From IMG/VR virus record IMGVR_UViG_3300001357_000001, positions 64,001-128,000 of that record: 64,000 nt of DNA, one strand, 5' to 3'. Below, one piece after another: positions 1 through 64,000 of the stretch. How positions within the stretch are numbered: position 1 is the stretch's first letter; each line of letters starts with the position of its first letter. The stretch comes from a virus (lineage: Duplodnaviria; Heunggongvirae; Uroviricota; Caudoviricetes). Under the pieces are notes generated by a model, which worked only from the letters and a program-made list of their open reading frames with translations, did not search any database and had not been told where the DNA came from. Position numbers and translations under genes: made by a program.

Positions 1-30
1 TATTTCTTCTTTTGCTTCTACCATTAGTAA

Positions 31-201
31 TTATTTAGTTAGTATTTCTTCTGGCAATGCTGCTATTGCTAAATTACCATCCTTTGTAAACCAATAACAG
101 TTAAACGTATCTATTGATGGTTTACGACCTACATTAATTTTAATCTTTTTTTCTTCGTCTGATTTGAGATATACAACATCCCCTACATTAATTTCTTCCA
201 T
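31..201 (-). CDS. Small DUF2158/YodC-like protein (56 aa, not in ORF track)
   Basis: Hand translation MEEINVGDVVYLKSDEEKKIKINVGRKPSIDTFNCYWFTKDGNLAIAALPEEILTK; GDVVYLKS...CYWF pattern; paralog at 3114-3284. Confidence 0.55.
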   Translation of the reverse strand: MEEINVGDVVYLKSDEEKKIKINVGRKPSIDTFNCYWFTKDGNLAIAALPEEILTK

Positions 202-251
202 AATATTTTTGTTTAAGTAAATATATTAAATATGATAATAATTTGCAAGAA

Positions 252-887
252 TTAATCAATAATCTTATTTATACGGTCTCTGGAAATAATTAAACCAATT
301 GACTTTCCCCTAGCAAATGATTTTAATTGCATTGGGTCAGTATGAACATCTAATTTACCAACATCATCTTTTAAAGTAGTGCTATTGATTTTAATTATTT
401 CATTATTTAGTGAATCTCTGAGTTCTTTTAAATAAGGTTTCTCATAGGTTTTAAATAAATCCAATACAGTATCTAATTTTTCATAACCAAGTTTACTGAT
501 GATATCATTGGTTAGTAAATCGATTTCAGTAAGGTCTTTGCCTTTTTTAAATTCTTCGATATTCACGGGATAAAATCCTTCATCATCACAATCGTTTTCA
601 TCGAGATAACCACCGAAAACATCTAATAACGTCTTCATGATTTCAACCGACTTACCACTGCATCCAAGCATTAAAAGTACACCATCGATATTGTGGTCGA
701 TTTCTGCTGTATCATCAATAAAAATACTAAGCATTCTGTTTATATAACCATCATAAAAAACTAATCTGAAATAATTAGAACTATATGATGATACTACTCG
801 AACTTCACCATACTTGGCTTCCAGAACTTCTTTAATTTCCTTAAGACTAGTTCCTTTTCTAATTATTGCTTTTGTATCTACTCCCAT
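252..887 (-). CDS. Hypothetical protein (211 aa)
   Basis: Long ATG ORF directly downstream of promoter motif at 914-943. Confidence 0.7.
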   Translation of the reverse strand: MGVDTKAIIRKGTSLKEIKEVLEAKYGEVRVVSSYSSNYFRLVFYDGYINRMLSIFIDDTAEIDHNIDGVLLMLGCSGKSVEIMKTLLDVFGGYLDENDCDDEGFYPVNIEEFKKGKDLTEIDLLTNDIISKLGYEKLDTVLDLFKTYEKPYLKELRDSLNNEIIKINSTTLKDDVGKLDVHTDPMQLKSFARGKSIGLIISRDRINKIID

Positions 888-944
888 GATAATCTCGTGT
901 TTTAATTATAATTATTATACGATTATTAAGTCAAGATGTTACAA

Positions 945-2942
945 CTATTCACCAATAATTTCATTACAGTACTTATCACATAATATCTCACCTTCATCAC
1001 TAATAAATGCAAACCTTTTAAATGTACTGATGACATCGACATCGGTTATGTAGGTTTTGGATATAAACTTTCTTCGCATAAACCTACGCCAATTAATACT
1101 CTCTCTGTAATCAAAATGCCATATGAGCAAACACGTATTAACAATAGTATAGACTATTAGTAGAAATAATGTTATTAATCCCGCAACAACATACCATAAA
1201 TATATACAAATGTATTTCATTGTTTTTAATTAAAACTTATGTAAATTATCTCTTAATTTGTTAATTGTAAAAAAATATTTTTTTAAATCCTCTACAGTAA
1301 AATCACATATTGGTGATATGTTTTCTTCATCATTATATTTTCTTAGTAGTACTAAAAACCTATCAAATAAATTATATTTAGTAATGTGTTTTAAAGGAAA
1401 TTCTCTGTCAAATCCACCAGTACTACCACAATCCTCTACTTCTAAAAACTCAACAAGTGACAGGGCTTTATAATGATATTTACAATAATTATTTGGATGA
1501 TTTACCCATTGAGTCATTTGATGAAAATTATCAAATATTTCCTGAAGTACTACTATTCTTTTCATAGTTTTTAATTAAAAAAATATGATATTATATATGT
1601 TATTAATATCCCGATTATAACTCCTATAATGAAATTATATAATTTAAACCATTTCTTATTATTATCAATCGCACGTCTGTAACCAAACTCAACTGCCATA
1701 CGAATAAACTCCCTCATACCACCTTTAGGATTTATTTCCTTAAAATGATTGAAACATTCGTTCCCAAGTTTATTGTAAAAATTTTTCATCGTTGTTTTAT
1801 ATTTAATTCAGTACTTCTTTATCGATTTTAATCATGAATTTAAAACTAGATTTCCTTACAGCTTCTGTACTCATTGATTCAATTCTCTCAATAATTTTTT
1901 CGTAAAACCTAATAACTCGTTTTAATTCAATATCTTTATTTTTTTCAACACCATATTGACAATCAACAGGAGCACATTTTCTACTAAGACAAGGATAATC
2001 AGTTTGAGCAGGATTAAAAACTACCATAGGACAACCATAGCAATTATCCCAATAAGTATTTATAACCACCATATATTCAGTACATAATGCACAATCAGTT
2101 ATTCTAGCTTTATGATTGTTTTCTCTGTACTCATTGAGTATTTGTCTTAATATTTTGAGTAATATACTCTTTTTGCTTTTTCTCGGCATGATTTTATTTT
2201 ATTATACGAATACTAATTAAAAAGGTTACAGAATAAGCCTTAGTTTAATAATTTATAATCTTCATACCTACCATTACCCCTAAAGATACGATTTAAAACC
2301 CTCTTTTTGGGTTTAGGTAGTCTGATTTTCCATTTCCATGTCTCACCCACTTGTTCCCTCATACTTAATTGAGTTAGTTCAGAACAATATAAACTTATGA
2401 GAATTTCTAATGGAGTGTAATCAGGATATCTAAAAGTATTGCATATTTCTTCATGTATGATTTCCTGAAAATAAGTTAGCTTATCTGGAAGAACTTCTTG
2501 AATAATTGTATATAACTTATTGGCAATATATCTGTCAGCCGACTTATCGTCTTCCTTATATTCATAACCACATCTAATCGCCCATAATTGCCTTAAGGCA
2601 ATAAGTAAGTTGTCAAAGACATAATGATGCTTATACATTAAAACTACATGTCCTTCAAATCCCTTAATTTCTTTCATAATAAAATATTGTTGGTTATAAG
2701 TATTATACGAATAAAAACTGTAGATGTTACAATATTAATAAATTATCACCAACATAACTTACAATAAAATAATCAAGTTCATCACAACAAACAGTACTGC
2801 CATTATACCAGAAAAACAATACCTTAAATCCTTCAACACATAAATAACCATATATTCCATCAAGTTTGGTATATACAGCACCATTATAAACTTCTGTTGT
2901 TCCATTTTTCTTATTAAATAAATGACATTCGATTTTATTCAT
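945..2942 (-). CDS. Run of six small hypothetical genes (945-1220, 1230-1565, 1571-1789, 1803-2189, 2240-2677, 2727-2942)
   Basis: Tightly packed co-oriented ATG ORFs; three start just below TGTAAC-N16-CGTA motifs. Confidence 0.65.
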
Positions 2943-3113
2943 AATAATATGGTATGTGATAATATTAACTATCGTTATAATACTTATACGAATAAAATGT
3001 AAAAATGTTACAAAAAAAAGGGTAGAGGAAATTTTCCATCATACCCTTTTCTTAGTTATTAACCCTGATTTAAACGAATAACTTTTATACGAATAAAAAG
3101 TAAATATGTTACA

Positions 3114-3284
3114 TTATTTAGTCAGTATTTCTTCTGGCAATTCAGATATGGCTAAATGACCTTCTTTTGTATACCAATAACAATTAAACATACGTATTGA
3201 TGTCTCATGCCCTACATTTATTCTGGTCTTCTTTTTCTTGTCTGATTTTAGATAGACAATATCTCCTGCTTTAATTTTTTCCAT
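3114..3284 (-). CDS. DUF2158/YodC-like protein, paralog of 31-201
   Basis: MEKIKAGDIVYLKSD...CYWYTKEG..LPEEILTK aligns by eye with 31-201; probable start is the internal ATG at 3284. Confidence 0.6.
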   Translation of the reverse strand: MEKIKAGDIVYLKSDKKKKTRINVGHETSIRMFNCYWYTKEGHLAISELPEEILTK

Positions 3285-3327
3285 AATAAAATTTAATTTA
3301 ATATTATTATATTTTTTCACTTTCTAT

Positions 3328-3732
3328 TTATACTATTTCTTCTAAATGATTTAAACTATCCTGCATGTTGTAAACAACTTCATTTAATCTGTCATTTACT
3401 TTATTTAATTCCTGCATAATACTTGGCTTTGCAATTGCTTCGTTATCTTCTAGTTTTTCACCTTTATTCATCCCTACTGTTGTTCCAGTTAAAGACAGTT
3501 CCATACTTTCTAATCGTTGTTGTACCGAACGTAAATTGTCTAGGGTTTCTCTAAATCCATTTAAACGTATTTCGAAGTACTTTTCTTTTTTTACTTGGTC
3601 ACTACCATTGTCTTTCATATAACTATTTTCCATAATATTTTTGTTTAGTTTATTTATTTTATAATTTAATTCCTTTAAGCCGTTCTCAATATTGTCTTGA
3701 TTATGTATTTTAAACCCATTCATAGATAGCAA
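3328..3732 (-). CDS. Hypothetical coiled-coil protein
   Basis: Heptad-rich ORF; TATCTTTG element at 3730-3737; true start probably downstream of 3732. Confidence 0.55.
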   Translation of the reverse strand: MLSMNGFKIHNQDNIENGLKELNYKINKLNKNIMENSYMKDNGSDQVKKEKYFEIRLNGFRETLDNLRSVQQRLESMELSLTGTTVGMNKGEKLEDNEAIAKPSIMQELNKVNDRLNEVVYNMQDSLNHLEEIV

Positions 3733-4127
3733 AGATAAATATAATATCTCATATATAAAATAGTTGTGTTGAAAAAAATAAATGTTTTTTATAAGTACTT
3801 ATTAATTAGTCGTTTGTAATCTCAAAAACCAAGGAATTGGATAAATATAGATAGTATTTGGATATGTAATTAATTAATTTTGTTTTTGATTAAAGAACTT
3901 TATTAATCTTATTAATCCTTTAAGAGTTTCTGTGTCAATTAAATTATATTTAATTATTTTTTCCTTTGGTCTGTTATTTATCCATCCAGAAGTTAATTTA
4001 TTGTTTATTTTTCCTTCATACATTTAAATATGAGTTTTTTACAAAAATATTACAAAAAAATCGTAATAATTTTTAAAAAAACTTACAATAGTTATACTAA
4101 TGAAATAAAAATAATTATATTTGTACT

Positions 4128-5141
4128 ATGCCGAAAAGACCAATGACAAATCAAGAAGCAAGAAATAAGCTAAATCAATTGGGTCTTATTTATGATTTTA
4201 GCTTATTTGAATATAATGGTAATAGAGATAATAAATCAATAATTATTTGTCCTGAACACGGAGAATTTAAAAATAATTATCATTATGTCATAAAATCATA
4301 TAATGGTTTAGTTTGTAAGGAATGTAGAAATGAGTATCAGCAATTAAAAATATTTCAAAATATTTATGGTAATGATTTTGATTTTAAACTACATCTAATT
4401 AGTTTAATTAAAAATTTAAAACATAATCATATCGATATAAATAAAATTGTTAATGATATTCAATATAATAGTACAAAATCAATTATTAAATTATGTTGCA
4501 AAAAACATGGTGAGTTCAATACTACTTATCCTACATTAAAATTAAAAACTGGTTGTCCTGATTGTAAAAAAGAAAATGGTCGTGGTAGAAGAATTTATGA
4601 TTTGAAATATATACAAGATATTGCAAAATATAATAACTGTAAATGTATTAGTACTAAATATAAAGGTTTAGATAACCGATATGATTTTATTTGTGAGAAT
4701 AATAATCATTTTACCACTACCCTTAGAATGCTTGTTAATGACAATAAAAAGGTCTGGTGTAATTGTAAACTATGTAATCCTAAAAGAATTTCTAAAGCAG
4801 AAGATATAATTGCAGACTATCTTAATGAAAATAATATCTTCTATATTACTGAAAAAAGATTTGATGATTGTAAAAGTGATAAGAATAGACCATTACGTTT
4901 TGATTTTTATTTACCTGATTATAATATTTGTATTGAATATGATGGTAAACATCATTATGAACCTATTAAATATTTTGGTGGTGAAATAGTATATGAAAGA
5001 ACAATTGTTAATGATGTGTTGAAAAATAAATATTGTGAGGATAACAACATTAAACTTATTAGAATACCATATACAGAAAAAAATAATATATGTACAATAC
5101 TAAATAGTTATTTCGCTGATAATCAGTACATTATAAAATAA
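4128..5141 (+). CDS. Free-standing putative homing endonuclease: CxxHG zinc-ribbon repeats plus C-terminal PD-(D/E)xK/Vsr-like domain
   Basis: Repeated CPEHG/CKKHG...CxxC motifs; LRFDFYLPDYNICIEYDGKHHY; inverted relative to neighbours. Confidence 0.8.
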   Translation: MPKRPMTNQEARNKLNQLGLIYDFSLFEYNGNRDNKSIIICPEHGEFKNNYHYVIKSYNGLVCKECRNEYQQLKIFQNIYGNDFDFKLHLISLIKNLKHNHIDINKIVNDIQYNSTKSIIKLCCKKHGEFNTTYPTLKLKTGCPDCKKENGRGRRIYDLKYIQDIAKYNNCKCISTKYKGLDNRYDFICENNNHFTTTLRMLVNDNKKVWCNCKLCNPKRISKAEDIIADYLNENNIFYITEKRFDDCKSDKNRPLRFDFYLPDYNICIEYDGKHHYEPIKYFGGEIVYERTIVNDVLKNKYCEDNNIKLIRIPYTEKNNICTILNSYFADNQYIIK

Positions 5142-5286
5142 AAATACAAAAATGGGGTAATAACTATGATTTAAACGTACTTTAATTCAGGAATAATATA
5201 ATTTACTGTACTTTTTTATAATATATAATGGGTATTGATAATCAGGATGTTATACGGTGTACATTGGTAATTAATAATATAGTGGT

Positions 5287-5319
5287 GGGTCAGAATGGGT
5301 TTTTGTGGGTGAAAATGGG
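5287..5319 (+). repeat. Four GGG tracts with exact 10-bp period (G-quadruplex-type motif)
   Basis: GGG-TCAGAAT-GGG-TTTTTGT-GGG-TGAAAAT-GGG. Confidence 0.6.
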
Positions 5320-5398
5320 AGAAACGTATGCCCTACACACGCAATTTCGTCAAGAAATATTTTTCTGAGAATCTGATATTATAATTTTTTATAATAAT

Positions 5399-5532
5399 GG
5401 ACAATAGATTACAATTTGTTACTCAAATCACACATTAGACTTTCATTCTGTTACTCAATTCATAGTTTATACTTTCACATTATAACTTTTAACGGACAAT
5501 AGATTACGATATATAACTTGGACATTGAGTAA
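5399..5532. repeat. Cluster of short direct/inverted repeats
   Basis: GGACAATAGATTAC at 5399 and 5494; TGTTACTCAA at 5417 and 5449, with inverted TTGAGTAA near 5525. Confidence 0.55.
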
Positions 5533-5542
5533 AATGATAAAT

Positions 5543-5572
5543 AAAAAAGGTCAGGGTAACCACTCCCTGACC
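5543..5572 (-). terminator. Intrinsic terminator
   Basis: GGTCAGGG-loop-CCCTGACC followed by T6 on minus strand. Confidence 0.8.
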
Positions 5573-5695
5573 ATATAACCAAAACACACAATAGAAGAAT
5601 ACTAATCAAAAATTAAAAAATATGATGCCTTTCTTTGGTGAAAGGACTTTAGAAGTAAACTCTATTACCTTTTATACGATAGTTATTTAAATATG

Positions 5696-6193
5696 TTACA
5701 AAATACCCAATCTTTTTTTGATTGAGGTAAATACGACCTGACCTACTTCGTTTAGACTAGATGATATTTTTTCATCATTATCTTTAATGATATTCTTTAC
5801 GTAATCTATTTGAAAGTAGTTAAAGGTTTGTTCGTCACAATTTGGATGTTGACCATCACCAAAATTATTAATTATTGAAATCAATAAATTTTTACTTTCA
5901 GGGCTAAACTCAACTTCTTTTAGGTTTACGATAGGAATAAGAGTTTCACCATCTTTAGGGTCTTCGTCATCGAAATCGAATACGTGAATACTATCAATAC
6001 CTAATTGGTCTACAGCATAATCTTGTAGGCTATCTATAAGATTAACCAGACCTTCTAAATCGTCTTTGGCACTATCATTAAGACTTTCACTGGCTATATT
6101 ATTATAGTGTTTATCTATAACGCCAAGTAAAGTTCTTTTCTGGTTACGTAATTCTGACCAGTCTATATTTTTTATTAATTCTTCTGCATTCAT
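5696..6193 (-). CDS. Hypothetical acidic protein
   Basis: 165-aa ATG ORF below promoter 6218-6246. Confidence 0.7.
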   Translation of the reverse strand: MNAEELIKNIDWSELRNQKRTLLGVIDKHYNNIASESLNDSAKDDLEGLVNLIDSLQDYAVDQLGIDSIHVFDFDDEDPKDGETLIPIVNLKEVEFSPESKNLLISIINNFGDGQHPNCDEQTFNYFQIDYVKNIIKDNDEKISSSLNEVGQVVFTSIKKRLGIL

Positions 6194-6249
6194 AATTTTT
6201 TGTGTTGGTTATAAACTTAATACGATAATTAATTTGTTTTGTTACAATA

Positions 6250-6460
6250 AAAGAAAGCAACCTACCTTGCCAAGGAGCTTCTTAGGGACTGGCTCTACAG
6301 TACGCCTCCACTAATCCATCTGAACTATCACTGGCTAGGTGATGGCAGTCTGGTTTAAAATTTCCATTACTTCTGTTATCAGAAGCATCCTGTTCAGCTT
6401 CATCAGATTGCTTTCGATTCCAATTTCACAAATCTGAACTGTTACCAGTTCGTTGAGTTT
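6250..6460 (-). ncRNA. Candidate structured ncRNA (~210 nt)
   Basis: Own promoter 6461-6490; no ORF; GC-richer; GAACTG-GTAA-CAGTTC hairpin; GAAAGCAA (6408-6415) pairs with TTGCTTTC (6253-6260). Confidence 0.55.
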
Positions 6461-6806
6461 ATTATACGAATTACTGTACAATATGTTACATTATATATCG
6501 TACATTGCTTATTTATAATAGTTCTAAATAGTCGTACAATGGTGTTGCGTGGAGTCCACTTGGTCTCTGGTTTGTGTTCCAGTTACAACTACTGATAATA
6601 TGTTAGTTAGACAATCATACTTATTATACGATGGACAATAGGAAAGGTTACATCTGGACAATACTTTATTGCGTACAATGGTGATGGACATTTTAATTAA
6701 AAAACCACCCAGAATAACTAGGTGGTAATTTTATATAAAACTAATATTTGAAAACTAAATGTTTTCAAAGTGCGAATACAAATATACTAAACATTTTTAA
6801 GTTTTC

Positions 6807-7232
6807 CTAATTATAATTAATAAAATTCATAAGGTCTTCTAACTCAGCACTTATGTTAATATATTTTATTAATACGTCATCGAGATATGATTTGATTTTG
6901 AGTTTATGTAGCATAGCGAAGCCCGATGAATCGATAAAGACTACATTAGATAGGTCGAGTATGATATTATTTTTTGCTACGTTCATCAGACCTATTAGCA
7001 TGGTTTCGATTTCTTTAATCATTTGTTTTTCACTTACAGGTTTCCAATTAAGAATTTGACTTGTTTTAGCATCAATTTCGATGTCAATATAATCACCATC
7101 GTCATCTGGTCCACCAATGTTTATGTTTTCTGGCACATAACCATCGCTTTCAATTAATTTTTCACTTTTGTCATTATAATATTGACAAACACATAAGTCT
7201 GAACATTTTGCTGTTACTTTTAAAATTCCCAT
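6807..7232 (-). CDS. Phage protein with C-terminal STAS (anti-sigma-factor antagonist) domain
   Basis: IILDLSNVVFIDSSGFAML matches the STAS D-x-S-x-V-x-F-x-DSSG motif. Confidence 0.7.
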   Translation of the reverse strand: MGILKVTAKCSDLCVCQYYNDKSEKLIESDGYVPENINIGGPDDDGDYIDIEIDAKTSQILNWKPVSEKQMIKEIETMLIGLMNVAKNNIILDLSNVVFIDSSGFAMLHKLKIKSYLDDVLIKYINISAELEDLMNFINYN

Positions 7233-7304
7233 GATATTTGTGTTTTAGTTATAATTATTATACGAAAAAACTCTGCAAAGGTTACAGAGTTTTTAATTAA
7301 AAAG

Positions 7305-7748
7305 TTATTCGAGTTCAAGCAATTTCTTTTGTGTCTTCGGACAATACCCACTACGTTCTACAAAAGTTGAATACGAACCACTAACACTTTTAATTTGGTC
7401 GATATTATTAAGAATGTATCTAGCGATATTATGCATTGCACGTTGACTAGTTCTACCGAAATAACAATCAAATTTTAAAGTGCCGAATTTAGGAACGAAA
7501 ACTTCTCCGAGTGCATTTGTTGACCAGTATTTTTTAAAATCCTTATATGAGTTTATTTTGTCTCTTGGAAATTTATATTCAGGAAAATTGCCATCATTCT
7601 TTTTAAAGTATTCATATTCTTCTTTTACATTGTCTTCTGAATAGAAACGATACCAATTTCGAACATTATACTTTTCTAATTCCTTGTTTTGTTCTCTTAT
7701 GTTCTTAAGTGAACAATCTTTCAATCTTATTTTTGTTAAACCTCCCAT
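7305..7748 (-). CDS. Hypothetical protein
   Basis: 147-aa ATG ORF with own promoter 7774-7803. Confidence 0.7.
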   Translation of the reverse strand: MGGLTKIRLKDCSLKNIREQNKELEKYNVRNWYRFYSEDNVKEEYEYFKKNDGNFPEYKFPRDKINSYKDFKKYWSTNALGEVFVPKFGTLKFDCYFGRTSQRAMHNIARYILNNIDQIKSVSGSYSTFVERSGYCPKTQKKLLELE

Positions 7749-7854
7749 AGTGTTTTGTGTTTTGGTTATAACTATTATACGTTTTTAATTAAAAAAGGTT
7801 ACAAAAAACGGCAACAAATATAGTTTGCTGCCGTTATATAGTTGTACATTGATA

Positions 7855-8736
7855 CTATTGATATTCTAACATGTATTCAAGTACTTTGCTGTCGGTTTCT
7901 CTGCGTTTTTCAGGTGCAGCAATGTTTCTGCTATCATCGTGAATATAACGATTAATAGCATTGTAAATCAACCAGTTATTTACCTTACCATTATAACCCA
8001 GACCAACATTATTGGCTTCAGAAGTAATGGTATTCATAATATCATTCATAGTGTTGAACTTAGAGTTTTCAATCATAGAAATCTTACAAGCCTTAAGAAC
8101 TTCTTCAATACGGGCTTCAGGGTTAGTTCTCCATTGTTTTCCAAGTTCTTCATATTTACCTACGATTGAAGTCTTAACGTCATCAATGTTTTCTAATACC
8201 TTTACTAAGATATTGCTAAACTCTTCAAGTGAATGAAGGATTGAACTAGTATGTTTACCTTGAACAACAAGGTTATACTCTTCCATTTCTTCAATAGGAA
8301 CAACAAGTCCGTTAGAACATACTAAACGATAAAACCCTGCAATACCTTTGTATTTAGTTAAACCGTTATAACTGTGTTGAAAGTTCCATATGAACTTAAT
8401 AACGTCATTAGTACCTGCCATTTTATATGAAAATCTAGGGTCTTCAATGGTATAACTACCATAAAAACGTGCGTTATTAGTGTGACTGTAAACAACACTA
8501 AAAGCAATATTATGGTCGTTTAGAATTTCTTCTACCTTTGGAAATATCATTTCGTTAGGAACAAGTTCGTAACGTGGTGAACAGTAGTTTAAATCCATTT
8601 CTTCACCATCTACAATACCTCTAACTATCTTAGAGTATTCTTGATTGGTTTTGTTTGGATTGTCAATTAACTCAACTGGAAAACATAGCTCATCTAATGT
8701 GCAAAATGTAGTTCCTTTTTTTTCTGTAGTTGTCAT
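7855..8736 (-). CDS. DUF932-family protein
   Basis: GFYRLVCSNGLVV signature. Confidence 0.75.
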   Translation of the reverse strand: MTTTEKKGTTFCTLDELCFPVELIDNPNKTNQEYSKIVRGIVDGEEMDLNYCSPRYELVPNEMIFPKVEEILNDHNIAFSVVYSHTNNARFYGSYTIEDPRFSYKMAGTNDVIKFIWNFQHSYNGLTKYKGIAGFYRLVCSNGLVVPIEEMEEYNLVVQGKHTSSILHSLEEFSNILVKVLENIDDVKTSIVGKYEELGKQWRTNPEARIEEVLKACKISMIENSKFNTMNDIMNTITSEANNVGLGYNGKVNNWLIYNAINRYIHDDSRNIAAPEKRRETDSKVLEYMLEYQ

Positions 8737-8873
8737 AATTTTTATTGTTTTGGTTTATATACTGATTATACGATTTTTAATTAAAAAGGTTACAAAAAGA
8801 AATCCCTGCGAACCACCACAGGGATTGAATTGAAGTAATAAACCAAAACATATACAAACAAGCAACAATTATA

Positions 8874-11800
8874 TTATTTATATTTTTCGTCCACGGCTGA
8901 CTTAAATGCTTCATCACTACCGTACATTAATAATTTCTTATGATATACTTGAACAAAGCCAGTTCCTGCTCTTGTGTAATAATTACCTCTGTCATCTACA
9001 AGTATATCGGTTTTATTTTTCTTCATGAACTTAATAATTTCTTTATCAACTTTCTCAGGAACAGGCATACTGGTGTCATGTTCAATTCCTAATTCATCAA
9101 AAGGAATTATATCGGGCTTGTCTCCTTGTCTTGTTCTGAACTTTATGGTGAAGTGACCATAAGGTCTGAGTTTGTGATAGTGTTCTGTCTTTGTTAAGTC
9201 AAATGTTAAGCTGTTCATTTTGTTTGTGTTTTGGTTTAGTTATTATACGAACATTCTTATCTCGATGTTACAGTTATTAACTGAAATAAACCATTAATTC
9301 TGTTTCAGGATTTAAGTCAATAACCATCTTCATCTTATCAATAAGTAGTTCACGGTTACCATTAGAAGTCGCATAATTTAGGTTAATTCTAATGTCTTCG
9401 ATTGTAGTGGCAAGTGTGTCATCACTACCGAATTTAAACCATAATCCAAGTTCGTCATCTGTACATTCAATTTCTTTTCTATGAATGTTTTCAATACGTT
9501 TCAATCTCTCGATAAGGTTCTGTACATTCCCGTTCTTCAGGAATTCGAACATTGCTTCTTCACAACTGTATCTGTATTGGATTAAATTTTTCATTGGTTT
9601 GTGTTTTGGTTTAGTTATTATACGAACATTCTTATCTCGATGTTACAAAATTATTTAGTTTTCCAAAATAAATCTTCCATTGCATCTAAATAAGAATTAA
9701 TCTTATTCCATTCCTTAACTGTTACTCTCTCACAATTAGTTAAACCATATCTATCTAAAAGTTCATAAGTATTAAATTTTCTATCTAAATGGATTTCATT
9801 AGGTTTAGTAACATGACGTGTATCATCAGTATTATTGCAAAACAATACAACACTTTCAACATCCATACGGACTTCACCATCTTTATTAATTGTTAGGTTA
9901 GATACTTTATAATAATAGTGTTGGTCTAATCCGAATTTACCACGATAATAACCACCATTCTCATTAAGGTCTTTAATGAATGCTAGTTTCTTTTTATTAT
10001 GTTCTTCGAATTCTTTTTGGTCTTCAAGTTTTTCTTGTTCTTGAATTTCAAGTAATTCTTTACCTGTTTTATCAGGATGTAATTGAATTAAATATTCTAA
10101 TGATTTCATTGGTTTGTGTTTTGGTTTAGTTATTATACGTACATTCTTATCTCGATGTTACAAATTAAAGTAATTAATTAACCTCTCAATTTCATGGCTT
10201 TTTAAAACATATGCTTTATAGTTCCATCTAAAATGCCCATATCCCAATGATTTGTCAGGTTGTTTTAATTTCTTTGTACCATTAAAACATATTCTTCTTA
10301 ACATAGGTTCAACATTAATCGCATCACCTTTATATATCATATGTACAATTTTATCTGCTAATGCTATAAGGGCATGAGATTGATTATTTATTAATCCAGT
10401 AATATCCCAATTGATTAAATCTTTATAAGATATAATAGCAAATTTTTTTGATTTCTTTTCAATTTTTAATATACTTTCATCAAGTACAGGGAGTTCATTT
10501 TCAATCTGCTTAGTTATTGATTTTAAATGATTCCAGTATGAAGATAAAAACTGAATATTATTTCCTATGAAATTCATATCTTAATAGATTAGGATTAAAA
10601 ATAATTTGATGTTCGTTATTTAAAACAAATTTCGGAAAACAATTTGGATAGTCTCTAACCCATTTATCCAAATATCTAATATCAATAAATCTTAAATCAT
10701 CAAAGGGTTTAAGAGTATTAGATATTTTATTTAATATTGTAGTCCAGAGTATCATAATAACGAACAATATTTTTCGGTTAGAATAGTCTTAATTTTATTA
10801 TATTTTTTTCTTGTATCTTTACCTTTAGGGCAAGAGGTAGATATTTCAGATATTTTCTCACCTGTTGTTGTGCATAATAAACCAATTGAGTTTGGTGTTG
10901 ATGCTAATCCCGTATAAAATATTATATAATTCATAATTGTTTTGGTTTGTGTACATTATATTATACGAAGAAACCCTGTAAAGGTTACAGGGTTTTTAAT
11001 TAAAATGGTTACAAAAAAACCCCGAACATTTAGTACAGGGGTGAAAAACTTTGATGTTTTTACTTCCGGTTCTTCTTAACAGTATGTTGCTTCCCTAACA
11101 AGTTGTTTAATACGATTTTTTTCTTTTGTTTTTGAACAGGAAAAACGATTCTTTTTATCTGCAAGTTGTTTTTCAGTTGGTTTAAATCTGTTTGTACGTG
11201 CCATAATAAATTGGTTTTGATTTACAATTATTTATTTTTGTATTGGTATTATATGTTTTTCACAATCAATACACCAAAAATCCTCTTCATCACTCATATT
11301 AAAAAATTCAATATCGGGTTTTTTACCATTTAAGTCCACCCATGCTTTGCCCTGTACATTAGTACTCTTACATATTGGACATTGATAAATTATTTCTTCC
11401 ATGATTTATTGTGTTTTGATTTAATTATTATACGTAAATTAAACTGTAATTGTTACAATTCATTATACCATTTAATAAATTTAACTACTCTGTTATAGAT
11501 ACCTTCAATATCATTGTTTAATATTTCTGATAACATATAATCAGGATGAAATATTTCAGTTTCCCAATGGATATATAATTCGTCATCATACTGAAAATCA
11601 TTTGTCTTATCAGTACATTCTTTGACAACAGGCATTAACCAATCCCAAGATAAATGAAATTTTAGTGATGCAATACAAGTTTCCATTGGTATTGAACCAC
11701 TTTTTAACTTAACTTTATAACCATCAGATTTATCTTTAATTGGATATTTTTCAAATCCCATAAACTCTGCTATGAGTTTATTATTCTCGTTTATATTTTT

Positions 11801-12725
11801 TTGTTCCATTGGTTTGTGTTTTGGTTTAATTATTATACGAAAAAACCCCGTAAAGGTTACAGGGTTTTTAATTAAAAACTATTTTATTTTATTCATCTTT
11901 AGGTGTTAATATTCTTAAAATCTCATTGGTGATTTTAGGTATCATAACTTTATTAATTTCATCATACCAACCCTTTACATTATCATTATTATCAACTTCG
12001 TGTACAGTAGTACAATTGCAACCTACTACGGGTTTTTTGTGACAATATGCTGCCATATCTTTTAATAAATAAAACTGCTTAAATAGTTCAGATAATTTCC
12101 AACCTTCATTCTCTGTAAAAGTTGTTTTATCTAATAACGGAGCATCATAAATATTATGTATGTAATCAGCTTTAACAAAACAACCTTTTTTACTGTCGTA
12201 CTTTTCCATTTGTCCCATAAATGAACTATCAATATGTTGATGAGAACTTATATCTCTGGCAATATGAGGATTTTTATTATTTGTATAAGTTTCAACATAT
12301 CCAAAACCCCAATACCAGTCACAATCCCAAGTTGGTGACTCTAACCAATATTTAGTACCTTCTTTGTCTTCACCCAATAAATAAATATCTTTACGGAATG
12401 CGTGACTTTTTTCTTTGTTTAATACTGTTTTCATTACTTTGTTTGTTTTGGTTTACTTATTATACGATAAAAACCCTTAAAGGTTTCAAATCTCTAAGGG
12501 TTTTTAATTAAAAACTTAATACTTGTCAACGGACAATCCTTTACTGCACATTGATAAACTATAACCTTCTGCAACTAATTTATTAATTAAAGCTGCATTG
12601 CTTTCGTGAATAAGTATATCATGTACATTGCTATAATTATCTACCACAGGTACATTAAAACTTACTTTAGGACTGTTAGATTCACTAATAATTTCAATTG
12701 CTTTTGCTTTGTCTGCTGCATTCAT
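8874..12725 (-). CDS. Array of single-gene cassettes of hypothetical proteins (8874-9218, 9277-9594, 9651-10109, 10158-10577, 10558-10767, 10752-10934, ~11076-11204, 11453-11809, 11889-12434, 12516-12725)
   Basis: ATG ORFs, most preceded by a near-identical promoter plus AACCAAAACA leader. Confidence 0.7.
9222..10162. repeat. 51-bp direct repeat x3 (9222-9272, 9597-9647, 10112-10162) = promoter plus leader
   Basis: GTTTGTGTTTTGGTTTAGTTATTATACG(A/T)ACATTCTTATCTCGATGTTACA, one mismatch among copies. Confidence 0.9.
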
Positions 12726-12977
12726 TGCTTTGGTTGTTTTGGTTTGTGTACATTATATTATACGTTTTTAATTAAAAAAGGTTACAACTACTACAATAAA
12801 AAAGACCTCTGCACATATTTCAGAGCAGAGGCGAAAACTAATGTTTATTCTTACCAGTTTAAAATTTTCTATTATATCATATTTAATATTATTATTTTAC
12901 TTTAATTAGGGTGAGCCTCTTATCGGGTACGCTGTTATCATAATATAAAATTTAGTTACCAACAAGGCTAAGTTCCG

Positions 12978-13184
12978 TTAATTAAGATTAATCGGTTGCT
13001 TATCCTTTGTCCATTGTATTGGTTCACCTACCTTTTTGCTTCCTGAGTATTCTATTGGTTCGCTATCATCGTAGCAAACTATATCCCCATCTTCAATCCA
13101 TCCGTGGCAAAGTACGCTTGGGTCACGCATATCTAATATTTTTCCGCAACCTTCGCATTTCAATTGATGTTCTTTTGGTATCAT
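12978..13184 (-). CDS. Small CxxC protein next to an attC-like site
   Basis: CEGC motif; lies immediately beside 13214-13308. Confidence 0.55.
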   Translation of the reverse strand: MIPKEHQLKCEGCGKILDMRDPSVLCHGWIEDGDIVCYDDSEPIEYSGSKKVGEPIQWTKDKQPINLN

Positions 13185-13213
13185 AAAATTTTTAGTTTTT
13201 AAAACCGCCCAGT

Positions 13214-13308
13214 TGCTAACAATATGTATAGCAAATAAGCCAGTTAAGTTAGTATTTCATTTCAAAATTTATAGTGTGGCTTACTTGCCATACACTCGTC
13301 CGTTAAAC
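13214..13308 (+). mobile_element. attC-like integron cassette recombination site
   Basis: TGCTAAC ... ATGTATAGCAAATAAGCC / GGCTTACTTGCCATACAC imperfect inverted arms ... GTTAAAC (GTTRRRY). Confidence 0.65.
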
Positions 13309-13491
13309 CTAAATGTACATTATTATACGAATATAATAAAAAAATGTTACATCTGTACATTAAAAAATCCCTGCGAACTACCACAGGGACTTAAACACTA
13401 AAAACTAAATTTGTTATTTTCATTACACATAATATTATACGAAAAAACCCCGTAAATGTTACAGGGTTCAATTCTTTTTGTACATTATATC

Positions 13492-13827
13492 TTATACATG
13501 ACCACCAGATTTAACGGTATTAATAACATCCTCTAATGTTCTGGACAATGGTTCAAAATGCATATCTCTTTCAATTGGTAAACCAAAAGGAGGAAATTTA
13601 ATGGACATTAGTTCAGACATTGATACATAACCACATTCAGCCATCTCAGGGTCACCGAGGTTAACAAATACCATATAAGTATCATCATCTAACTTTTCGT
13701 AGATGTACCAAGTGCAAGCACCACCACCAAATAATTTCATTACTATCTTAATCTCGGACATTGATTTTTGGCTTGTGTCGCCTTGCTTTTCAAATGCTTT
13801 CTCGATTGCTTTTGTTATAATTTTCAT
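13492..13827 (-). CDS. DUF2958-family protein
   Basis: KLF..GACTWYIYE...ECGYVSMSEL...PIERDMHF. Confidence 0.75.
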   Translation of the reverse strand: MKIITKAIEKAFEKQGDTSQKSMSEIKIVMKLFGGGACTWYIYEKLDDDTYMVFVNLGDPEMAECGYVSMSELMSIKFPPFGLPIERDMHFEPLSRTLEDVINTVKSGGHV

Positions 13828-13895
13828 TACTTTATGTTTTGGTTTAGTTATTATACGTTTCTTAATTAAAAAGGTTTCATGAACATTGTATTTTT

Positions 13896-14237
13896 TTATA
13901 TTTGTGGTGTTATTGTATCAATAAATGTTAACATTGTTTTTATCTTAATGCTATTAATTTCTTTTTTTACCTCTGCAATTCTTTTAAAAAACTCTGCTTT
14001 ATGTTTTGTTTCTAATTTAATAATTAACTTATCATTTATATTGCTAAGTACCTTAGATTGAATTGAAGTGCTAAGAGTATATTTAACATGACAAATGCCT
14101 AAAATATTATGATTCTTTTTACCATAATTAATATCTAATTTTTCAAATAATCCACCTTCAAAAGTATCTGAAATAACATTTATAAATTCTCTTTTAATTG
14201 AAAATGAAAATTCTGTTTTTGTTGATAATGGTTTCAT
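13896..14237 (-). CDS. Hypothetical protein
   Basis: 113-aa ATG ORF with A-rich leader. Confidence 0.55.
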   Translation of the reverse strand: MKPLSTKTEFSFSIKREFINVISDTFEGGLFEKLDINYGKKNHNILGICHVKYTLSTSIQSKVLSNINDKLIIKLETKHKAEFFKRIAEVKKEINSIKIKTMLTFIDTITPQI

Positions 14238-14290
14238 TGCTTTGTTTATTTTGGTTTATATGAACATTGTATATTGAACATTGAACAATA

Positions 14291-15004
14291 CTAAATATTA
14301 GCATTGTTCAATGTTCTTACATCTTTTAATTCTTCTTGTAATTTTGCTCTACATCTGTTTATCATTCCTTTAACCGTTCCCATCTTTAAGTTAAGCATTG
14401 TACTTATTTCCTTATAAGTCATCTCTTTAACAAAAAATAGTTCTGCTATCTGCTTATATTTAGGTTTTAAATTACTTAAAGCCGTATTAATACTATTACT
14501 TAATTCATCATTTTCAATACCGTCATTAGTACTATCATCAACAAATTGGAATATTTCTTTACCATCATCATCAACAAAACTATTTACATTCACGTACTTA
14601 TCGCTGTGATTAGTTCTATAATGGTCAGTTATCATAGATTTGGCAATAACGTGTAAATAAGTACTTATTTTAGCTTGATATACATCGTATTTTTCAAAGT
14701 TCTTATGTAGCTTAATAAATACCTTTGCCGTTATATCCTCGGCTTCAGTCATATTTTTTACCCAACCGTTAACATAATATAATATTTGCTTGTAATTCTT
14801 ATTATATACTTGTTCAAAAGTCTGGTTATCTTTGCCGTTTTTGGCTATACTCCAAGACTTTCTTAAACAATTACTAAAACTTTCATCAACTCTTTCATTC
14901 ACAGGTATTTGATAGAATAATTTCCATGCTCTGCTCATAATTAAAGACATCATTTTCCTATCAAATTTCTTTACTAAATTGTTCTTTTTTGTGGTGCGTT
15001 TCAT
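14291..15004 (-). CDS. ECF-type (sigma70 group 4) RNA polymerase sigma factor
   Basis: Region 2 (AEDITAKVFIKL...ISTYLHVIAKSMITDHYR) and region 4 HTH (LKPKYKQIAELFFVKEMTYKEISTMLNLKMGTVKGMINRCR); start taken at ATG 15004. Confidence 0.9.
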   Translation of the reverse strand: MKRTTKKNNLVKKFDRKMMSLIMSRAWKLFYQIPVNERVDESFSNCLRKSWSIAKNGKDNQTFEQVYNKNYKQILYYVNGWVKNMTEAEDITAKVFIKLHKNFEKYDVYQAKISTYLHVIAKSMITDHYRTNHSDKYVNVNSFVDDDGKEIFQFVDDSTNDGIENDELSNSINTALSNLKPKYKQIAELFFVKEMTYKEISTMLNLKMGTVKGMINRCRAKLQEELKDVRTLNNANI

Positions 15005-15269
15005 AATAATATAATTTAGTATTAAACAATAATTTTGTGTGTGTCGTTTCCTGAGTTTACGCAAGAGTTACAAAAAAGTTTCATTGTGTTACAATTATTT
15101 TTAATTTTTTTTGCATTTTCTTCTGTATTGTACTAATATCAACACATTTAAAAATAAAATAATTTTTTTTTTACTTTTTTAATTAAAAAACGAAACCTTT
15201 TGAAACCCTTTACGTATAATCAGATAAACACGCACGCAAAACATTATTAATAACCAAAACAATAAAACA

Positions 15270-15936
15270 ATGAAAAATTTAATCGAAAACTTAATCGAAA
15301 ACTTAATCGAAAAAATGACCGTTGCATTCTCTATTCTTTTTAGTGAAAAGGTAGTAAGAGAAATTATCAAAAATTTTAGCGAAATAAACGGTACTTTGTT
15401 TGTTGGTATTCGTGAATATCAAGCCAGTACAAGTGGAGAAATTGCCAACCACGTTGTAAACGTTGGTTTTAACTATGCAAATGCAGTTAAAAAAGATATT
15501 GAAAAATTACAATCTGTTACGCAAAAAGATATTATTAATATCTGTACTGATTTTAATCTTGAAAAGGATTTAGTTAATAAAGCAATTGATAAATTATTAA
15601 CTTCTTTTATTAATAACCAAAACAAAGAAACGCAAAGCACAACAAGACGCTTATATTCACGTTGCTAATGGAATTAAACTAAACAAAGAAACTAGAAATT
15701 TCCATATATACGCAATGACTATAAATAAAAGCATACTTGTTAAAGGCGAATATAAGCAAGTAAATAGCAGACCATTGACAATTGCACAGAACGCAGTTAA
15801 AAAATATTTTGATTTTAGCACTGCAAAATATAGAAATTATATAATTGAGCCTAATATGTTGGCAGGTGTTGCCCTTAATGGTGGTATAATAGAACTGAAC
15901 TATTATAAATCAATTCTAAGCATTAAAACGGGCTAA
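15270..15936 (+). CDS. Single hypothetical gene split by a frameshift near 15635
   Basis: Frame of 15715-15936 stays open upstream as AQQDAYIHVANGIKLNK, overlapping the end of 15270-15668; own promoter 15191-15220. Confidence 0.6.
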
Positions 15937-15953
15937 ATTAGCCCGTTTTTTTT
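15925..15953. terminator. Bidirectional intrinsic terminator
   Basis: AAAACGGGCTA-AAT-TAGCCCGTTTT plus T-run. Confidence 0.8.
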
Positions 15954-16052
15954 ATTTTATACCTTACCACATCAAAAATACTAATCGTTTAAATATACAA
16001 GCTTAAATTAAATATTATAACATATACCATATCCATATACCCACCACCGTAT

Positions 16053-16100
16053 CCCCTCCCCATAAGTCCCTAGGGGAGAGGGGGTTATATGGGCTGGGGG
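16053..16100 (+). other. C-tract/G-tract island (hairpin or G-quadruplex)
   Basis: CCCCTCCCC...GGGG-AGA-GGGGG-TTATAT-GGG-CT-GGGGG in very AT-rich DNA between convergent genes. Confidence 0.6.
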
Positions 16101-16238
16101 TGCTACATGAGCAACACCGACAAGTAAAAAAAATTATGAAAAAAAAATCTGGGTATATATAAAAAGGTTTGATTATCAGAAAATCAAAAAATTTCTGGAA
16201 AAAAAATTTTAGAACAGCAAAACAACTTTTATAAAAAT

Positions 16239-19200
16239 TTATAATTGTTGTAATTCAGTAATAATAGCATCGAGGTTTTCACCAAGACTTTCTCTTGCGT
16301 ATTTTTTAGGAGCGACACCGTATTGTGCATCACTTGCATAGTATTTAGCATCTTGTCTTGCTTGAGCTTGTTTATCGGGATTAACTAGTCTACCGAACAT
16401 ATATCTGCCTTTGCTGATGTGTTCGATATCCGTACCAGTATAGTGTTTATATACTTCTTCAACTTTTTCATCACCGCCTTCCTGAAATGCTTTAAATAGT
16501 AGTTTTTCAAAAATAGCTAGTTCTTCGTCACCAAGTACTGAATATACTTTTAATTTTTGTATTAATTCTGGTATAGTATAAATGCCTTGTTGTGTTTCAC
16601 AAAGACCTTGTATTTCTTCTACAATAATATTGTTTATGTTCATAATAATAAATACAATATTAATTAAAAATATCATTATTACTAATAAAAAAAAGTAATA
16701 CTTTAATACTCAACTATTCACCAATATAATGAGTTTCGAAGTCCTGTCCATCATCAACACTTTTTAACTTAGATAGGTCTAAATTCACAATATCTTTGAT
16801 GTTCTTAAGGTCTTCGTGCTGTACGAAGTCTTTATGTACTTCAACGCTTATTTGTCCACTACCGTCTCCATCTACGACAACGGGTATGGTTCTATTACCA
16901 CCTATTTCGCCACAATACACTATTTTTCTAAGCAGTATTAATACGTCATTTAGGTCTTCATCGCTAAGTGCTGTTATTCTCAAATCAACAAATTTTTTTT
17001 CAATCATAATTTCAAGTATTTTAGTATTTATAAAATATGGATAAAATAATTATTTACAACGGCAAAATATATTATGGTGTTGTACTACCAGAAGAATATG
17101 AACAACAGCTTTAAATCATATATTACATTTATGACGGTCATTACTAGTCATTCGTTCGATTCCTTCTTTAAGTGCTTGTTTATCACCACTATCATCTATT
17201 GGCGAATATAATTTATTAATTACGTCCAATATATTATTTTTTATAGTATCGCAAACAATTAATAAAATTTCTCCATCTTCATCATAAAATATAACATAAT
17301 CACTATTATTATTATGGTGACAATAAATAACTTTTTCTTCAGTACTGCCATAACTGCCTTCAGTACTATATTTTGATTTCAGATATAAATGACTCATATT
17401 CTAAAACCCCTACTTATTTTTTTAAACATTTCCTTACAAGATTCACAATATTTATTATTTACTAATGTAAATTCTTCTTCACAATAAGAACAAATACCAC
17501 CAGTATTACTAATTTTCTTCTTATCTTTTTTCTTTACTTTAATACCCATCTTAATTTTTTTATTTCTGTAGTATGCTTAGAACAACCGATAACAGCAATA
17601 CGTGGATTTACATCATAAACATTTACATATTCAATAAACAATTTTTTACGTTCGGTTTTAAGTCTACGTATTTCATCTAATATTTGTTTTTCATCTTTCA
17701 TCTTTTATCCCTGTTCGTAAATACAATTAATAAAAGTATTGGTATTGTTATTAAATATTATTGTATAGTCAGCAGTACTGTTTTGCATACAGCTTTCATT
17801 AGCATCATCAAAATCATAGGCAAAGACAAATACTATTTCCTCATCATTTATTTGACATTCATCACTTAGTATTTCGAAATCCTTACTATGTTTTTCATAG
17901 AAGTTAATGATATTCATATATACTTCATTAACTGCTCTGTACTGCATTAATTCGGTTTCATGAAGTACGTATAAATCCACAAACAATCTAGTAAAGTCTA
18001 CGTAGTATTTAATATCTAGTTCCATAATAATATAAAAAGTATAAATTCTGCAATAAGATATAATATAATAAATATTATTGCAAATATCAATAGAAAATAC
18101 AAAATAAGTCCGACCATATTTGCTATGGTTTTAATCATCAGCACTTACAACATTTTCTTTCTTTACATACAATTTATCATCAATTTGTTTTAGTTCGTCA
18201 TCAAAGACTATTTTTACTGATTTAATAACTAGTCTTAGATTTTCCAATGCCTGTTGTTCGGTACTGCCATGAGCAACGAGGTTATTTGTATAAGCACCGA
18301 ATTCATTAGCACTCATTAACTTGTATTCGGCAACGTATCTAAATCTACTCTGACTATCAACACCTTTATTTTTTTCAACAATTGTTTTCATAATTATGGA
18401 TTTTGAATATTTTTAGGAATTTCCACCAATGGTTTTTCACCATTTCTTTTTTTAAGTTCTCTTATTGGTTTACAGATTTCACATTCTATATTTGGCATTT
18501 GATGCACACAGATTATTTCGTGAAAATTACTGTCATAGGTTATATATATTTTCATAATCTCATAAAATTTTTTATTTCATCTAATTTCATATCTGAGGGG
18601 AAACTACAATATTTAGTAGCTTCTGGTAACATATTAGAAATATTTTCTTTATCTTTATCATCTAAGACAACCATAATTGGTTGTTCTTCTGAATCAAAGA
18701 CCTTATCATCTATTTTAACTTTCATCTTTTATTTTTTTTGTTCAGTAATAAATTCATATATTTTTTTACTACAAGTACTACATATATGTTCTAAAATTAA
18801 TTCAGCACCACCGAACTTATAAATTAAACTATCAGGTGATATATTATAATAAGTGGGTTTTGCTATAGAATCAGGCGATATTTCCTTTTTTAAATTACCA
18901 TCTATCTCTTCCTTACATACATCGCAAATATATTTTTCACTAACTATTTTCATCTTTCAATTAGGTTTAGTTTATCATAAGTTATTTGTAATTGTTCCTT
19001 ACTGCCAAAGATAAGGTCAACATAACTATAATTCATTGCTTTATTAATCCAACTAACTCTAGCAATACAAACACATGCATCGATTATATCTGGTGTATTA
19101 TTGGTTTCATCACAGGTTATATTACAATTCTGTAATTCGGTTTCCAGATGTACGGCAATACGTTCTCTTGTGCTGCTGTTATTAACTGGCATTTCATTAA

Positions 19201-20465
19201 TAATGTCTTTATTTAATTCATTATATACTTTTAATATTTTCTTAATCATAACTTATCTTTTAATATATGGTAGATATATTCTTGCACAACAAATATTCCA
19301 TTAGGATAACTAACCATGTCTTCGGCATCAGTATATCGTAAAAATGTTTTTTACCCTCTACGGTTATAGTCACACCCAGACAACCCAGAGGACATTCTTT
19401 ATTTGGGGTACTTCGAAACATTTTATCACTAATTAATTGCACTTCAGTACCGCCAAAAGTTTCTCGCATTAAATTAATGGCTTGATGAATTACAATATCT
19501 ATTTCTTTGTTTTCCATTATTTTTTTAATTTATCGATTTGTTTAAGAAGTCTATCACCGATTAGATTTAATTTTTTTATTGCGTCTTGGATTTCAGGACT
19601 AAAATTTTGTCCATAAGGTCTACCAATGTATTTATTATCAGTACCATTTTTTATTTCAACATTATCATTTAAAGATATTTCTTCACTAATATTTTCTCCT
19701 ATTTCATGACCAATAAAGATATTTTTTTGACCTTCTTTATCTTCGTTATTCTGACCGATTAACTCATTATCAAATTCAAATGGTATTTTATAATTAAGGT
19801 CATTTGGTTCGATATAGTTGATATCACTTAATTTTTTACCTCTACCATACCATAGTTCTCTTTCCTGTACTACTGCATTAAAATTTTTAAGGCAATTATT
19901 AAGATATCTTGCTAGGATAAAGTCTGGAGTATCGCTATCGTTTTCTTTACTATATTTATTAATAAGGTTTTCCAGTTCTTTTTCGAATTTTGTTTTCATA
20001 CTATAAGTTTTAATATAAATATTCATCAAATAAATCTTGCAGACCATCTTTAAGTTCTGCTTTAGTTGGGTTGAGTTCAACTATTGATTTTAAGACACTT
20101 GGCAGTTTATATTCTGCATAATCAATTTCTTCTTTAAGAAGATTTGCTTGTTCAATCAACTGCCGTCTTTTTTGTTTAGTACTTATTTTAAGTGTCATAA
20201 TTTAGTCCTGTATTATAAAATCGATATTTTTTGTCTTAATGGGGTTTTCTTTTTTATATTTCCTAATGTACTTGCTGCAATTATCTAGGCAGTCATCGAG
20301 ACTTGTAAATCCTTTTGTTTTGCAGGATTTGATAATTTTTCTATCGGCATCGAGGTGTTCCCAGAACATTTTAACATCGAATCTATGGTCAGTTATTATT
20401 GTTTTATTATATATTCTGATATTTAATCCGCTTTGAAATACTTGAAATGCTTTTGATTCTTCCAT
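16239..20465 (-). CDS. Run of small hypothetical genes (16239-16643, 16714-17007, 17116-17397, 17705-18025, 18131-18391, 18729-18953, 18950-19249, 19260-19517, 19517-~20000, 20010-20198, 20202-20465)
   Basis: Co-oriented, abutting ATG ORFs; no family recognised. Confidence 0.6.
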
Positions 20466-20884
20466 TTAATAAATTTTTATAATTTTTTATAATCTTTAGG
20501 TATCCGGAGAGGCTTTCGCCTTATTAGTTCTTCCTTCATTAATTATTTTCATAATATAAATTTTTTGGTAAAGATGTGTTGTCGTTATTTATTGACATCG
20601 CTTCATTAAATAATAAACCCAGATTAGTTCCTAATCTTTTGTCATTGTCTTTCAATTGTTATTGTATATTGACAACCAGTATTCATTTGACCATCAAAAT
20701 AGTCTTCGGCTTGAATTATGTTATCGCATACTGTTTCACTGATGTACTTATACATCATCATGCCTTTCATATATTCGACTTCATATAATTTATATTTGTT
20801 CTTCATCTCGTAAAGATATATATTCTCTTTTTAAATTCCAATAAAAACAAAAAAAAAAGTGAATACGTTAATATTCACTTTTTT

Positions 20885-21784
20885 TTATAAATCCTTACTC
20901 AGTATTTTTGCTGCATCATTTAGTTTTCGCACGACACTATTTTCATATAGTTTTTCAACAACACTATTACCATGCATTTCTTCAATAATACTAAATCCAT
21001 ACATTTCCATTACTTTCGATTCTTCATCCATAAAAGCAATTCTTGAATCATCGAACATTTTTTCAACAACAGTCCAATTCCATAATTCTTGAATACTACT
21101 ATGACCATGCATTTCTTTAACAACAGACATGTGTTTAAGTCTATCGGCTTTTGCGTCTTCATGCATTTCAAAAATTTCTGCATCGCCTTTAAGTATTTTT
21201 ATTTTAGAATGGTCATACATTTTTCCAACAACTGCTCTACCGTGCATTTTTATTATTAATGAATAATCTTTCATTGAATTTACTTTAGCAAAACCATTCA
21301 TTTTAAATATTTTACTACCATCACGCATTTCATCAATAACAGCATCATCGGTCATGATATTAACAAAAGATGCTTTTTTCAACATATTTATTTTTGATTC
21401 ATCATACATAGCAAAAATAATACTGTGTTTGGCTTCGTCAACAACAGCATTCTTACTAAGTATTGCTCCTTGATGAAGTAATAATTTTTTTCTACCTCTG
21501 ACAATCATTGATTTGATAATTTTTCTCAAATCAACAATAACTTGTTTTTGTAAGTCATCATCAAACCATTCGGGAAAATACATCCCAGAATTAATTAAAA
21601 TATAATTATTGACATCATCAAGCCTAGTATTATCTTTTGGTTTAAAAACTGCCTTTAAATAATTATTTTCAGCTATTTCTTCAATACTAAAATATTTTTG
21701 TAATAGGTCTTGGTGTGATGTTGCAAATATATCATGAATGATTTTTCCATCATTTTTTATAATAACTAAATAAAAATTTTCCAT
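20885..21784 (-). CDS. Hypothetical protein with ~11-aa tandem repeats (beta-solenoid-like)
   Basis: Repeats like KMYDHSKIKIL / EMHGHSSIQEL / KMFDDSRIAFM. Confidence 0.7.
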   Translation of the reverse strand: MENFYLVIIKNDGKIIHDIFATSHQDLLQKYFSIEEIAENNYLKAVFKPKDNTRLDDVNNYILINSGMYFPEWFDDDLQKQVIVDLRKIIKSMIVRGRKKLLLHQGAILSKNAVVDEAKHSIIFAMYDESKINMLKKASFVNIMTDDAVIDEMRDGSKIFKMNGFAKVNSMKDYSLIIKMHGRAVVGKMYDHSKIKILKGDAEIFEMHEDAKADRLKHMSVVKEMHGHSSIQELWNWTVVEKMFDDSRIAFMDEESKVMEMYGFSIIEEMHGNSVVEKLYENSVVRKLNDAAKILSKDL

Positions 21785-21878
21785 ATTAAATCTTTAATAT
21801 AAATACAATTAAAATCTACATAATCTCTTGTTTTTATTATAAATTAACATTAATTTTATACTTTAAAACAATTTAAAT

Positions 21879-22244
21879 ATGACCAATTATGATGAACAAT
21901 TTAATAAAATATCAACAATTGAATTTGCAATTAAAAATAATATCGGAACTAAAGAAGAGATTAATTTATACCAACAACTATATCTTGCATTAGAATTAAT
22001 TAATGATGATTTTAAAATTATTTATTCAGAAATAAATGATGGTATCCATTTTGGAATTATTACAGATTCTCATGGTTTACCTGAATCAGTTGGGTTATTA
22101 TTTTTTAATGTTGATTTGAAATTTAATATTAGAATTAAAGAAGCTAATGTAATTGATGATTCTCAATATCTTACCTCTGAATTTGGATGTAAAATATCTA
22201 ATTTAGTTGAAGAAAGATATTTTTTAATTAAAATCAGTAGTTAA
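21879..22244 (+). CDS. Hypothetical protein
   Basis: 121-aa ATG ORF. Confidence 0.55.
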   Translation: MTNYDEQFNKISTIEFAIKNNIGTKEEINLYQQLYLALELINDDFKIIYSEINDGIHFGIITDSHGLPESVGLLFFNVDLKFNIRIKEANVIDDSQYLTSEFGCKISNLVEERYFLIKISS

Positions 22245-22290
22245 AATTGTAACAAAAATATTTTATTATCGTATAATCAATAAAAAAATT

Positions 22291-22716
22291 ATGCCTAATG
22301 GAAAAACGCATGATAGAATAACATTCATTATTACACCGATAATCGCAGTAATGTCATATTATTTTACAACAGATATTAAAAGCACTATTATTTTAATATC
22401 TACCTATTTTTTCGCATCATTAATGTTTAATGGTGATTTAGATACTAACAGCAGACCTTATAATAGATGGTTTATTTTTAAAATGATTTGGATTCCATAT
22501 CAACTAATGTTTGAACACAGAAGTATTTTCAGTCATGGTTTAATTATTGGAACAGTTATTAGATTATTGTATTTATTAACGATACCAGTCATTATTTTTT
22601 ATATTAAAGGAAATCTTGAAGTAATAACATCTATTGACCTGAATATGATAATATTATTATTTATAGGTTTAGAAACTGGTTCAGCAATACATACTATATC
22701 AGATAAATTATTTTAA
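22291..22716 (+). CDS. DUF2227-like putative metal-binding membrane protein
   Basis: MPNGKTHD...GDLD..SRPYNRW...WIPY...HRSIFSHG. Confidence 0.75.
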   Translation: MPNGKTHDRITFIITPIIAVMSYYFTTDIKSTIILISTYFFASLMFNGDLDTNSRPYNRWFIFKMIWIPYQLMFEHRSIFSHGLIIGTVIRLLYLLTIPVIIFYIKGNLEVITSIDLNMIILLFIGLETGSAIHTISDKLF

Positions 22717-22719
22717 ATT

Positions 22720-23333
22720 ATGAAAAATCCATATAAGAATAAAAAATATAATGAAAATACATTAAAACATCGACAACAACCTAAATTTAATGTACCAGTT
22801 ATTGGTCATTTTGATAATGAAAGTATTAGATATAATTCAATAATAGAAGCGGAGGAATTAACTGGTATTAATTATCATAATATTTTCGATGCGTGTATAG
22901 GTAGAATTAGGAGAGCAGGAATGGCATATTGGGAATTTGAAAATGGAAGACATTGGATTAAATATCATGCCAAAAGAGTTAAAGGAAGAAGAGCACTTAG
23001 AAAAGTAGGGTTTAATGGATAAAAATTTAAATCAATATGAAATTATTTATTTTTGGAAAAGAAATTAGTTCAGAACATGAAGTAGAATTAATTGTTGGTG
23101 ACGACCTTGGTTTAGATATTACAATTAAGTACAAGGATGATGTGTTTGATGGTATTGAAGACACCAAACATAATTGTACAGAATTTCATCACTTATATAA
23201 TATCGGGGAAAAATATTCTAAATTATCATCAGCATTTGAATCCGATATTCACAGTACTGGTAGTATTAGAGGAATTGATGATATTGAGTGGATTAAAGTT
23301 GAAAAAGCAATACTTTTACATAAAAAATATTAG
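22720..23333 (+). CDS. Two small genes: NUMOD1-like protein (22720-23022) and hypothetical (23037-23333)
   Basis: RYNSIIEAEELTGI..I..C.G.....G..W pattern in the first. Confidence 0.5.
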
Positions 23334-23336
23334 ACA

Positions 23337-23594
23337 ATGGAATGGATTGACATAAATAAACAGAAACCCGATTATGAAAAAGATGTAATTGTGTGTAGAC
23401 CTAATCAATATTCAGGTAAAAAAGACATATTAATTGGAAGATTATATCCTGCAAAACAAGAAGGAACTGAATATGGTCGTGGAAATGGAATGGGTTTATA
23501 TCAAAAAACATACTATGATTATTGGGCTTTACCTGCAATAGTATTATTTGATACAATTACTCATTGGATGCCATTACCAAAAGAACCAAAATAA
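23337..23594 (+). CDS. DUF551-family protein
   Basis: WIDINKQKP...ITHWMPLPKEP. Confidence 0.75.
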   Translation: MEWIDINKQKPDYEKDVIVCRPNQYSGKKDILIGRLYPAKQEGTEYGRGNGMGLYQKTYYDYWALPAIVLFDTITHWMPLPKEPK

Positions 23595-23656
23595 ATTTTG
23601 TTTTTTTGTAACATTTCAATTTTTTTTTCGTAATATTGTATAAGTTCTTTGAATAT

Positions 23657-23860
23657 ACCGAAGTGGACAAATTGGTAAAGTCGCCTTGTTATGAACAGGG
23701 AGATACTCCATTCCTGAGAAGGTTGCAAACTTCACGGGCAAAGAAATATAATTGTAATATGGTAACGTTATTTGAAGCACGTGTAACCAAATTAACAAGA
23801 CTTTAGGACAACATTATTTCTTTCGAGGGGTTGTTGGTTCGAATCCTTCCTTCGGTTCTA
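23657..23860 (+). ncRNA. tRNA-like RNA (anticodon ATG) with ~130-nt structured insertion in variable region
   Basis: Acceptor ACCGAAG/CTTCGGT; D arm GAC-AAATTGGTAAA-GTC; CCTTG-TTATGAA-CAGGG; T loop GGTTCGAATCC; promoter 23607-23634 and boxA 23644. Confidence 0.7.
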
Positions 23861-23869
23861 TAATTAATA

Positions 23870-24275
23870 ACTGATGTAAATAATGCGATAGCTATGCTAC
23901 GTAGACTGTGGGACTCAGCAAAGTTATTTAATTATTACGATTTGATGAAACTAAACAAGCTGGAGTGAATACATATTAATAGAAACGATACCAGTGTCAT
24001 AGACCGAAATGACGTTTAGACGGATTAATGATTAAAGGTTCAATACCTTTACTAATAGCCAAATAAGAGTTAGGTGATATTCCTAAATCATTCAGTGGTG
24101 ATGCAAATCGTTAACTATGTTTGGGGTTGTTTTAAGAATAACCAGAAGAAGAAATAATTTCTTAAAAACAACGAGTGGTCTTTATATAATATGCATAACT
24201 CGACCCAAAGACAAAGGAATCTGGTATTATATAGAATGCTTAACTATACCGATATGTTCCTTTGTCTTCCCAAAC
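23870..24275 (+). ncRNA. Further structured non-coding RNA(s)
   Basis: T-arm AAAGG-TTCAATA-CCTTT followed by ...GCCA at 24034-24061; long stems GTTTGGG/CCCAAAC, GTTGTTTTAAGAA/TTCTTAAAAACAAC, GACAAAGGAA/TTCCTTTGTC. Confidence 0.55.
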
Positions 24276-24291
24276 TTTTAAAATAATAATA

Positions 24292-24906
24292 ATGGAAAAA
24301 CAAGAAAAAGAATTTAATTTCGATAATTTTAATCAAGAAGTTGAAGAAATTGCTTGGGTTATTTTTACCTCTAAATTAGGATTAAGATTTAAAAGAAAAC
24401 TTACTCCTGAAGAAAAGAAAAAAATAACAGATACACCTGATTTTGATTATTATCGAGAAGAAGCACTAAAACATTATCATAAAAAAATAAAAGCACTTGA
24501 TAATAAAAAATATCCTGAAATTGAAGTTCCAGCAAGTGGTGAAGCTACTTGGATGGGTGGTGCTTATGTTCTTTGTTTTGTATATTCCAAATACAATGGT
24601 AATTTTGTATTGAAAGGATATTATAAAGAAGTTAAAGAATATCTGGAAAAAAACTACACACATTATTTTTATTACATGTCATTTTGGTGTCGTGGTTTTT
24701 CAAGAGGTCATTGGAATTTCTGGAAAGAAAATATTGGAATTTTTGAACCCGATATAACTGGAAGAAGAAGAGAAAAGAAATATATTGTCAGACCATATGG
24801 TGGTAGTTGGACTAATGATGCTCCAGATAAAGATGAAATTAAGAAAAAAACATTTAAATTTAAACGTTTACCCAAGCGTTGGATACCAGAATTTGATGTT
24901 TTATAA
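24292..24906 (+). CDS. Hypothetical protein
   Basis: ORF track start TTG 24262; ATG at 24292 more plausible. Confidence 0.65.
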   Translation: MEKQEKEFNFDNFNQEVEEIAWVIFTSKLGLRFKRKLTPEEKKKITDTPDFDYYREEALKHYHKKIKALDNKKYPEIEVPASGEATWMGGAYVLCFVYSKYNGNFVLKGYYKEVKEYLEKNYTHYFYYMSFWCRGFSRGHWNFWKENIGIFEPDITGRRREKKYIVRPYGGSWTNDAPDKDEIKKKTFKFKRLPKRWIPEFDVL

Positions 24907-24996
24907 AGTACTTGATAATCAGACAATAATTAAGAAAAATTAGAAAAAATAAGCCGTAACCCTGATGGATTACGGCTTTTCTTATGTCTTTGATTT

Positions 24997-25479
24997 TCAG
25001 TTATTTGATAAGATAGTGTAAGATATTCCTATTTCGAAAGTAAAATTATTTTTTTCTTTACACCAACCATAACCAACACCAGTTTTAAATGAAAATTTGT
25101 TTTTATATCCTTTAATTCCGACCATACCATATGTCATTGCAAGGACTTCTTCATTGAAATTAATATCTTGATATCTATATGCTGCCGATGCAACACCAAT
25201 ACTCCCATAATAACAAATGTCTAATAAATTATAATTATTAAAATTTTCTTTGTATTTTGTGTAATATGTAACACTTCCAGCCCAAGATGGTATATTATCA
25301 CCATAATAAGGCATTTTTGTAGGCATATAACCAGCACCAACACCAAAGTGACCGTATTGAGTCTCAATACCTATTAGTCCATTAATCCAAGAATAACCAC
25401 CCCAGACATTAATATTTGTTTGAGATTTTCCAATGTTTAATAAGAACAAAAACGATAGTAGTAATAATATTTTTTTCAT
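24997..25479 (-). CDS. Secreted protein, outer-membrane beta-barrel-like
   Basis: Signal peptide MKKILLLLSFLFLLNIGKSQ; alternating Gly/aromatic strands. Confidence 0.55.
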   Translation of the reverse strand: MKKILLLLSFLFLLNIGKSQTNINVWGGYSWINGLIGIETQYGHFGVGAGYMPTKMPYYGDNIPSWAGSVTYYTKYKENFNNYNLLDICYYGSIGVASAAYRYQDINFNEEVLAMTYGMVGIKGYKNKFSFKTGVGYGWCKEKNNFTFEIGISYTILSNN

Positions 25480-25490
25480 ATTAATAAATA

Positions 25491-26704
25491 CTATGCTTCC
25501 ATACTTTCGGGTATCATTTTAGCTCCATGACAAAGTGGACATGGAATAGTTGCAGCAGTACTTTTTTCATCAGGAACTGTACCAAAACCATGACAAATAG
25601 GACATTGAATTAATTTTGTTTTAACACTTTCTAATTTATCATTAATCATATAATTAGTAATGTCTTCAATCATATTATAATTTCTATCCATCACTTTTTT
25701 TTGTTCCCAAGTATTGCTTTCATTACCATTCCATCGAACATGATATGCTTTTTCAGTTACCATTAAAATAGTAACTGATAACACAGTATCACCACTTCCA
25801 AATTGAACTAGATATGTATGATTTGCTTTTAATTCTTCCATATTATAAGGTATTATTTTGTTTTTTACCGACAACTGTAATTATTTCAAGTATAAAAGAC
25901 CCATCAGGATGTGTGCTTTTATGTTCTATTTCATTATAATATATGATTTCCCAACCCTCTGTAATTAATTCATCAAAAAAATCTTGTGTGTCATAATCAT
26001 CGTTAATTTGTTTTACAATTCTCTTGTATTTAATATATTTTTCCATTAAACAAATCTATTATTTTTTAGATTAAAAACCAAATTTTTTAGTATTTATTAG
26101 AAATTAAATTTAAATAAAAATTATTATCATGACTAAAGAAAGAGATATTGAAATCTTAGAGTATAGAATTTCGGATTTACAAAAAAAAAATAGATAATTT
26201 TGCAAAATATGATATTGATGATAAAAAGATTCAAGCATTAGAAATACAAAAAAATAAATACGAAAATCAATTAGCAGATTTATTATATACTTAAAAATCG
26301 GTATTTGTTTACCGATTTTTTTTATAAATATATGTTAAAATAAAACCATAATCTCTATCAAATTCTGTTACAGCAATTATGTCTTCACAATAGTTTTCAT
26401 AATCTTGTTTATAATAACTAATAAAATCTTCAATAATACTAACTATATCGGTTTCATTTATGATTTTACCATTTAGAAATAAATGTTTTAATACAACAAC
26501 TGACCATGCTTTCCAATCTTTAGGTAAATCAGCTTTATTCTTTTTTATGTAATTATATGCTAAATAAATAATATATGATAAATAAGGTAGATTATCTTTA
26601 TATCTTACTTTATCTAAAACAGGTGATATGTTTTTTATTATTTCATTAATTGATTTGTCGTTATTTTTTAATCGCTCATCAACATTATTTATTAAATCTG
26701 TCAT
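25491..26704 (-). CDS. Small genes: C-terminal DnaJ-type zinc finger protein (25491-25874) and hypotheticals (25843-26046, 26309-26704)
   Basis: CPICHGFG...CPLCHGAK. Confidence 0.6.
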
Positions 26705-27764
26705 ATGCTTTGGTTGTAATTTGGCAAATTTCTACTTTACCAATAAAATCATCTAATTTTTTTGCATCAGAATAACTCATTGCATTTCGTAAATAATGAT
26801 TAAAATTATCAACCCAACCACTAAGACGAAATTCAACTTTTCGATATCTAACCACGCCTTCGGATGTTTTAAATCTAGTTTTACCCATTGCTTTTTGAGC
26901 ACCTTTAGTACTCATACCTCTAAAATATTTTTTTACTGGTAAACCTAAGTTAAATAAGAATTTTGCTATTCTTCTATTTACTCTCACACCATATAAATAG
27001 TTTTTAGCACAACTTTCTAATGATTTATTAAAAATACTCCCAATCATAACATAATCTGCACCAAGTGCAAGTGCTTTAATAATGTCAGAATGGTCTTTCA
27101 TTCCACCATCAGCAACAATTGCTGGTGCTTTAAACTGTTTATTAGTTCGATTATCATATATGTATAATAATTTTTCTTGAAAAATATTATGTATTAATGA
27201 TGCCATTGGGTAACCTACTCCTGACTGTTTAGTTGTTAAACATCCACCACCATTACCAATTCCTACACGAATATAATCAACGTCAGTATTTTCAGCATAC
27301 CATCTATAGGTTTCGGGATTAGCAATATTACCAATCATCAATACTATATCTGGACGCAATCGTTTAATTTCACGACAATAATCAAATAGTTTTTGCATAT
27401 GACCATTAGCTACATCAATTAAAATATGTGCTCTTTCATGTATATTACGTAAACTTGTTTTAAGTTCTTTATCTAAATCATTAAAACCCATACTAACAAA
27501 AACACCATTATCAGATTTACTACCTGATAAAATTTCCTTACTAACAAATTGTCCGTATTTAATTGTTCTGGGTAATGCTATGTTAATTCCTTGATTAAGG
27601 AATGTTTTCATATTTTTTAAATCAACAACACTATCCATTGGTGCTGTAAATAATGGTAATTTTTTATTAAGGTCAATTCCTTTATATCTACTTGATATAT
27701 GTGTTTTATATTTAGGAACGATTAATATGTCATCAAAATCAAATTGTGGTTTTAAATCTTTCAT
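26685..27764 (-). CDS. guaC: GMP reductase / IMPDH-family protein
   Basis: FDDILIVP, APMDSV, IDVANGH, RVGIGNGGGCLT, ADGG, GADYVMIG, RGMST, SEGV; no CBS domain. Confidence 0.85.
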   Translation of the reverse strand: MKDLKPQFDFDDILIVPKYKTHISSRYKGIDLNKKLPLFTAPMDSVVDLKNMKTFLNQGINIALPRTIKYGQFVSKEILSGSKSDNGVFVSMGFNDLDKELKTSLRNIHERAHILIDVANGHMQKLFDYCREIKRLRPDIVLMIGNIANPETYRWYAENTDVDYIRVGIGNGGGCLTTKQSGVGYPMASLIHNIFQEKLLYIYDNRTNKQFKAPAIVADGGMKDHSDIIKALALGADYVMIGSIFNKSLESCAKNYLYGVRVNRRIAKFLFNLGLPVKKYFRGMSTKGAQKAMGKTRFKTSEGVVRYRKVEFRLSGWVDNFNHYLRNAMSYSDAKKLDDFIGKVEICQITTKAYDRFNK

Positions 27765-27952
27765 GTGTCTTTGGTTATAAGAAAGATGTGTGTTTTTTCT
27801 TAAAGAAAATTGTGAAGTAAATAAGTCTTAAATCCTAATTTTTAAACCTTTATGCCATGAATAACAGGAATTTTGAACATTCAAATCTCTATCATTTTTG
27901 CCGTTAGTAGAAACACGTTTTTCTAAAATACTCAAACACACATCAAATAAAA

Positions 27953-28516
27953 TTATTCTTTTGTATCTACAGGGTGACCACCACAATTTCCTGTACAGTC
28001 ATCTTTACAATTATTAGATTTTTGTTTTTGAGAAACATTAGATTCTAAAGTTTGTAATTCTTCATCAGTCATATCACCCCAAGGAATTTCGGTATTGAAA
28101 TTATATTCATCAAGTTCTTCTTGAATAGCATCAATTCTTTTTTGGAAATCATTGATTATTGAATTGCGTTCTTCTTCATCTATTTGAACAACGTAATTTT
28201 GTGCTTTATCACTATATCCTATGATTTGAGTACCTTCTAAAACAGGTACTTCTTTCCAAAAAGCAACTAATGCTTTATATTCTCCAAGCGAATAGATTTT
28301 TGATTGGATATCACGATTAGCTTCATTAATAACAAATTTTAAACCAGTTAATTCATTAACTTTTTCTAAAAGTAGTTCGTACTTTTCTCTAACATTAAAT
28401 TTTTCTCCATTTTTTGAACCTTCAAGATATGAATTCTTATTTTTGATTTGTTGTTTTAAATCAGCTATTTCACCGATTAAATTTTTTCTTAATTTTAATG
28501 CTTTATATAGTTTCAT
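27953..28516 (-). CDS. DIP1984-like coiled-coil protein
   Basis: MKLYKALKLRKNL...IQEELDEYNFNTEI. Confidence 0.55.
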   Translation of the reverse strand: MKLYKALKLRKNLIGEIADLKQQIKNKNSYLEGSKNGEKFNVREKYELLLEKVNELTGLKFVINEANRDIQSKIYSLGEYKALVAFWKEVPVLEGTQIIGYSDKAQNYVVQIDEEERNSIINDFQKRIDAIQEELDEYNFNTEIPWGDMTDEELQTLESNVSQKQKSNNCKDDCTGNCGGHPVDTKE

Positions 28517-28572
28517 TTTTAAAAATTTTTATTTAACAATATTATAAATAATATATGAGAAAAACAAGTAAA

Positions 28573-29460
28573 TCATATATTTCTTTTTATTCTAAAATCA
28601 ACTGACCAACCACGTGGCATGTGTTTTGGTTTCATAGTTTCGATAAAATGTAATCGCCATAATTTAACAAATTCTTTAATTTTTTCTTCAGTATTTAACT
28701 TCTGTACAACATGATATCCGTGGTCATAAAGTTTACGATTAACACCTTTAAATTTATAAATAACTTCATCATGTTGTTTTTTTACTAAAATAAATAGTTT
28801 ATATAATTGAATATAATTAAACTCAAAAATTTTTTCAATAGGAATTCCTGTAAATTCTGAAATCATTTTTAATTTTTTTATTTTGACTTCATTTGAAATC
28901 TTATTATGTGTTTTAAGAATAGAATGTATTGTATTAAGCAAAATAGCATTATTTCTTCCGACTTCTCGTAATTTTCGAGTATATTCACTATTGAGTTCAT
29001 TAATTGTTTTCACACTATACATTTCAGCAATAACGTCTTTATAAATTGTTGCTTGAATTTCATATTCTGAATGTTTTTCATGATTAATAAGGACAACATC
29101 ATGATGATTCTTAGATTTATATTTTATTGGAAAATAAGTTCTATAACAATAAGGAACTATATGATGTCGCTGTAAATCATGTTCAACACCACTAACAACA
29201 CATATTGGTTCTCGAACTGTTTTACCGAAAATTTCATCAGCATCAAATCCCTCGCCTTTGGGTTCGAATTTAAGCATGATTTTTCCATCATCAGTTCGTT
29301 TAGCCAAATCCTTATCAAGATACCATTTAGCTTTTTTTTCACCACAAGTAAACATGTGAGTACCATTGGGATGATATACTTCCCAATTTTCTGCATTAAG
29401 ATTAGTACTCCCAAGTTTTAAAATATTATTTTTTTCCTTATTCTTACTCAATTTCGTCAT
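28573..29460 (-). CDS. HNH-like protein resembling the C-terminal domain of EXD2
   Basis: TCGEKKAKWYL...LKFEPKG...CVVSG...HHIVPYCYRTYFP..KSKNHHDVVL. Confidence 0.6.
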   Translation of the reverse strand: MTKLSKNKEKNNILKLGSTNLNAENWEVYHPNGTHMFTCGEKKAKWYLDKDLAKRTDDGKIMLKFEPKGEGFDADEIFGKTVREPICVVSGVEHDLQRHHIVPYCYRTYFPIKYKSKNHHDVVLINHEKHSEYEIQATIYKDVIAEMYSVKTINELNSEYTRKLREVGRNNAILLNTIHSILKTHNKISNEVKIKKLKMISEFTGIPIEKIFEFNYIQLYKLFILVKKQHDEVIYKFKGVNRKLYDHGYHVVQKLNTEEKIKEFVKLWRLHFIETMKPKHMPRGWSVDFRIKRNI

Positions 29461-30466
29461 TATAAATATTCATGAATCTGTCTTTAATTGCATTAAAATT
29501 GCCATTTAATACAAATTCTCTATAATCATCATCATCGTCAAATGATTGCTTGAATTTAGTAATTGCTTGTCCTAATTCCTTACCTTTTAAATCAGGCAAC
29601 CATGACATTACCATATCACCATTGAATTTTTGCGATAATATTCTATTTTGACTATCGATTCTTTGTAATTCAGATAATTTTTCCATTAGATTTGCTTCTG
29701 GAAAATAATTTTCAATCATCGGCAAGTAATGACTTTTATCTTTATTAAAACCATACCTAATGTCGATATTATTATCTTTTAAATATTTTAAAAATGTATG
29801 GTATGAACCACGTTTTCGATTCCTTTTTTTATCAATACTTTTCAGATTTTCCATTTGAAAAATTTCGGTATTAAAGTATTTGCTATCAATAGCAAATTGA
29901 AAAATTTCTTCTAGTTCTTCAAAACCCTGAAGATATCTATCATAATCATAACCACCAAATTCAAATATTTTTCTAGCATCAGTACTAATGAGAATATTTT
30001 GAGAATTTCTTCCATTGAAATTTCTGAACTTATAAAACAATCCATCCCATCCATATGATAACCCGAATTTATGGAATGTTTTGCCCATAATATTTCCTAA
30101 TGGGTCATATGAATAATATGTCTTTGCTGTTTCCCATTTAGATTGTCTTACAGGAATGAAATCAATTTGGAAATTTTCATAATCAAATGAAAGCACACCA
30201 TCATTATTATGAATAGCACGTGGATTAAACGTATCACCAATATAATACTTCAAATTAGTTCCTGAATTATGAAACTCATCATCAATTTTAATTAACAAAT
30301 CCAAATCACCGTGGTCTGGTTTTGTATGATAACAAGTGACAATAGCAGTAGTTACTGATAAGTCTTTAGTAATTCTATCTTGAATTTCTTTACCAATGCG
30401 CAGAAATTCCTCGGTATTCTTTCTATCGGTAAAGATACCATATTTATTTAATGCTTTTCCTCCCAT
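29444..30466 (-). CDS. Pol-beta superfamily nucleotidyltransferase
   Basis: DHGDLDLLI catalytic motif, QIDF; C-terminal FNGDMVM...LKGKELG. Confidence 0.7.
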   Translation of the reverse strand: MGGKALNKYGIFTDRKNTEEFLRIGKEIQDRITKDLSVTTAIVTCYHTKPDHGDLDLLIKIDDEFHNSGTNLKYYIGDTFNPRAIHNNDGVLSFDYENFQIDFIPVRQSKWETAKTYYSYDPLGNIMGKTFHKFGLSYGWDGLFYKFRNFNGRNSQNILISTDARKIFEFGGYDYDRYLQGFEELEEIFQFAIDSKYFNTEIFQMENLKSIDKKRNRKRGSYHTFLKYLKDNNIDIRYGFNKDKSHYLPMIENYFPEANLMEKLSELQRIDSQNRILSQKFNGDMVMSWLPDLKGKELGQAITKFKQSFDDDDDYREFVLNGNFNAIKDRFMNIYNDEIE

Positions 30467-30519
30467 TTGTTTTCTTTTTTACAATTATACGAAAACTAAA
30501 TGGATTTGTTACGCTTTAT

Positions 30520-30840
30520 TTAAAATATTTTAAAAACAATTACGTCATCAATAATTTCACTGTCTGAAAATGTCCAATTATCTATTTCTTCAATGTTGTC
30601 AAGAAATTCTTGTAATTTATCGAAATCTTCTTGATATGCTTCTTGTAGAAGTTCTTCTGTACTTGCTGCTTCAAAACTAAATGATTCTTCGTCATCATCA
30701 TTTAAATATTCTGCTTCTTCGCTATCATCAGTAAGATTATATGACCAGATTATAACATTTCCATGTAGTAGGTATTCTCCATGTAATTCTTCGGGGTGAA
30801 ATTCGTTTTGAATCGTTTCGAATAACTCATTAATATTCAT
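30520..30840 (-). CDS. Acidic hypothetical protein
   Basis: 106-aa D/E-rich ATG ORF. Confidence 0.6.
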   Translation of the reverse strand: MNINELFETIQNEFHPEELHGEYLLHGNVIIWSYNLTDDSEEAEYLNDDDEESFSFEAASTEELLQEAYQEDFDKLQEFLDNIEEIDNWTFSDSEIIDDVIVFKIF

Positions 30841-30963
30841 ATATTAATATATTTATAGTAAAATAATTTTACCATAAATAGGGATTGTTCTGGGAAAAGA
30901 CTGATTTATATAAAAATTAAAAAAAATATTTAGTATTTATCATTGTAAATAAATTTTGTAATT

Positions 30964-31128
30964 ATGAAAGATATTGAATTAACAGCCATGTTTGAACCTT
31001 GTAAAGAGGGCGGATTTATGGCATACATACAAGAAATCCAAGGCATAAATAGTCAGGGAGAAACAATAGAAGAAGCAAAAGAAAACCTTACAGATGCAAT
31101 TAACTTGATGTTTGAAGAATTTAGTTAG
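30964..31128 (+). CDS. hicB: HicB-family antitoxin-like protein (54 aa, not in ORF track)
   Basis: MKDIELTAMFEPCKEGGFMAYIQEIQGINSQGETIEEAKENLTDAINLMFEEFS; GTATTTAT motif upstream. Confidence 0.75.
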   Translation: MKDIELTAMFEPCKEGGFMAYIQEIQGINSQGETIEEAKENLTDAINLMFEEFS

Positions 31129-31435
31129 TTAGTTTATTCATTAATCGAGCATTTACTAAATGGTTACGAATTTTATTTTTAAAAAAAATAAAAGCAGATT
31201 TTGGTTTATTTTCATGGTCAGGATTAAATTTTTTCCATAAATTTTCAGTAATGATTTTGTTAATCACATAATTTTTACAAAATTCTTTTTCAATATTATT
31301 ATTAAATTTTATTTTAACGCAAAAATCATTAATCATTTTTAATATTAATTCATTTGCATTATTAGTTAATTTATTATTGTTTATTGAAATAAACATTTCA
31401 TCATACAATAAATTCTCATCAATATAATTATCCAT
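31121..31435 (-). CDS. Short sigma-factor region-2-like protein (T4 gp55-like N-terminus)
   Basis: YIDENLLYDEM...WKKFNPD...KSAFIFF resembles YV.NK.L...FD.EK..NAF.YF. Confidence 0.4.
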   Translation of the reverse strand: MDNYIDENLLYDEMFISINNNKLTNNANELILKMINDFCVKIKFNNNIEKEFCKNYVINKIITENLWKKFNPDHENKPKSAFIFFKNKIRNHLVNARLMNKLTN

Positions 31436-31548
31436 AATTTTTTTTTACAAAGTTAATAATTTAAATTAAAATAACAACAATATTTTAATAATATTCTTCA
31501 TGAATAAGAACAAAATAATATTTTCGAGTATTTATAATAAAACTAATC

Positions 31549-32220
31549 ATGTATAACAATAAATATTGGAAAAATAGAATAATTAAACATAAAGTAAATG
31601 AAAATTTATTTATTAGTGATTTCACAAAAGAATCGTCATATTTACTTGGTTTTATTTGGGGTGATGGATATATTTCGAATGGTGGTACTAATAAACAAAT
31701 TAGAATAGAATGTGTGAGCGATGATATTAATAAATTAATGCCAATTATGAAAAAAACAGGTGTCTGGTGTTTTAATAAACGAAAAAGAATAAATAAGAAA
31801 AGAGAAGTTACTATTGCATCAACAAGTAATAAAGAATTAATTGAATTCTTAATTAAGAATAATTATAAAGATAAATCAAACATGACACCTGAAAAAATAT
31901 TTAATCTAATTCCTTCTCAATATGAAAAATATTTTATTTTAGGTTGGATTGATGCTGATGGATGTTTTTATTGGAATGAAAAACATAAATTACGACAATT
32001 TTATCTTTCAGGTTCATTTGAACAAGATTGGGGTGTTTTTGAACAAATATTAAATCAATTAGATGTACAATATAAAATAATCCGAGTTAATAATAAAACT
32101 AAATATTCTCATATTAGAGTTACAGGTAAATTAAATATTAATAAATTAGGTAATTATATTTTTGATGATATAATTCCATTTCAAAGAAAATATGATAAAT
32201 ATAAATTAATAATTAAATAA
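31549..32220 (+). CDS. LAGLIDADG homing endonuclease
   Basis: YLLGFIWGDGYI and FILGWIDADGCF. Confidence 0.85.
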   Translation: MYNNKYWKNRIIKHKVNENLFISDFTKESSYLLGFIWGDGYISNGGTNKQIRIECVSDDINKLMPIMKKTGVWCFNKRKRINKKREVTIASTSNKELIEFLIKNNYKDKSNMTPEKIFNLIPSQYEKYFILGWIDADGCFYWNEKHKLRQFYLSGSFEQDWGVFEQILNQLDVQYKIIRVNNKTKYSHIRVTGKLNINKLGNYIFDDIIPFQRKYDKYKLIIK

Positions 32221-32878
32221 AATTCACAATTCCATTAATAATTTCTACAAGAATAGGAGGATTAACACATTGATATTCGCCATCTAAATTAGATGCATTA
32301 ATAAATGTAATATCACCAATAACTTTAATTCCATATCCTTCATGGATATGACCAAAGGTTGAAATCTTTGGTTTTATTCTTTTAACAATTTCCATATATA
32401 ACGAAGGTGACCCTTGATGAGTTTCAATACTAAATCTATTAGAAACATAATCTCCAATTCCATATGGTGGACTATGTGTTATTAATACATCAACATCATC
32501 AGGAATTGCTTCCCAATGTCTTGCCAAAACAGCCTCAGACCTATTAAATGCCCAATTCATAAAAGGTTTTTGAACAGGACTCCCGTAGAATTTTATTCCT
32601 TCAATAATAACTTCTTCGTCTTCCAAATAAACTATATTATCGGGAATATGTGATTTTACTAATAATCTATTTCTTTCAAATAACCAATCATGATTACCAG
32701 CAATAATAATTTTATATTTATATTGGTCTAATTTAGAATACCACTTCATGAATTTATGTATTTCATGTTCTTTACCCATAGTAGTACTATCACCACAATG
32801 GATAATCATGTCGGCATCAGGTAATTCTAATTGCTTATGTTTTCCGTGTGTATCGGATATTATACAAATTTTCATCAT
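32213..32878 (-). CDS. Calcineurin-like metallophosphoesterase
   Basis: ISDTHG, HCGD, IAGNHD, ITHSPP, FGHIHE. Confidence 0.9.
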   Translation of the reverse strand: MMKICIISDTHGKHKQLELPDADMIIHCGDSTTMGKEHEIHKFMKWYSKLDQYKYKIIIAGNHDWLFERNRLLVKSHIPDNIVYLEDEEVIIEGIKFYGSPVQKPFMNWAFNRSEAVLARHWEAIPDDVDVLITHSPPYGIGDYVSNRFSIETHQGSPSLYMEIVKRIKPKISTFGHIHEGYGIKVIGDITFINASNLDGEYQCVNPPILVEIINGIVNFI

Positions 32879-32882
32879 TATT

Positions 32883-33566
32883 TTATTTAGTATGATAGGT
32901 CACATCATATACATCACCATAATTAGGGTTTTTCTTCAATTCTTCAATACTATATTTATTTCTATTAATAGTATCGACATAATCCATTGTAGCACCAATT
33001 AAATAAAATGTAGTATCTCCAATTTCATTAACAACATAATTTAATTCCATATAATCAGGAGTATTGTTTTTTATCGGAACTGCAACAATAGTACCATTGG
33101 TTTCATTATAATCATTTTCATTTTTTGCTTTTTCTATTTGAGTTTCAACATCATTTCTATTTTTCGTTGAATTTAATTCAAGCATTTTTTTTAACATTTC
33201 TTTATTTTCTTGACCATAATCAAGAACTAAAATAAGTTGTTCTTTATTAAAATCTTGATAATCATCAAAAGCATTTAATCCATCATCATAAACTTTATCA
33301 ATTCTATTATGAACATCTTTAAAACCAACATTAAGTTCATTTTCAAAATCTTCAATTGAACTCGTTTGTGTACTTAATGTTGTTTCAAAAGACTCCATTT
33401 TATTTACAATAGTTGACCTAAATTGACCTATTGTAAATGCAAGTCCTATTAGAACAATTGAAATACCAATAATAATTCTAATTAATATTTTTGATTTCTT
33501 AGGACTAATTTTATCTTCATTATATTCAACAACGTCATCAACTATGTCATTTACAATATTCCCCAT
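32883..33566 (-). CDS. Membrane-anchored coiled-coil protein
   Basis: One hydrophobic segment then heptads. Confidence 0.6.
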   Translation of the reverse strand: MGNIVNDIVDDVVEYNEDKISPKKSKILIRIIIGISIVLIGLAFTIGQFRSTIVNKMESFETTLSTQTSSIEDFENELNVGFKDVHNRIDKVYDDGLNAFDDYQDFNKEQLILVLDYGQENKEMLKKMLELNSTKNRNDVETQIEKAKNENDYNETNGTIVAVPIKNNTPDYMELNYVVNEIGDTTFYLIGATMDYVDTINRNKYSIEELKKNPNYGDVYDVTYHTK

Positions 33567-33599
33567 TATTTTTTTAACATAAATACTAAATTATTACCA

Positions 33600-34130
33600 T
33601 TAATCAGTTAATGTGGGTTGAAATAATGATAAATCTTTTAATGAATTTAATCTCATATCACCAACATCATATTGGATATTCCAAGGTGCAGTAAAAAGAT
33701 AGGTTAAAACACCATTTTCATTTAAATTACTAAAATTTTCATAATGGTCGTCAATGAAAATATCAATTTTATATTCTTTAGCTGCATCGATTTTATCTTT
33801 ATTAATCCCAACGGTAATAACAGGTTTCATTGGAAACCCATTTAATTCTAACCATTTTTCAGTTATTTCAGTACTAACTGGTCTAGCAGTAATATAACAA
33901 CATGGTTCAAATGGTATGTCTTCGGGTTTAATTAATGCTGGTATGTTTAAATAAAAATCATCGAGAACATCATCTTCTCTCATTTTTTTAAATCTTTCAC
34001 CGATTTTACTATCTAAATACCATGTATTTGGTGTGGGACTGATTTCTGGATATAATCTATGCCACGCTAATGTAAAATTAGCAATAACACCATCAATATC
34101 CAATCCAACATTTATTTTTTTATTTTTCAT
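33600..34130 (-). CDS. HAD-family 5'(3')-deoxyribonucleotidase-like
   Basis: LDIDGVIANF, ITAR, FIDD, APWN. Confidence 0.8.
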   Translation of the reverse strand: MKNKKINVGLDIDGVIANFTLAWHRLYPEISPTPNTWYLDSKIGERFKKMREDDVLDDFYLNIPALIKPEDIPFEPCCYITARPVSTEITEKWLELNGFPMKPVITVGINKDKIDAAKEYKIDIFIDDHYENFSNLNENGVLTYLFTAPWNIQYDVGDMRLNSLKDLSLFQPTLTD

Positions 34131-34136
34131 ATTAAA

Positions 34137-34643
34137 TTAGTTTAATAATAAATCACAAATTTTTTCTACTTTCGTTTTCAAGACTTCCAAAGTACTATTA
34201 TTTGGAACGATAATATCACTTGATTTCCATAAATCAATGTTAAATGAATCTTTCGGTTCTAATGGTTTACGTTCATCATAAACACCAATTATTAAATCAA
34301 AAACACCGTCATTAATACATTTTTGGATTTCATCTTGACTTCGCATTCCAACATACATGTCGTTGTATTTTAATATTTCCTTTGCTAGTCTTGCTTTATC
34401 TGGTATATTATATTCACAAATTAAATCATGCCATTCGGCACGATGATTCATACGGTCTTCGAAACATTCAATAAATGAATTATAACCATATTTATCTTTT
34501 AATTCATCATATATAAATATTTCTGCTGCCATTTCAGATGAACTTTTAAATGACATACCTGTAAATTCTTCAATCATTTCAGCAACAGTATCTTTACCAT
34601 GTCGCATATGACCAATAATTAATATTTTTTTGTTGTTTTTCAT
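34137..34643 (-). CDS. Deoxynucleoside monophosphate kinase-like P-loop protein
   Basis: IIGHMRHGKDT P-loop variant; GMR..DE. Confidence 0.7.
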   Translation of the reverse strand: MKNNKKILIIGHMRHGKDTVAEMIEEFTGMSFKSSSEMAAEIFIYDELKDKYGYNSFIECFEDRMNHRAEWHDLICEYNIPDKARLAKEILKYNDMYVGMRSQDEIQKCINDGVFDLIIGVYDERKPLEPKDSFNIDLWKSSDIIVPNNSTLEVLKTKVEKICDLLLN

Positions 34644-34649
34644 TTTAAT

Positions 34650-35774
34650 CTATTTTTTACGGTGTACCCAAATAGGTTCTGCATATATGCCAACAGTACC
34701 AAACGATTTACTCATGGGTCGTTTAGGCATCCTTAATCCCATTGCACCTTGATATTCAAAATCTCCAGTACTTGCAATATAATCATTCATTCCATCACAA
34801 ATTTTATAATGTTTTTTTCTTGTATATATATCACTTACATTAATAACCAAATGACCACCAGACTTTAAATTAGCTGTTCTTAATTCAATTGTTTTAAATA
34901 AAAACTTTTCCATCCAATCATCAAATTTTTTATACATTTTATATGATTGTAATGGACTCTGATTATATTTTTCTTTATCAAAATATGGTGGTGAAGTAAA
35001 GATTAAATCAAACTCATCTTCTAATTGAATATCAGGTTCTTCTGCACACCAAGGATGTAATTTGAACTTCATCGGCACACCTATTTTTTGATAATATTTT
35101 ATTTGTTCAATATATCCTTTATATAAATCATGATTAGGGTCGAAGCCAACATATTTTTTCACATATTTACTTGCATGTGCACCAAGTATTCTATCACCCC
35201 AACCCATACTAAAATCTAATACGGTTTCTGCTTTGAAATAATCATATATTGCTTTAGCAGCACTAGGTCTAAATTGTGCAGCAATATACTTTCTAAGCGA
35301 TATTATGTTTCTAAGGACAGTTGGGTTAATTTCTTTTACATTATGGCTAAAAAGTGCCTTAAATAGCGTTAAACGAAATCTTTCATTATCCCATGTTTTT
35401 TGTGCTGATGGATATCCAGTTGCGTCACATTTCCATCTTTCTTCTTGATGAAAATAATCACTGGCTTTATTTCCCACATTTGATATTCCAACATACTTGT
35501 CTTGAAAACCATATTTATAATCAAACTTCGTTCCCCACTTACCTTCTTGAATTAAATCATTTTTATTACACAATGCTTCATATTCTGCTTGTACATCATC
35601 TAAAGTAAATTCTTTATATGGTAATTCTATATCAAAATCAACAATAGCATCAGAAATTTGTTTTATAATAAATTCTTGTGAATAATTATTTACAATATCA
35701 GACCAATTGTCTTCGGTTACGAATAATTGTTTACCAATTACAAAATCTGCAAATATATTATTCATATTATCCAA
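34650..35774 (-). CDS. SAM-dependent DNA amino-methyltransferase
   Basis: VLDFSMGWGDR (motif I) and FTSPPYF (motif IV). Confidence 0.8.
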   Translation of the reverse strand: MDNMNNIFADFVIGKQLFVTEDNWSDIVNNYSQEFIIKQISDAIVDFDIELPYKEFTLDDVQAEYEALCNKNDLIQEGKWGTKFDYKYGFQDKYVGISNVGNKASDYFHQEERWKCDATGYPSAQKTWDNERFRLTLFKALFSHNVKEINPTVLRNIISLRKYIAAQFRPSAAKAIYDYFKAETVLDFSMGWGDRILGAHASKYVKKYVGFDPNHDLYKGYIEQIKYYQKIGVPMKFKLHPWCAEEPDIQLEDEFDLIFTSPPYFDKEKYNQSPLQSYKMYKKFDDWMEKFLFKTIELRTANLKSGGHLVINVSDIYTRKKHYKICDGMNDYIASTGDFEYQGAMGLRMPKRPMSKSFGTVGIYAEPIWVHRKK

Positions 35775-35913
35775 ATATAAATGTTAGTGCTACAATAACC
35801 AATATTATCACATAATCTCTAAGTGCTTTTGAATAATATTTATCAGTTTCTTTTTGATATGTTTCGTATGATATTTCTTTAATCTCTTTTTTCTTACTCA
35901 TAATTTTTGATTT

Positions 35914-38004
35914 TTATTCAAATACTTTAACACCAAACATTTCTTCAAGTTCATTATAAGGTGCTTCAATTTCTTTATAATCTGTTTTAATATCATCGTG
36001 AATAGAATATACTTCAAGTTCTTCGACTTCCATTTGGTAGTCTTCAGCAGTTCGAAGTTTTTCTTCGGGACTTTTTTCTCTGATATCGGTCATGTATGTG
36101 AATGATGCTCGTAAATGACCCGGATGTAAATCGGGATGAGAAACAATTCTCAACGAACCCAAAGGCTGTTCAGAATTATTGTCTCTTAAAACCCAACGAG
36201 CATCAACACGATGTTCACTAACAAAACCTCTTAATCTATCCCAATACGTATTGTTTAAATCTATATTCATTGTTTTTTACCGTTATAGCAGTTATTTTAA
36301 GTCTTTTGGTATTATTCTTTCAGGACATCCATGTAATTCAAGACATCTTACTGCCAAGGCAGCAACTTTACGTATTTCAGCAAGTGCTTGTTCGTCTTCA
36401 AGCATATATACTTTTTCTTTTGCCTTACTTAAATGAAACTCAATATAATTTAACCATTCTGCTGGTGGTTTTTGTTCATCAGGGGTATTATTTTTCTCTC
36501 TACGTGGACTCCATCTCAAATCTTGATAATCTCTTTCAACATCAATTCTCTTATAAATTTCTTGTCTTTTCATAGGTATATTTATTTTAAATTGTATTGC
36601 AACATTACGAATATAGTCTTCAATATCTTCTTCTTTAATATTATTTACAGGAATTTTAAAAATTACTTTCTTTTCCATTAAATCAAAACCATTTAAAATT
36701 GTATTTTTTAATGATTCAATAAAGGTTTTTTTATCATAATAGTCTTTAACATATTCAATCATATTATCAACATCAATAAATGATGGAGAATATTGTTCAT
36801 CAAGTTTTTTTAATTCCTGAATATCATAACCATTCTTCTTAGTATTTTTTAATCCAGTCAATAAATATTCTTTACTTATTTCTTGATGTTTAAAAAATTC
36901 TAATAATTGTTCTAAGTCAGTCCAAAAATGATTGCTTGGAACTACTTGTGAATATCTAGCACCATTTCCCATATTATTTAATTTCAGGATTATTAAATTT
37001 ATCTAGTATTCCAGATGATTGTTCATCTAATTTTGATTTCATCATAACTAAATAATTTCTAGCATCATCTAAATCTTTTTGCGCTTTATCAAAATCAGTT
37101 CTATGATTTGCTCGTTTAGTAAGTAAATGAACAAAATCACCTAGTTCTTGGAAACTATAATTTCTCCAAGAACCATTAACGAATTTATTAATATGTTTTT
37201 TTATTTGTTCTGGTGTACTCATAGTTATCTCCTATTTGCTCTACGACTTGCCTTAGTCATTTTATTTTTTTTCTTGCGTTTTTGTTTGTATTTTTTATCA
37301 AACTGATTAACCGTTATATTTGTTTGAACTTCTTGTGTTCGTTCAGTACGAAGATGACCAAATTTACTTTCAACTCTGGTTTCAGAAACCGTTTTAACTA
37401 AATTTGATAATGGTCTAAACCTAATTCTAGATTCTTTAAGTTGTTTAATATATTCGGCTTTGATTTCTTCTTCGGTAGGTTCATCATTTTCTTGTGTGTC
37501 TTCAATTTCTTCCGTTGCTAATTTTGATGATTGTAGTTCTTCAGGATTTACTTCCTCTGGTTTATAAAATTGTTCTGTCATTTATTTTATGTTAACATAA
37601 AGTTATTTTCCGTAAAACTACGAAAAAATAAAATATAATGCAAGAAAAAAGGGAGCGAACTCCCTATTAATTTATTCTTGTGGTTCAACTTCCACAATTT
37701 TCATATAACCTTCCATTATTCTATCAATTGTTTTTTGATATTGTTTTAATGGATGATTTTCTTCATCATGTTGGTTTTCAATTTGTTTAATACTTTTACC
37801 TCTGGCTAGACCATATGCAGCATACATCATACGTAATTCTTCACGATTACACTGATGTTTATATGTTGCATCACTAGCAGACATTTTTCTTTCGCCAACT
37901 AAGTTCACATCTTTTCTTTGATTTTTTAAAAATTTTTGTTCTTCAGCTTTAACTTTAATATCGGCTTTCATTTTTGCTATGTTTGTTATAATTTTTGTTT
38001 CCAT
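35914..38004 (-). CDS. Hypothetical genes (35914-36270, 36292-36972, 36974-37222, 37225-37581, 37672-38004)
   Basis: Abutting ATG ORFs; C-terminus of 36292-36972 is weakly MazG-like helical. Confidence 0.6.
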
Positions 38005-38027
38005 AATATTGTTTATTAAATTTTAAT

Positions 38028-38792
38028 TTATTTTAATTTGATATTTACCCATTTTTTTTCTGTTTTTATATCAGAAATAGTACTTTGAGCAACTTTAAAT
38101 TTTTTTGCGATATCTTTCTGAAAACAACCATTATTTATCATATTTTTTATTTCAATAACATCTTCAGTTCTTAATTTTTTCACGACATTTCCAGAAGCAT
38201 AATTATGTCTTGCATTTTCTGTATGATTAAGCCATTCTAAATTAGATTCACGATTATCAGATTTAATTCCATTAATGTGATTAACTTCTAATTTTAGATT
38301 TACATTATCTTTAAATGTCATAGCAACTAATCTATGAACCCTATTAATTTTTGATTTGTGGTTCTTTGTTAAATTAATTACTAAATAATCTCTTGAAAAA
38401 TATTGTTTCATTATTAAATCTTTACTATTCTTTACTCTCCCATAATTAGAGACATAATATAAATCATCATAATCAGGAATTGATTTCCAAATTTCACCAG
38501 ATAGATTTTTTGATTTTAAATTTAAATAAATTTTTCTTGCACTATTTTTATAATCCTGTTTATCTCTTTCATTTTTAATATCGTTAAAATTAACATTAAC
38601 TTCTTTTAAAGGAATAAAACCATCAGAATTAACTTCTTTCACGTCACCAAAATAAGGAACATGTTCAATATATGGTTGTTGAAAATTGAATTTAATGAAA
38701 ATGAATTCACCTTTACACCATTGTGCAATATTAGTATTTCTACATGTACCAATATAATATACGTTTTCTTTTAATTTAAATTTTTCTATCAT
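38028..38792 (-). CDS. NUMOD4-HNH homing endonuclease with extra N-terminal domain
   Basis: EIWKSIPDYDDLYYVSNYGRVK; VHRLVAMTF...VNHINGIKSDNRESNLEW..H..N. Confidence 0.9.
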   Translation of the reverse strand: MIEKFKLKENVYYIGTCRNTNIAQWCKGEFIFIKFNFQQPYIEHVPYFGDVKEVNSDGFIPLKEVNVNFNDIKNERDKQDYKNSARKIYLNLKSKNLSGEIWKSIPDYDDLYYVSNYGRVKNSKDLIMKQYFSRDYLVINLTKNHKSKINRVHRLVAMTFKDNVNLKLEVNHINGIKSDNRESNLEWLNHTENARHNYASGNVVKKLRTEDVIEIKNMINNGCFQKDIAKKFKVAQSTISDIKTEKKWVNIKLK

Positions 38793-38888
38793 AAGTAAGA
38801 TTTTAATATAAATAGTTAGGTTGTGATAAAAAGATATCTCACTTGCGATATTATGGAGGTCTAATATAAATCTATGTGTCTTTCATAA

Positions 38889-39155
38889 TTAATTAATTTT
38901 AAGATTAATTTTTTCCATTAATTGTTTTGTTACTTCATCAGTAATTTCTCTTTTTAGAGATTTTGAACCGAAATAAGAATCATTCATTACAATTCTATTT
39001 ACGATTGTTTTTACATCGAAAGAATCGAATTCGTTTTTTACCATTCTTTCTGCTTGTTCTTTTACTGCATCTTCAATCCATTGGCGAATATCTTCTTTAG
39101 ATATACCAAGTTCATTATGCATGTAGTTTTTAAACATTAACCATTTGTTTTCCAT
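38889..39155 (-). CDS. Hypothetical protein
   Basis: 88-aa ATG ORF. Confidence 0.55.
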   Translation of the reverse strand: MENKWLMFKNYMHNELGISKEDIRQWIEDAVKEQAERMVKNEFDSFDVKTIVNRIVMNDSYFGSKSLKREITDEVTKQLMEKINLKIN

Positions 39156-39475
39156 AATGCTAAATTTAGTTTATTAGTTATTTTTCTTAACTCTGGAGTA
39201 CCATAATAGCAAATAGCAGTCAATTGGTTGTCGATGTCAGGTTCATAAAAAGGAACGACATCAGCACCATTGTCTAACAATTTGTAATAAAGTCTTTGAA
39301 GTTTTTCTTCATTATCGATTGATAATGAAATGAGATAATTGCTATCTTTTTTCCACTGTTTGAATTTAGTGGGGAAATCATGTGCGAATTCGGCAATTGA
39401 ATGACCCGATTGAACGAGTTGTTGACCTGCCGATAAGTCTTTTCTTGTAATTGTTACTAATTTAATCTAAGTCAT
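39137..39475 (-). CDS. Peptidyl-tRNA hydrolase (Pth2-like) with in-frame TAG at codon 3 (missed by ORF track)
   Basis: ATG ACT TAG ATT AAA... then open for 110 codons: IKLVTITRKDLSAGQQLVQSGHSIAEF...FYEPDIDNQLTAICY; promoter 39515-39544. Confidence 0.75.
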
Positions 39476-39726
39476 AATACTAATTTTTAGTTTATTATAA
39501 ATACGTGTCATTTTATTATACGACAAAGGTAAGAAAATGTTACAGAAAAACAACTATTTTTTCTTTTTTTGTTGTAAATCTTCAACAAATTCAATCATTT
39601 TATTTAAAGTGTCATTAGAACCTTCCATGTATTTAGTTGGTGAACAAGAATTTTGTTCACAATATTTATTATTTAAATCCTTTCTTCGATTTAATTCATT
39701 TAGAATTTTTTGAAGTTTTTTCATAA

Positions 39727-41471
39727 TTATTTTTCTCTTAATGTTTCATATATTTTCCTTTCCATTTCAATTCTAATTAAAGTACGATTCATATGGTCTT
39801 CATGAGTAGTAATTGAAGGTTCAACATGAGCGACTCCTTTAATCATTTCAACAGCATTTTTTATTACTTCGAAGTCATCAATTCGATAATCACCATCAAG
39901 TGTTACTGTAAATCCTTTTACCCTGTTTGTCATAATTAATCTAATTTAAATTCAGTAATTACTTTTTTTTCTTTTGGTGTCACAATATTGCCTTTTATTA
40001 TTAGATAAGAATTTTCACCCCAATAATTAGTATCATTATTAGAAGGAATTTCATCAAGGAAATAAACATCATCACCATAATCACCATCAGCAAGTTCTTT
40101 TAAAAATTTTTCTTTATCAATTGGTCTTACTGTTGTGTCACCATCACTATTATGAATTAAATAATAAATTTCTTCACTCATTTTTTTATATTTTAATTAG
40201 TATTTTATTTTATTTTGAGGGCGTGACGGGACTCGAACCCGCAACAACAATGTTTTAGAGACCTTGCGTTCTACCAAGTGAACTTCACGCCCGTTTTACT
40301 CCCTTCACCAGAGGTTGTTTCCAACAGAAGGGAGGTCTTTGTTTCCATTTGTCTCAGTCAGCGAATTCTCTCTCTTTCAACTTAGTCCGTTAATTCGGCT
40401 CGAAATTCGCAGGAATAGCGGAACATTTGCTCGTCCCGACATGTTTTGTTAAAGAACGTTACTTTGCCACCAAATCATCATTGGTCTTATATGTTGACGA
40501 TAAAATAATATTTTAGAATATGTTATTAAAAATTCAGGAAATCCTTTAGGTATACCCTTACAATTATTAACATATTCTTCATAAATATCATTAATATTTT
40601 TTTCATTCATCATCAATTCCAAATATATGTTTCCTAATTATTCTGTAATTATTAAAACTTAAACACATTGCTTTAAACATACCACTATCCTTTGCTACCT
40701 GATAAATATATTTTTCACCTTTTTTTATCGTTTTCTGTAAATCTTTGAGATTAATACGCCATTCCTTTCTTTCTTCAACACTAGTATTATCACAAATATA
40801 AACATAACCATCACAAATTCTATCAAATTGAGAAACAGGATATGTTCGTTTCAATAATTCAAAATCTTTCATCGAATATTTAATTCTTTTTCAAGTTTAA
40901 GTACTTGTTCCAATAATTCATCTTGTTTATCAATCCATATTAGTTGAGTATTTCTTTTAAATATCGCATTCCATTGTCTATTAGGATATTTTATATTACT
41001 TGCACGTTCTAATCTATCAATAAGAGAATAAAATTCATTATTTTCATATATTAATGTGTCGAGTTTATTTATTTGCATTTTAATATAAAGCAAATCTTTG
41101 TTTTCAACACCAACTAATAATTCGTCTCTAATGTCAATTAATTCTTTCATTTAGTTCATGTAAAAAATTTTTTCGTCAAATCTAAATTTAGGATTAAATG
41201 CTGTAATACAATCATTTTCATGAAGGTCATGGTCGAGAACCAGCAATACCAATTCATCAAGTTTATCACCTAATTCCCATTGGTCATTACCTCTTGCAAT
41301 AATATAACCATCATTTACATCGATTTTACTAAAAACAAAAGGCTTGTTGTCTTCATCAATTTCTCTATTAATTGTGCCATGAAAACATCGGTCAAAACCT
41401 TTATTGCCTTTACCTGCTTTCGCCATAAAAATTTCTGTAAGTCCTATTTTATTATTTTTCTTTTTTTCCAT
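39727..41471 (-). CDS. Small hypothetical genes (39727-39933, 39936-40181, 40603-40872, 40869-41150, 41151-41471)
   Basis: ATG ORFs flanking the suppressor tRNA. Confidence 0.55.
40218..40292 (-). tRNA. Amber suppressor tRNA (anticodon CTA)
   Basis: GGGCGTG/CACGCCC acceptor; CAAGGT-CT CTA AA-ACATTG; GCGGG-TTCGAGT-CCCGT. Confidence 0.75.
40297..40445 (-). ncRNA. Candidate structured RNA upstream of suppressor tRNA
   Basis: GCGAATT/GAATTCGC, TGTC/GACA, CTCCCTTC..GTTG-GAAA-CAAC..GAAGGGAG; follows boxA at 40447. Confidence 0.45.
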
Positions 41472-41510
41472 AATATTATATACGAATATACTTATAAAAT
41501 GTTACAAGTT

Positions 41511-42071
41511 CTATAATAAATATTCAGAACTACTATAAAATTCTTGTTCTTTAAATAATTCCAAATTTTTATCCTTATCGCTAACAATAAATCGATTTAA
41601 TTCCCAATCAATATTCAATGTTTCATCATCATATTTAATACCACAATCATAATTAGGTGTATAAACATTATCCACAATATATTGAAATGTTGCTGTTTTT
41701 GATAGTACAACAAAACCATGAGCAAATCCTCTTGGTATATATAGTTGTAACATTTCCTTATCGTTTAATACGAATCTTTCATATTGACCATAGGTTGGTG
41801 AGTCAGTTCTAATATCAACAATAACATCAAGTATTACTCCTTTAATTACAGTAATTATTTTTGCTTGATTATATGGTGGTTTTTGAAAATGCAATCCACG
41901 CAATACATTTTGTTTTGATTTTGATTTATTTACCTGCATTATATTAAAATGTCCTATGTAATCATTTAATAATTTATAATTAAATGTCTCACAAAAATAC
42001 CCACGTTTATCTTTAAATAATGTGGGTTCAATAATTAAAACATCTTTAAGACTAGTTTCTTTTATTTCCAT
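41511..42071 (-). CDS. rfbC: dTDP-4-dehydrorhamnose 3,5-epimerase
   Basis: FKDKRGYFCETF, VLRGLHFQ, QAK, LYIPRGFAHGF. Confidence 0.92.
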   Translation of the reverse strand: MEIKETSLKDVLIIEPTLFKDKRGYFCETFNYKLLNDYIGHFNIMQVNKSKSKQNVLRGLHFQKPPYNQAKIITVIKGVILDVIVDIRTDSPTYGQYERFVLNDKEMLQLYIPRGFAHGFVVLSKTATFQYIVDNVYTPNYDCGIKYDDETLNIDWELNRFIVSDKDKNLELFKEQEFYSSSEYLL

Positions 42072-42088
42072 GTTGGTTTATTTATTAG

Positions 42089-42161
42089 TAGCGGGAACTG
42101 GACTCGAACCAGTAGATACAAGGTTATGAATCTTGCGAGTTACCAATTACTCTATCCCGCA
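42089..42161 (-). tRNA. tRNA-Met(CAT), 1:72 mismatch as in initiators
   Basis: TGCGGGA/TCCCGCT; CAAGA-TT CAT AA-CCTTG. Confidence 0.85.
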
Positions 42162-42167
42162 ATTTAG

Positions 42168-42252
42168 CGGAGGATGGGGGATTCGAACCCCCACAGGTGT
42201 TACCCTGACTTCGGTTTAGCAAACCGGTACGTTACCATTCCGTCAATCCTCC
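42168..42252 (-). tRNA. tRNA-Ser(GCT)
   Basis: GGAGGAT/ATCCTCC; CCGGT-TT GCT AA-ACCGA; long variable arm. Confidence 0.92.
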
Positions 42253-42257
42253 AATAA

Positions 42258-42672
42258 TTATTTCATTTTATTTGCTTCATTAAAGGCATAAAAAGCACCC
42301 ATGCCCTGCTGAAGATTTTCAATATATTTAATTGCTCTGCGTTTAAAAAAAAGACTCCACCAAAACAAAGTAAATCTTTGTTTTGTACTTAACCATTTTA
42401 ATGATTTTTCAAATGCTTTTTGTTGTTCTTTATCTATTTTAGTCATATTATTCTTTTTTTGGTGGAAATGCTTTTAATATATCTGGATGTGCTTCATAAC
42501 TACCCCATGTTTCACCACATTCATTATAATACCATTCAATTAATTCTTCATTAATAAATCCTTTTACTGCACTTCTAATATCTTTATATCTATAAGCATT
42601 TAACGCCTTTAGAATAATTTTTTCTATTTTTTTTGCTGTGATTTCAGCATGTATTTCACTAACTATACTCAT
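42258..42672 (-). CDS. Two small hypothetical genes (42258-42446, 42448-42672)
   Basis: Abutting ATG ORFs. Confidence 0.5.
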
Positions 42673-42677
42673 ATTAA

Positions 42678-43037
42678 TTAAATTATATCAATAACAGCAC
42701 CTAATTCTTCAAGTTCGTCTTTAATTTCTTCGGCATTAATTAATGTTGTTCCATTAATTAATTGACACGGAGCACTATCAATAATATCTTTTGCTTCTTT
42801 AAGACCAAGACCTAATAATTCTTTTATTCTCTTTAAAACAACTAACTTATTAAAACCTACATTACTTAATTGAACATTATAAATTTTATTCTCATCAGAA
42901 ACACCTATTCCAAAAGGAAATTTATAGATATTTGAGTTATAACCATATTTGTCCCAAAGGACAATATTTAAATTATCGAGTTCTTCTGAAGTTAATCTAG
43001 ATATACTACGTGCTATTTCATTTATATTTCTTTCCAT
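42678..43037 (-). CDS. rplL: Ribosomal protein L7/L12-like
   Basis: NKLVVLKRIKELLGLGLKEAKDIIDSAP...AEEIKDELEELGAVIDI. Confidence 0.8.
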   Translation of the reverse strand: MERNINEIARSISRLTSEELDNLNIVLWDKYGYNSNIYKFPFGIGVSDENKIYNVQLSNVGFNKLVVLKRIKELLGLGLKEAKDIIDSAPCQLINGTTLINAEEIKDELEELGAVIDII

Positions 43038-43041
43038 GAAT

Positions 43042-43245
43042 TTATTTCTTTATAAAATATTTGGCATAATGAAAATCGCCATCGTTTACAATCTCTGTTT
43101 CGATATTCATTGTTTTTCGTAAATCAAAGATAACTGCTGCTAATCTCATGCATCTGAATTCTGTGAGTGCCTCTAATGGAGTAATTTCATTTCCATTTAA
43201 TAAATGTTCCTTAATTAAATCTCTTTGTGTTTTTTTATTTTTCAT
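43042..43245 (-). CDS. Small helix-turn-helix protein
   Basis: TQRDLIKEHLLNGNEITPLEAL..FRCMRLAAVIFDLRK. Confidence 0.7.
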   Translation of the reverse strand: MKNKKTQRDLIKEHLLNGNEITPLEALTEFRCMRLAAVIFDLRKTMNIETEIVNDGDFHYAKYFIKK

Positions 43246-43500
43246 GATTTCATATTTTAATATTACAATAATACTAAAAATTCTTAACATTTTAATATTT
43301 TATTATACGAAAAAAGAAATAGATTGTTACAAATGTGCGTTTTTAACTACTGGCATTGATATTAAATCCATAGTATATGAACCATTGTCATAAATAGTTA
43401 CTGTTGTTATACTATTCCAAAATAAAACCGCTTTTCTATCGGCATCGGTTCTTAATTTATCCCAATTTTTAATATTTAAGTTTTTCATATAAAAAGTTTT

Positions 43501-43808
43501 AAAAAATAGCTTGAGCGTACCCAGAATTTTGTTGTTAATCATCATTTATCTATGCACCAACCCGATTATTATTGAGTTGCTTTCCCTCTAAATCTGTTTG
43601 GCTTGCACCCTCGGCAGTGCAAATGATAACTTCGGGTCTTTCGGGGATTCTGGTTTGATGAGCCTATTACAATCCCTTTTTAGCATTTCTCATCCTAACA
43701 GCTTTAACTTGTTATCTCCTGCCTTTAGCAATGGTGTCCTGAAGTTCCTCCATCTTGACATCACAATTTGTGACCTCAAAACAGCGATGAATCCTCTTAG
43801 CTATTTTT
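43501..43808 (-). ncRNA. rnpB: RNase P RNA (bacterial type, ~308 nt)
   Basis: P1 AAAAATAGCT/AGCTATTTTT; CR-I GAGGAACTTCAGG covarying with CR-V ACAAAATTCTGGGTAC (P4); GCAAGCCAAA; TAGATAAATG. Confidence 0.85.
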
Positions 43809-44281
43809 CATTTTCTTGTGTGATGGGGTAGATTGCTTTTTAGTATAATCACACAATTTTTTTTGTAATATGATTTAAATTTTCCTTCATTTAATTGGCT
43901 TTCAATTTCTCTAGTCATTTCATCATTATCATATGCTCGTTTTTCTTTTTTATTCCAAATATTACCATTTTTAGGAATATAACCTCTTAGTTTATTATCA
44001 TAACCCCAATAAATAATAAAACAAATTGGATATTCCCAATCACCACCAGCATTTACAAAAAATACATGAAATCCTTCTTTAAGTTCTCTATATCCAACAG
44101 GATATTCGGCAAATCCTTCAGTATATTTATAATCAGTGTAATTTTCACAGTCAAAATTAATTTTAGATAAATCTTGCCAAATTTTAGGTGTCATTTCATA
44201 TGGATATTCTTCATTATCCATTACTTCTTTAATTTTATTAAAAAAATCATCTTTACTAATTTCACCGTAGTATCTTGCCAT
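43808..44281 (-). CDS. Hypothetical protein (3' end uncertain, A8 run)
   Basis: ATG ORF; GGDWEYP motif. Confidence 0.6.
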   Translation of the reverse strand: MARYYGEISKDDFFNKIKEVMDNEEYPYEMTPKIWQDLSKINFDCENYTDYKYTEGFAEYPVGYRELKEGFHVFFVNAGGDWEYPICFIIYWGYDNKLRGYIPKNGNIWNKKEKRAYDNDEMTREIESQLNEGKFKSYYKKNCVIILKSNLPHHTRK

Positions 44282-44308
44282 AATTAAATATGTATTAATT
44301 AATAATTG

Positions 44309-44384
44309 AGCAGGTTATGGGACTCGAACCCACTAAATCCTTTTGCTTGGCAAGCAAATATGCAACCAGTTACACCTAACCCGC
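44309..44384 (-). tRNA. tRNA-Gly(GCC)
   Basis: GCGGGTT/AACCTGC; TTTGC-TT GCC AA-GCAAA. Confidence 0.9.
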
Positions 44385-44528
44385 ATATAGTGAAGAATAC
44401 TTAGGCAGCCACTTAATACTATGTTTCCACGTACTCATTAAACATGGTCTTTACCATATACTCTTCACTGCCTATATCATTTTAATATCGAGAACGCTTT
44501 GGTAACAAATATAGGACTTTCTCGCTCT

Positions 44529-45366
44529 TTATGGTAACAATTTAAATGTTTCCATATTTTTTCTTAATTTTTCGTTTTCAGCAATAATTGCATAATCATC
44601 TGCTTTCACATATGCTTCATGCTGATTAATTGCTTTAACGTAAAAGTTTAGAACTCTACCACTCGTAAGCGTGAGTTCAACCAGCCAATATTTCATAACT
44701 GGTTTTGCTGCTTTCTTTTTTTGTTTATTCATAATCTTAGTCTAAGCAGTAAAAGACTAAGATGTATCGTTTTCTTTTTTCATAATAAATGATTTGGTAT
44801 GTCTTCTTCGCAAATAAATACGTATTTGACATTATTTTTTCGATATTGTTTAAATTTTGAAGGTAAATCATCACAAGTACCACTATATAAATGAACACAG
44901 TGGTCGTGATAATAACCAGTTGTTTTTACCATTAAACCTTCCCAAGTATTAGCATATACAGCAATTATTTTTGTCGCCATAATTACTTTAATTTTCCCTT
45001 ATTTACTCTAGGGTTATATTTTTCCCAATGTTTTCGATATTTACTTATTTGTTTATCTAAATTAATATCAAGATTATTCTCTCTACGATGTAAAGAAGTA
45101 AATATGATTCCACTCATATCATCAGCATGAAAAATGCCTTGTGAATTGAACCACGCAACGGCAGGACCGTCATGCCATAACTGTAAAGTATTTCTAATAA
45201 ATGTACCATAACCATGATGAATCATCATAGCATCGTCTTCTGGTACTGATAACCATTTTTTAAATTTTTCACTACCTTCAGTTGAACACATATGACTTTT
45301 AACCCAATCCATACATTCATCAAGATTTCTGGTTTCTTCAATATTAAATTCTAATTTATCATCCAT
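44529..45366 (-). CDS. Small genes; 44983-45366 is DUF6794-like
   Basis: HHGYGTFIRNTLQLW...GIFHADDMSGIIF. Confidence 0.55.
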
Positions 45367-45387
45367 TTTATTGTTATTTAAATTTAG

Positions 45388-45463
45388 AACACCCGAAGGG
45401 ATTCGAACCCCCGACCCCCAAGTTCGTAGCTTGGTGCTCTAAATCCAACTGAGCTACGGGTGC
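45388..45463 (-). tRNA. tRNA-Arg(ACG)
   Basis: GCACCCG/CGGGTGT; CCAAG-CT ACG AA-CTTGG. Confidence 0.93.
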
Positions 45464-45822
45464 ATATTTGGTTTTCATCATAAGCGTAAGGATAACCAAA
45501 AACCTCGTAAACCAATGCCTTATGTTTATTTTAATAATTCAATCATTAAATCTCTTTTTCTCTCGCTATATACAATAATCATACAATGACCAGTATTATC
45601 GATAAATGCATAACCAGTTAATGGTTTATCATCAACAACTAATATTGTGTTCATTGTTTCTATTGTATATTTCATTTTAATCACAATTAATATTTAATTG
45701 ATTTGGATTCATATTAATATGTTCATATGCATCATCTTTATTATCAAATGATAAATATTCATCATAATCTTTATCATAACGTTCGGGATAATATTTATTA
45801 TTTATTTTTCTTACTCTATATT

Positions 45823-46690
45823 TCATATTAAATTATATGTTTTTGCCCATCTTCTTACAGCATTATCACTAACACCAAAAATTTTACCTATTTTTATGAA
45901 TGAATTATTATTAATTAATTTATTTAATTCTTTTTTTGATGGTCTATTTTTTACTTTTCTATCATTAATTCCTTTACAAACTTTACATCTTTTTGCTTTT
46001 TGTGTAATATTAGTACCACAATCAATACATTTGTTTTGATTAATATTTTTTTCTTTTTTGCTTTATTTCAAAATATTGTTTAGTATAAAAATTAATTTCT
46101 TCTTCATTTAAACTAAATTTTTTTAAATCATTAATTAATTGATTTATTATTTTATCTACATAAATTAAACTATAATGAATATTTATTATTTCCCAACCAT
46201 TTTCATTTAATATATTATTTCTTTCTAAATAATATTTTTTTAATGTGCCATTATTATTATAATGTTGATTACCATTAATTTCAACACCAATTAATTTATT
46301 TGGAAATGCTATATCAATACTATAATATTTATCAATCAATGGTTGATACTCTTCAATAAATGAAATATTTGCATTTTTTAATTTTTTCTTAAAAATTTCA
46401 CATGGTTTAGAAATAAATTTATTATTCATTTTCCACGGATGTTTATCTGGATTATTTTTTAAATATTTTTTACGTGCATTACTTATTTTTTTCTTACTTT
46501 CGCTGGTATGTTTAATTTTATGTAATCTCTTTATTAAATAACCTTCTTTTACCGCACGTTTTAACACAGTTAAACTAATATTAACTTTTTTAGGTAAATG
46601 AATCCAGTAAACACCCTCGTCATGTATTTTCTGAATTTTTTTCCAATCAATATTATTTAAATCTATTTTATTCATACATTCATTTTTCAT
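45823..46690 (-). CDS. DUF559/Vsr-like endonuclease with zinc-ribbon/HTH tail in a second frame (frameshift ~46045)
   Basis: IDIAFPNKLIGVEINGNQHY; other frame reads CIDCG...RCKVC...GKIFGVSDNAVRRW to TGA 45823. Confidence 0.65.
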
Positions 46691-46731
46691 ATAAATACTT
46701 TAAGTTAAGTAAATGTTCGAAAAATATTTTG

Positions 46732-46812
46732 AAGTGGTGGTGGGATTCGAACCCACATTTTCAGTTCCAATTACACGATATCGGTTTAGAAGACCGATGT
46801 GACTACACCACC
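46732..46812 (-). tRNA. Non-canonical tRNA-Arg(TCT): no D arm in normal position, D-loop-like segment after anticodon arm
   Basis: GGTGGTG-TAGTCAC-ATCGGT CT TCT AA ACCGAT-ATCGTGTAATTGGAACTGAAAAT-GTGGG TTCGAAT CCCAC-CACCACT. Confidence 0.7.
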
Positions 46813-46824
46813 ATGTTGTTGAGT

Positions 46825-47220
46825 CTATTGACTCAACATTTCTTTAACAATTGTACTAGCTGTTTTTTCATCTATTTGAGAAGCAACTGGTAATGTTTTA
46901 ATTTTACCCATTACTTTTCCCATATCTTTCATGCCTGAAAATTTATTAACATTAATAATTTCAGTAATGATATTTTTTATTTGGTTTTCATCAAGCATTT
47001 GAGGTAAATATTTTTCAAGTATTTTAACTTCATCATTATTACCTTGTTCTTTTGCATTTTCAGACATTTTACGAAGAACTTTAATTGACTGTTCATCAGT
47101 TAATTCTTTACCAATTCTTGAAAATTCCCCTGAAACAACTCTTAATAAGCTAAGTTCTTCAGTATTTTTACTTTTCATGGCATTTACCATGTCATTTTTA
47201 ATTTGTTCTTGTAATGTCAT
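46825..47220 (-). CDS. yqeY: GatB/YqeY domain protein
   Basis: MTLQEQIKNDMVNAMKSKN...EVKILEKYLPQML...MKDMGKVMG. Confidence 0.88.
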   Translation of the reverse strand: MTLQEQIKNDMVNAMKSKNTEELSLLRVVSGEFSRIGKELTDEQSIKVLRKMSENAKEQGNNDEVKILEKYLPQMLDENQIKNIITEIINVNKFSGMKDMGKVMGKIKTLPVASQIDEKTASTIVKEMLSQ

Positions 47221-47292
47221 AAGTATTATTTTTGATTGTTAATATTAATCTCGCCATTTACTCGTCATTTTGGCGAGATTGAGACGAAGATG

Positions 47293-47867
47293 TTATTTTA
47301 ATAAATCTTTTAATTGTTCTCGAACATGTGCTTTATAATTTTCAATTATTCTTATCTTTCCTCTTGCTGCTGGATGATGAATGTAATAATGTTTTATTTG
47401 TTGCTTTTTAAGCTCTCTCTCGACCTTTCTTCCCATAGCAACAACAATACCATTAAATGATTTAATGTCTTTAATATCATCCTCAAAAACGTTTTTAAAA
47501 GTTAATTTATTCCAATCTAATCCTAATGCATCAGTTGCTTTAGATAAATGTGCTGCTGCAAGTCTTCTATCCTTCCAAGTCCAACCTTTTTCAATTGCTG
47601 TTGGACTTCTTTCTTCACCAACAAATAATATGTTTTGCATAATATTTATTTTTTATATAAAACATTTTCTTTAACAATAGAAAATTTTTCTTCAGGAATA
47701 CTATCCTCTAATTTTCTAATTTGGTCTTCAATCTGTCTTTTCTTCTTGGCATCAGGACATTCACATTCATAATATAGCAAATATTCTTCATAACGACCAT
47801 CAATTTCTTTTCCACAAAATAAACAAATATTATATTCCCAAGATGAAATTATTCTTTGCTTTTCCAT
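47293..47867 (-). CDS. Hypothetical genes (47293-47640 weakly UDG-like; 47646-47867 CxxC)
   Basis: HHPAARG motif in the first. Confidence 0.5.
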
Positions 47868-47889
47868 ATTTAAATTTGTTTTATGTTTG

Positions 47890-47961
47890 CGCTCTGAGAG
47901 GGATTTGAACCCCCGACCAATAGATTAACAGTCTACTGCTCTACCACTGAGCTACCAGAGC
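47890..47961 (-). tRNA. tRNA-Asn(GTT)
   Basis: GCTCTGG/TCAGAGC; GTAGA-CT GTT AA-TCTAT. Confidence 0.93.
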
Positions 47962-48243
47962 ATTATTCAGTATTTTCGTTAATATCATCATTTACATATC
48001 CAATAACAATACCTATTACACCAATTAATAGTGATGTTGCTAATAGTTTTAAATTAAAAAATTCAATGGGTGCAAAACCCCATATTCCAGCAATAATTGA
48101 ATAAATAATACCGATAAAAAACATTGTAAATGCAATTTTTTTAACATTATCTTTTGTAAAATAATTAATGAAATTTTCAATTGTTTTAATATTTAATTTT
48201 AATTACCAAAGTTAATCAAATTATATTAAAAAACAAATAAAAG

Positions 48244-48285
48244 TTGACCCCACGAGACTCGAACTCGTAATCTCTTCGTTATGAA
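48244..48285 (-). pseudogene. 3' half only of a tRNA(CAT)
   Basis: TTCATAA-CGAAG-AGATT-ACGAG TTCGAGT CTCGT-GGGGTCA; 5' half replaced by end of HNH ORF. Confidence 0.7.
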
Positions 48286-48830
48286 TTTAATTTTTCATAA
48301 TATTTAACCCATTTCCTAATTGTATTATCTGAAACTCCATATTTTTTTCCAACAGAAACATAATTTGTTTCATTAATTTCTTTTAATAATAGTTCATAAT
48401 CAGGACGAACTACTTTTCTCTGCGATATTGAATTACATTTTTTACACCTATTATAACCATAATTAATTTCAATGCCACAATCAATGCATTTTGGTTTATT
48501 TATAGTTCGAATTGAAATAACTTTTTCATTAATGTTCTCTAACATTTTATCTAAATCGTTTATATTTAAATTGGGATGATGAGTTTCTCTATGGCAATTA
48601 GAACATAGCAAATTACATTTAGATACTTCTTCAATTAATTTAGACATTTTAGTATTTGCTAATTTCCTTACATCTAATTTAAATTCTTTTTCATTTGGGT
48701 CAATATGATGGAAATCAAATGCTGCGATATTTTTTGAATATCCACATTTTTCACATTTACCACCTTTTAATTTAATTAATTCTAATTTTCTTTTTAAACC
48801 TCTTAATTTTTGATATTCATATGTATTCAT
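48279..48830 (-). CDS. HNH endonuclease with zinc ribbon and HTH tail
   Basis: CEKCG...FDFHHIDP...CNLLCSNCHRETH. Confidence 0.88.
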   Translation of the reverse strand: MNTYEYQKLRGLKRKLELIKLKGGKCEKCGYSKNIAAFDFHHIDPNEKEFKLDVRKLANTKMSKLIEEVSKCNLLCSNCHRETHHPNLNINDLDKMLENINEKVISIRTINKPKCIDCGIEINYGYNRCKKCNSISQRKVVRPDYELLLKEINETNYVSVGKKYGVSDNTIRKWVKYYEKLNS

Positions 48831-48891
48831 AATAATGTTTTAATAATAAATACACGGAAATTATGAAAAGTATCATAAAAATAATCGTTAC

Positions 48892-48967
48892 TGGTAGTGA
48901 AGGTGGGATTCGAACCCACAACCTTGACGATATAAGCGTCCTGCGCTGACCGTTGCGCCACATCACT
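48892..48967 (-). tRNA. tRNA-Ile(TAT)
   Basis: AGTGATG/CTTCACT-A-CCA; GGACG-CT TAT AT-CGTCA. Confidence 0.88.
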
Positions 48968-49039
48968 ATATATTCTCTTTTAACCATTAGATAATTATTA
49001 GCCAAACGTTTATGAGAATTTAACACCAAATGTAATTAA

Positions 49040-49387
49040 TTATCTTCCTTCATATACCCACATAACAGCATTACAATATGCGTGTACAGCACCTTCAGTC
49101 ATTCCTGTTTCATGATTATGTTGCAATTGAATAGGATGATTTAAAAAATCAGGTGGAAATAAATCCCAATCAATTTTTTTTATTAAAATTTCTATTGGTG
49201 GAAGTTCATCTAATTTACAACCACAATAAAAACATTTATTATCTTGTTCTTCAATATATTGTTCTCTAACTAATTTTTTTTCGAAGCCTTGTAATTTTGT
49301 ATAATCAACAGGTAAATTATATTTCATATTAATAACTTTTATTTGTTCTATATCTTTCTCTTCTTTTATGTCTTCCATTACCAGCAT
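49040..49387 (-). CDS. Endonuclease VII-like HNH protein
   Basis: QDNKCFYCG...LQHNHETGMTEGAVHAYCN. Confidence 0.7.
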   Translation of the reverse strand: MLVMEDIKEEKDIEQIKVINMKYNLPVDYTKLQGFEKKLVREQYIEEQDNKCFYCGCKLDELPPIEILIKKIDWDLFPPDFLNHPIQLQHNHETGMTEGAVHAYCNAVMWVYEGR

Positions 49388-50012
49388 TGAGGGATTTATA
49401 TGTTGGAGTTAATGAATGACAATTTGGACATAGTAATTCTAAATTAGTTAAATTATTATTTTCAGAATTACCGTCTTTATGTTCTAATTCTATTGGTACT
49501 TTTCCAGTAATCGGATGTCTTTCATTCCAACCACATTTCATACATTTATTACCATGTCTTTCAATTAAATATTTTTTATATGTTTCTGAAGGATAATTAT
49601 TATAACCATTTTCTATGTTTGATTTTCGAATATTCCAATCGTATTTTACTTTACATGTTATTGAACAATATTTGATTTGACGATACGATAATTCATTATT
49701 ACACCAAATACAATATTTTTTATTACGTTTTCTTTTAACATGAATTTTATTATTTATTGTTGCAGCACATGAATTTGAACAATATTTTCTATTTTCAGAT
49801 ATTAATGAAGTAAATAATTCCCCACAATTTAAACAAGATTTTTCAATATAATAAGCATCTTTATTTTGTTTATAACCTAATTTATTTAATTTCTCTTTAA
49901 TTGCTTTTGGTGTTCTATCGATATTTTTTGATATTTCATTATACGTCATTCCGTTTTCACATAATGTTATTATTTTTTTTACGTCATAATCAGACCATCT
50001 TTTTCTTTTCAT
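49329..50012 (-). CDS. HNH endonuclease
   Basis: CMKCG...ELEHKDGNSENNNLTNLELLCPNCHS. Confidence 0.92.
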   Translation of the reverse strand: MKRKRWSDYDVKKIITLCENGMTYNEISKNIDRTPKAIKEKLNKLGYKQNKDAYYIEKSCLNCGELFTSLISENRKYCSNSCAATINNKIHVKRKRNKKYCIWCNNELSYRQIKYCSITCKVKYDWNIRKSNIENGYNNYPSETYKKYLIERHGNKCMKCGWNERHPITGKVPIELEHKDGNSENNNLTNLELLCPNCHSLTPTYKSLNAGNGRHKRRERYRTNKSY

Positions 50013-50074
50013 AATATTTATTTTATTATAAATACTATGAAAAAATAAAAAGACTAAAATCTATTTCGAAATAG

Positions 50075-50157
50075 AGCCTCCTGTCAGATTCGAACTGACG
50101 AGTTCTTTCGAAACTGGGTTACAAATCCAGCGCAATCGACCACTATGCGAAGGAGGC
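50075..50157 (-). tRNA. tRNA-Thr(TGT), long variable arm
   Basis: GCCTCCT/AGGAGGC; CTGGA-TT TGT AA-CCCAG. Confidence 0.88.
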
Positions 50158-50213
50158 ATGGAGAGGGACAGGTTATTTATACCTTTATATAGGGACTCCC
50201 TCAGACCCTTTTG

Positions 50214-50286
50214 AGCAGAAGACGGGATTCGAACCCGCAACTTTCAGATTGGAAATCTGACGCTCTGCCAATTGAGTTACTTCTGC
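50214..50286 (-). tRNA. tRNA-Gly(TCC)
   Basis: GCAGAAG/CTTCTGC; TCAGA-TT TCC AA-TCTGA. Confidence 0.93.
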
Positions 50287-50375
50287 ATTATCTCGACTTT
50301 TTACTGAATGCACTCATTCACCTGCAAGTTACAGTAGGTCTTACATTCGAGTGACCTTTAGGCGGTTTTTTTATG

Positions 50376-50450
50376 TGAGGATTCTCCGAGTTGAACGGAA
50401 GCCTACGGTTTTTCAGACCGTTGTACAATAACCACCTATACGAAATCCTC
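50376..50450 (-). tRNA. tRNA-Phe(GAA)
   Basis: GAGGATT/AATCCTC; ACGGT-CT GAA AA-ACCGT. Confidence 0.85.
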
Positions 50451-50556
50451 ATAATATTTTCACACCTTAGATTGCCTAAGTCTAAGTATTTCCCTCACTG
50501 AAGGATGCTGTGTATTTCTGGTTAAGACAAACACTTGTGTGACCAGATTTTAATTG

Positions 50557-50629
50557 TGGAATAGGAGGGATTTGAACCCCCAACCATCGGTACTTCACAC
50601 CGACACTCTACCAATTGAGTTACTATTCC
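50557..50629 (-). tRNA. tRNA-Phe(GAA), second copy (G32)
   Basis: GGAATAG/CTATTCC; TCGGT-GT GAA GT-ACCGA. Confidence 0.85.
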
Positions 50630-50699
50630 ATAAGAGGGTGAGGTCGGTCACGTATGTATGGTTGCGACCCATATCTTGCGACTCCTATTACACCCTTTG

Positions 50700-50773
50700 C
50701 GCACCCGAAGGGACTCGAACCCTTATATTCCTGATTAACAGTCAGACGCTCTAACCAATTCAGCCACAGATGC
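50700..50773 (-). tRNA. tRNA-Asn(GTT), second copy
   Basis: GCATCTG/CGGGTGC; TCTGA-CT GTT AA-TCAGG. Confidence 0.9.
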
Positions 50774-50779
50774 ATAATA

Positions 50780-50930
50780 TCCCTGCATGAGTCTTTATAC
50801 TCAATCTCTTCGTGTTATTTCGAACACAGTAATATCTCTCAAAATGTTTTGCGTTCCGTGTTGCCAACCACGGGTACAATCTAGCATTTCCCTGAATATT
50901 AAAGAGTAGCTGCTTAAAGCAAACAGGGAC
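50780..50930 (-). ncRNA. Candidate multi-hairpin RNA between tRNAs
   Basis: TCCCTG/CAGGGA closing stem; CCGTG-GTT-GGCA-AC-ACGG; GTGTT/AACAC; TGAGT/ACTCA. Confidence 0.45.
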
Positions 50931-51020
50931 TCGCACACTTTACATCAATTTATTGCTGCAACAATTAATCGTTTATAGTATTGTGTGAGAAACAATTTGA
51001 ATTGCAGTTCAAATCATTTG

Positions 51021-51103
51021 CGGAGAGTAAAGGAATCGAACCCTCGCCCCGAAGGACGGCACGGATTTCAAGTCCGCTTATCCACCATTGGATGCTACTC
51101 TCC
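51021..51103 (-). tRNA. tRNA-Ser(TGA)
   Basis: GGAGAGT/ACTCTCC; GCGGA-CT TGA AA-TCCGT. Confidence 0.93.
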
Positions 51104-51191
51104 AGTATCACTATGGAGAGGGTTTCACTCTCAATTTCATATGTAGTGACATGTATATCATATGAACCCGAACCATTTTTTATCGGCATTG

Positions 51192-51272
51192 TGGTTGGGA
51201 GGGTGGGATTTGAACCCACGTGTGACCAGACTACACTTTCTACTGCTTATCAGGCAGAGGTGATACATCCCA
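51192..51272 (-). tRNA. Non-canonical tRNA-Ile(GAT) with a D-arm-like hairpin after the anticodon arm
   Basis: TGGGATG-TATCACC-TCTGC CT GAT AA GCAGT-AGAAA-GTGT AGTCTGGTC ACAC-GTGGG TTCAAAT CCCAC-CCTCCCA-A-CCA. Confidence 0.7.
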
Positions 51273-51278
51273 ATGTTG

Positions 51279-51359
51279 AGCACGTAGAGGGATTCGAACC
51301 CCCGAACCTTTCGGATTGCTTTTGCAGAGCAACGCTTTTGACCACTCAGCAATACGTGC
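51279..51359 (-). tRNA. tRNA-Cys(GCA)
   Basis: GCACGTA/TACGTGC, U73; TTGCT-CT GCA AA-AGCAA. Confidence 0.92.
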
Positions 51360-51511
51360 ATATATGTAAAACTTTAGTCAATCATAGATTGTGCAGTAAT
51401 CACCACGTGCAGGTAGTTTTACCTGATTACCTAAACCAACATGTCAAAGAACATTAGTGCCAAACCTTATTTTTTATGATTATAAGTCTTGGCACTTATA
51501 ATTTTATGCAT

Positions 51512-51543
51512 AAAAAAACCCGAAACTTATGCTTCGGGTTTTT
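51512..51543 (-). terminator. Attenuator terminator of the large tRNA operon
   Basis: AACCCGAA-GCATAAGT-TTCGGGTT plus T-run. Confidence 0.8.
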
Positions 51544-51565
51544 GATTTTTTTAAACGATTCTTTC

Positions 51566-51697
51566 TTATATTCTAATATCATTAAAACCAGTACCCGAAT
51601 TCATATCTCTGCCAAAATTTGAACAGAATATACTATTCCCATTGCGACTAATAATTGTCGTTGACGAAATAATACTATTTATGTTTCTTGTTTCCAT
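51566..51697 (-). CDS. Leader peptide (43 aa) of the large tRNA operon
   Basis: METRNINSIISSTTIISRNGNSIFCSNFGRDMNSGTGFNDIRI; between promoter and terminator; contains antiterminator TTCGGGT. Confidence 0.8.
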   Translation of the reverse strand: METRNINSIISSTTIISRNGNSIFCSNFGRDMNSGTGFNDIRI

Positions 51698-51783
51698 TTT
51701 AATTTTATTTAAATTTTTGTAAATTTCTTTCTTCTAAATACGTGACAAAGATATAAAATGTTACATTAATACCAAACTTTTTT

Positions 51784-52062
51784 TTATTTTTTTGCTAAAT
51801 AATTTTCAAATTGACTTATAATTTCCAGATTATCAGAATCATAAGAAATTAAATTAAATTGTAATTTTATAGTATCTGATAGATGTTTTATTGTAAAATT
51901 ACCATCAAAATCAGTATATACTGTATCACAATCTGAAATAATTCTAACACCAGCAAGTTCTTCTCTGGTATTTTTATCTAATATTTTACCAGTAATTATA
52001 TTATTAGAATTACTTGGATTGATGAACATTAGAGATAACGAAATAATTAATATTTTTAACAT
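51784..52062 (-). CDS. Secreted carboxypeptidase-regulatory-like (CarboxypepD_reg) domain protein
   Basis: Signal peptide; ITGKILDKNTREELAGV.I...TDFDGNFTI...LISY. Confidence 0.75.
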   Translation of the reverse strand: MLKILIISLSLMFINPSNSNNIITGKILDKNTREELAGVRIISDCDTVYTDFDGNFTIKHLSDTIKLQFNLISYDSDNLEIISQFENYLAKK

Positions 52063-52180
52063 AACTTTTTTTACATAATTACTTCAAATATATAATAAGT
52101 ATGTTAAGTGAACATTATCATTATATTAAAAAAAACCTGAATTATTAATTCAGGTTTTCAGTTATTATTGTAAATTTGAT

Positions 52181-54454
52181 TTAAATTTTTTCTTCTTTTT
52201 CATTTAAATCGAAAGTAAAGTCTAAATCTTTACCATCGAAGTTAACATTGAGTTTGTTTTCATCAAAACTATCAAATTCGGTGAACCATTTTTTACTTAA
52301 TATCAATGAGAATTTAATTTCAGCAATTTCTTGCAATAATTTTCTTCTTTGTTTATTAAGTATTTCTGATTTGGTTTCAAGATATGTTTTTAAAACACCC
52401 TTTTGTTGTTCTTCATTAAGTGATTTATACATATCAGAATTTAATTGTTCTTGGTATTTCTTAATGGCATCTGACATTACGTACTCATTAAGTTTTAATT
52501 CTTTACCTGCTTCAATTTTCTTCACTACATCAACTACTTTAGGAAGACCAGATAAACCTTTAATTTTAGTATTAAGTACAACTGACATATAGAAATCAGT
52601 TGCTTCTGCACTACTGACTTTAGGATTAAATCCATTATAATCAGTAATACCTACTTCTTTTAACCAATCAGCAGCTTCTTCACCAAGTAATTCAGCATAA
52701 CCTTTACTGGTTTTTGGAAATAATTCTTTTTTGTAAAAATCATAAACTTTCTTATCGCCTTGCAATTTTTTCAATTCCCATTGTAATTTAGCAAGTTCCA
52801 TTGCAGATATTGATTTAACCATACCACGATTAACTAATGGAATACTAGTTAAATCAATAACTATTGTGTGACCATAAGTACTACCACTAACTTGTGCATT
52901 ATGTATTGTTTTGTCACAAGTATAAGAAACACCTTTTTCATTTAATAGGTCTTCTAATTCTTGACTCCAAAGTACAGGAAGTTTTTTCACGTTAACAATA
53001 CCATCTTTTACAATAGTAAATGTGTTATATTTAAATGAATTAACCTTGTCGATTCCGAATTTATTTTCAGGTAATATTGCTTCACCTTCGATATAAATTC
53101 TAACACTTAGATTTGCTCTGCTTTCATTCCAAACCAAATCAGTTAATGGATAACCTCTTTCAGGATTACTGTTTTTGAATTTCACATCAACTTTATTTTC
53201 AGCAAGTTCTGATGTAATTTTAGCAAGTTCTTCAACATCTTTTGCTTCAGACAATCTTTTCTTATCGGCAGCAGTTATTGTTGAACCAACAGCAACTTTT
53301 TTTCTACCAATCCTATTGTAATTAAAATCTTCATGATTTGGATAAAATTGACAATCACCAATACTACCTAAATCTTCAATAAGATTCATTAGACAATAAG
53401 CATCATCTGGAACTGGTTGAATAGTTGATTGACCTTCAGGGAATCTCTTTGCTGTATCGGCAACACATTCTTTTATTGCTGATTTAAATTCATTTAGTTT
53501 TTGTTTACCAAATGCATTGGTAATCATCTTATAGTAATGTTGGTCACCTAATGCATAGAATATCTTTTCAGCATCTTCATTCAATAATTTGTCAGATAGA
53601 ACGTAAATTGCAGCATATAATGCAGTATCCTGATTAATATCTTCATGACCAATAGCTGATGGAGAGAAGAAATGAATTTCTTTCACACTTGAATTAACAA
53701 GTATTTCGCCTTCGTTAATATTATATAACAACACACTTCCGTCATTACTAACACTAAACGCAAAATCATAAAGGTAAGCATCATTAATTTCTACAACGGT
53801 TTTCTTTCCACCAAGAACTTGTGTAGATAATTTATCGTTCAATACTGGTTCGAATTCATCAAAGCCTGATGTACTTATTTTTTCACCACCTAACATTGAA
53901 GCCATTTCGGTTATTCTTCGTGAATCAGCATAATATCCATATTCAACAAATGTCGATGCTGCTAATTCATTTCCCAATACATTTAATGCTGAAACTACTT
54001 CGCTCCAAGGACAATCATTATTATATCCGTCAGTAAGGAAAATCATTGAGAAAATACTATCAGGACGATTAGTTTTTATTCTTCCAATGATTTCATGAAC
54101 AAGTTCTAATGGTTGTTGAAATGCTGTGCATCCAACAGGACGCAACCATTTATCAATAGCATCATTTAAATCACTAAGTGTTTTTAATGATTTAACTTCA
54201 ACCTCTTCTTTTAAAACACCACAATCATGACTACCAGAAAACCATACAATCGAAATCGTATCGCCATCTTTCATTACATTTGATAATTTGTTTTTTAGCT
54301 GTTTCTTTATTAGAGGAAGGTCTTGGTACATCGAGTAAGATACATCGACTACGAAAATGTGGTTTGTTTTTTTTGCAACTTCCACTGTTGCATCACTATT
54401 AACTTCTTGACTAATAAGATAATAGTTCTCATTCAGTTTAACATTTTTTTTCAT
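52181..54454 (-). CDS. Large vWA-domain protein
   Basis: MIDAS DVSYSM, IFLTDG. Confidence 0.8.
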   Translation of the reverse strand: MKKNVKLNENYYLISQEVNSDATVEVAKKTNHIFVVDVSYSMYQDLPLIKKQLKNKLSNVMKDGDTISIVWFSGSHDCGVLKEEVEVKSLKTLSDLNDAIDKWLRPVGCTAFQQPLELVHEIIGRIKTNRPDSIFSMIFLTDGYNNDCPWSEVVSALNVLGNELAASTFVEYGYYADSRRITEMASMLGGEKISTSGFDEFEPVLNDKLSTQVLGGKKTVVEINDAYLYDFAFSVSNDGSVLLYNINEGEILVNSSVKEIHFFSPSAIGHEDINQDTALYAAIYVLSDKLLNEDAEKIFYALGDQHYYKMITNAFGKQKLNEFKSAIKECVADTAKRFPEGQSTIQPVPDDAYCLMNLIEDLGSIGDCQFYPNHEDFNYNRIGRKKVAVGSTITAADKKRLSEAKDVEELAKITSELAENKVDVKFKNSNPERGYPLTDLVWNESRANLSVRIYIEGEAILPENKFGIDKVNSFKYNTFTIVKDGIVNVKKLPVLWSQELEDLLNEKGVSYTCDKTIHNAQVSGSTYGHTIVIDLTSIPLVNRGMVKSISAMELAKLQWELKKLQGDKKVYDFYKKELFPKTSKGYAELLGEEAADWLKEVGITDYNGFNPKVSSAEATDFYMSVVLNTKIKGLSGLPKVVDVVKKIEAGKELKLNEYVMSDAIKKYQEQLNSDMYKSLNEEQQKGVLKTYLETKSEILNKQRRKLLQEIAEIKFSLILSKKWFTEFDSFDENKLNVNFDGKDLDFTFDLNEKEEKI

Positions 54455-54646
54455 ACAATTAATTGTTAATTACAGTTATTTATTTTTCAATTTTATTTAT
54501 TTCAGTCAATATTTACAATACGAATATAAATACTAATTGTTACATTTTTTTATTAAAAATTATAATAATTTTTCAAATATAATTAAATGATATTTATTTT
54601 CAAAGTAATAAATAAAAAAACCCTAAAATTAATTAGGGTTTTAAAA

Positions 54647-57600
54647 TTATCCACATTTGCTGTTTCCACATCCCATGCAAATCAGACAACCCTCTTTATA
54701 TTGTAAATCATTACTACCACATATAGGACAAGTACCACTGCCTTTTTCTCCGTCTTTAATAAATCTTTTTATTACACGAGCAACACCGTTTTTCCATGTA
54801 TTAATATGGTCTTCTTTAAATGTTAAAGAATCAACCAATTCATACACATATACTAACGGCATTTTATGTCTTAGTACACCAGAAATAAATTTGGCATAAT
54901 TCCAATACTCAGGGTCAAAAGCATGATTTAAACCCGTATGTACATGTTTTTCACCATCTTTATCAACGTATTCAATATCATATCTTTTTCTTTTTACTTT
55001 GGTTGTATTGCCGAACTCATCTGTTTCCTCTGTTTCAATAATATTTTTTACTACTTCACATTCTTTTAAAGTTGAAGGTAAATCACTTAATCCATTTTCA
55101 AATTTACCTGTAAAAATTTCATATGGATGACCATCTTTCATTCCAACAACAGCAATCCATTTTTCAAGATTATTTTGAAATCTATAAATTTCTGCCTTTA
55201 ATCTCTTACCTCTTTTTGGAGCATGAATTTCTTCAGGAAGTTTTTCTTCTTTTTTCTTTTCATTAGAAACCAATACACCGCTTCTCGAACCTTCACGATA
55301 AACTGTCATACCTTTACAACCAGCAGACCATCCTGTTTCATATACTTGACGAACAAGGTCTTCACTAACGTTTTCAGGTAAGTTAACTGTTACTGAAATA
55401 CTATGGTCTACGTGTTTTTGAATACGACCTTGCATTTCAACTTTCTTAACCCAATTCACATCATTTGAAGTAGCTTTATAATAAGGTGATTTTTTTACTA
55501 TTTCATCAACTTGTTCTTCTGTCATGGTTCTAACCACTTCAACATCATATTCGTTTGCTTCTAACCATGTTTCGAAATTATAGTGAAAAACAAGATATTC
55601 TTTCCAAGCAATACCTTCATCATCAATAAAATCAATTTGAATATCTTTTTCTTGTGGATTAATTTTTCTTCTTCTCTTATACACAGGTAAGAAAACTGGT
55701 TCGATTCCTGATGTTGTTTGGGTCATAAGACTTGCTGTTCCAGTAGGAGCAATTGTTAATAATGCAATGTTTCTTCTTCCGTACTTAACCATTTTATCAT
55801 ATAACTCAGGATTGGCTTCTTTAATTCGCAATATGAACGGATTATCTTTTTCACGTTTCCAATCATATATTGGGAATGCGCCACGTTCTTTAGCTAAATT
55901 AACTGATGATTCATAAGCATATAATTTTAATTTTTCATGAATATCTTCACTAAAATCATTAGCATCATCAGTACCATATGTTAATCCTAACGCAGCAAGC
56001 ATGTCGCCTTCAGCAGTAACACCTAAACCCGTTCTACGACCTTCGATTGCTTTTTCTCTGATTTTAGTCCAGAGATTAAGTTCATATAATTTAATAAATT
56101 CTTCTTCGGGGTCTGATTTAATCTTAGCAAGGATTCCATCAATTTTTTCAATTTCTAAATCAATAAGGTCATCCATGTATCGCATTGCTTTAATCACATC
56201 TTCTCTGAATAGTTCTGAATCAAAATATGCTTCGGGAGTAAATGGATTTACAACATATCCGAATAAATTTATTGCCAATAATCTACAACTATCATAAGGA
56301 CACAAAGGTATTTCACCACATCTTCGTGCTGATATTCCATTAACTATAATATTCCTACCAATATCTTCTTTTAAACAAAAAACTGGTTCATTTTCTAATA
56401 ATGTTACATTAATAATATTATCAGTAAATGATTTTTTTATTTGATAATTATGAGTATTATTAAATTTATTTTCTTTATTAGTATCACCTAAAAATCCGAT
56501 TGATGACATATAATTAACAATGCTTCCACCAAGACTAATTAATTCAAATTGGTCTTTGGTTTTATATTTAAATCTACCACCCTTTCCATTTGGAAGTTCA
56601 GTTAATTTAGAATCACGTCTTTTATAAATCCCAAAAATTAATCCATTTGAATGTAATATCATTTGAATCTTATTTAAGAAGTCTTCATTACTTTGTGATA
56701 ATCTTATTGTATATCCTGATTTGATACTTCCTTGAAGGCTACCATCAGAATACATTAATGCAGCAACATAAAATTTACCGATATTATTACTTGAATTATT
56801 AAAAATAAATTCAGGTATATGAAATTTATTTTTAAAATTAAATCCTTGTTCTTCGAAAATTTTTCCTATCCAAGCACTTCCAATTCTAATTTTATTATTT
56901 TTATGTGAAACGAAATATTTACTTAGATTTCTATTTTTATTATTTTTACGTTCACCATAAATTTCATATAGGTTATCGATGATTTCACAAACCATATTTT
57001 TCATTCTTTCGGCATCGTCACCCCAAAACTCAAAATATATTCTTTTTCTTTTTTTATCTAAAGTTCCATCACCTTGAAGTAATCCTAATAATAAACTCAA
57101 CATCTCCAATTTTGTTTCAGATTTTTTATTAATAATAGTTCCATTATTTTCTGGAATCGCTATTAAAATATTATCATTAGGTGTTAAATCTTTTGCTTCA
57201 ATCATACCTTTTGTAGTAGCAATATGATGGTCTAATGTACATCTTAATTTGAAACCTTTTGATGTTTTTATTTCAATAATTTCAGCTTCTTTTTTTGTTA
57301 AAAATACATTGCTTGCTTTTCTAACAACAGTACCGAATTCATCATTATTAATTTTCCAATTTTCAGGTTTTTCTTCACCATCATTAACATACGAAATTCT
57401 TTTATCACAAACAACATTGTTTGTTTTATTTAAATCTATTGTAACCAAATCTCCAAATTTAAAATATCCTTTTTCAGTTAATAAATATTCTGATGCAGGG
57501 AAACAAGGATTAGTACTCGTTGTTCTAAAACCGAGGTCGGCATAACAATCAGGAATACTCTCATTAATTACTTTGTCCCAAAATAATATACCGGGTTCGG

Positions 57601-58402
57601 CTGATTTCCATGCATTATGAATTATTTTTTTCCAAAGAGCAGTTGGGTTAATATCTTTACTGTACTTAGGTTCATTACTATCGATAGGATATTTTTGTTT
57701 AAAAGAATATTCATATTTTGCTGCTTTCATAAATTCATCTGTCAGTCTTACAGATACATTAGCACCTGTAACCTGACCATTAACCATTTTAGCATCAATA
57801 AAGTCTTCAGAATCAGGATGTATAATAGAAATGCTTTCCATTAATGCACCTCTACGTCCATCTTGTGCTATTTCTTTAGTACTATTTGAATATCTTTCCA
57901 TAAAAGGAACAATACCTGTACTTGATATAGCACTATTTTTTACAGGACTTCCTTTAGGGCGAACAAAAGACAAATCCAATCCAACACCACCACGTCTTTT
58001 TTGGAGTTGAACCATATCTTGGTCTAATTTTAAAATACCACCATAACTATCACTATCTTTATTGTTTCCAATTACAAAACAATTGGATAATGATACGATT
58101 TGATAGTCATTACCAATACCAGACATTGAACCACCTTGTGGAACAATTCTTTTAAATTTCTTTATTGTTTCATAAATTTCTTTTGCTGATAGCGGATTAG
58201 GATATTTAGATTCTATTCTTGCAAATTCATTTGCTAATCTCCAATGCATGTCATCTGGATTTAATTCGTAATAATTGTCATTATCTTTTAAACAATATTT
58301 TCTTATCCAGACATCAGTAGCTAATTGGTCATTATTAAAATAGGGTAGAGTTGATTTTTCGACTTGTTCTTTAGTGTAGGTTTTTCTGTTTTTTTTTATC
58401 AT
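54647..58402 (-). CDS. nrdJ: Class II (B12-dependent) ribonucleotide reductase with intein
   Basis: PQGG, SLSNCFV, RRGGVG, RRGALM, TNP|CGEIPL, RRTGLG, TIAPTGT, GCKGMTVYREGSR, C-terminal zinc ribbon. Confidence 0.92.
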   Translation of the reverse strand: MIKKNRKTYTKEQVEKSTLPYFNNDQLATDVWIRKYCLKDNDNYYELNPDDMHWRLANEFARIESKYPNPLSAKEIYETIKKFKRIVPQGGSMSGIGNDYQIVSLSNCFVIGNNKDSDSYGGILKLDQDMVQLQKRRGGVGLDLSFVRPKGSPVKNSAISSTGIVPFMERYSNSTKEIAQDGRRGALMESISIIHPDSEDFIDAKMVNGQVTGANVSVRLTDEFMKAAKYEYSFKQKYPIDSNEPKYSKDINPTALWKKIIHNAWKSAEPGILFWDKVINESIPDCYADLGFRTTSTNPCFPASEYLLTEKGYFKFGDLVTIDLNKTNNVVCDKRISYVNDGEEKPENWKINNDEFGTVVRKASNVFLTKKEAEIIEIKTSKGFKLRCTLDHHIATTKGMIEAKDLTPNDNILIAIPENNGTIINKKSETKLEMLSLLLGLLQGDGTLDKKRKRIYFEFWGDDAERMKNMVCEIIDNLYEIYGERKNNKNRNLSKYFVSHKNNKIRIGSAWIGKIFEEQGFNFKNKFHIPEFIFNNSSNNIGKFYVAALMYSDGSLQGSIKSGYTIRLSQSNEDFLNKIQMILHSNGLIFGIYKRRDSKLTELPNGKGGRFKYKTKDQFELISLGGSIVNYMSSIGFLGDTNKENKFNNTHNYQIKKSFTDNIINVTLLENEPVFCLKEDIGRNIIVNGISARRCGEIPLCPYDSCRLLAINLFGYVVNPFTPEAYFDSELFREDVIKAMRYMDDLIDLEIEKIDGILAKIKSDPEEEFIKLYELNLWTKIREKAIEGRRTGLGVTAEGDMLAALGLTYGTDDANDFSEDIHEKLKLYAYESSVNLAKERGAFPIYDWKREKDNPFILRIKEANPELYDKMVKYGRRNIALLTIAPTGTASLMTQTTSGIEPVFLPVYKRRRKINPQEKDIQIDFIDDEGIAWKEYLVFHYNFETWLEANEYDVEVVRTMTEEQVDEIVKKSPYYKATSNDVNWVKKVEMQGRIQKHVDHSISVTVNLPENVSEDLVRQVYETGWSAGCKGMTVYREGSRSGVLVSNEKKKEEKLPEEIHAPKRGKRLKAEIYRFQNNLEKWIAVVGMKDGHPYEIFTGKFENGLSDLPSTLKECEVVKNIIETEETDEFGNTTKVKRKRYDIEYVDKDGEKHVHTGLNHAFDPEYWNYAKFISGVLRHKMPLVYVYELVDSLTFKEDHINTWKNGVARVIKRFIKDGEKGSGTCPICGSNDLQYKEGCLICMGCGNSKCG
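56321..57505 (-). mobile_element. Intein (395 aa) with LAGLIDADG endonuclease at the NP/CGE active-site position
   Basis: Starts CFPASEYLLT; LLGLLQGDG and ALMYSDGS; ends VFCLKE...IIVNGISARR before C. Confidence 0.88.
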
Positions 58403-58635
58403 AGAAATAATAATTTTTTATAATTTTTGAGTTACAAATATATTGATTAGTTACAATAAATACAACAGATTTACAAAAATACGTTAAAAATTATTTAATA
58501 TTTTTTACAATGATTTCAAATTAATTTTTAACGTTTTTATATTCATAAAGTTAAAGAAAAAGGGACACAAATTTATTAATTTAAAAAGGGGTGTGAAATA
58601 AATACACACCCCAAAAAAACAGAAAAAATTAAGTA

Positions 58636-59337
58636 TTAATCTTCTTCTTTATCAATTAACGATTTAGATAAAGTATCAAAATTTGCATCAGTTGTTGTCA
58701 TACTCCTATAATTAACTGCAGCATCATTTAATGTGCTCGACATATTAAATACACCATCACTATTAGCAGTATATGTATATGTATTACCACCACTAATACC
58801 AAAACTAGACCCTACTGAGAAAGCGTCTTGATTTGCAGCAAGATATATGAAATTCCAATCGTCTTTTTCGCAATTTTCAATAAGTTTTTGAATATTATCT
58901 TTAGTATATTCCTTACTATTGTTTTCATGACCATCGGTTACAATACACACCAGTACTTTTGATGGTGCTTCAACACCAAGTTTTTTGTGATTTTGTTTGA
59001 CATCATTTATTGTTTTACCAATTGCATCATAAAGTGCTGTAGTACCTCTTGGATACCATTCATCATCAGTTATTTCTTTTACTTCTTTAATATCGACATT
59101 ATCATACAGTAATTCGTATTTGTCATCGAAAAGTGCAACGGTAAGTGTTGCTTCATCAGGTAAATCTTTTTGTTGTTTAATGAACGTGTTGAATCCACCA
59201 ATACTATCATCCATAATACCAGTCATTGACCCACTACGGTCTAAAATACAAATTATTTGAGTTTTTTCATTTGTGTGAAGTGATTCTTCGGTTACTGTCG
59301 TAACAGTTGTGGTTACTTTTTTCTTTCTTTTAGCCAT
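58636..59337 (-). CDS. vWA-domain protein
   Basis: ILDRSGSM, TALYDAIG, IVTDGHENNS. Confidence 0.88.
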   Translation of the reverse strand: MAKRKKKVTTTVTTVTEESLHTNEKTQIICILDRSGSMTGIMDDSIGGFNTFIKQQKDLPDEATLTVALFDDKYELLYDNVDIKEVKEITDDEWYPRGTTALYDAIGKTINDVKQNHKKLGVEAPSKVLVCIVTDGHENNSKEYTKDNIQKLIENCEKDDWNFIYLAANQDAFSVGSSFGISGGNTYTYTANSDGVFNMSSTLNDAAVNYRSMTTTDANFDTLSKSLIDKEED

Positions 59338-59505
59338 TTTTATACATAAGCATTTATTTTAAAGTTATTTTGTCCAAAGATAATTCAATTTTAAATAAAA
59401 TGCAAGGATTTTTTTATTCATAATTAACTACAATAAAAAAAGTTATGTATTATATCGTAAAGATAAGGTTTAACCTGACCAATATGATATAAATCATAAC
59501 TTTTG

Positions 59506-59585
59506 TGAGAGTGGAGGGATTCGAACCCCCAAGTCCGAAGAACCAGACCTACAATCTGGCGAGCCACCAATTGCTCAACACTCTC
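59506..59585 (-). tRNA. tRNA-Tyr(GTA)
   Basis: GAGAGTG/CACTCTC; CCAGA-TT GTA GG-TCTGG. Confidence 0.9.
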
Positions 59586-59590
59586 ATTTG

Positions 59591-59663
59591 TGGGGATGGT
59601 AGGACTCGAACCCCCGACTCTCGCATTAAAGGTGCGATACTCTACCAACTGAGTTACGAACGC
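59591..59663 (-). pseudogene. Chimeric tRNA: Lys-like 5' part joined at the T loop to the 3' end of another tRNA
   Basis: 5' GCGTTCG does not pair with 3' CATCCCC; T stem GGGGG/CCTAC mispairs; loop CCTTTAA. Confidence 0.6.
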
Positions 59664-59669
59664 AAGTTG

Positions 59670-59744
59670 TGACCCCTCTGGGATTCGAACCCAGAACCCA
59701 CTGGTTAAAAGCCAGTTGCTCTACCAATTAGGAGCTAAGAGGTC
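59670..59744 (-). tRNA. tRNA-Lys(TTT)
   Basis: GACCTCT/AGGGGTC; ACTGG-CT TTT AA-CCAGT. Confidence 0.92.
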
Positions 59745-59760
59745 ATTTCACATTGACTGT

Positions 59761-59846
59761 TGGTCACCAAACGGGACTCGAACCCGTGCGCAGGGATTAA
59801 GAATAGCAAATGCGTTCCCTTGCTCTGCCAACTGAGCTACTGATGC
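59761..59846 (-). tRNA. tRNA-Lys(CTT) with 12-nt insertion in anticodon loop
   Basis: AGGGA-[ACGCATTTGCTA]-TT CTT AA-TCCCT; normal D and T arms; encoded CCA. Confidence 0.7.
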
Positions 59847-60044
59847 AGCCAATGTGTTTACTCATAATATTACTTGTCTCCAGTACTGATTTAATTTACT
59901 AATATGTTTCCTGAATTAATGCCTGTCAGAACCTTCCTCTGCTCACGCTTTTTTCGCCTTTGCTATTGTTACATTAAGACATTTCACATATTTTCCATTA
60001 AGTCTTCATTTCGACTTTCACATTATTTTCAAAGAACATATAAC

Positions 60045-60075
60045 AAAAAAAACCCGACTCTTTCGAATCGGGCTT
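60045..60075 (-). terminator. Attenuator terminator of the Lys/Tyr tRNA operon
   Basis: CCCGATTC-GAAA-GAGTCGGG plus T8. Confidence 0.85.
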
Positions 60076-60100
60076 TAAATTTGTTATAAAGTCATTACTT

Positions 60101-60193
60101 TTATATCATAACTTTAGACATAATAATCCCGATTCGTATAAGATACTTCTTATAAGATTTTTTACCGTAATAATATTTTCTAAAAGTTGTCAT
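60101..60193 (-). CDS. Lys/Tyr-rich leader peptide (30 aa)
   Basis: MTTFRKYYYGKKSYKKYLIRIGIIMSKVMI; contains antiterminator CGAATCGGG. Confidence 0.85.
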   Translation of the reverse strand: MTTFRKYYYGKKSYKKYLIRIGIIMSKVMI

Positions 60194-60267
60194 TTCTATA
60201 AATTTTAATTTGAGTTTGTAAAACTATAACATAAATACGAGAAAAACAAGTAAATGTTACAAAATAT

Positions 60268-62181
60268 TTATTTTTTTGCTGATATAAAAACATAACTACT
60301 TTTAATATAGGAAGTTATGTTATTAAATCCTAAGTCAAATAAATCCATTTTCAAAATAATTGAATTATTTTTTTGTTCACTAATTTTTAAAATTCCATTT
60401 GTTTTTAATACACGGTGTGCTTCTTTCAAAACATCTAAGTAATTATCGGCATTAATTGATGAAACTACGACAACATCAAATGAATTGTTTTCTAATGGTG
60501 TGTTTGCAATATCACATTCAATAACATTATTATCCATAGCAATAAAATCTAAACCAATAACACTATCATTTTTTCTTAGTTCAGAAAAATAATTACTACC
60601 ACATCCAAAATTAGCTATTTTATAATTAGTATTGTCACCTAATGATTTTGATATTTCAATATATGGATATAATTGGTTTTTCTTTTTTTCTTGATTTTTT
60701 TTAAATTCAATAAAAGTATTACCCAAATTTTTGTATTCATTTAATAATTCATTTGTATTTAAATTATTATAATTTCTAATTAAATGAACGTACTTAAGCA
60801 TATTATTTGCACCTTTTTCATAAGGAGTATTTAAATTAAATTTAACATTATTACCAATTAATTTTACTTTATTTAAGTTATTAATAAATTCTTTTTTGTT
60901 ATCAGATAGATTAAAATATTTAAAATATAAATCTAATGCTTCTTGATTATTCATCAATATTTTTAGGTAAATGTCATGATATTCAGTATCTAATATTTGC
61001 AAATATCTTTCATCAACTTTCATTTCATTAGCATTCCCATCAAATTTATCTACATCAAAACTACTATAGTAACCATTAATTGCTACTTCATTTAATTTAT
61101 CTTCATTATAATCACCATTTAATTCATCGCAAATATTTTCACGATATTCTTTCAAAGTGAAAAAATCATCATAAATTACTAATACTTTATTATTTACGTA
61201 ATTAGTTTCTCCATAAAATTCTTTTACTGTTTCACACCATATTTTTATTTGTTGATTCATTTCATTCATTAATACAGAATCATCATAACCATCTCGATAA
61301 TTTATTAAATTAACTTTCATTAATGGTAAATAAGATGCCAACCAATTTAAATAATCTCGAACAACTATAACATTAATACTATTATCTTGAATACTATAAT
61401 ATCCATTATCTAATCTAAATTTCATCGGAGTAATGTTTTCAATATTAGTATAATTATAATTAATGTCTTTAATCCATGATTTAATATTGTTCATAACAAA
61501 ATTATGACCACTTCTTGAACTTGAAATAACATTTAAATTAAAATCATTTAAATTAACTTCATTAACAAATTTATTTAAATTACTTGTATCATTATAAAGT
61601 TCATTATCTTTAAAGTCATTAATTGAATTAAAAATTTTAACTAATGTTCTTTCGATTTTATCAATTTTACGTTTTTTTGTTTTATTATTAATGTTTGAAG
61701 ACAACATCTTTTTATATGTAGAAAAAGTTTCACGTAAAATCCATTCATTACCATAATATTTAGTATATATGTTAGGATATAATTCAACGGTACTAATATT
61801 TTCTTCAGGATATTCATCTCTATAAATATCAATACCATAAAAATCATCAATATAAAAACACGCTGTTAAATAATTATTTTCTTCTTTAAATTTAAATTCA
61901 TTATTTAAATTAGTTTTAATACTGTCTTCAAAAATTGTGAAATCCAAATTTAATAAATAATCCTTTAATTCATATAGTATTTTATCACCATAATCCCCAA
62001 TAATAATTGAAATATCCAAATCATGAAAACGTTCTTTTTTTATTATTTCAACTCTATCATGAACAATACCGCCAGTAAAAATTAAATCACCAGAATCAAT
62101 ATAATTTTTAAAATTATTAAAGATATTAGTAACTAAAAATTCTAATAAATCTGATTTTATTTTTTCATTATTATATATCAT
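60268..62181 (-). CDS. Multidomain protein: NTase-like / sulfotransferase-like / C-terminal SAM methyltransferase (RRP8-like)
   Basis: GG..HD...DLDI; ISSSRSGHNF...VVRDYLNWLAS; IANFGCG...ECDIANTPLENNSFDVVV. Confidence 0.6.
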   Translation of the reverse strand: MIYNNEKIKSDLLEFLVTNIFNNFKNYIDSGDLIFTGGIVHDRVEIIKKERFHDLDISIIIGDYGDKILYELKDYLLNLDFTIFEDSIKTNLNNEFKFKEENNYLTACFYIDDFYGIDIYRDEYPEENISTVELYPNIYTKYYGNEWILRETFSTYKKMLSSNINNKTKKRKIDKIERTLVKIFNSINDFKDNELYNDTSNLNKFVNEVNLNDFNLNVISSSRSGHNFVMNNIKSWIKDINYNYTNIENITPMKFRLDNGYYSIQDNSINVIVVRDYLNWLASYLPLMKVNLINYRDGYDDSVLMNEMNQQIKIWCETVKEFYGETNYVNNKVLVIYDDFFTLKEYRENICDELNGDYNEDKLNEVAINGYYSSFDVDKFDGNANEMKVDERYLQILDTEYHDIYLKILMNNQEALDLYFKYFNLSDNKKEFINNLNKVKLIGNNVKFNLNTPYEKGANNMLKYVHLIRNYNNLNTNELLNEYKNLGNTFIEFKKNQEKKKNQLYPYIEISKSLGDNTNYKIANFGCGSNYFSELRKNDSVIGLDFIAMDNNVIECDIANTPLENNSFDVVVVSSINADNYLDVLKEAHRVLKTNGILKISEQKNNSIILKMDLFDLGFNNITSYIKSSYVFISAKK

Positions 62182-62193
62182 GTATTAATATTT

Positions 62194-62640
62194 TTAAGTT
62201 ACTACAAAGTCATCACATTGACAAACAAAAATAGTTTCAACGGTATAACTACCAGAAGTAGTGCAAATATATACATTCCCTGTTCTAGTGCTGGAATAAG
62301 TACTTGTTGGATATAAACATGTAGTATTATTTGTTTGATTACACAATGCACCAATCCAAGATGGTTTAGAATAAATTGTAAAGGTTTGGTCAGGATTTAT
62401 TGTTAATGTAGCTGTTGTACCATAAAAACTACCACTCTCACTACCTCCCCATTTCATTGAAATATCATTTGAAACAATACGACAATAAGGTAATCCTTTA
62501 AAATCACCAATTTTATATGGTGCTGATAATGTTAATGTATCACCACCAGCTTCCCTTATACCACCACTACTTGAACTATAATAACCTGATTGTATATTAC
62601 GTACTGATAGTGTTCCTGTAGTAAACGTTCCTGCTGCCAT
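62194..62640 (-). CDS. Hypothetical Thr/Ser/Gly-rich protein
   Basis: 148-aa ATG ORF with GTATTTAT upstream. Confidence 0.6.
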   Translation of the reverse strand: MAAGTFTTGTLSVRNIQSGYYSSSSGGIREAGGDTLTLSAPYKIGDFKGLPYCRIVSNDISMKWGGSESGSFYGTTATLTINPDQTFTIYSKPSWIGALCNQTNNTTCLYPTSTYSSTRTGNVYICTTSGSYTVETIFVCQCDDFVVT

Positions 62641-62714
62641 AATTATTTTTTATATAAATACTTTATATAAAAAAAATGACTACTGTTTGTAGTCATTTAA
62701 ATCATATCATACAA

Positions 62715-63806
62715 TTAAATAATTGGATTATATCCGTCAGCAAACGGTTTACTATAGACTGGTCTAATCATTTTCCAAATAATTTCATCATAAGGTCTTT
62801 TATCATATAATTTAAATAGTATTGCACGATAATCTGATTCTTTTGCTTGTTCAGCAAATTCAGCACGACTAACAATATTATTAACATGATAAATCCTTAC
62901 AAACTCTAATAATGACAGTCTTTCGATTTCATTATATTTATTTTGTAATTTAGTTATTGTTCGTCTTAACCAATCATAAAATTCATCAGGTACTCTATCG
63001 AATAATTCATCAAAATCATAATTATTTAACAAGTGTTCCCAAACAGTTAGGTTTGAAACATTTGTTAAAATACCATGTAATCTTACATATTCAGTAAATT
63101 TAACTTTAACTCTAAACCCACTAAAGAATCTAATTACAAATCCTTCACGATTTTCTTCTTCAAGTTCTTTGAGTTCATTTAATTTATTAATATTATTAAC
63201 TTTATGTTTTTTTACAACAGTAAAAAAATCAGAATATTTACCAACTAAATCTTTATAAAATAATTCAAAACCAGTACTGGTTTCAATTCTAGTTAATAAA
63301 ATTAAATCTCTTAAATCACCATAATCAACAACAATTCTATTTTCAGGATAAATTATTTCAAACAAATACGTACACTTTTTATTTAATTTAAAATAAACAT
63401 TGTTTTTAGACTCAAGCATTTTTTTTGCAACAATTGATTGTTCAGAAATAAATGAACCTCTCGATGCAACAATCCATATTTTATATAAATCATAATAAAA
63501 TAATATAATCAATGAACCATCCATTTTTTCAAAAATATCAAAATCTTGCGATAAATCAATATCAGATGGGTCGTGTTCTTCAAAATTTAAAAATTTCTGA
63601 AATGGACGTGCTAAAATATTTCCATCGGCATCAACAACCATACCACGACAAGCCATAGTATATTCATCCCAAAATCTTTTTGATTGTGCTTTAGGACTAT
63701 AATTAAGAATCCATATGTTATATTCTGGATGTTTATTTGCAACAATTAAATTATTATCAATATAATGATTTAAAGTATTCCAGTCGACTTTATTTAATAA
63801 TTTCAT
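62715..63806 (-). CDS. RNA ligase, T4 Rnl1 family
   Basis: CRG, RPFQKF.N, EKMDGS (motif I), ASRGSF, FEII, EGFVI, RVKVK. Confidence 0.9.
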   Translation of the reverse strand: MKLLNKVDWNTLNHYIDNNLIVANKHPEYNIWILNYSPKAQSKRFWDEYTMACRGMVVDADGNILARPFQKFLNFEEHDPSDIDLSQDFDIFEKMDGSLIILFYYDLYKIWIVASRGSFISEQSIVAKKMLESKNNVYFKLNKKCTYLFEIIYPENRIVVDYGDLRDLILLTRIETSTGFELFYKDLVGKYSDFFTVVKKHKVNNINKLNELKELEEENREGFVIRFFSGFRVKVKFTEYVRLHGILTNVSNLTVWEHLLNNYDFDELFDRVPDEFYDWLRRTITKLQNKYNEIERLSLLEFVRIYHVNNIVSRAEFAEQAKESDYRAILFKLYDKRPYDEIIWKMIRPVYSKPFADGYNPII

Positions 63807-64000
63807 TTAATTTATGATTTTCAATTAATTTTATCACATTATCATCTAATATTAACATTTTTTTTGCAAGATACCATAAACCACCTTGATTTTCAGGTCT
63901 TTTAAATTCAGAATAGTCTTCGATTAATACTTTTTTCCAAACCCTAACCTCACCATTACTTAATTTCATTTTTAAATGCGGTGCATGTGGTTCAGCAGTG

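Follow-up and report, generated by a model that had tools for sequence, protein, structure and literature searches.

A putative leader-peptide attenuator upstream of the tRNA-Lys and tRNA-Tyr genes of a phage

The tRNA genes and their leader region

The unit described here lies on the minus strand of a 64,000-nucleotide stretch of phage DNA (positions 64,001 to 128,000 of the IMG/VR record IMGVR_UViG_3300001357_000001), hereafter the window, and comprises a promoter, a short open reading frame (ORF), an intrinsic terminator, and a cluster of tRNA and tRNA-like genes (Table 1). Downstream of the terminator, Rfam returns four tRNA matches. The first of them is assigned to Lys-CTT by ARAGORN when introns are allowed, and similar genes are found in two related phages (L001 and G001). 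The third has non-standard acceptor-stem pairs and receives no ARAGORN call.

Table 1. Features of the Lys/Tyr unit and of a second unit in the window
Feature	Position	Strand	Sequence or remark	Basis
Promoter	60219-60264	-		sequence reading
Conserved upstream promoter motif	within 60219-60264	-	TTTTGTAACATTT	
-33-like element	60250-60247	-	CTTG	
Promoter motif	60239-60231	-	CGTATTTAT	
-7 box	60226-60219	-	TAGTTTTA; TAnnTTTG in relatives	
Leader ORF	60193-60101	-	30 codons and stop: MTTFRKYYYGKKSYKKYLIRIGIIMSKVMI	ORF search
Sensor run, leader codons 6-17	60143-60178	-	KYYYGKKSYKKY	sequence reading
Hairpin P1 (regions 1:1')	60137-60154	-	UAUAAGA / UCUUAUA, loop AGUA	predicted folds
Region 2, antiterminator 5' strand	60136-60128	-	CGAATCGGG, codons 20-22	
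Internal hairpin H	60087-60116	-	UAAAGUUAU / AUGACUUUA	fold without region 4
Intrinsic terminator	60072-60045	-	5' arm CCCGATTC (region 3), loop GAAA, 3' arm GAGTCGGG (region 4), T8	
boxA-like motif, just 3' of terminator	60038-60026	-	TGTTCTTTGAAAA	
Spacer to first tRNA	59847-60025	-	partly conserved in L001, L105, G001	
tRNA-Lys(CTT)-like	59763-59846	-	12-nt anticodon-loop insertion, 19-nt loop	Rfam 35 bits
tRNA-Lys(TTT)	59670-59744	-		ARAGORN; Rfam 61 bits
tRNA-like	59591-59663	-	TTT anticodon, mismatched acceptor stem	Rfam 38 bits
tRNA-Tyr(GTA)	59506-59585	-		ARAGORN; Rfam 51 bits
Second unit in window	51697-51566		promoter of same class at 51764-51738	

The leader ORF is characterized by a sensor run of 12 codons that includes five for Lys (AAA three times, AAG twice) and five for Tyr (TAT four times, TAC once). 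The G+C content of the window is 27%; nonetheless, this Lys/Tyr (K/Y) run is not an effect of AT-richness, since the maximum among the 193 other ATG ORFs of 25-45 codons in its six frames is 7 per 12 codons, compared with 10 in the leader, and is also 7 among the 9,309 twelve-residue segments of its long ORFs.

A scan for sigma-70 promoters was uninformative (39 sites versus 33.5 expected) and the Bacteroidota -7 box was searched instead. The consensus for the Bacteroidota sigma-A factor is TTTG / TAnnTTTG (PMC7366714), and the predicted promoter is of this Bacteroidota type. Of the 25 versions of the unit found in related phages, 23 have the TAnnTTTG box at a distance of 28-94 nt before the ATG, and none has it in the spacer between terminator and tRNA. 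A separate tRNA promoter in the 198-nt spacer of the window was rejected, as this spacer contains no -7 box. The first tRNA lies only 4-24 nt from the T-tract in 13 of the 25 versions, and tRNA expression would depend on read-through of the terminator.

The terminator has a G+C-rich stem of 8 bp (60072-60065 / 60060-60053) followed by T8 at 60052-60045, and its hairpin has an energy near -17 kcal/mol. Only 3 terminator-like sites, this one included, occur in 4 kb (0.8 expected). The 5' arm of the terminator has a counterpart within the ORF: region 2 is the exact 9-nt reverse complement of CCCGATTCG (60072-60064), with p=0.007 for such complementarity in the dinucleotide-shuffled leader. Two additional hairpins are predicted. 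P1 is situated within the K/Y run and immediately 3' of it, and is a candidate both for a pause hairpin and for part of a longer 1:2 structure; in the predicted folds, P1 and the long 1:2 hairpin overlap the K/Y run. Hairpin H is found within the loop that would be closed by the 2:3 helix, and carries the leader stop codon (60103-60101) in its own loop. The motif AATGA(C/T)TTT of its 3' arm recurs 3' of the stop codon in many versions. At E<=1, cmscan of positions 59000-60800 gave no match to T-box or to the Rfam leader families (Trp, His, Leu, Thr), and these known elements were rejected; besides the tRNAs, it returned only sub-threshold sRNA or antisense matches (best E 0.14, with bits far below the gathering scores).

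The conserved Nus-antitermination site found downstream of promoters, known as boxA, is bound by NusB/S10. The motif just 3' of the terminator resembles this site and may be a candidate for it. Among the Lys/Tyr units it is present in 2 of 25, L105 alone besides the window, and it is common 3' of the terminators in the other leader classes described below.

Most of these features had already been placed by a preliminary description: the 30-codon ORF with its K/Y codons 6-17, the minus-strand terminator, the 9-nt complement to its 5' arm, and the four Lys/Tyr tRNA or tRNA-like genes were all recovered (the latter by Rfam and ARAGORN) in the same positions. Two of its proposals were modified. 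Within the promoter that it located at 60234-60261 lies the conserved upstream motif, while the actual -7 box is at 60226-60219; its boxA is present as a motif, which few of the Lys/Tyr units retain.

Conservation in related phages and paralogous units

Searches with the neighbouring vWA gene and with a DNA pattern located 25 distinct versions of the unit in uncultured phages; the complete genomes of related phages have 320-365 kb. In all 25 versions an ATG is present and the ORF has 26-33 codons; frame 0 is open in 25/25 and frames +1 and +2 in 0/25. The ORF shows synonymous variation (AAA/AAG, TAT/TAC, GGA/GGT/GGC, TCT/TCA), Lys and Tyr are exchanged for one another in three versions (L101, L102, and L105), and in L010 the run is rearranged to YYKKYYYKHY. 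Each of the 25 units precedes a cluster of Lys and Tyr tRNAs, which vary in number and order; in these clusters ARAGORN made three isolated calls other than Lys/Tyr, and L007 has no clear tRNA-Tyr despite its Tyr-containing leader. The genes upstream of the unit differ among relatives and are unrelated. Beyond this group, a DNA search of cultured phages gave matches at the tRNA level only, and the nearest cultured relatives of the neighbouring protein are about 33% identical. The 637-aa upstream protein used as a query retrieved no related loci, and a search of IMG/VR for the exact terminator string gave no match. Among the matches listed in a pattern scan of metagenomes, most are due to chance in AT-rich DNA and at least one is a new version (L128).

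The terminator is present in 25/25 versions, its stem being retained while the 3' arm and the loop vary. Complementarity of at least 8 nt between codons 19-22 and the terminator 5' arm is found in 24 of the 25 (mostly 8-9 nt); the exception is L102 (G001), where 6 nt are complementary, not exceeding shuffled sequences (p=0.46). Regions 2 and 3 are nearly invariant within the Lys/Tyr class, so that the covariation in them rests on three lineages. The changes are compensated in L010 (TAAGACTGG versus CCGGTCTTA) and in L107 (GGATTCGGG versus CCCGAATTC, an A-U to U-A swap), and in L104 a U-A pair is replaced by U-G with compensation in the 3' arm. In L101, GAATCGGG is retained although the reading frame over the motif shifts. 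It is important to note that L010, L107, and L024-type sequences have their terminators misaligned by MAFFT; the value of 86.7% paired obtained for the 2:3 helix is consequently an underestimate, and a per-sequence analysis was used. P1 is paired in 94% of the alignment cells, versus 42-55% with a slid partner, and covaries at one pair (G-C to A-U, codon 15 with codon 18) in 5 sequences. RNAalifold, applied unprompted to the whole alignment, predicted both P1 and the 2:3 helix. When folds were computed with a ribosome at codon 12 and without region 4, the minimum free energy structure contained the 2:3 helix in 25/25 versions; in full-length folds the terminator forms in 19/25, and the antiterminator is the predicted minimum in 6/25 despite the presence of region 4.

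The Lys/Tyr unit is one of four paralogues in this phage group, each predicted leader being spelled in the amino acids of its own tRNAs. Paralogous units were examined in the relatives G001-G004 and G006 (CheckV 100% complete), in which four units are found. Besides the K/Y leaders, these comprise: H/P/Q leaders upstream of His, Pro, and Gln tRNAs; L/A/V/D/E/W leaders upstream of Asp, Glu, Val, Leu, Ala, and Trp tRNAs; and S/T/R/N/G/I/F/C leaders upstream of Cys, Ile, Ser, Asn, Phe, Gly, Thr, Arg, and Met tRNAs. In the matrix of leader class against tRNA set, the diagonal values are 0.46, 0.84, 0.49, and 0.73, versus backgrounds of 0.16, 0.44, 0.07, and 0.32. The preliminary description had proposed beforehand to examine whether leader codons covary with downstream tRNA content, and the outcome is positive, since the composition of the four units matches their tRNAs. 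Also in favour of the attenuator, G006, which has lost the K/Y leader, has no tRNA-Lys across the 60 kb holding its tRNA clusters. The amino-acid composition is conserved in all four classes and the order of the residues differs. The terminator stems of the sister classes diverge widely and the leader segment changes in step with them, the cognate complementarity being 8.35 nt versus 6.08 nt for non-cognate combinations (permutation p = 2e-4). Binomial p-values for selected sensor windows were calculated post hoc and are illustrative only. In every unit, 6-8 T follow a canonical G+C-rich hairpin, and a competing helix uses the 5' arm of this hairpin.

Proposed mechanism and competing explanations

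Several elements expected of an attenuator are found together at this locus: a short translatable ORF enriched in codons for the sensed amino acids (10 K/Y in 12; open in 25/25), an intrinsic terminator between this ORF and the regulated genes, and an antiterminator that is exclusive with the terminator and has been kept in evolution (at least 8 nt in 24/25, with compensated changes). The usual cargo of attenuators, namely genes for amino-acid biosynthesis or aminoacylation, is absent and its place is taken by tRNA and tRNA-like genes; this is the novel point and has no bearing on the mechanism. A ribosome-mediated leader-peptide transcription attenuator is quite likely to gate the tRNA-Lys/tRNA-Tyr operon of the phage, and the comparative data (25 versions, compensatory changes, paralogues) support this central proposal of the preliminary description. 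The phage would then probably make its Lys/Tyr tRNAs only while ribosomes read those codons slowly.

In the proposed mechanism, the host RNA polymerase would initiate at the Bacteroidota-type promoter and produce the transcript of the 30-codon leader, transcription-translation coupling in the host being assumed. A shortage of charged tRNA-Lys or tRNA-Tyr would make the ribosome stall in the K/Y run, covering region 1 and leaving region 2 free to pair with the terminator 5' arm; the resulting helix, which closes the loop holding hairpin H, would block the terminator and let the polymerase continue into the tRNA genes. Most versions have their last K/Y codon at codon 16, with 10 nt separating its end from region 2, a distance that is read with an assumed ribosome footprint, and the window has an extra Tyr at codon 17. 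With fast decoding, the ribosome would cross region 2 to the stop codon, which lies in the hairpin H loop, and come to sit between regions 2 and 3; the 3:4 terminator could then form and transcription would end at T8. With no ribosome at all, the long 1:2 hairpin would compete with the 2:3 helix. Since 8-10 codons of the ORF follow region 2, a ribosome that has reached the stop would leave this region unmasked, in contrast to trpL, and how full translation blocks the 2:3 pairing is a step that we infer. That the ORF is translated, and that stalling, termination, and read-through take place with this timing, is likewise deduced from sequence. As the tRNA produced would relieve the stall, a closed feedback loop would match tRNA supply to decoding demand.

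Several other explanations have to be weighed against this attenuator. That the ORF arose by chance beside the terminator of the upstream gene might be suggested by the AT-rich DNA and the equally AT-rich Lys and Tyr codons; its probability is negligible, and it is refuted by a K/Y density unique within the window, by the different upstream genes of the relatives, and by the conservation of the unit in 25 versions. The terminator was likewise rejected as that of the upstream gene, because a conserved promoter intervenes between this gene and the ORF and because the upstream genes of the relatives are unrelated. Another explanation is an RNA-only switch, whose untranslated leader would bind a tRNA or a protein in the manner of T-box or protein-mediated attenuators. 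The core is strongly conserved at the nucleotide level, and the start site cannot be confirmed by sequence since Bacteroidota mRNAs lack Shine-Dalgarno sites. However, the ORF is open in every version and the other frames in none, it shows synonymous changes, the four classes keep their amino-acid composition despite differing residue order, and neither T-box nor any other Rfam family was matched at E<=1, all of which make such a switch highly improbable.

More attention is deserved by the explanations that accept a meaningful ORF or unit. The ORF might encode a small basic peptide, or the unit might be a small RNA, with its own function and terminator, the tRNAs being expressed by constant leak-through without any sensing. 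In this sense, the peptide is unusually conserved for a leader outside its K/Y residues (F4, G5, G10, S13, N23, and M25), the more distant phages L092, L098, L099, and L020 have a terminator followed directly by a tRNA without leader, and G006/L002 retains the promoter, the terminator, and one tRNA-Tyr without the K/Y leader. Nonetheless, the conserved non-K/Y codons fall in the predicted helices P1 and 1:2, and these overlapping helices would largely account for the conservation, even if the peptide may have a role of its own. Besides matching no Pfam family, such a peptide would leave unexplained the four paralogous ORFs that mirror their own downstream tRNAs, the complementarity of an ORF segment to its own variable terminator arm, and the survival of GAATCGGG through the frame shift of L101, and we regard this explanation as unlikely. 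It could also be that leader translation matters but that its output is the processing or stability of the tRNA precursors, or the access of Rho, instead of intrinsic termination. The precursors are processed near the terminator (spacers of 4-24 nt), which is not the predicted minimum-energy fold in 6/25 versions; still, the hairpin, T-tract, and competing 5'-arm helix present in every unit are the signature of a terminator and antiterminator, and this output is very unlikely.

With regard to the purpose of the attenuator, supply on demand for an AT-rich phage is the simpler reading. It is also possible, if rather doubtful, that the Lys/Tyr unit acts as a counter-defence trigger, which would sense the collapse of host tRNA-Lys/Tyr brought about by anticodon nucleases and respond, in a single transcription event, by supplying phage tRNAs, including unusual ones (the enlarged-loop Lys-CTT) that the nucleases may not cut; the four units would then form a codon-resolved decoding read-out for all 20 amino acids. 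Nucleases are known to target tRNA-Lys, as in the case of AriB of PARIS (PMC12409363). Linking the unit to the anticodon nucleases (PrrC, PARIS, retron, colicin E5) is speculative.

Relation to known systems

Leader-peptide attenuation is textbook biology. To our knowledge, the leader-peptide attenuators described so far control only genes for amino-acid biosynthesis, synthetases, and a few resistance genes, never tRNA genes, and none of them is viral; a literature search found no publication on a sensing device upstream of phage tRNA genes. If the proposed mechanism is true, a phage gauges the speed of ribosomal decoding at particular codons and tunes its own tRNA output by direct feedback. 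This would bear on the 50-year-old question of the purpose of phage tRNAs, since the leader would reveal which shortage the phage expects. The existence of four units spanning all 20 amino acids suggests a general design and not a curiosity, and such compact decoding-speed sensors could potentially be used as reporters.

The closest architecture is that of the multivalent enterobacterial attenuators (thrL, ilvL/ivbL; also trpL, hisL, pheL, and leuL), which likewise possess a short ORF enriched in regulatory codons of two or more amino acids, an intrinsic terminator, an antiterminator using its 5' arm, and a competing 1:2 hairpin overlapping the regulatory codons. The phage unit differs from them in being a viral element that regulates tRNA genes instead of biosynthetic enzymes, in an ORF that goes on for 8-10 codons after region 2 and has its stop codon enclosed by a hairpin, and in the lack of any sequence or Rfam relationship; moreover, its product would act directly on the sensed step, decoding. 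The pheST operon of E. coli, with its pheM leader, is an attenuator that responds to charged tRNA and controls a component of the translation apparatus. It concerns a bacterial synthetase and one amino acid, whereas the phage unit has a tRNA cargo and would sense two, and the 20 amino acids are shared out between the four units of the phage group. T-box riboswitches also control translation-related genes through a terminator and an antiterminator according to the state of a specific tRNA, but they bind the uncharged tRNA without translation, by means of a specifier loop and a conserved T-box sequence, in place of which the phage unit has a conserved codon-biased ORF. Finally, phage tRNA clusters have been related to codon compensation or to evasion of defences that target tRNAs (van den Berg et al. 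2023, PMC10264068); the clusters described here would likewise supplement or replace host tRNAs, with an expression made conditional on decoding speed.

Anatomy and conservation of the Lys/Tyr unit

On the minus strand of the window, a 637-aa gene ends and the conserved promoter region of the Lys/Tyr unit starts directly 3' of its stop codon. Every element claimed in the preliminary description proved correct on this strand, namely the promoter, the 30-codon ORF rich in Lys and Tyr codons, the terminator, the boxA-like motif, the four tRNA or tRNA-like genes and a 9-nt complementarity: CGAATCGGG at 60136-60128 (codons 20-22, region 2) matches the reverse complement of 60072-60064 exactly. Of the terminator-like sites in the region, the terminator of the unit is the strongest, and it begins 28 bases past the leader ORF stop; a spacer of 198 nt separates it from the first tRNA.

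Features of the two leader units of the window and location of the two remaining leader classes
Feature	Coordinates	Strand	Basis
637-aa gene, C-terminal Methyltransf_8 (rRNA-methyltransferase-like) domain, stop codon at 60268	60268-62181	-	
Promoter upstream motif TTTTGTAACATTT		-	sequence reading
-33-like CTTG	60250-60247	-	sequence reading
Promoter motif CGTATTTAT	60239-60231	-	sequence reading
-7 box TAGTTTTA	60226-60219	-	sequence reading
Leader ORF, 30 codons, ATG at 60193: MTTFRKYYYGKKSYKKYLIRIGIIMSKVMI	60193-60101	-	ORF search
Terminator, stem CCCGATTC / GAGTCGGG, loop GAAA, eight T	60072-60045	-	terminator scan and folding
boxA-like TGTTCTTTGAAAA	60038-60026	-	sequence reading
tRNA match, 19-nt anticodon loop; Lys-CTT by ARAGORN with introns allowed	59846-59763	-	Rfam
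tRNA Lys-TTT	59744-59670	-	Rfam
tRNA match, TTT anticodon, poor (mismatched) acceptor stem	59663-59591	-	Rfam
tRNA Tyr-GTA	59585-59506	-	Rfam
Second unit, S/T/R/N/G/I/F/C class (promoter 51764-51738, ORF 51697-51566, terminator 51538-51512)	51442-51764	-	
Second unit, boxA-like TGTTCTTTGACA	51453-51442	-	
H/P/Q and L/A/V/D/E/W leaders, both outside the window	G001 = L108-L124 (122407-122490 and 126635-126766); L125-L127; L252-L254		complete relatives

No close relative was found among cultured phages, either by DNA search or by search with a neighbouring protein. Related uncultured phages (loci numbered L, complete genomes numbered G) were reached through the downstream vWA gene, the leader DNA pattern, the records behind other loci and one metagenome scan. 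The comparison comprises 25 distinct versions of the unit, that of the window counted in; L128 is an additional one among the metagenome-scan matches listed. Five relatives of 320-365 kb (G001-G004 and G006) are 100% complete according to CheckV, three of them with terminal repeats. The anatomy is conserved: in every version an ATG opens an ORF of 26-33 codons, and a hairpin plus T-tract comes after it; the leader frame is free of stops in all 25 versions, both other frames in none. The box TAnnTTTG, the Bacteroidota sigma-A -7 consensus (PMC7366714), lies 28-94 nt 5' of the leader ATG in 23 of the 25 versions, and none was found between terminator and first tRNA in any of them. Since the first tRNA begins just 4-24 nt past the T-tract in 13 versions, the tRNAs of these phages would be transcribable only through the terminator. 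The promoter boxes, and only these, point to a host among the Bacteroidota. The terminator might simply be the end of the 637-aa gene; this was ruled out, because the genes upstream of the unit are unrelated between different phages.

Clusters of Lys and Tyr tRNAs stand behind all 25 units, three isolated ARAGORN calls being the sole exceptions. They count 2 to 8 genes in varying order, with Lys-TTT, Lys-CTT and Tyr-GTA in every arrangement (ARAGORN); a clear tRNA-Tyr was not found in L007. G006 (L002 and L252-L254; rated 100% complete) is a natural loss case: its K/Y leader has decayed, while promoter, terminator and a single tRNA-Tyr are still present at the Lys/Tyr site; the 60 kb holding its tRNA clusters contain no tRNA-Lys and one tRNA-Tyr. 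In more distant phages, the tRNAs follow immediately after ordinary gene terminators.

Several peculiarities of the region deserve mention. The tRNA-Lys(CTT)-like gene (59763-59846, minus strand) has a 12-nt insertion in its anticodon loop, which is probably tolerated or processed, since a similar gene comes first in the clusters of L001 and G001. Besides the aberrant Lys-type tRNA at 59591-59663 (minus strand), a second one occurs in L007 (3392-3478), where the anticodon is UUU and the variable arm is long. The spacer of about 200 nt between terminator and tRNA contains a conserved block (...GAGCAG.GGAAGGT.CTGACAGGCA...) in the window (59847-60025, minus strand), L001, L105 and L102; phages of the L021/L024 type have repeats of GCATAAAAAC in its place. 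The promoter-type motif (TGTAACATTTTCTT...CGTAT...CGTATTTAT) occurs a third time at about 39500-39545 (minus strand), upstream of a gene starting ATG ACT TAG and near an amber suppressor-like tRNA (CTA) at 40217-40292. The neighbouring ribonucleotide reductase gene (54647-58402, minus strand) looks interrupted by an intein-like insert.

Leader codons and the tRNAs behind them

Lys and Tyr codons are cheap in the window because its G+C content is only 27%. Ten K/Y in 12 codons is unique to the leader ORF, the maximum being seven both in 193 other ATG ORFs of 25-45 codons (six frames) and among all 9,309 twelve-residue windows of 33 long ORFs. Across versions, the substitutions in the leader are of coding type, and include synonymous AAA/AAG variation at codons 15 and 16, variation at codons 9 (TAC/TTC), 5 (GGA/GGT/GGC) and 13 (TCT/TCA), and exchanges between Lys and Tyr in L101, L102 and L105. 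The run of the divergent L010 lacks sequence similarity, yet it again reads YYKKYYYKHY.

G001 carries 48 tRNA genes, nearly all at 122-160 kb. The starts of five tRNA runs inspected there are preceded by promoter, short ORF and terminator in two cases, and the other three runs sit downstream, inside the Asp/Glu block; the Lys/Tyr cluster and the large cluster each have their own promoter, short ORF and terminator. Behind the K/Y leader come Tyr and Lys tRNAs, behind a MKNLVNIQHQPVQHPQ... leader those for His, Pro and Gln, behind a ...LAIVVMLDAVLLWDDAEEL... leader those for Asp, Glu, Leu, Val, Ala and Trp, and behind a ...TSGTTISRNGNGIFCSIFGRN... leader those for Cys, Ile, Ser, Asn, Phe, Gly, Thr, Met and Arg. 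These classes are found again in G002, G003, G004 and G006, and the co-variation of leader codons with downstream tRNA content, proposed as a check in the preliminary description, is thus borne out. The leader's own amino-acid set makes up 0.46 of the sensor residues in K/Y leaders (background 0.16), 0.84 in S/T/R/N/G/I/F/C leaders (0.44), 0.49 in H/P/Q leaders (0.07) and 0.73 in L/A/V/D/E/W leaders (0.32).

Terminator stems vary freely among phages in the three sister classes, and the segment near the end of the ORF changes with its own terminator, for instance GTTCAGTCGGGT with ACCCGACTGAAC in G002. The mean complementarity is 8.35 nt for cognate pairs versus 6.08 nt when leaders are combined with terminators from different loci (permutation p = 2e-4). 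We regard this result as strong support, from an independent source, for the proposed Lys/Tyr architecture. The window itself holds a sister unit, which precedes the large Cys/Ile/Ser/Asn/Phe/Gly/Thr... tRNA cluster. Its 43-codon ORF (METRNINSIISSTTIISRNGNSIFCSNFGRDMNSGTGFNDIRI) is free of K, Y and L, with 40 of the 43 residues within the set of the downstream tRNAs (p about 2e-11); TTCGGGT (51599-51593) is complementary to ACCCGAA (51539-51533), and the unit is likewise conserved among relatives, where its antiterminator covaries. A similar MK(N/T)L.NI-like stretch opens several leaders of complete relatives, and the promoter motif GTAACATTT is common to the large-cluster and Asp/Glu-block leaders, which suggests that the classes arose by duplication.

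Predicted alternative helices of the leader RNA

The 9-nt match between leader and terminator arm is reached in 0.7% of dinucleotide shuffles. The complementarity between codons 19-22 and the terminator 5' arm (region 3) amounts to 8 nt or more in 24/25 versions and to just 6 nt in G001's own Lys/Tyr unit. This arm is near-invariant in the Lys/Tyr class; covariation of the 2:3 (antiterminator) helix within the class rests on the three lineages in which the arm has changed and the leader along with it. In L010, TAAGACTGG of the leader pairs with CCGGTCTTA of the terminator arm; in L107, GGATTCGGG pairs with CCCGAATTC, a U-A pair having taken the place of A-U; in L104, U-A becomes U-G and the terminator 3' arm (region 4) is compensated. 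A 1-nt deletion in L101 shifts the reading frame across region 2 and GAATCGGG is still kept, which argues for a constraint on the RNA and not on the residues Arg-Ile-Gly.

For the whole alignment with the terminator 3' arm, RNAalifold gives a consensus that consists of a hairpin, P1, and exactly the 2:3 helix. P1 spans codons 13-20, with 94% of alignment cells paired versus 42-55% for slid controls, and one of its pairs (codon 15 with codon 18) covaries from G-C to A-U in five sequences. When the ribosome is set at codon 12 and the RNA ends short of region 4, all 25 folds contain the 2:3 helix; this helix encloses a hairpin, H, with the leader stop codon in its loop. The full-length fold is the terminator (3:4) in 19/25 versions, the antiterminator being predicted as preferred in the other six; the two states are predicted to lie only a few kcal/mol apart. 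When no ribosome is placed, a long 1:2 hairpin is predicted to compete with 2:3; in this hairpin, the K/Y run and the rest of the ORF's 5' half pair with the 3' half, which contains region 2. The overlapping helices would account for the conservation of non-K/Y codons such as F4, G5, G10 and M25. Thus, judging from P1 and the 1:2, 2:3 and 3:4 helices, the unit would carry the classical 1:2 / 2:3 / 3:4 logic.

Proposed mechanism and known systems

The conserved unit, the co-changing helices and the match between leaders and tRNAs across four classes support the earlier interpretation, and we consider it quite likely that the unit is a leader-peptide attenuator of the phage tRNA-Lys and tRNA-Tyr genes. 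The sequence comparison shows how the unit is built and that it is conserved; translation, stalling, termination and their timing are deduced from it. A stall at Lys or Tyr codons would hold the ribosome on region 1, so that region 2 could pair with region 3, the terminator would not form and the tRNA genes would be transcribed. Under fast decoding, the ribosome would pass region 2 and reach the stop codon in hairpin H, 3:4 would form and transcription would end. The quantity sensed would be the availability of charged tRNA at the ribosome, and the feedback loop would be self-limiting, as more tRNA speeds decoding. Since a tRNA shortage is curable by extra tRNA and amino-acid starvation is not, the sensible signal would be a shortage of host tRNA relative to phage demand. 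Either the AT-rich codon usage of the phage or the destruction of host tRNAs could cause such a shortage.

Phage tRNAs have been treated in the literature as codon compensation or defence evasion (PMC10264068, PMC12409363). A full-text literature search found no paper on leader-peptide attenuation of tRNA genes, in agreement with the preliminary description, nor on a sensing device before phage tRNAs. Leader-peptide attenuation itself is a known kind of regulation; to our knowledge, tRNA genes as its cargo are outside anything known, and this variant is new. The Rfam leader and T-box models have no match in the unit. Its ORF differs from trpL in extending 8-10 codons beyond region 2, and for this reason we only infer that full translation blocks 2:3. 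In its way of working, the unit resembles the multivalent enterobacterial attenuators (thr, ilv), while in purpose the pheST leader and the T-boxes are the nearest to it.
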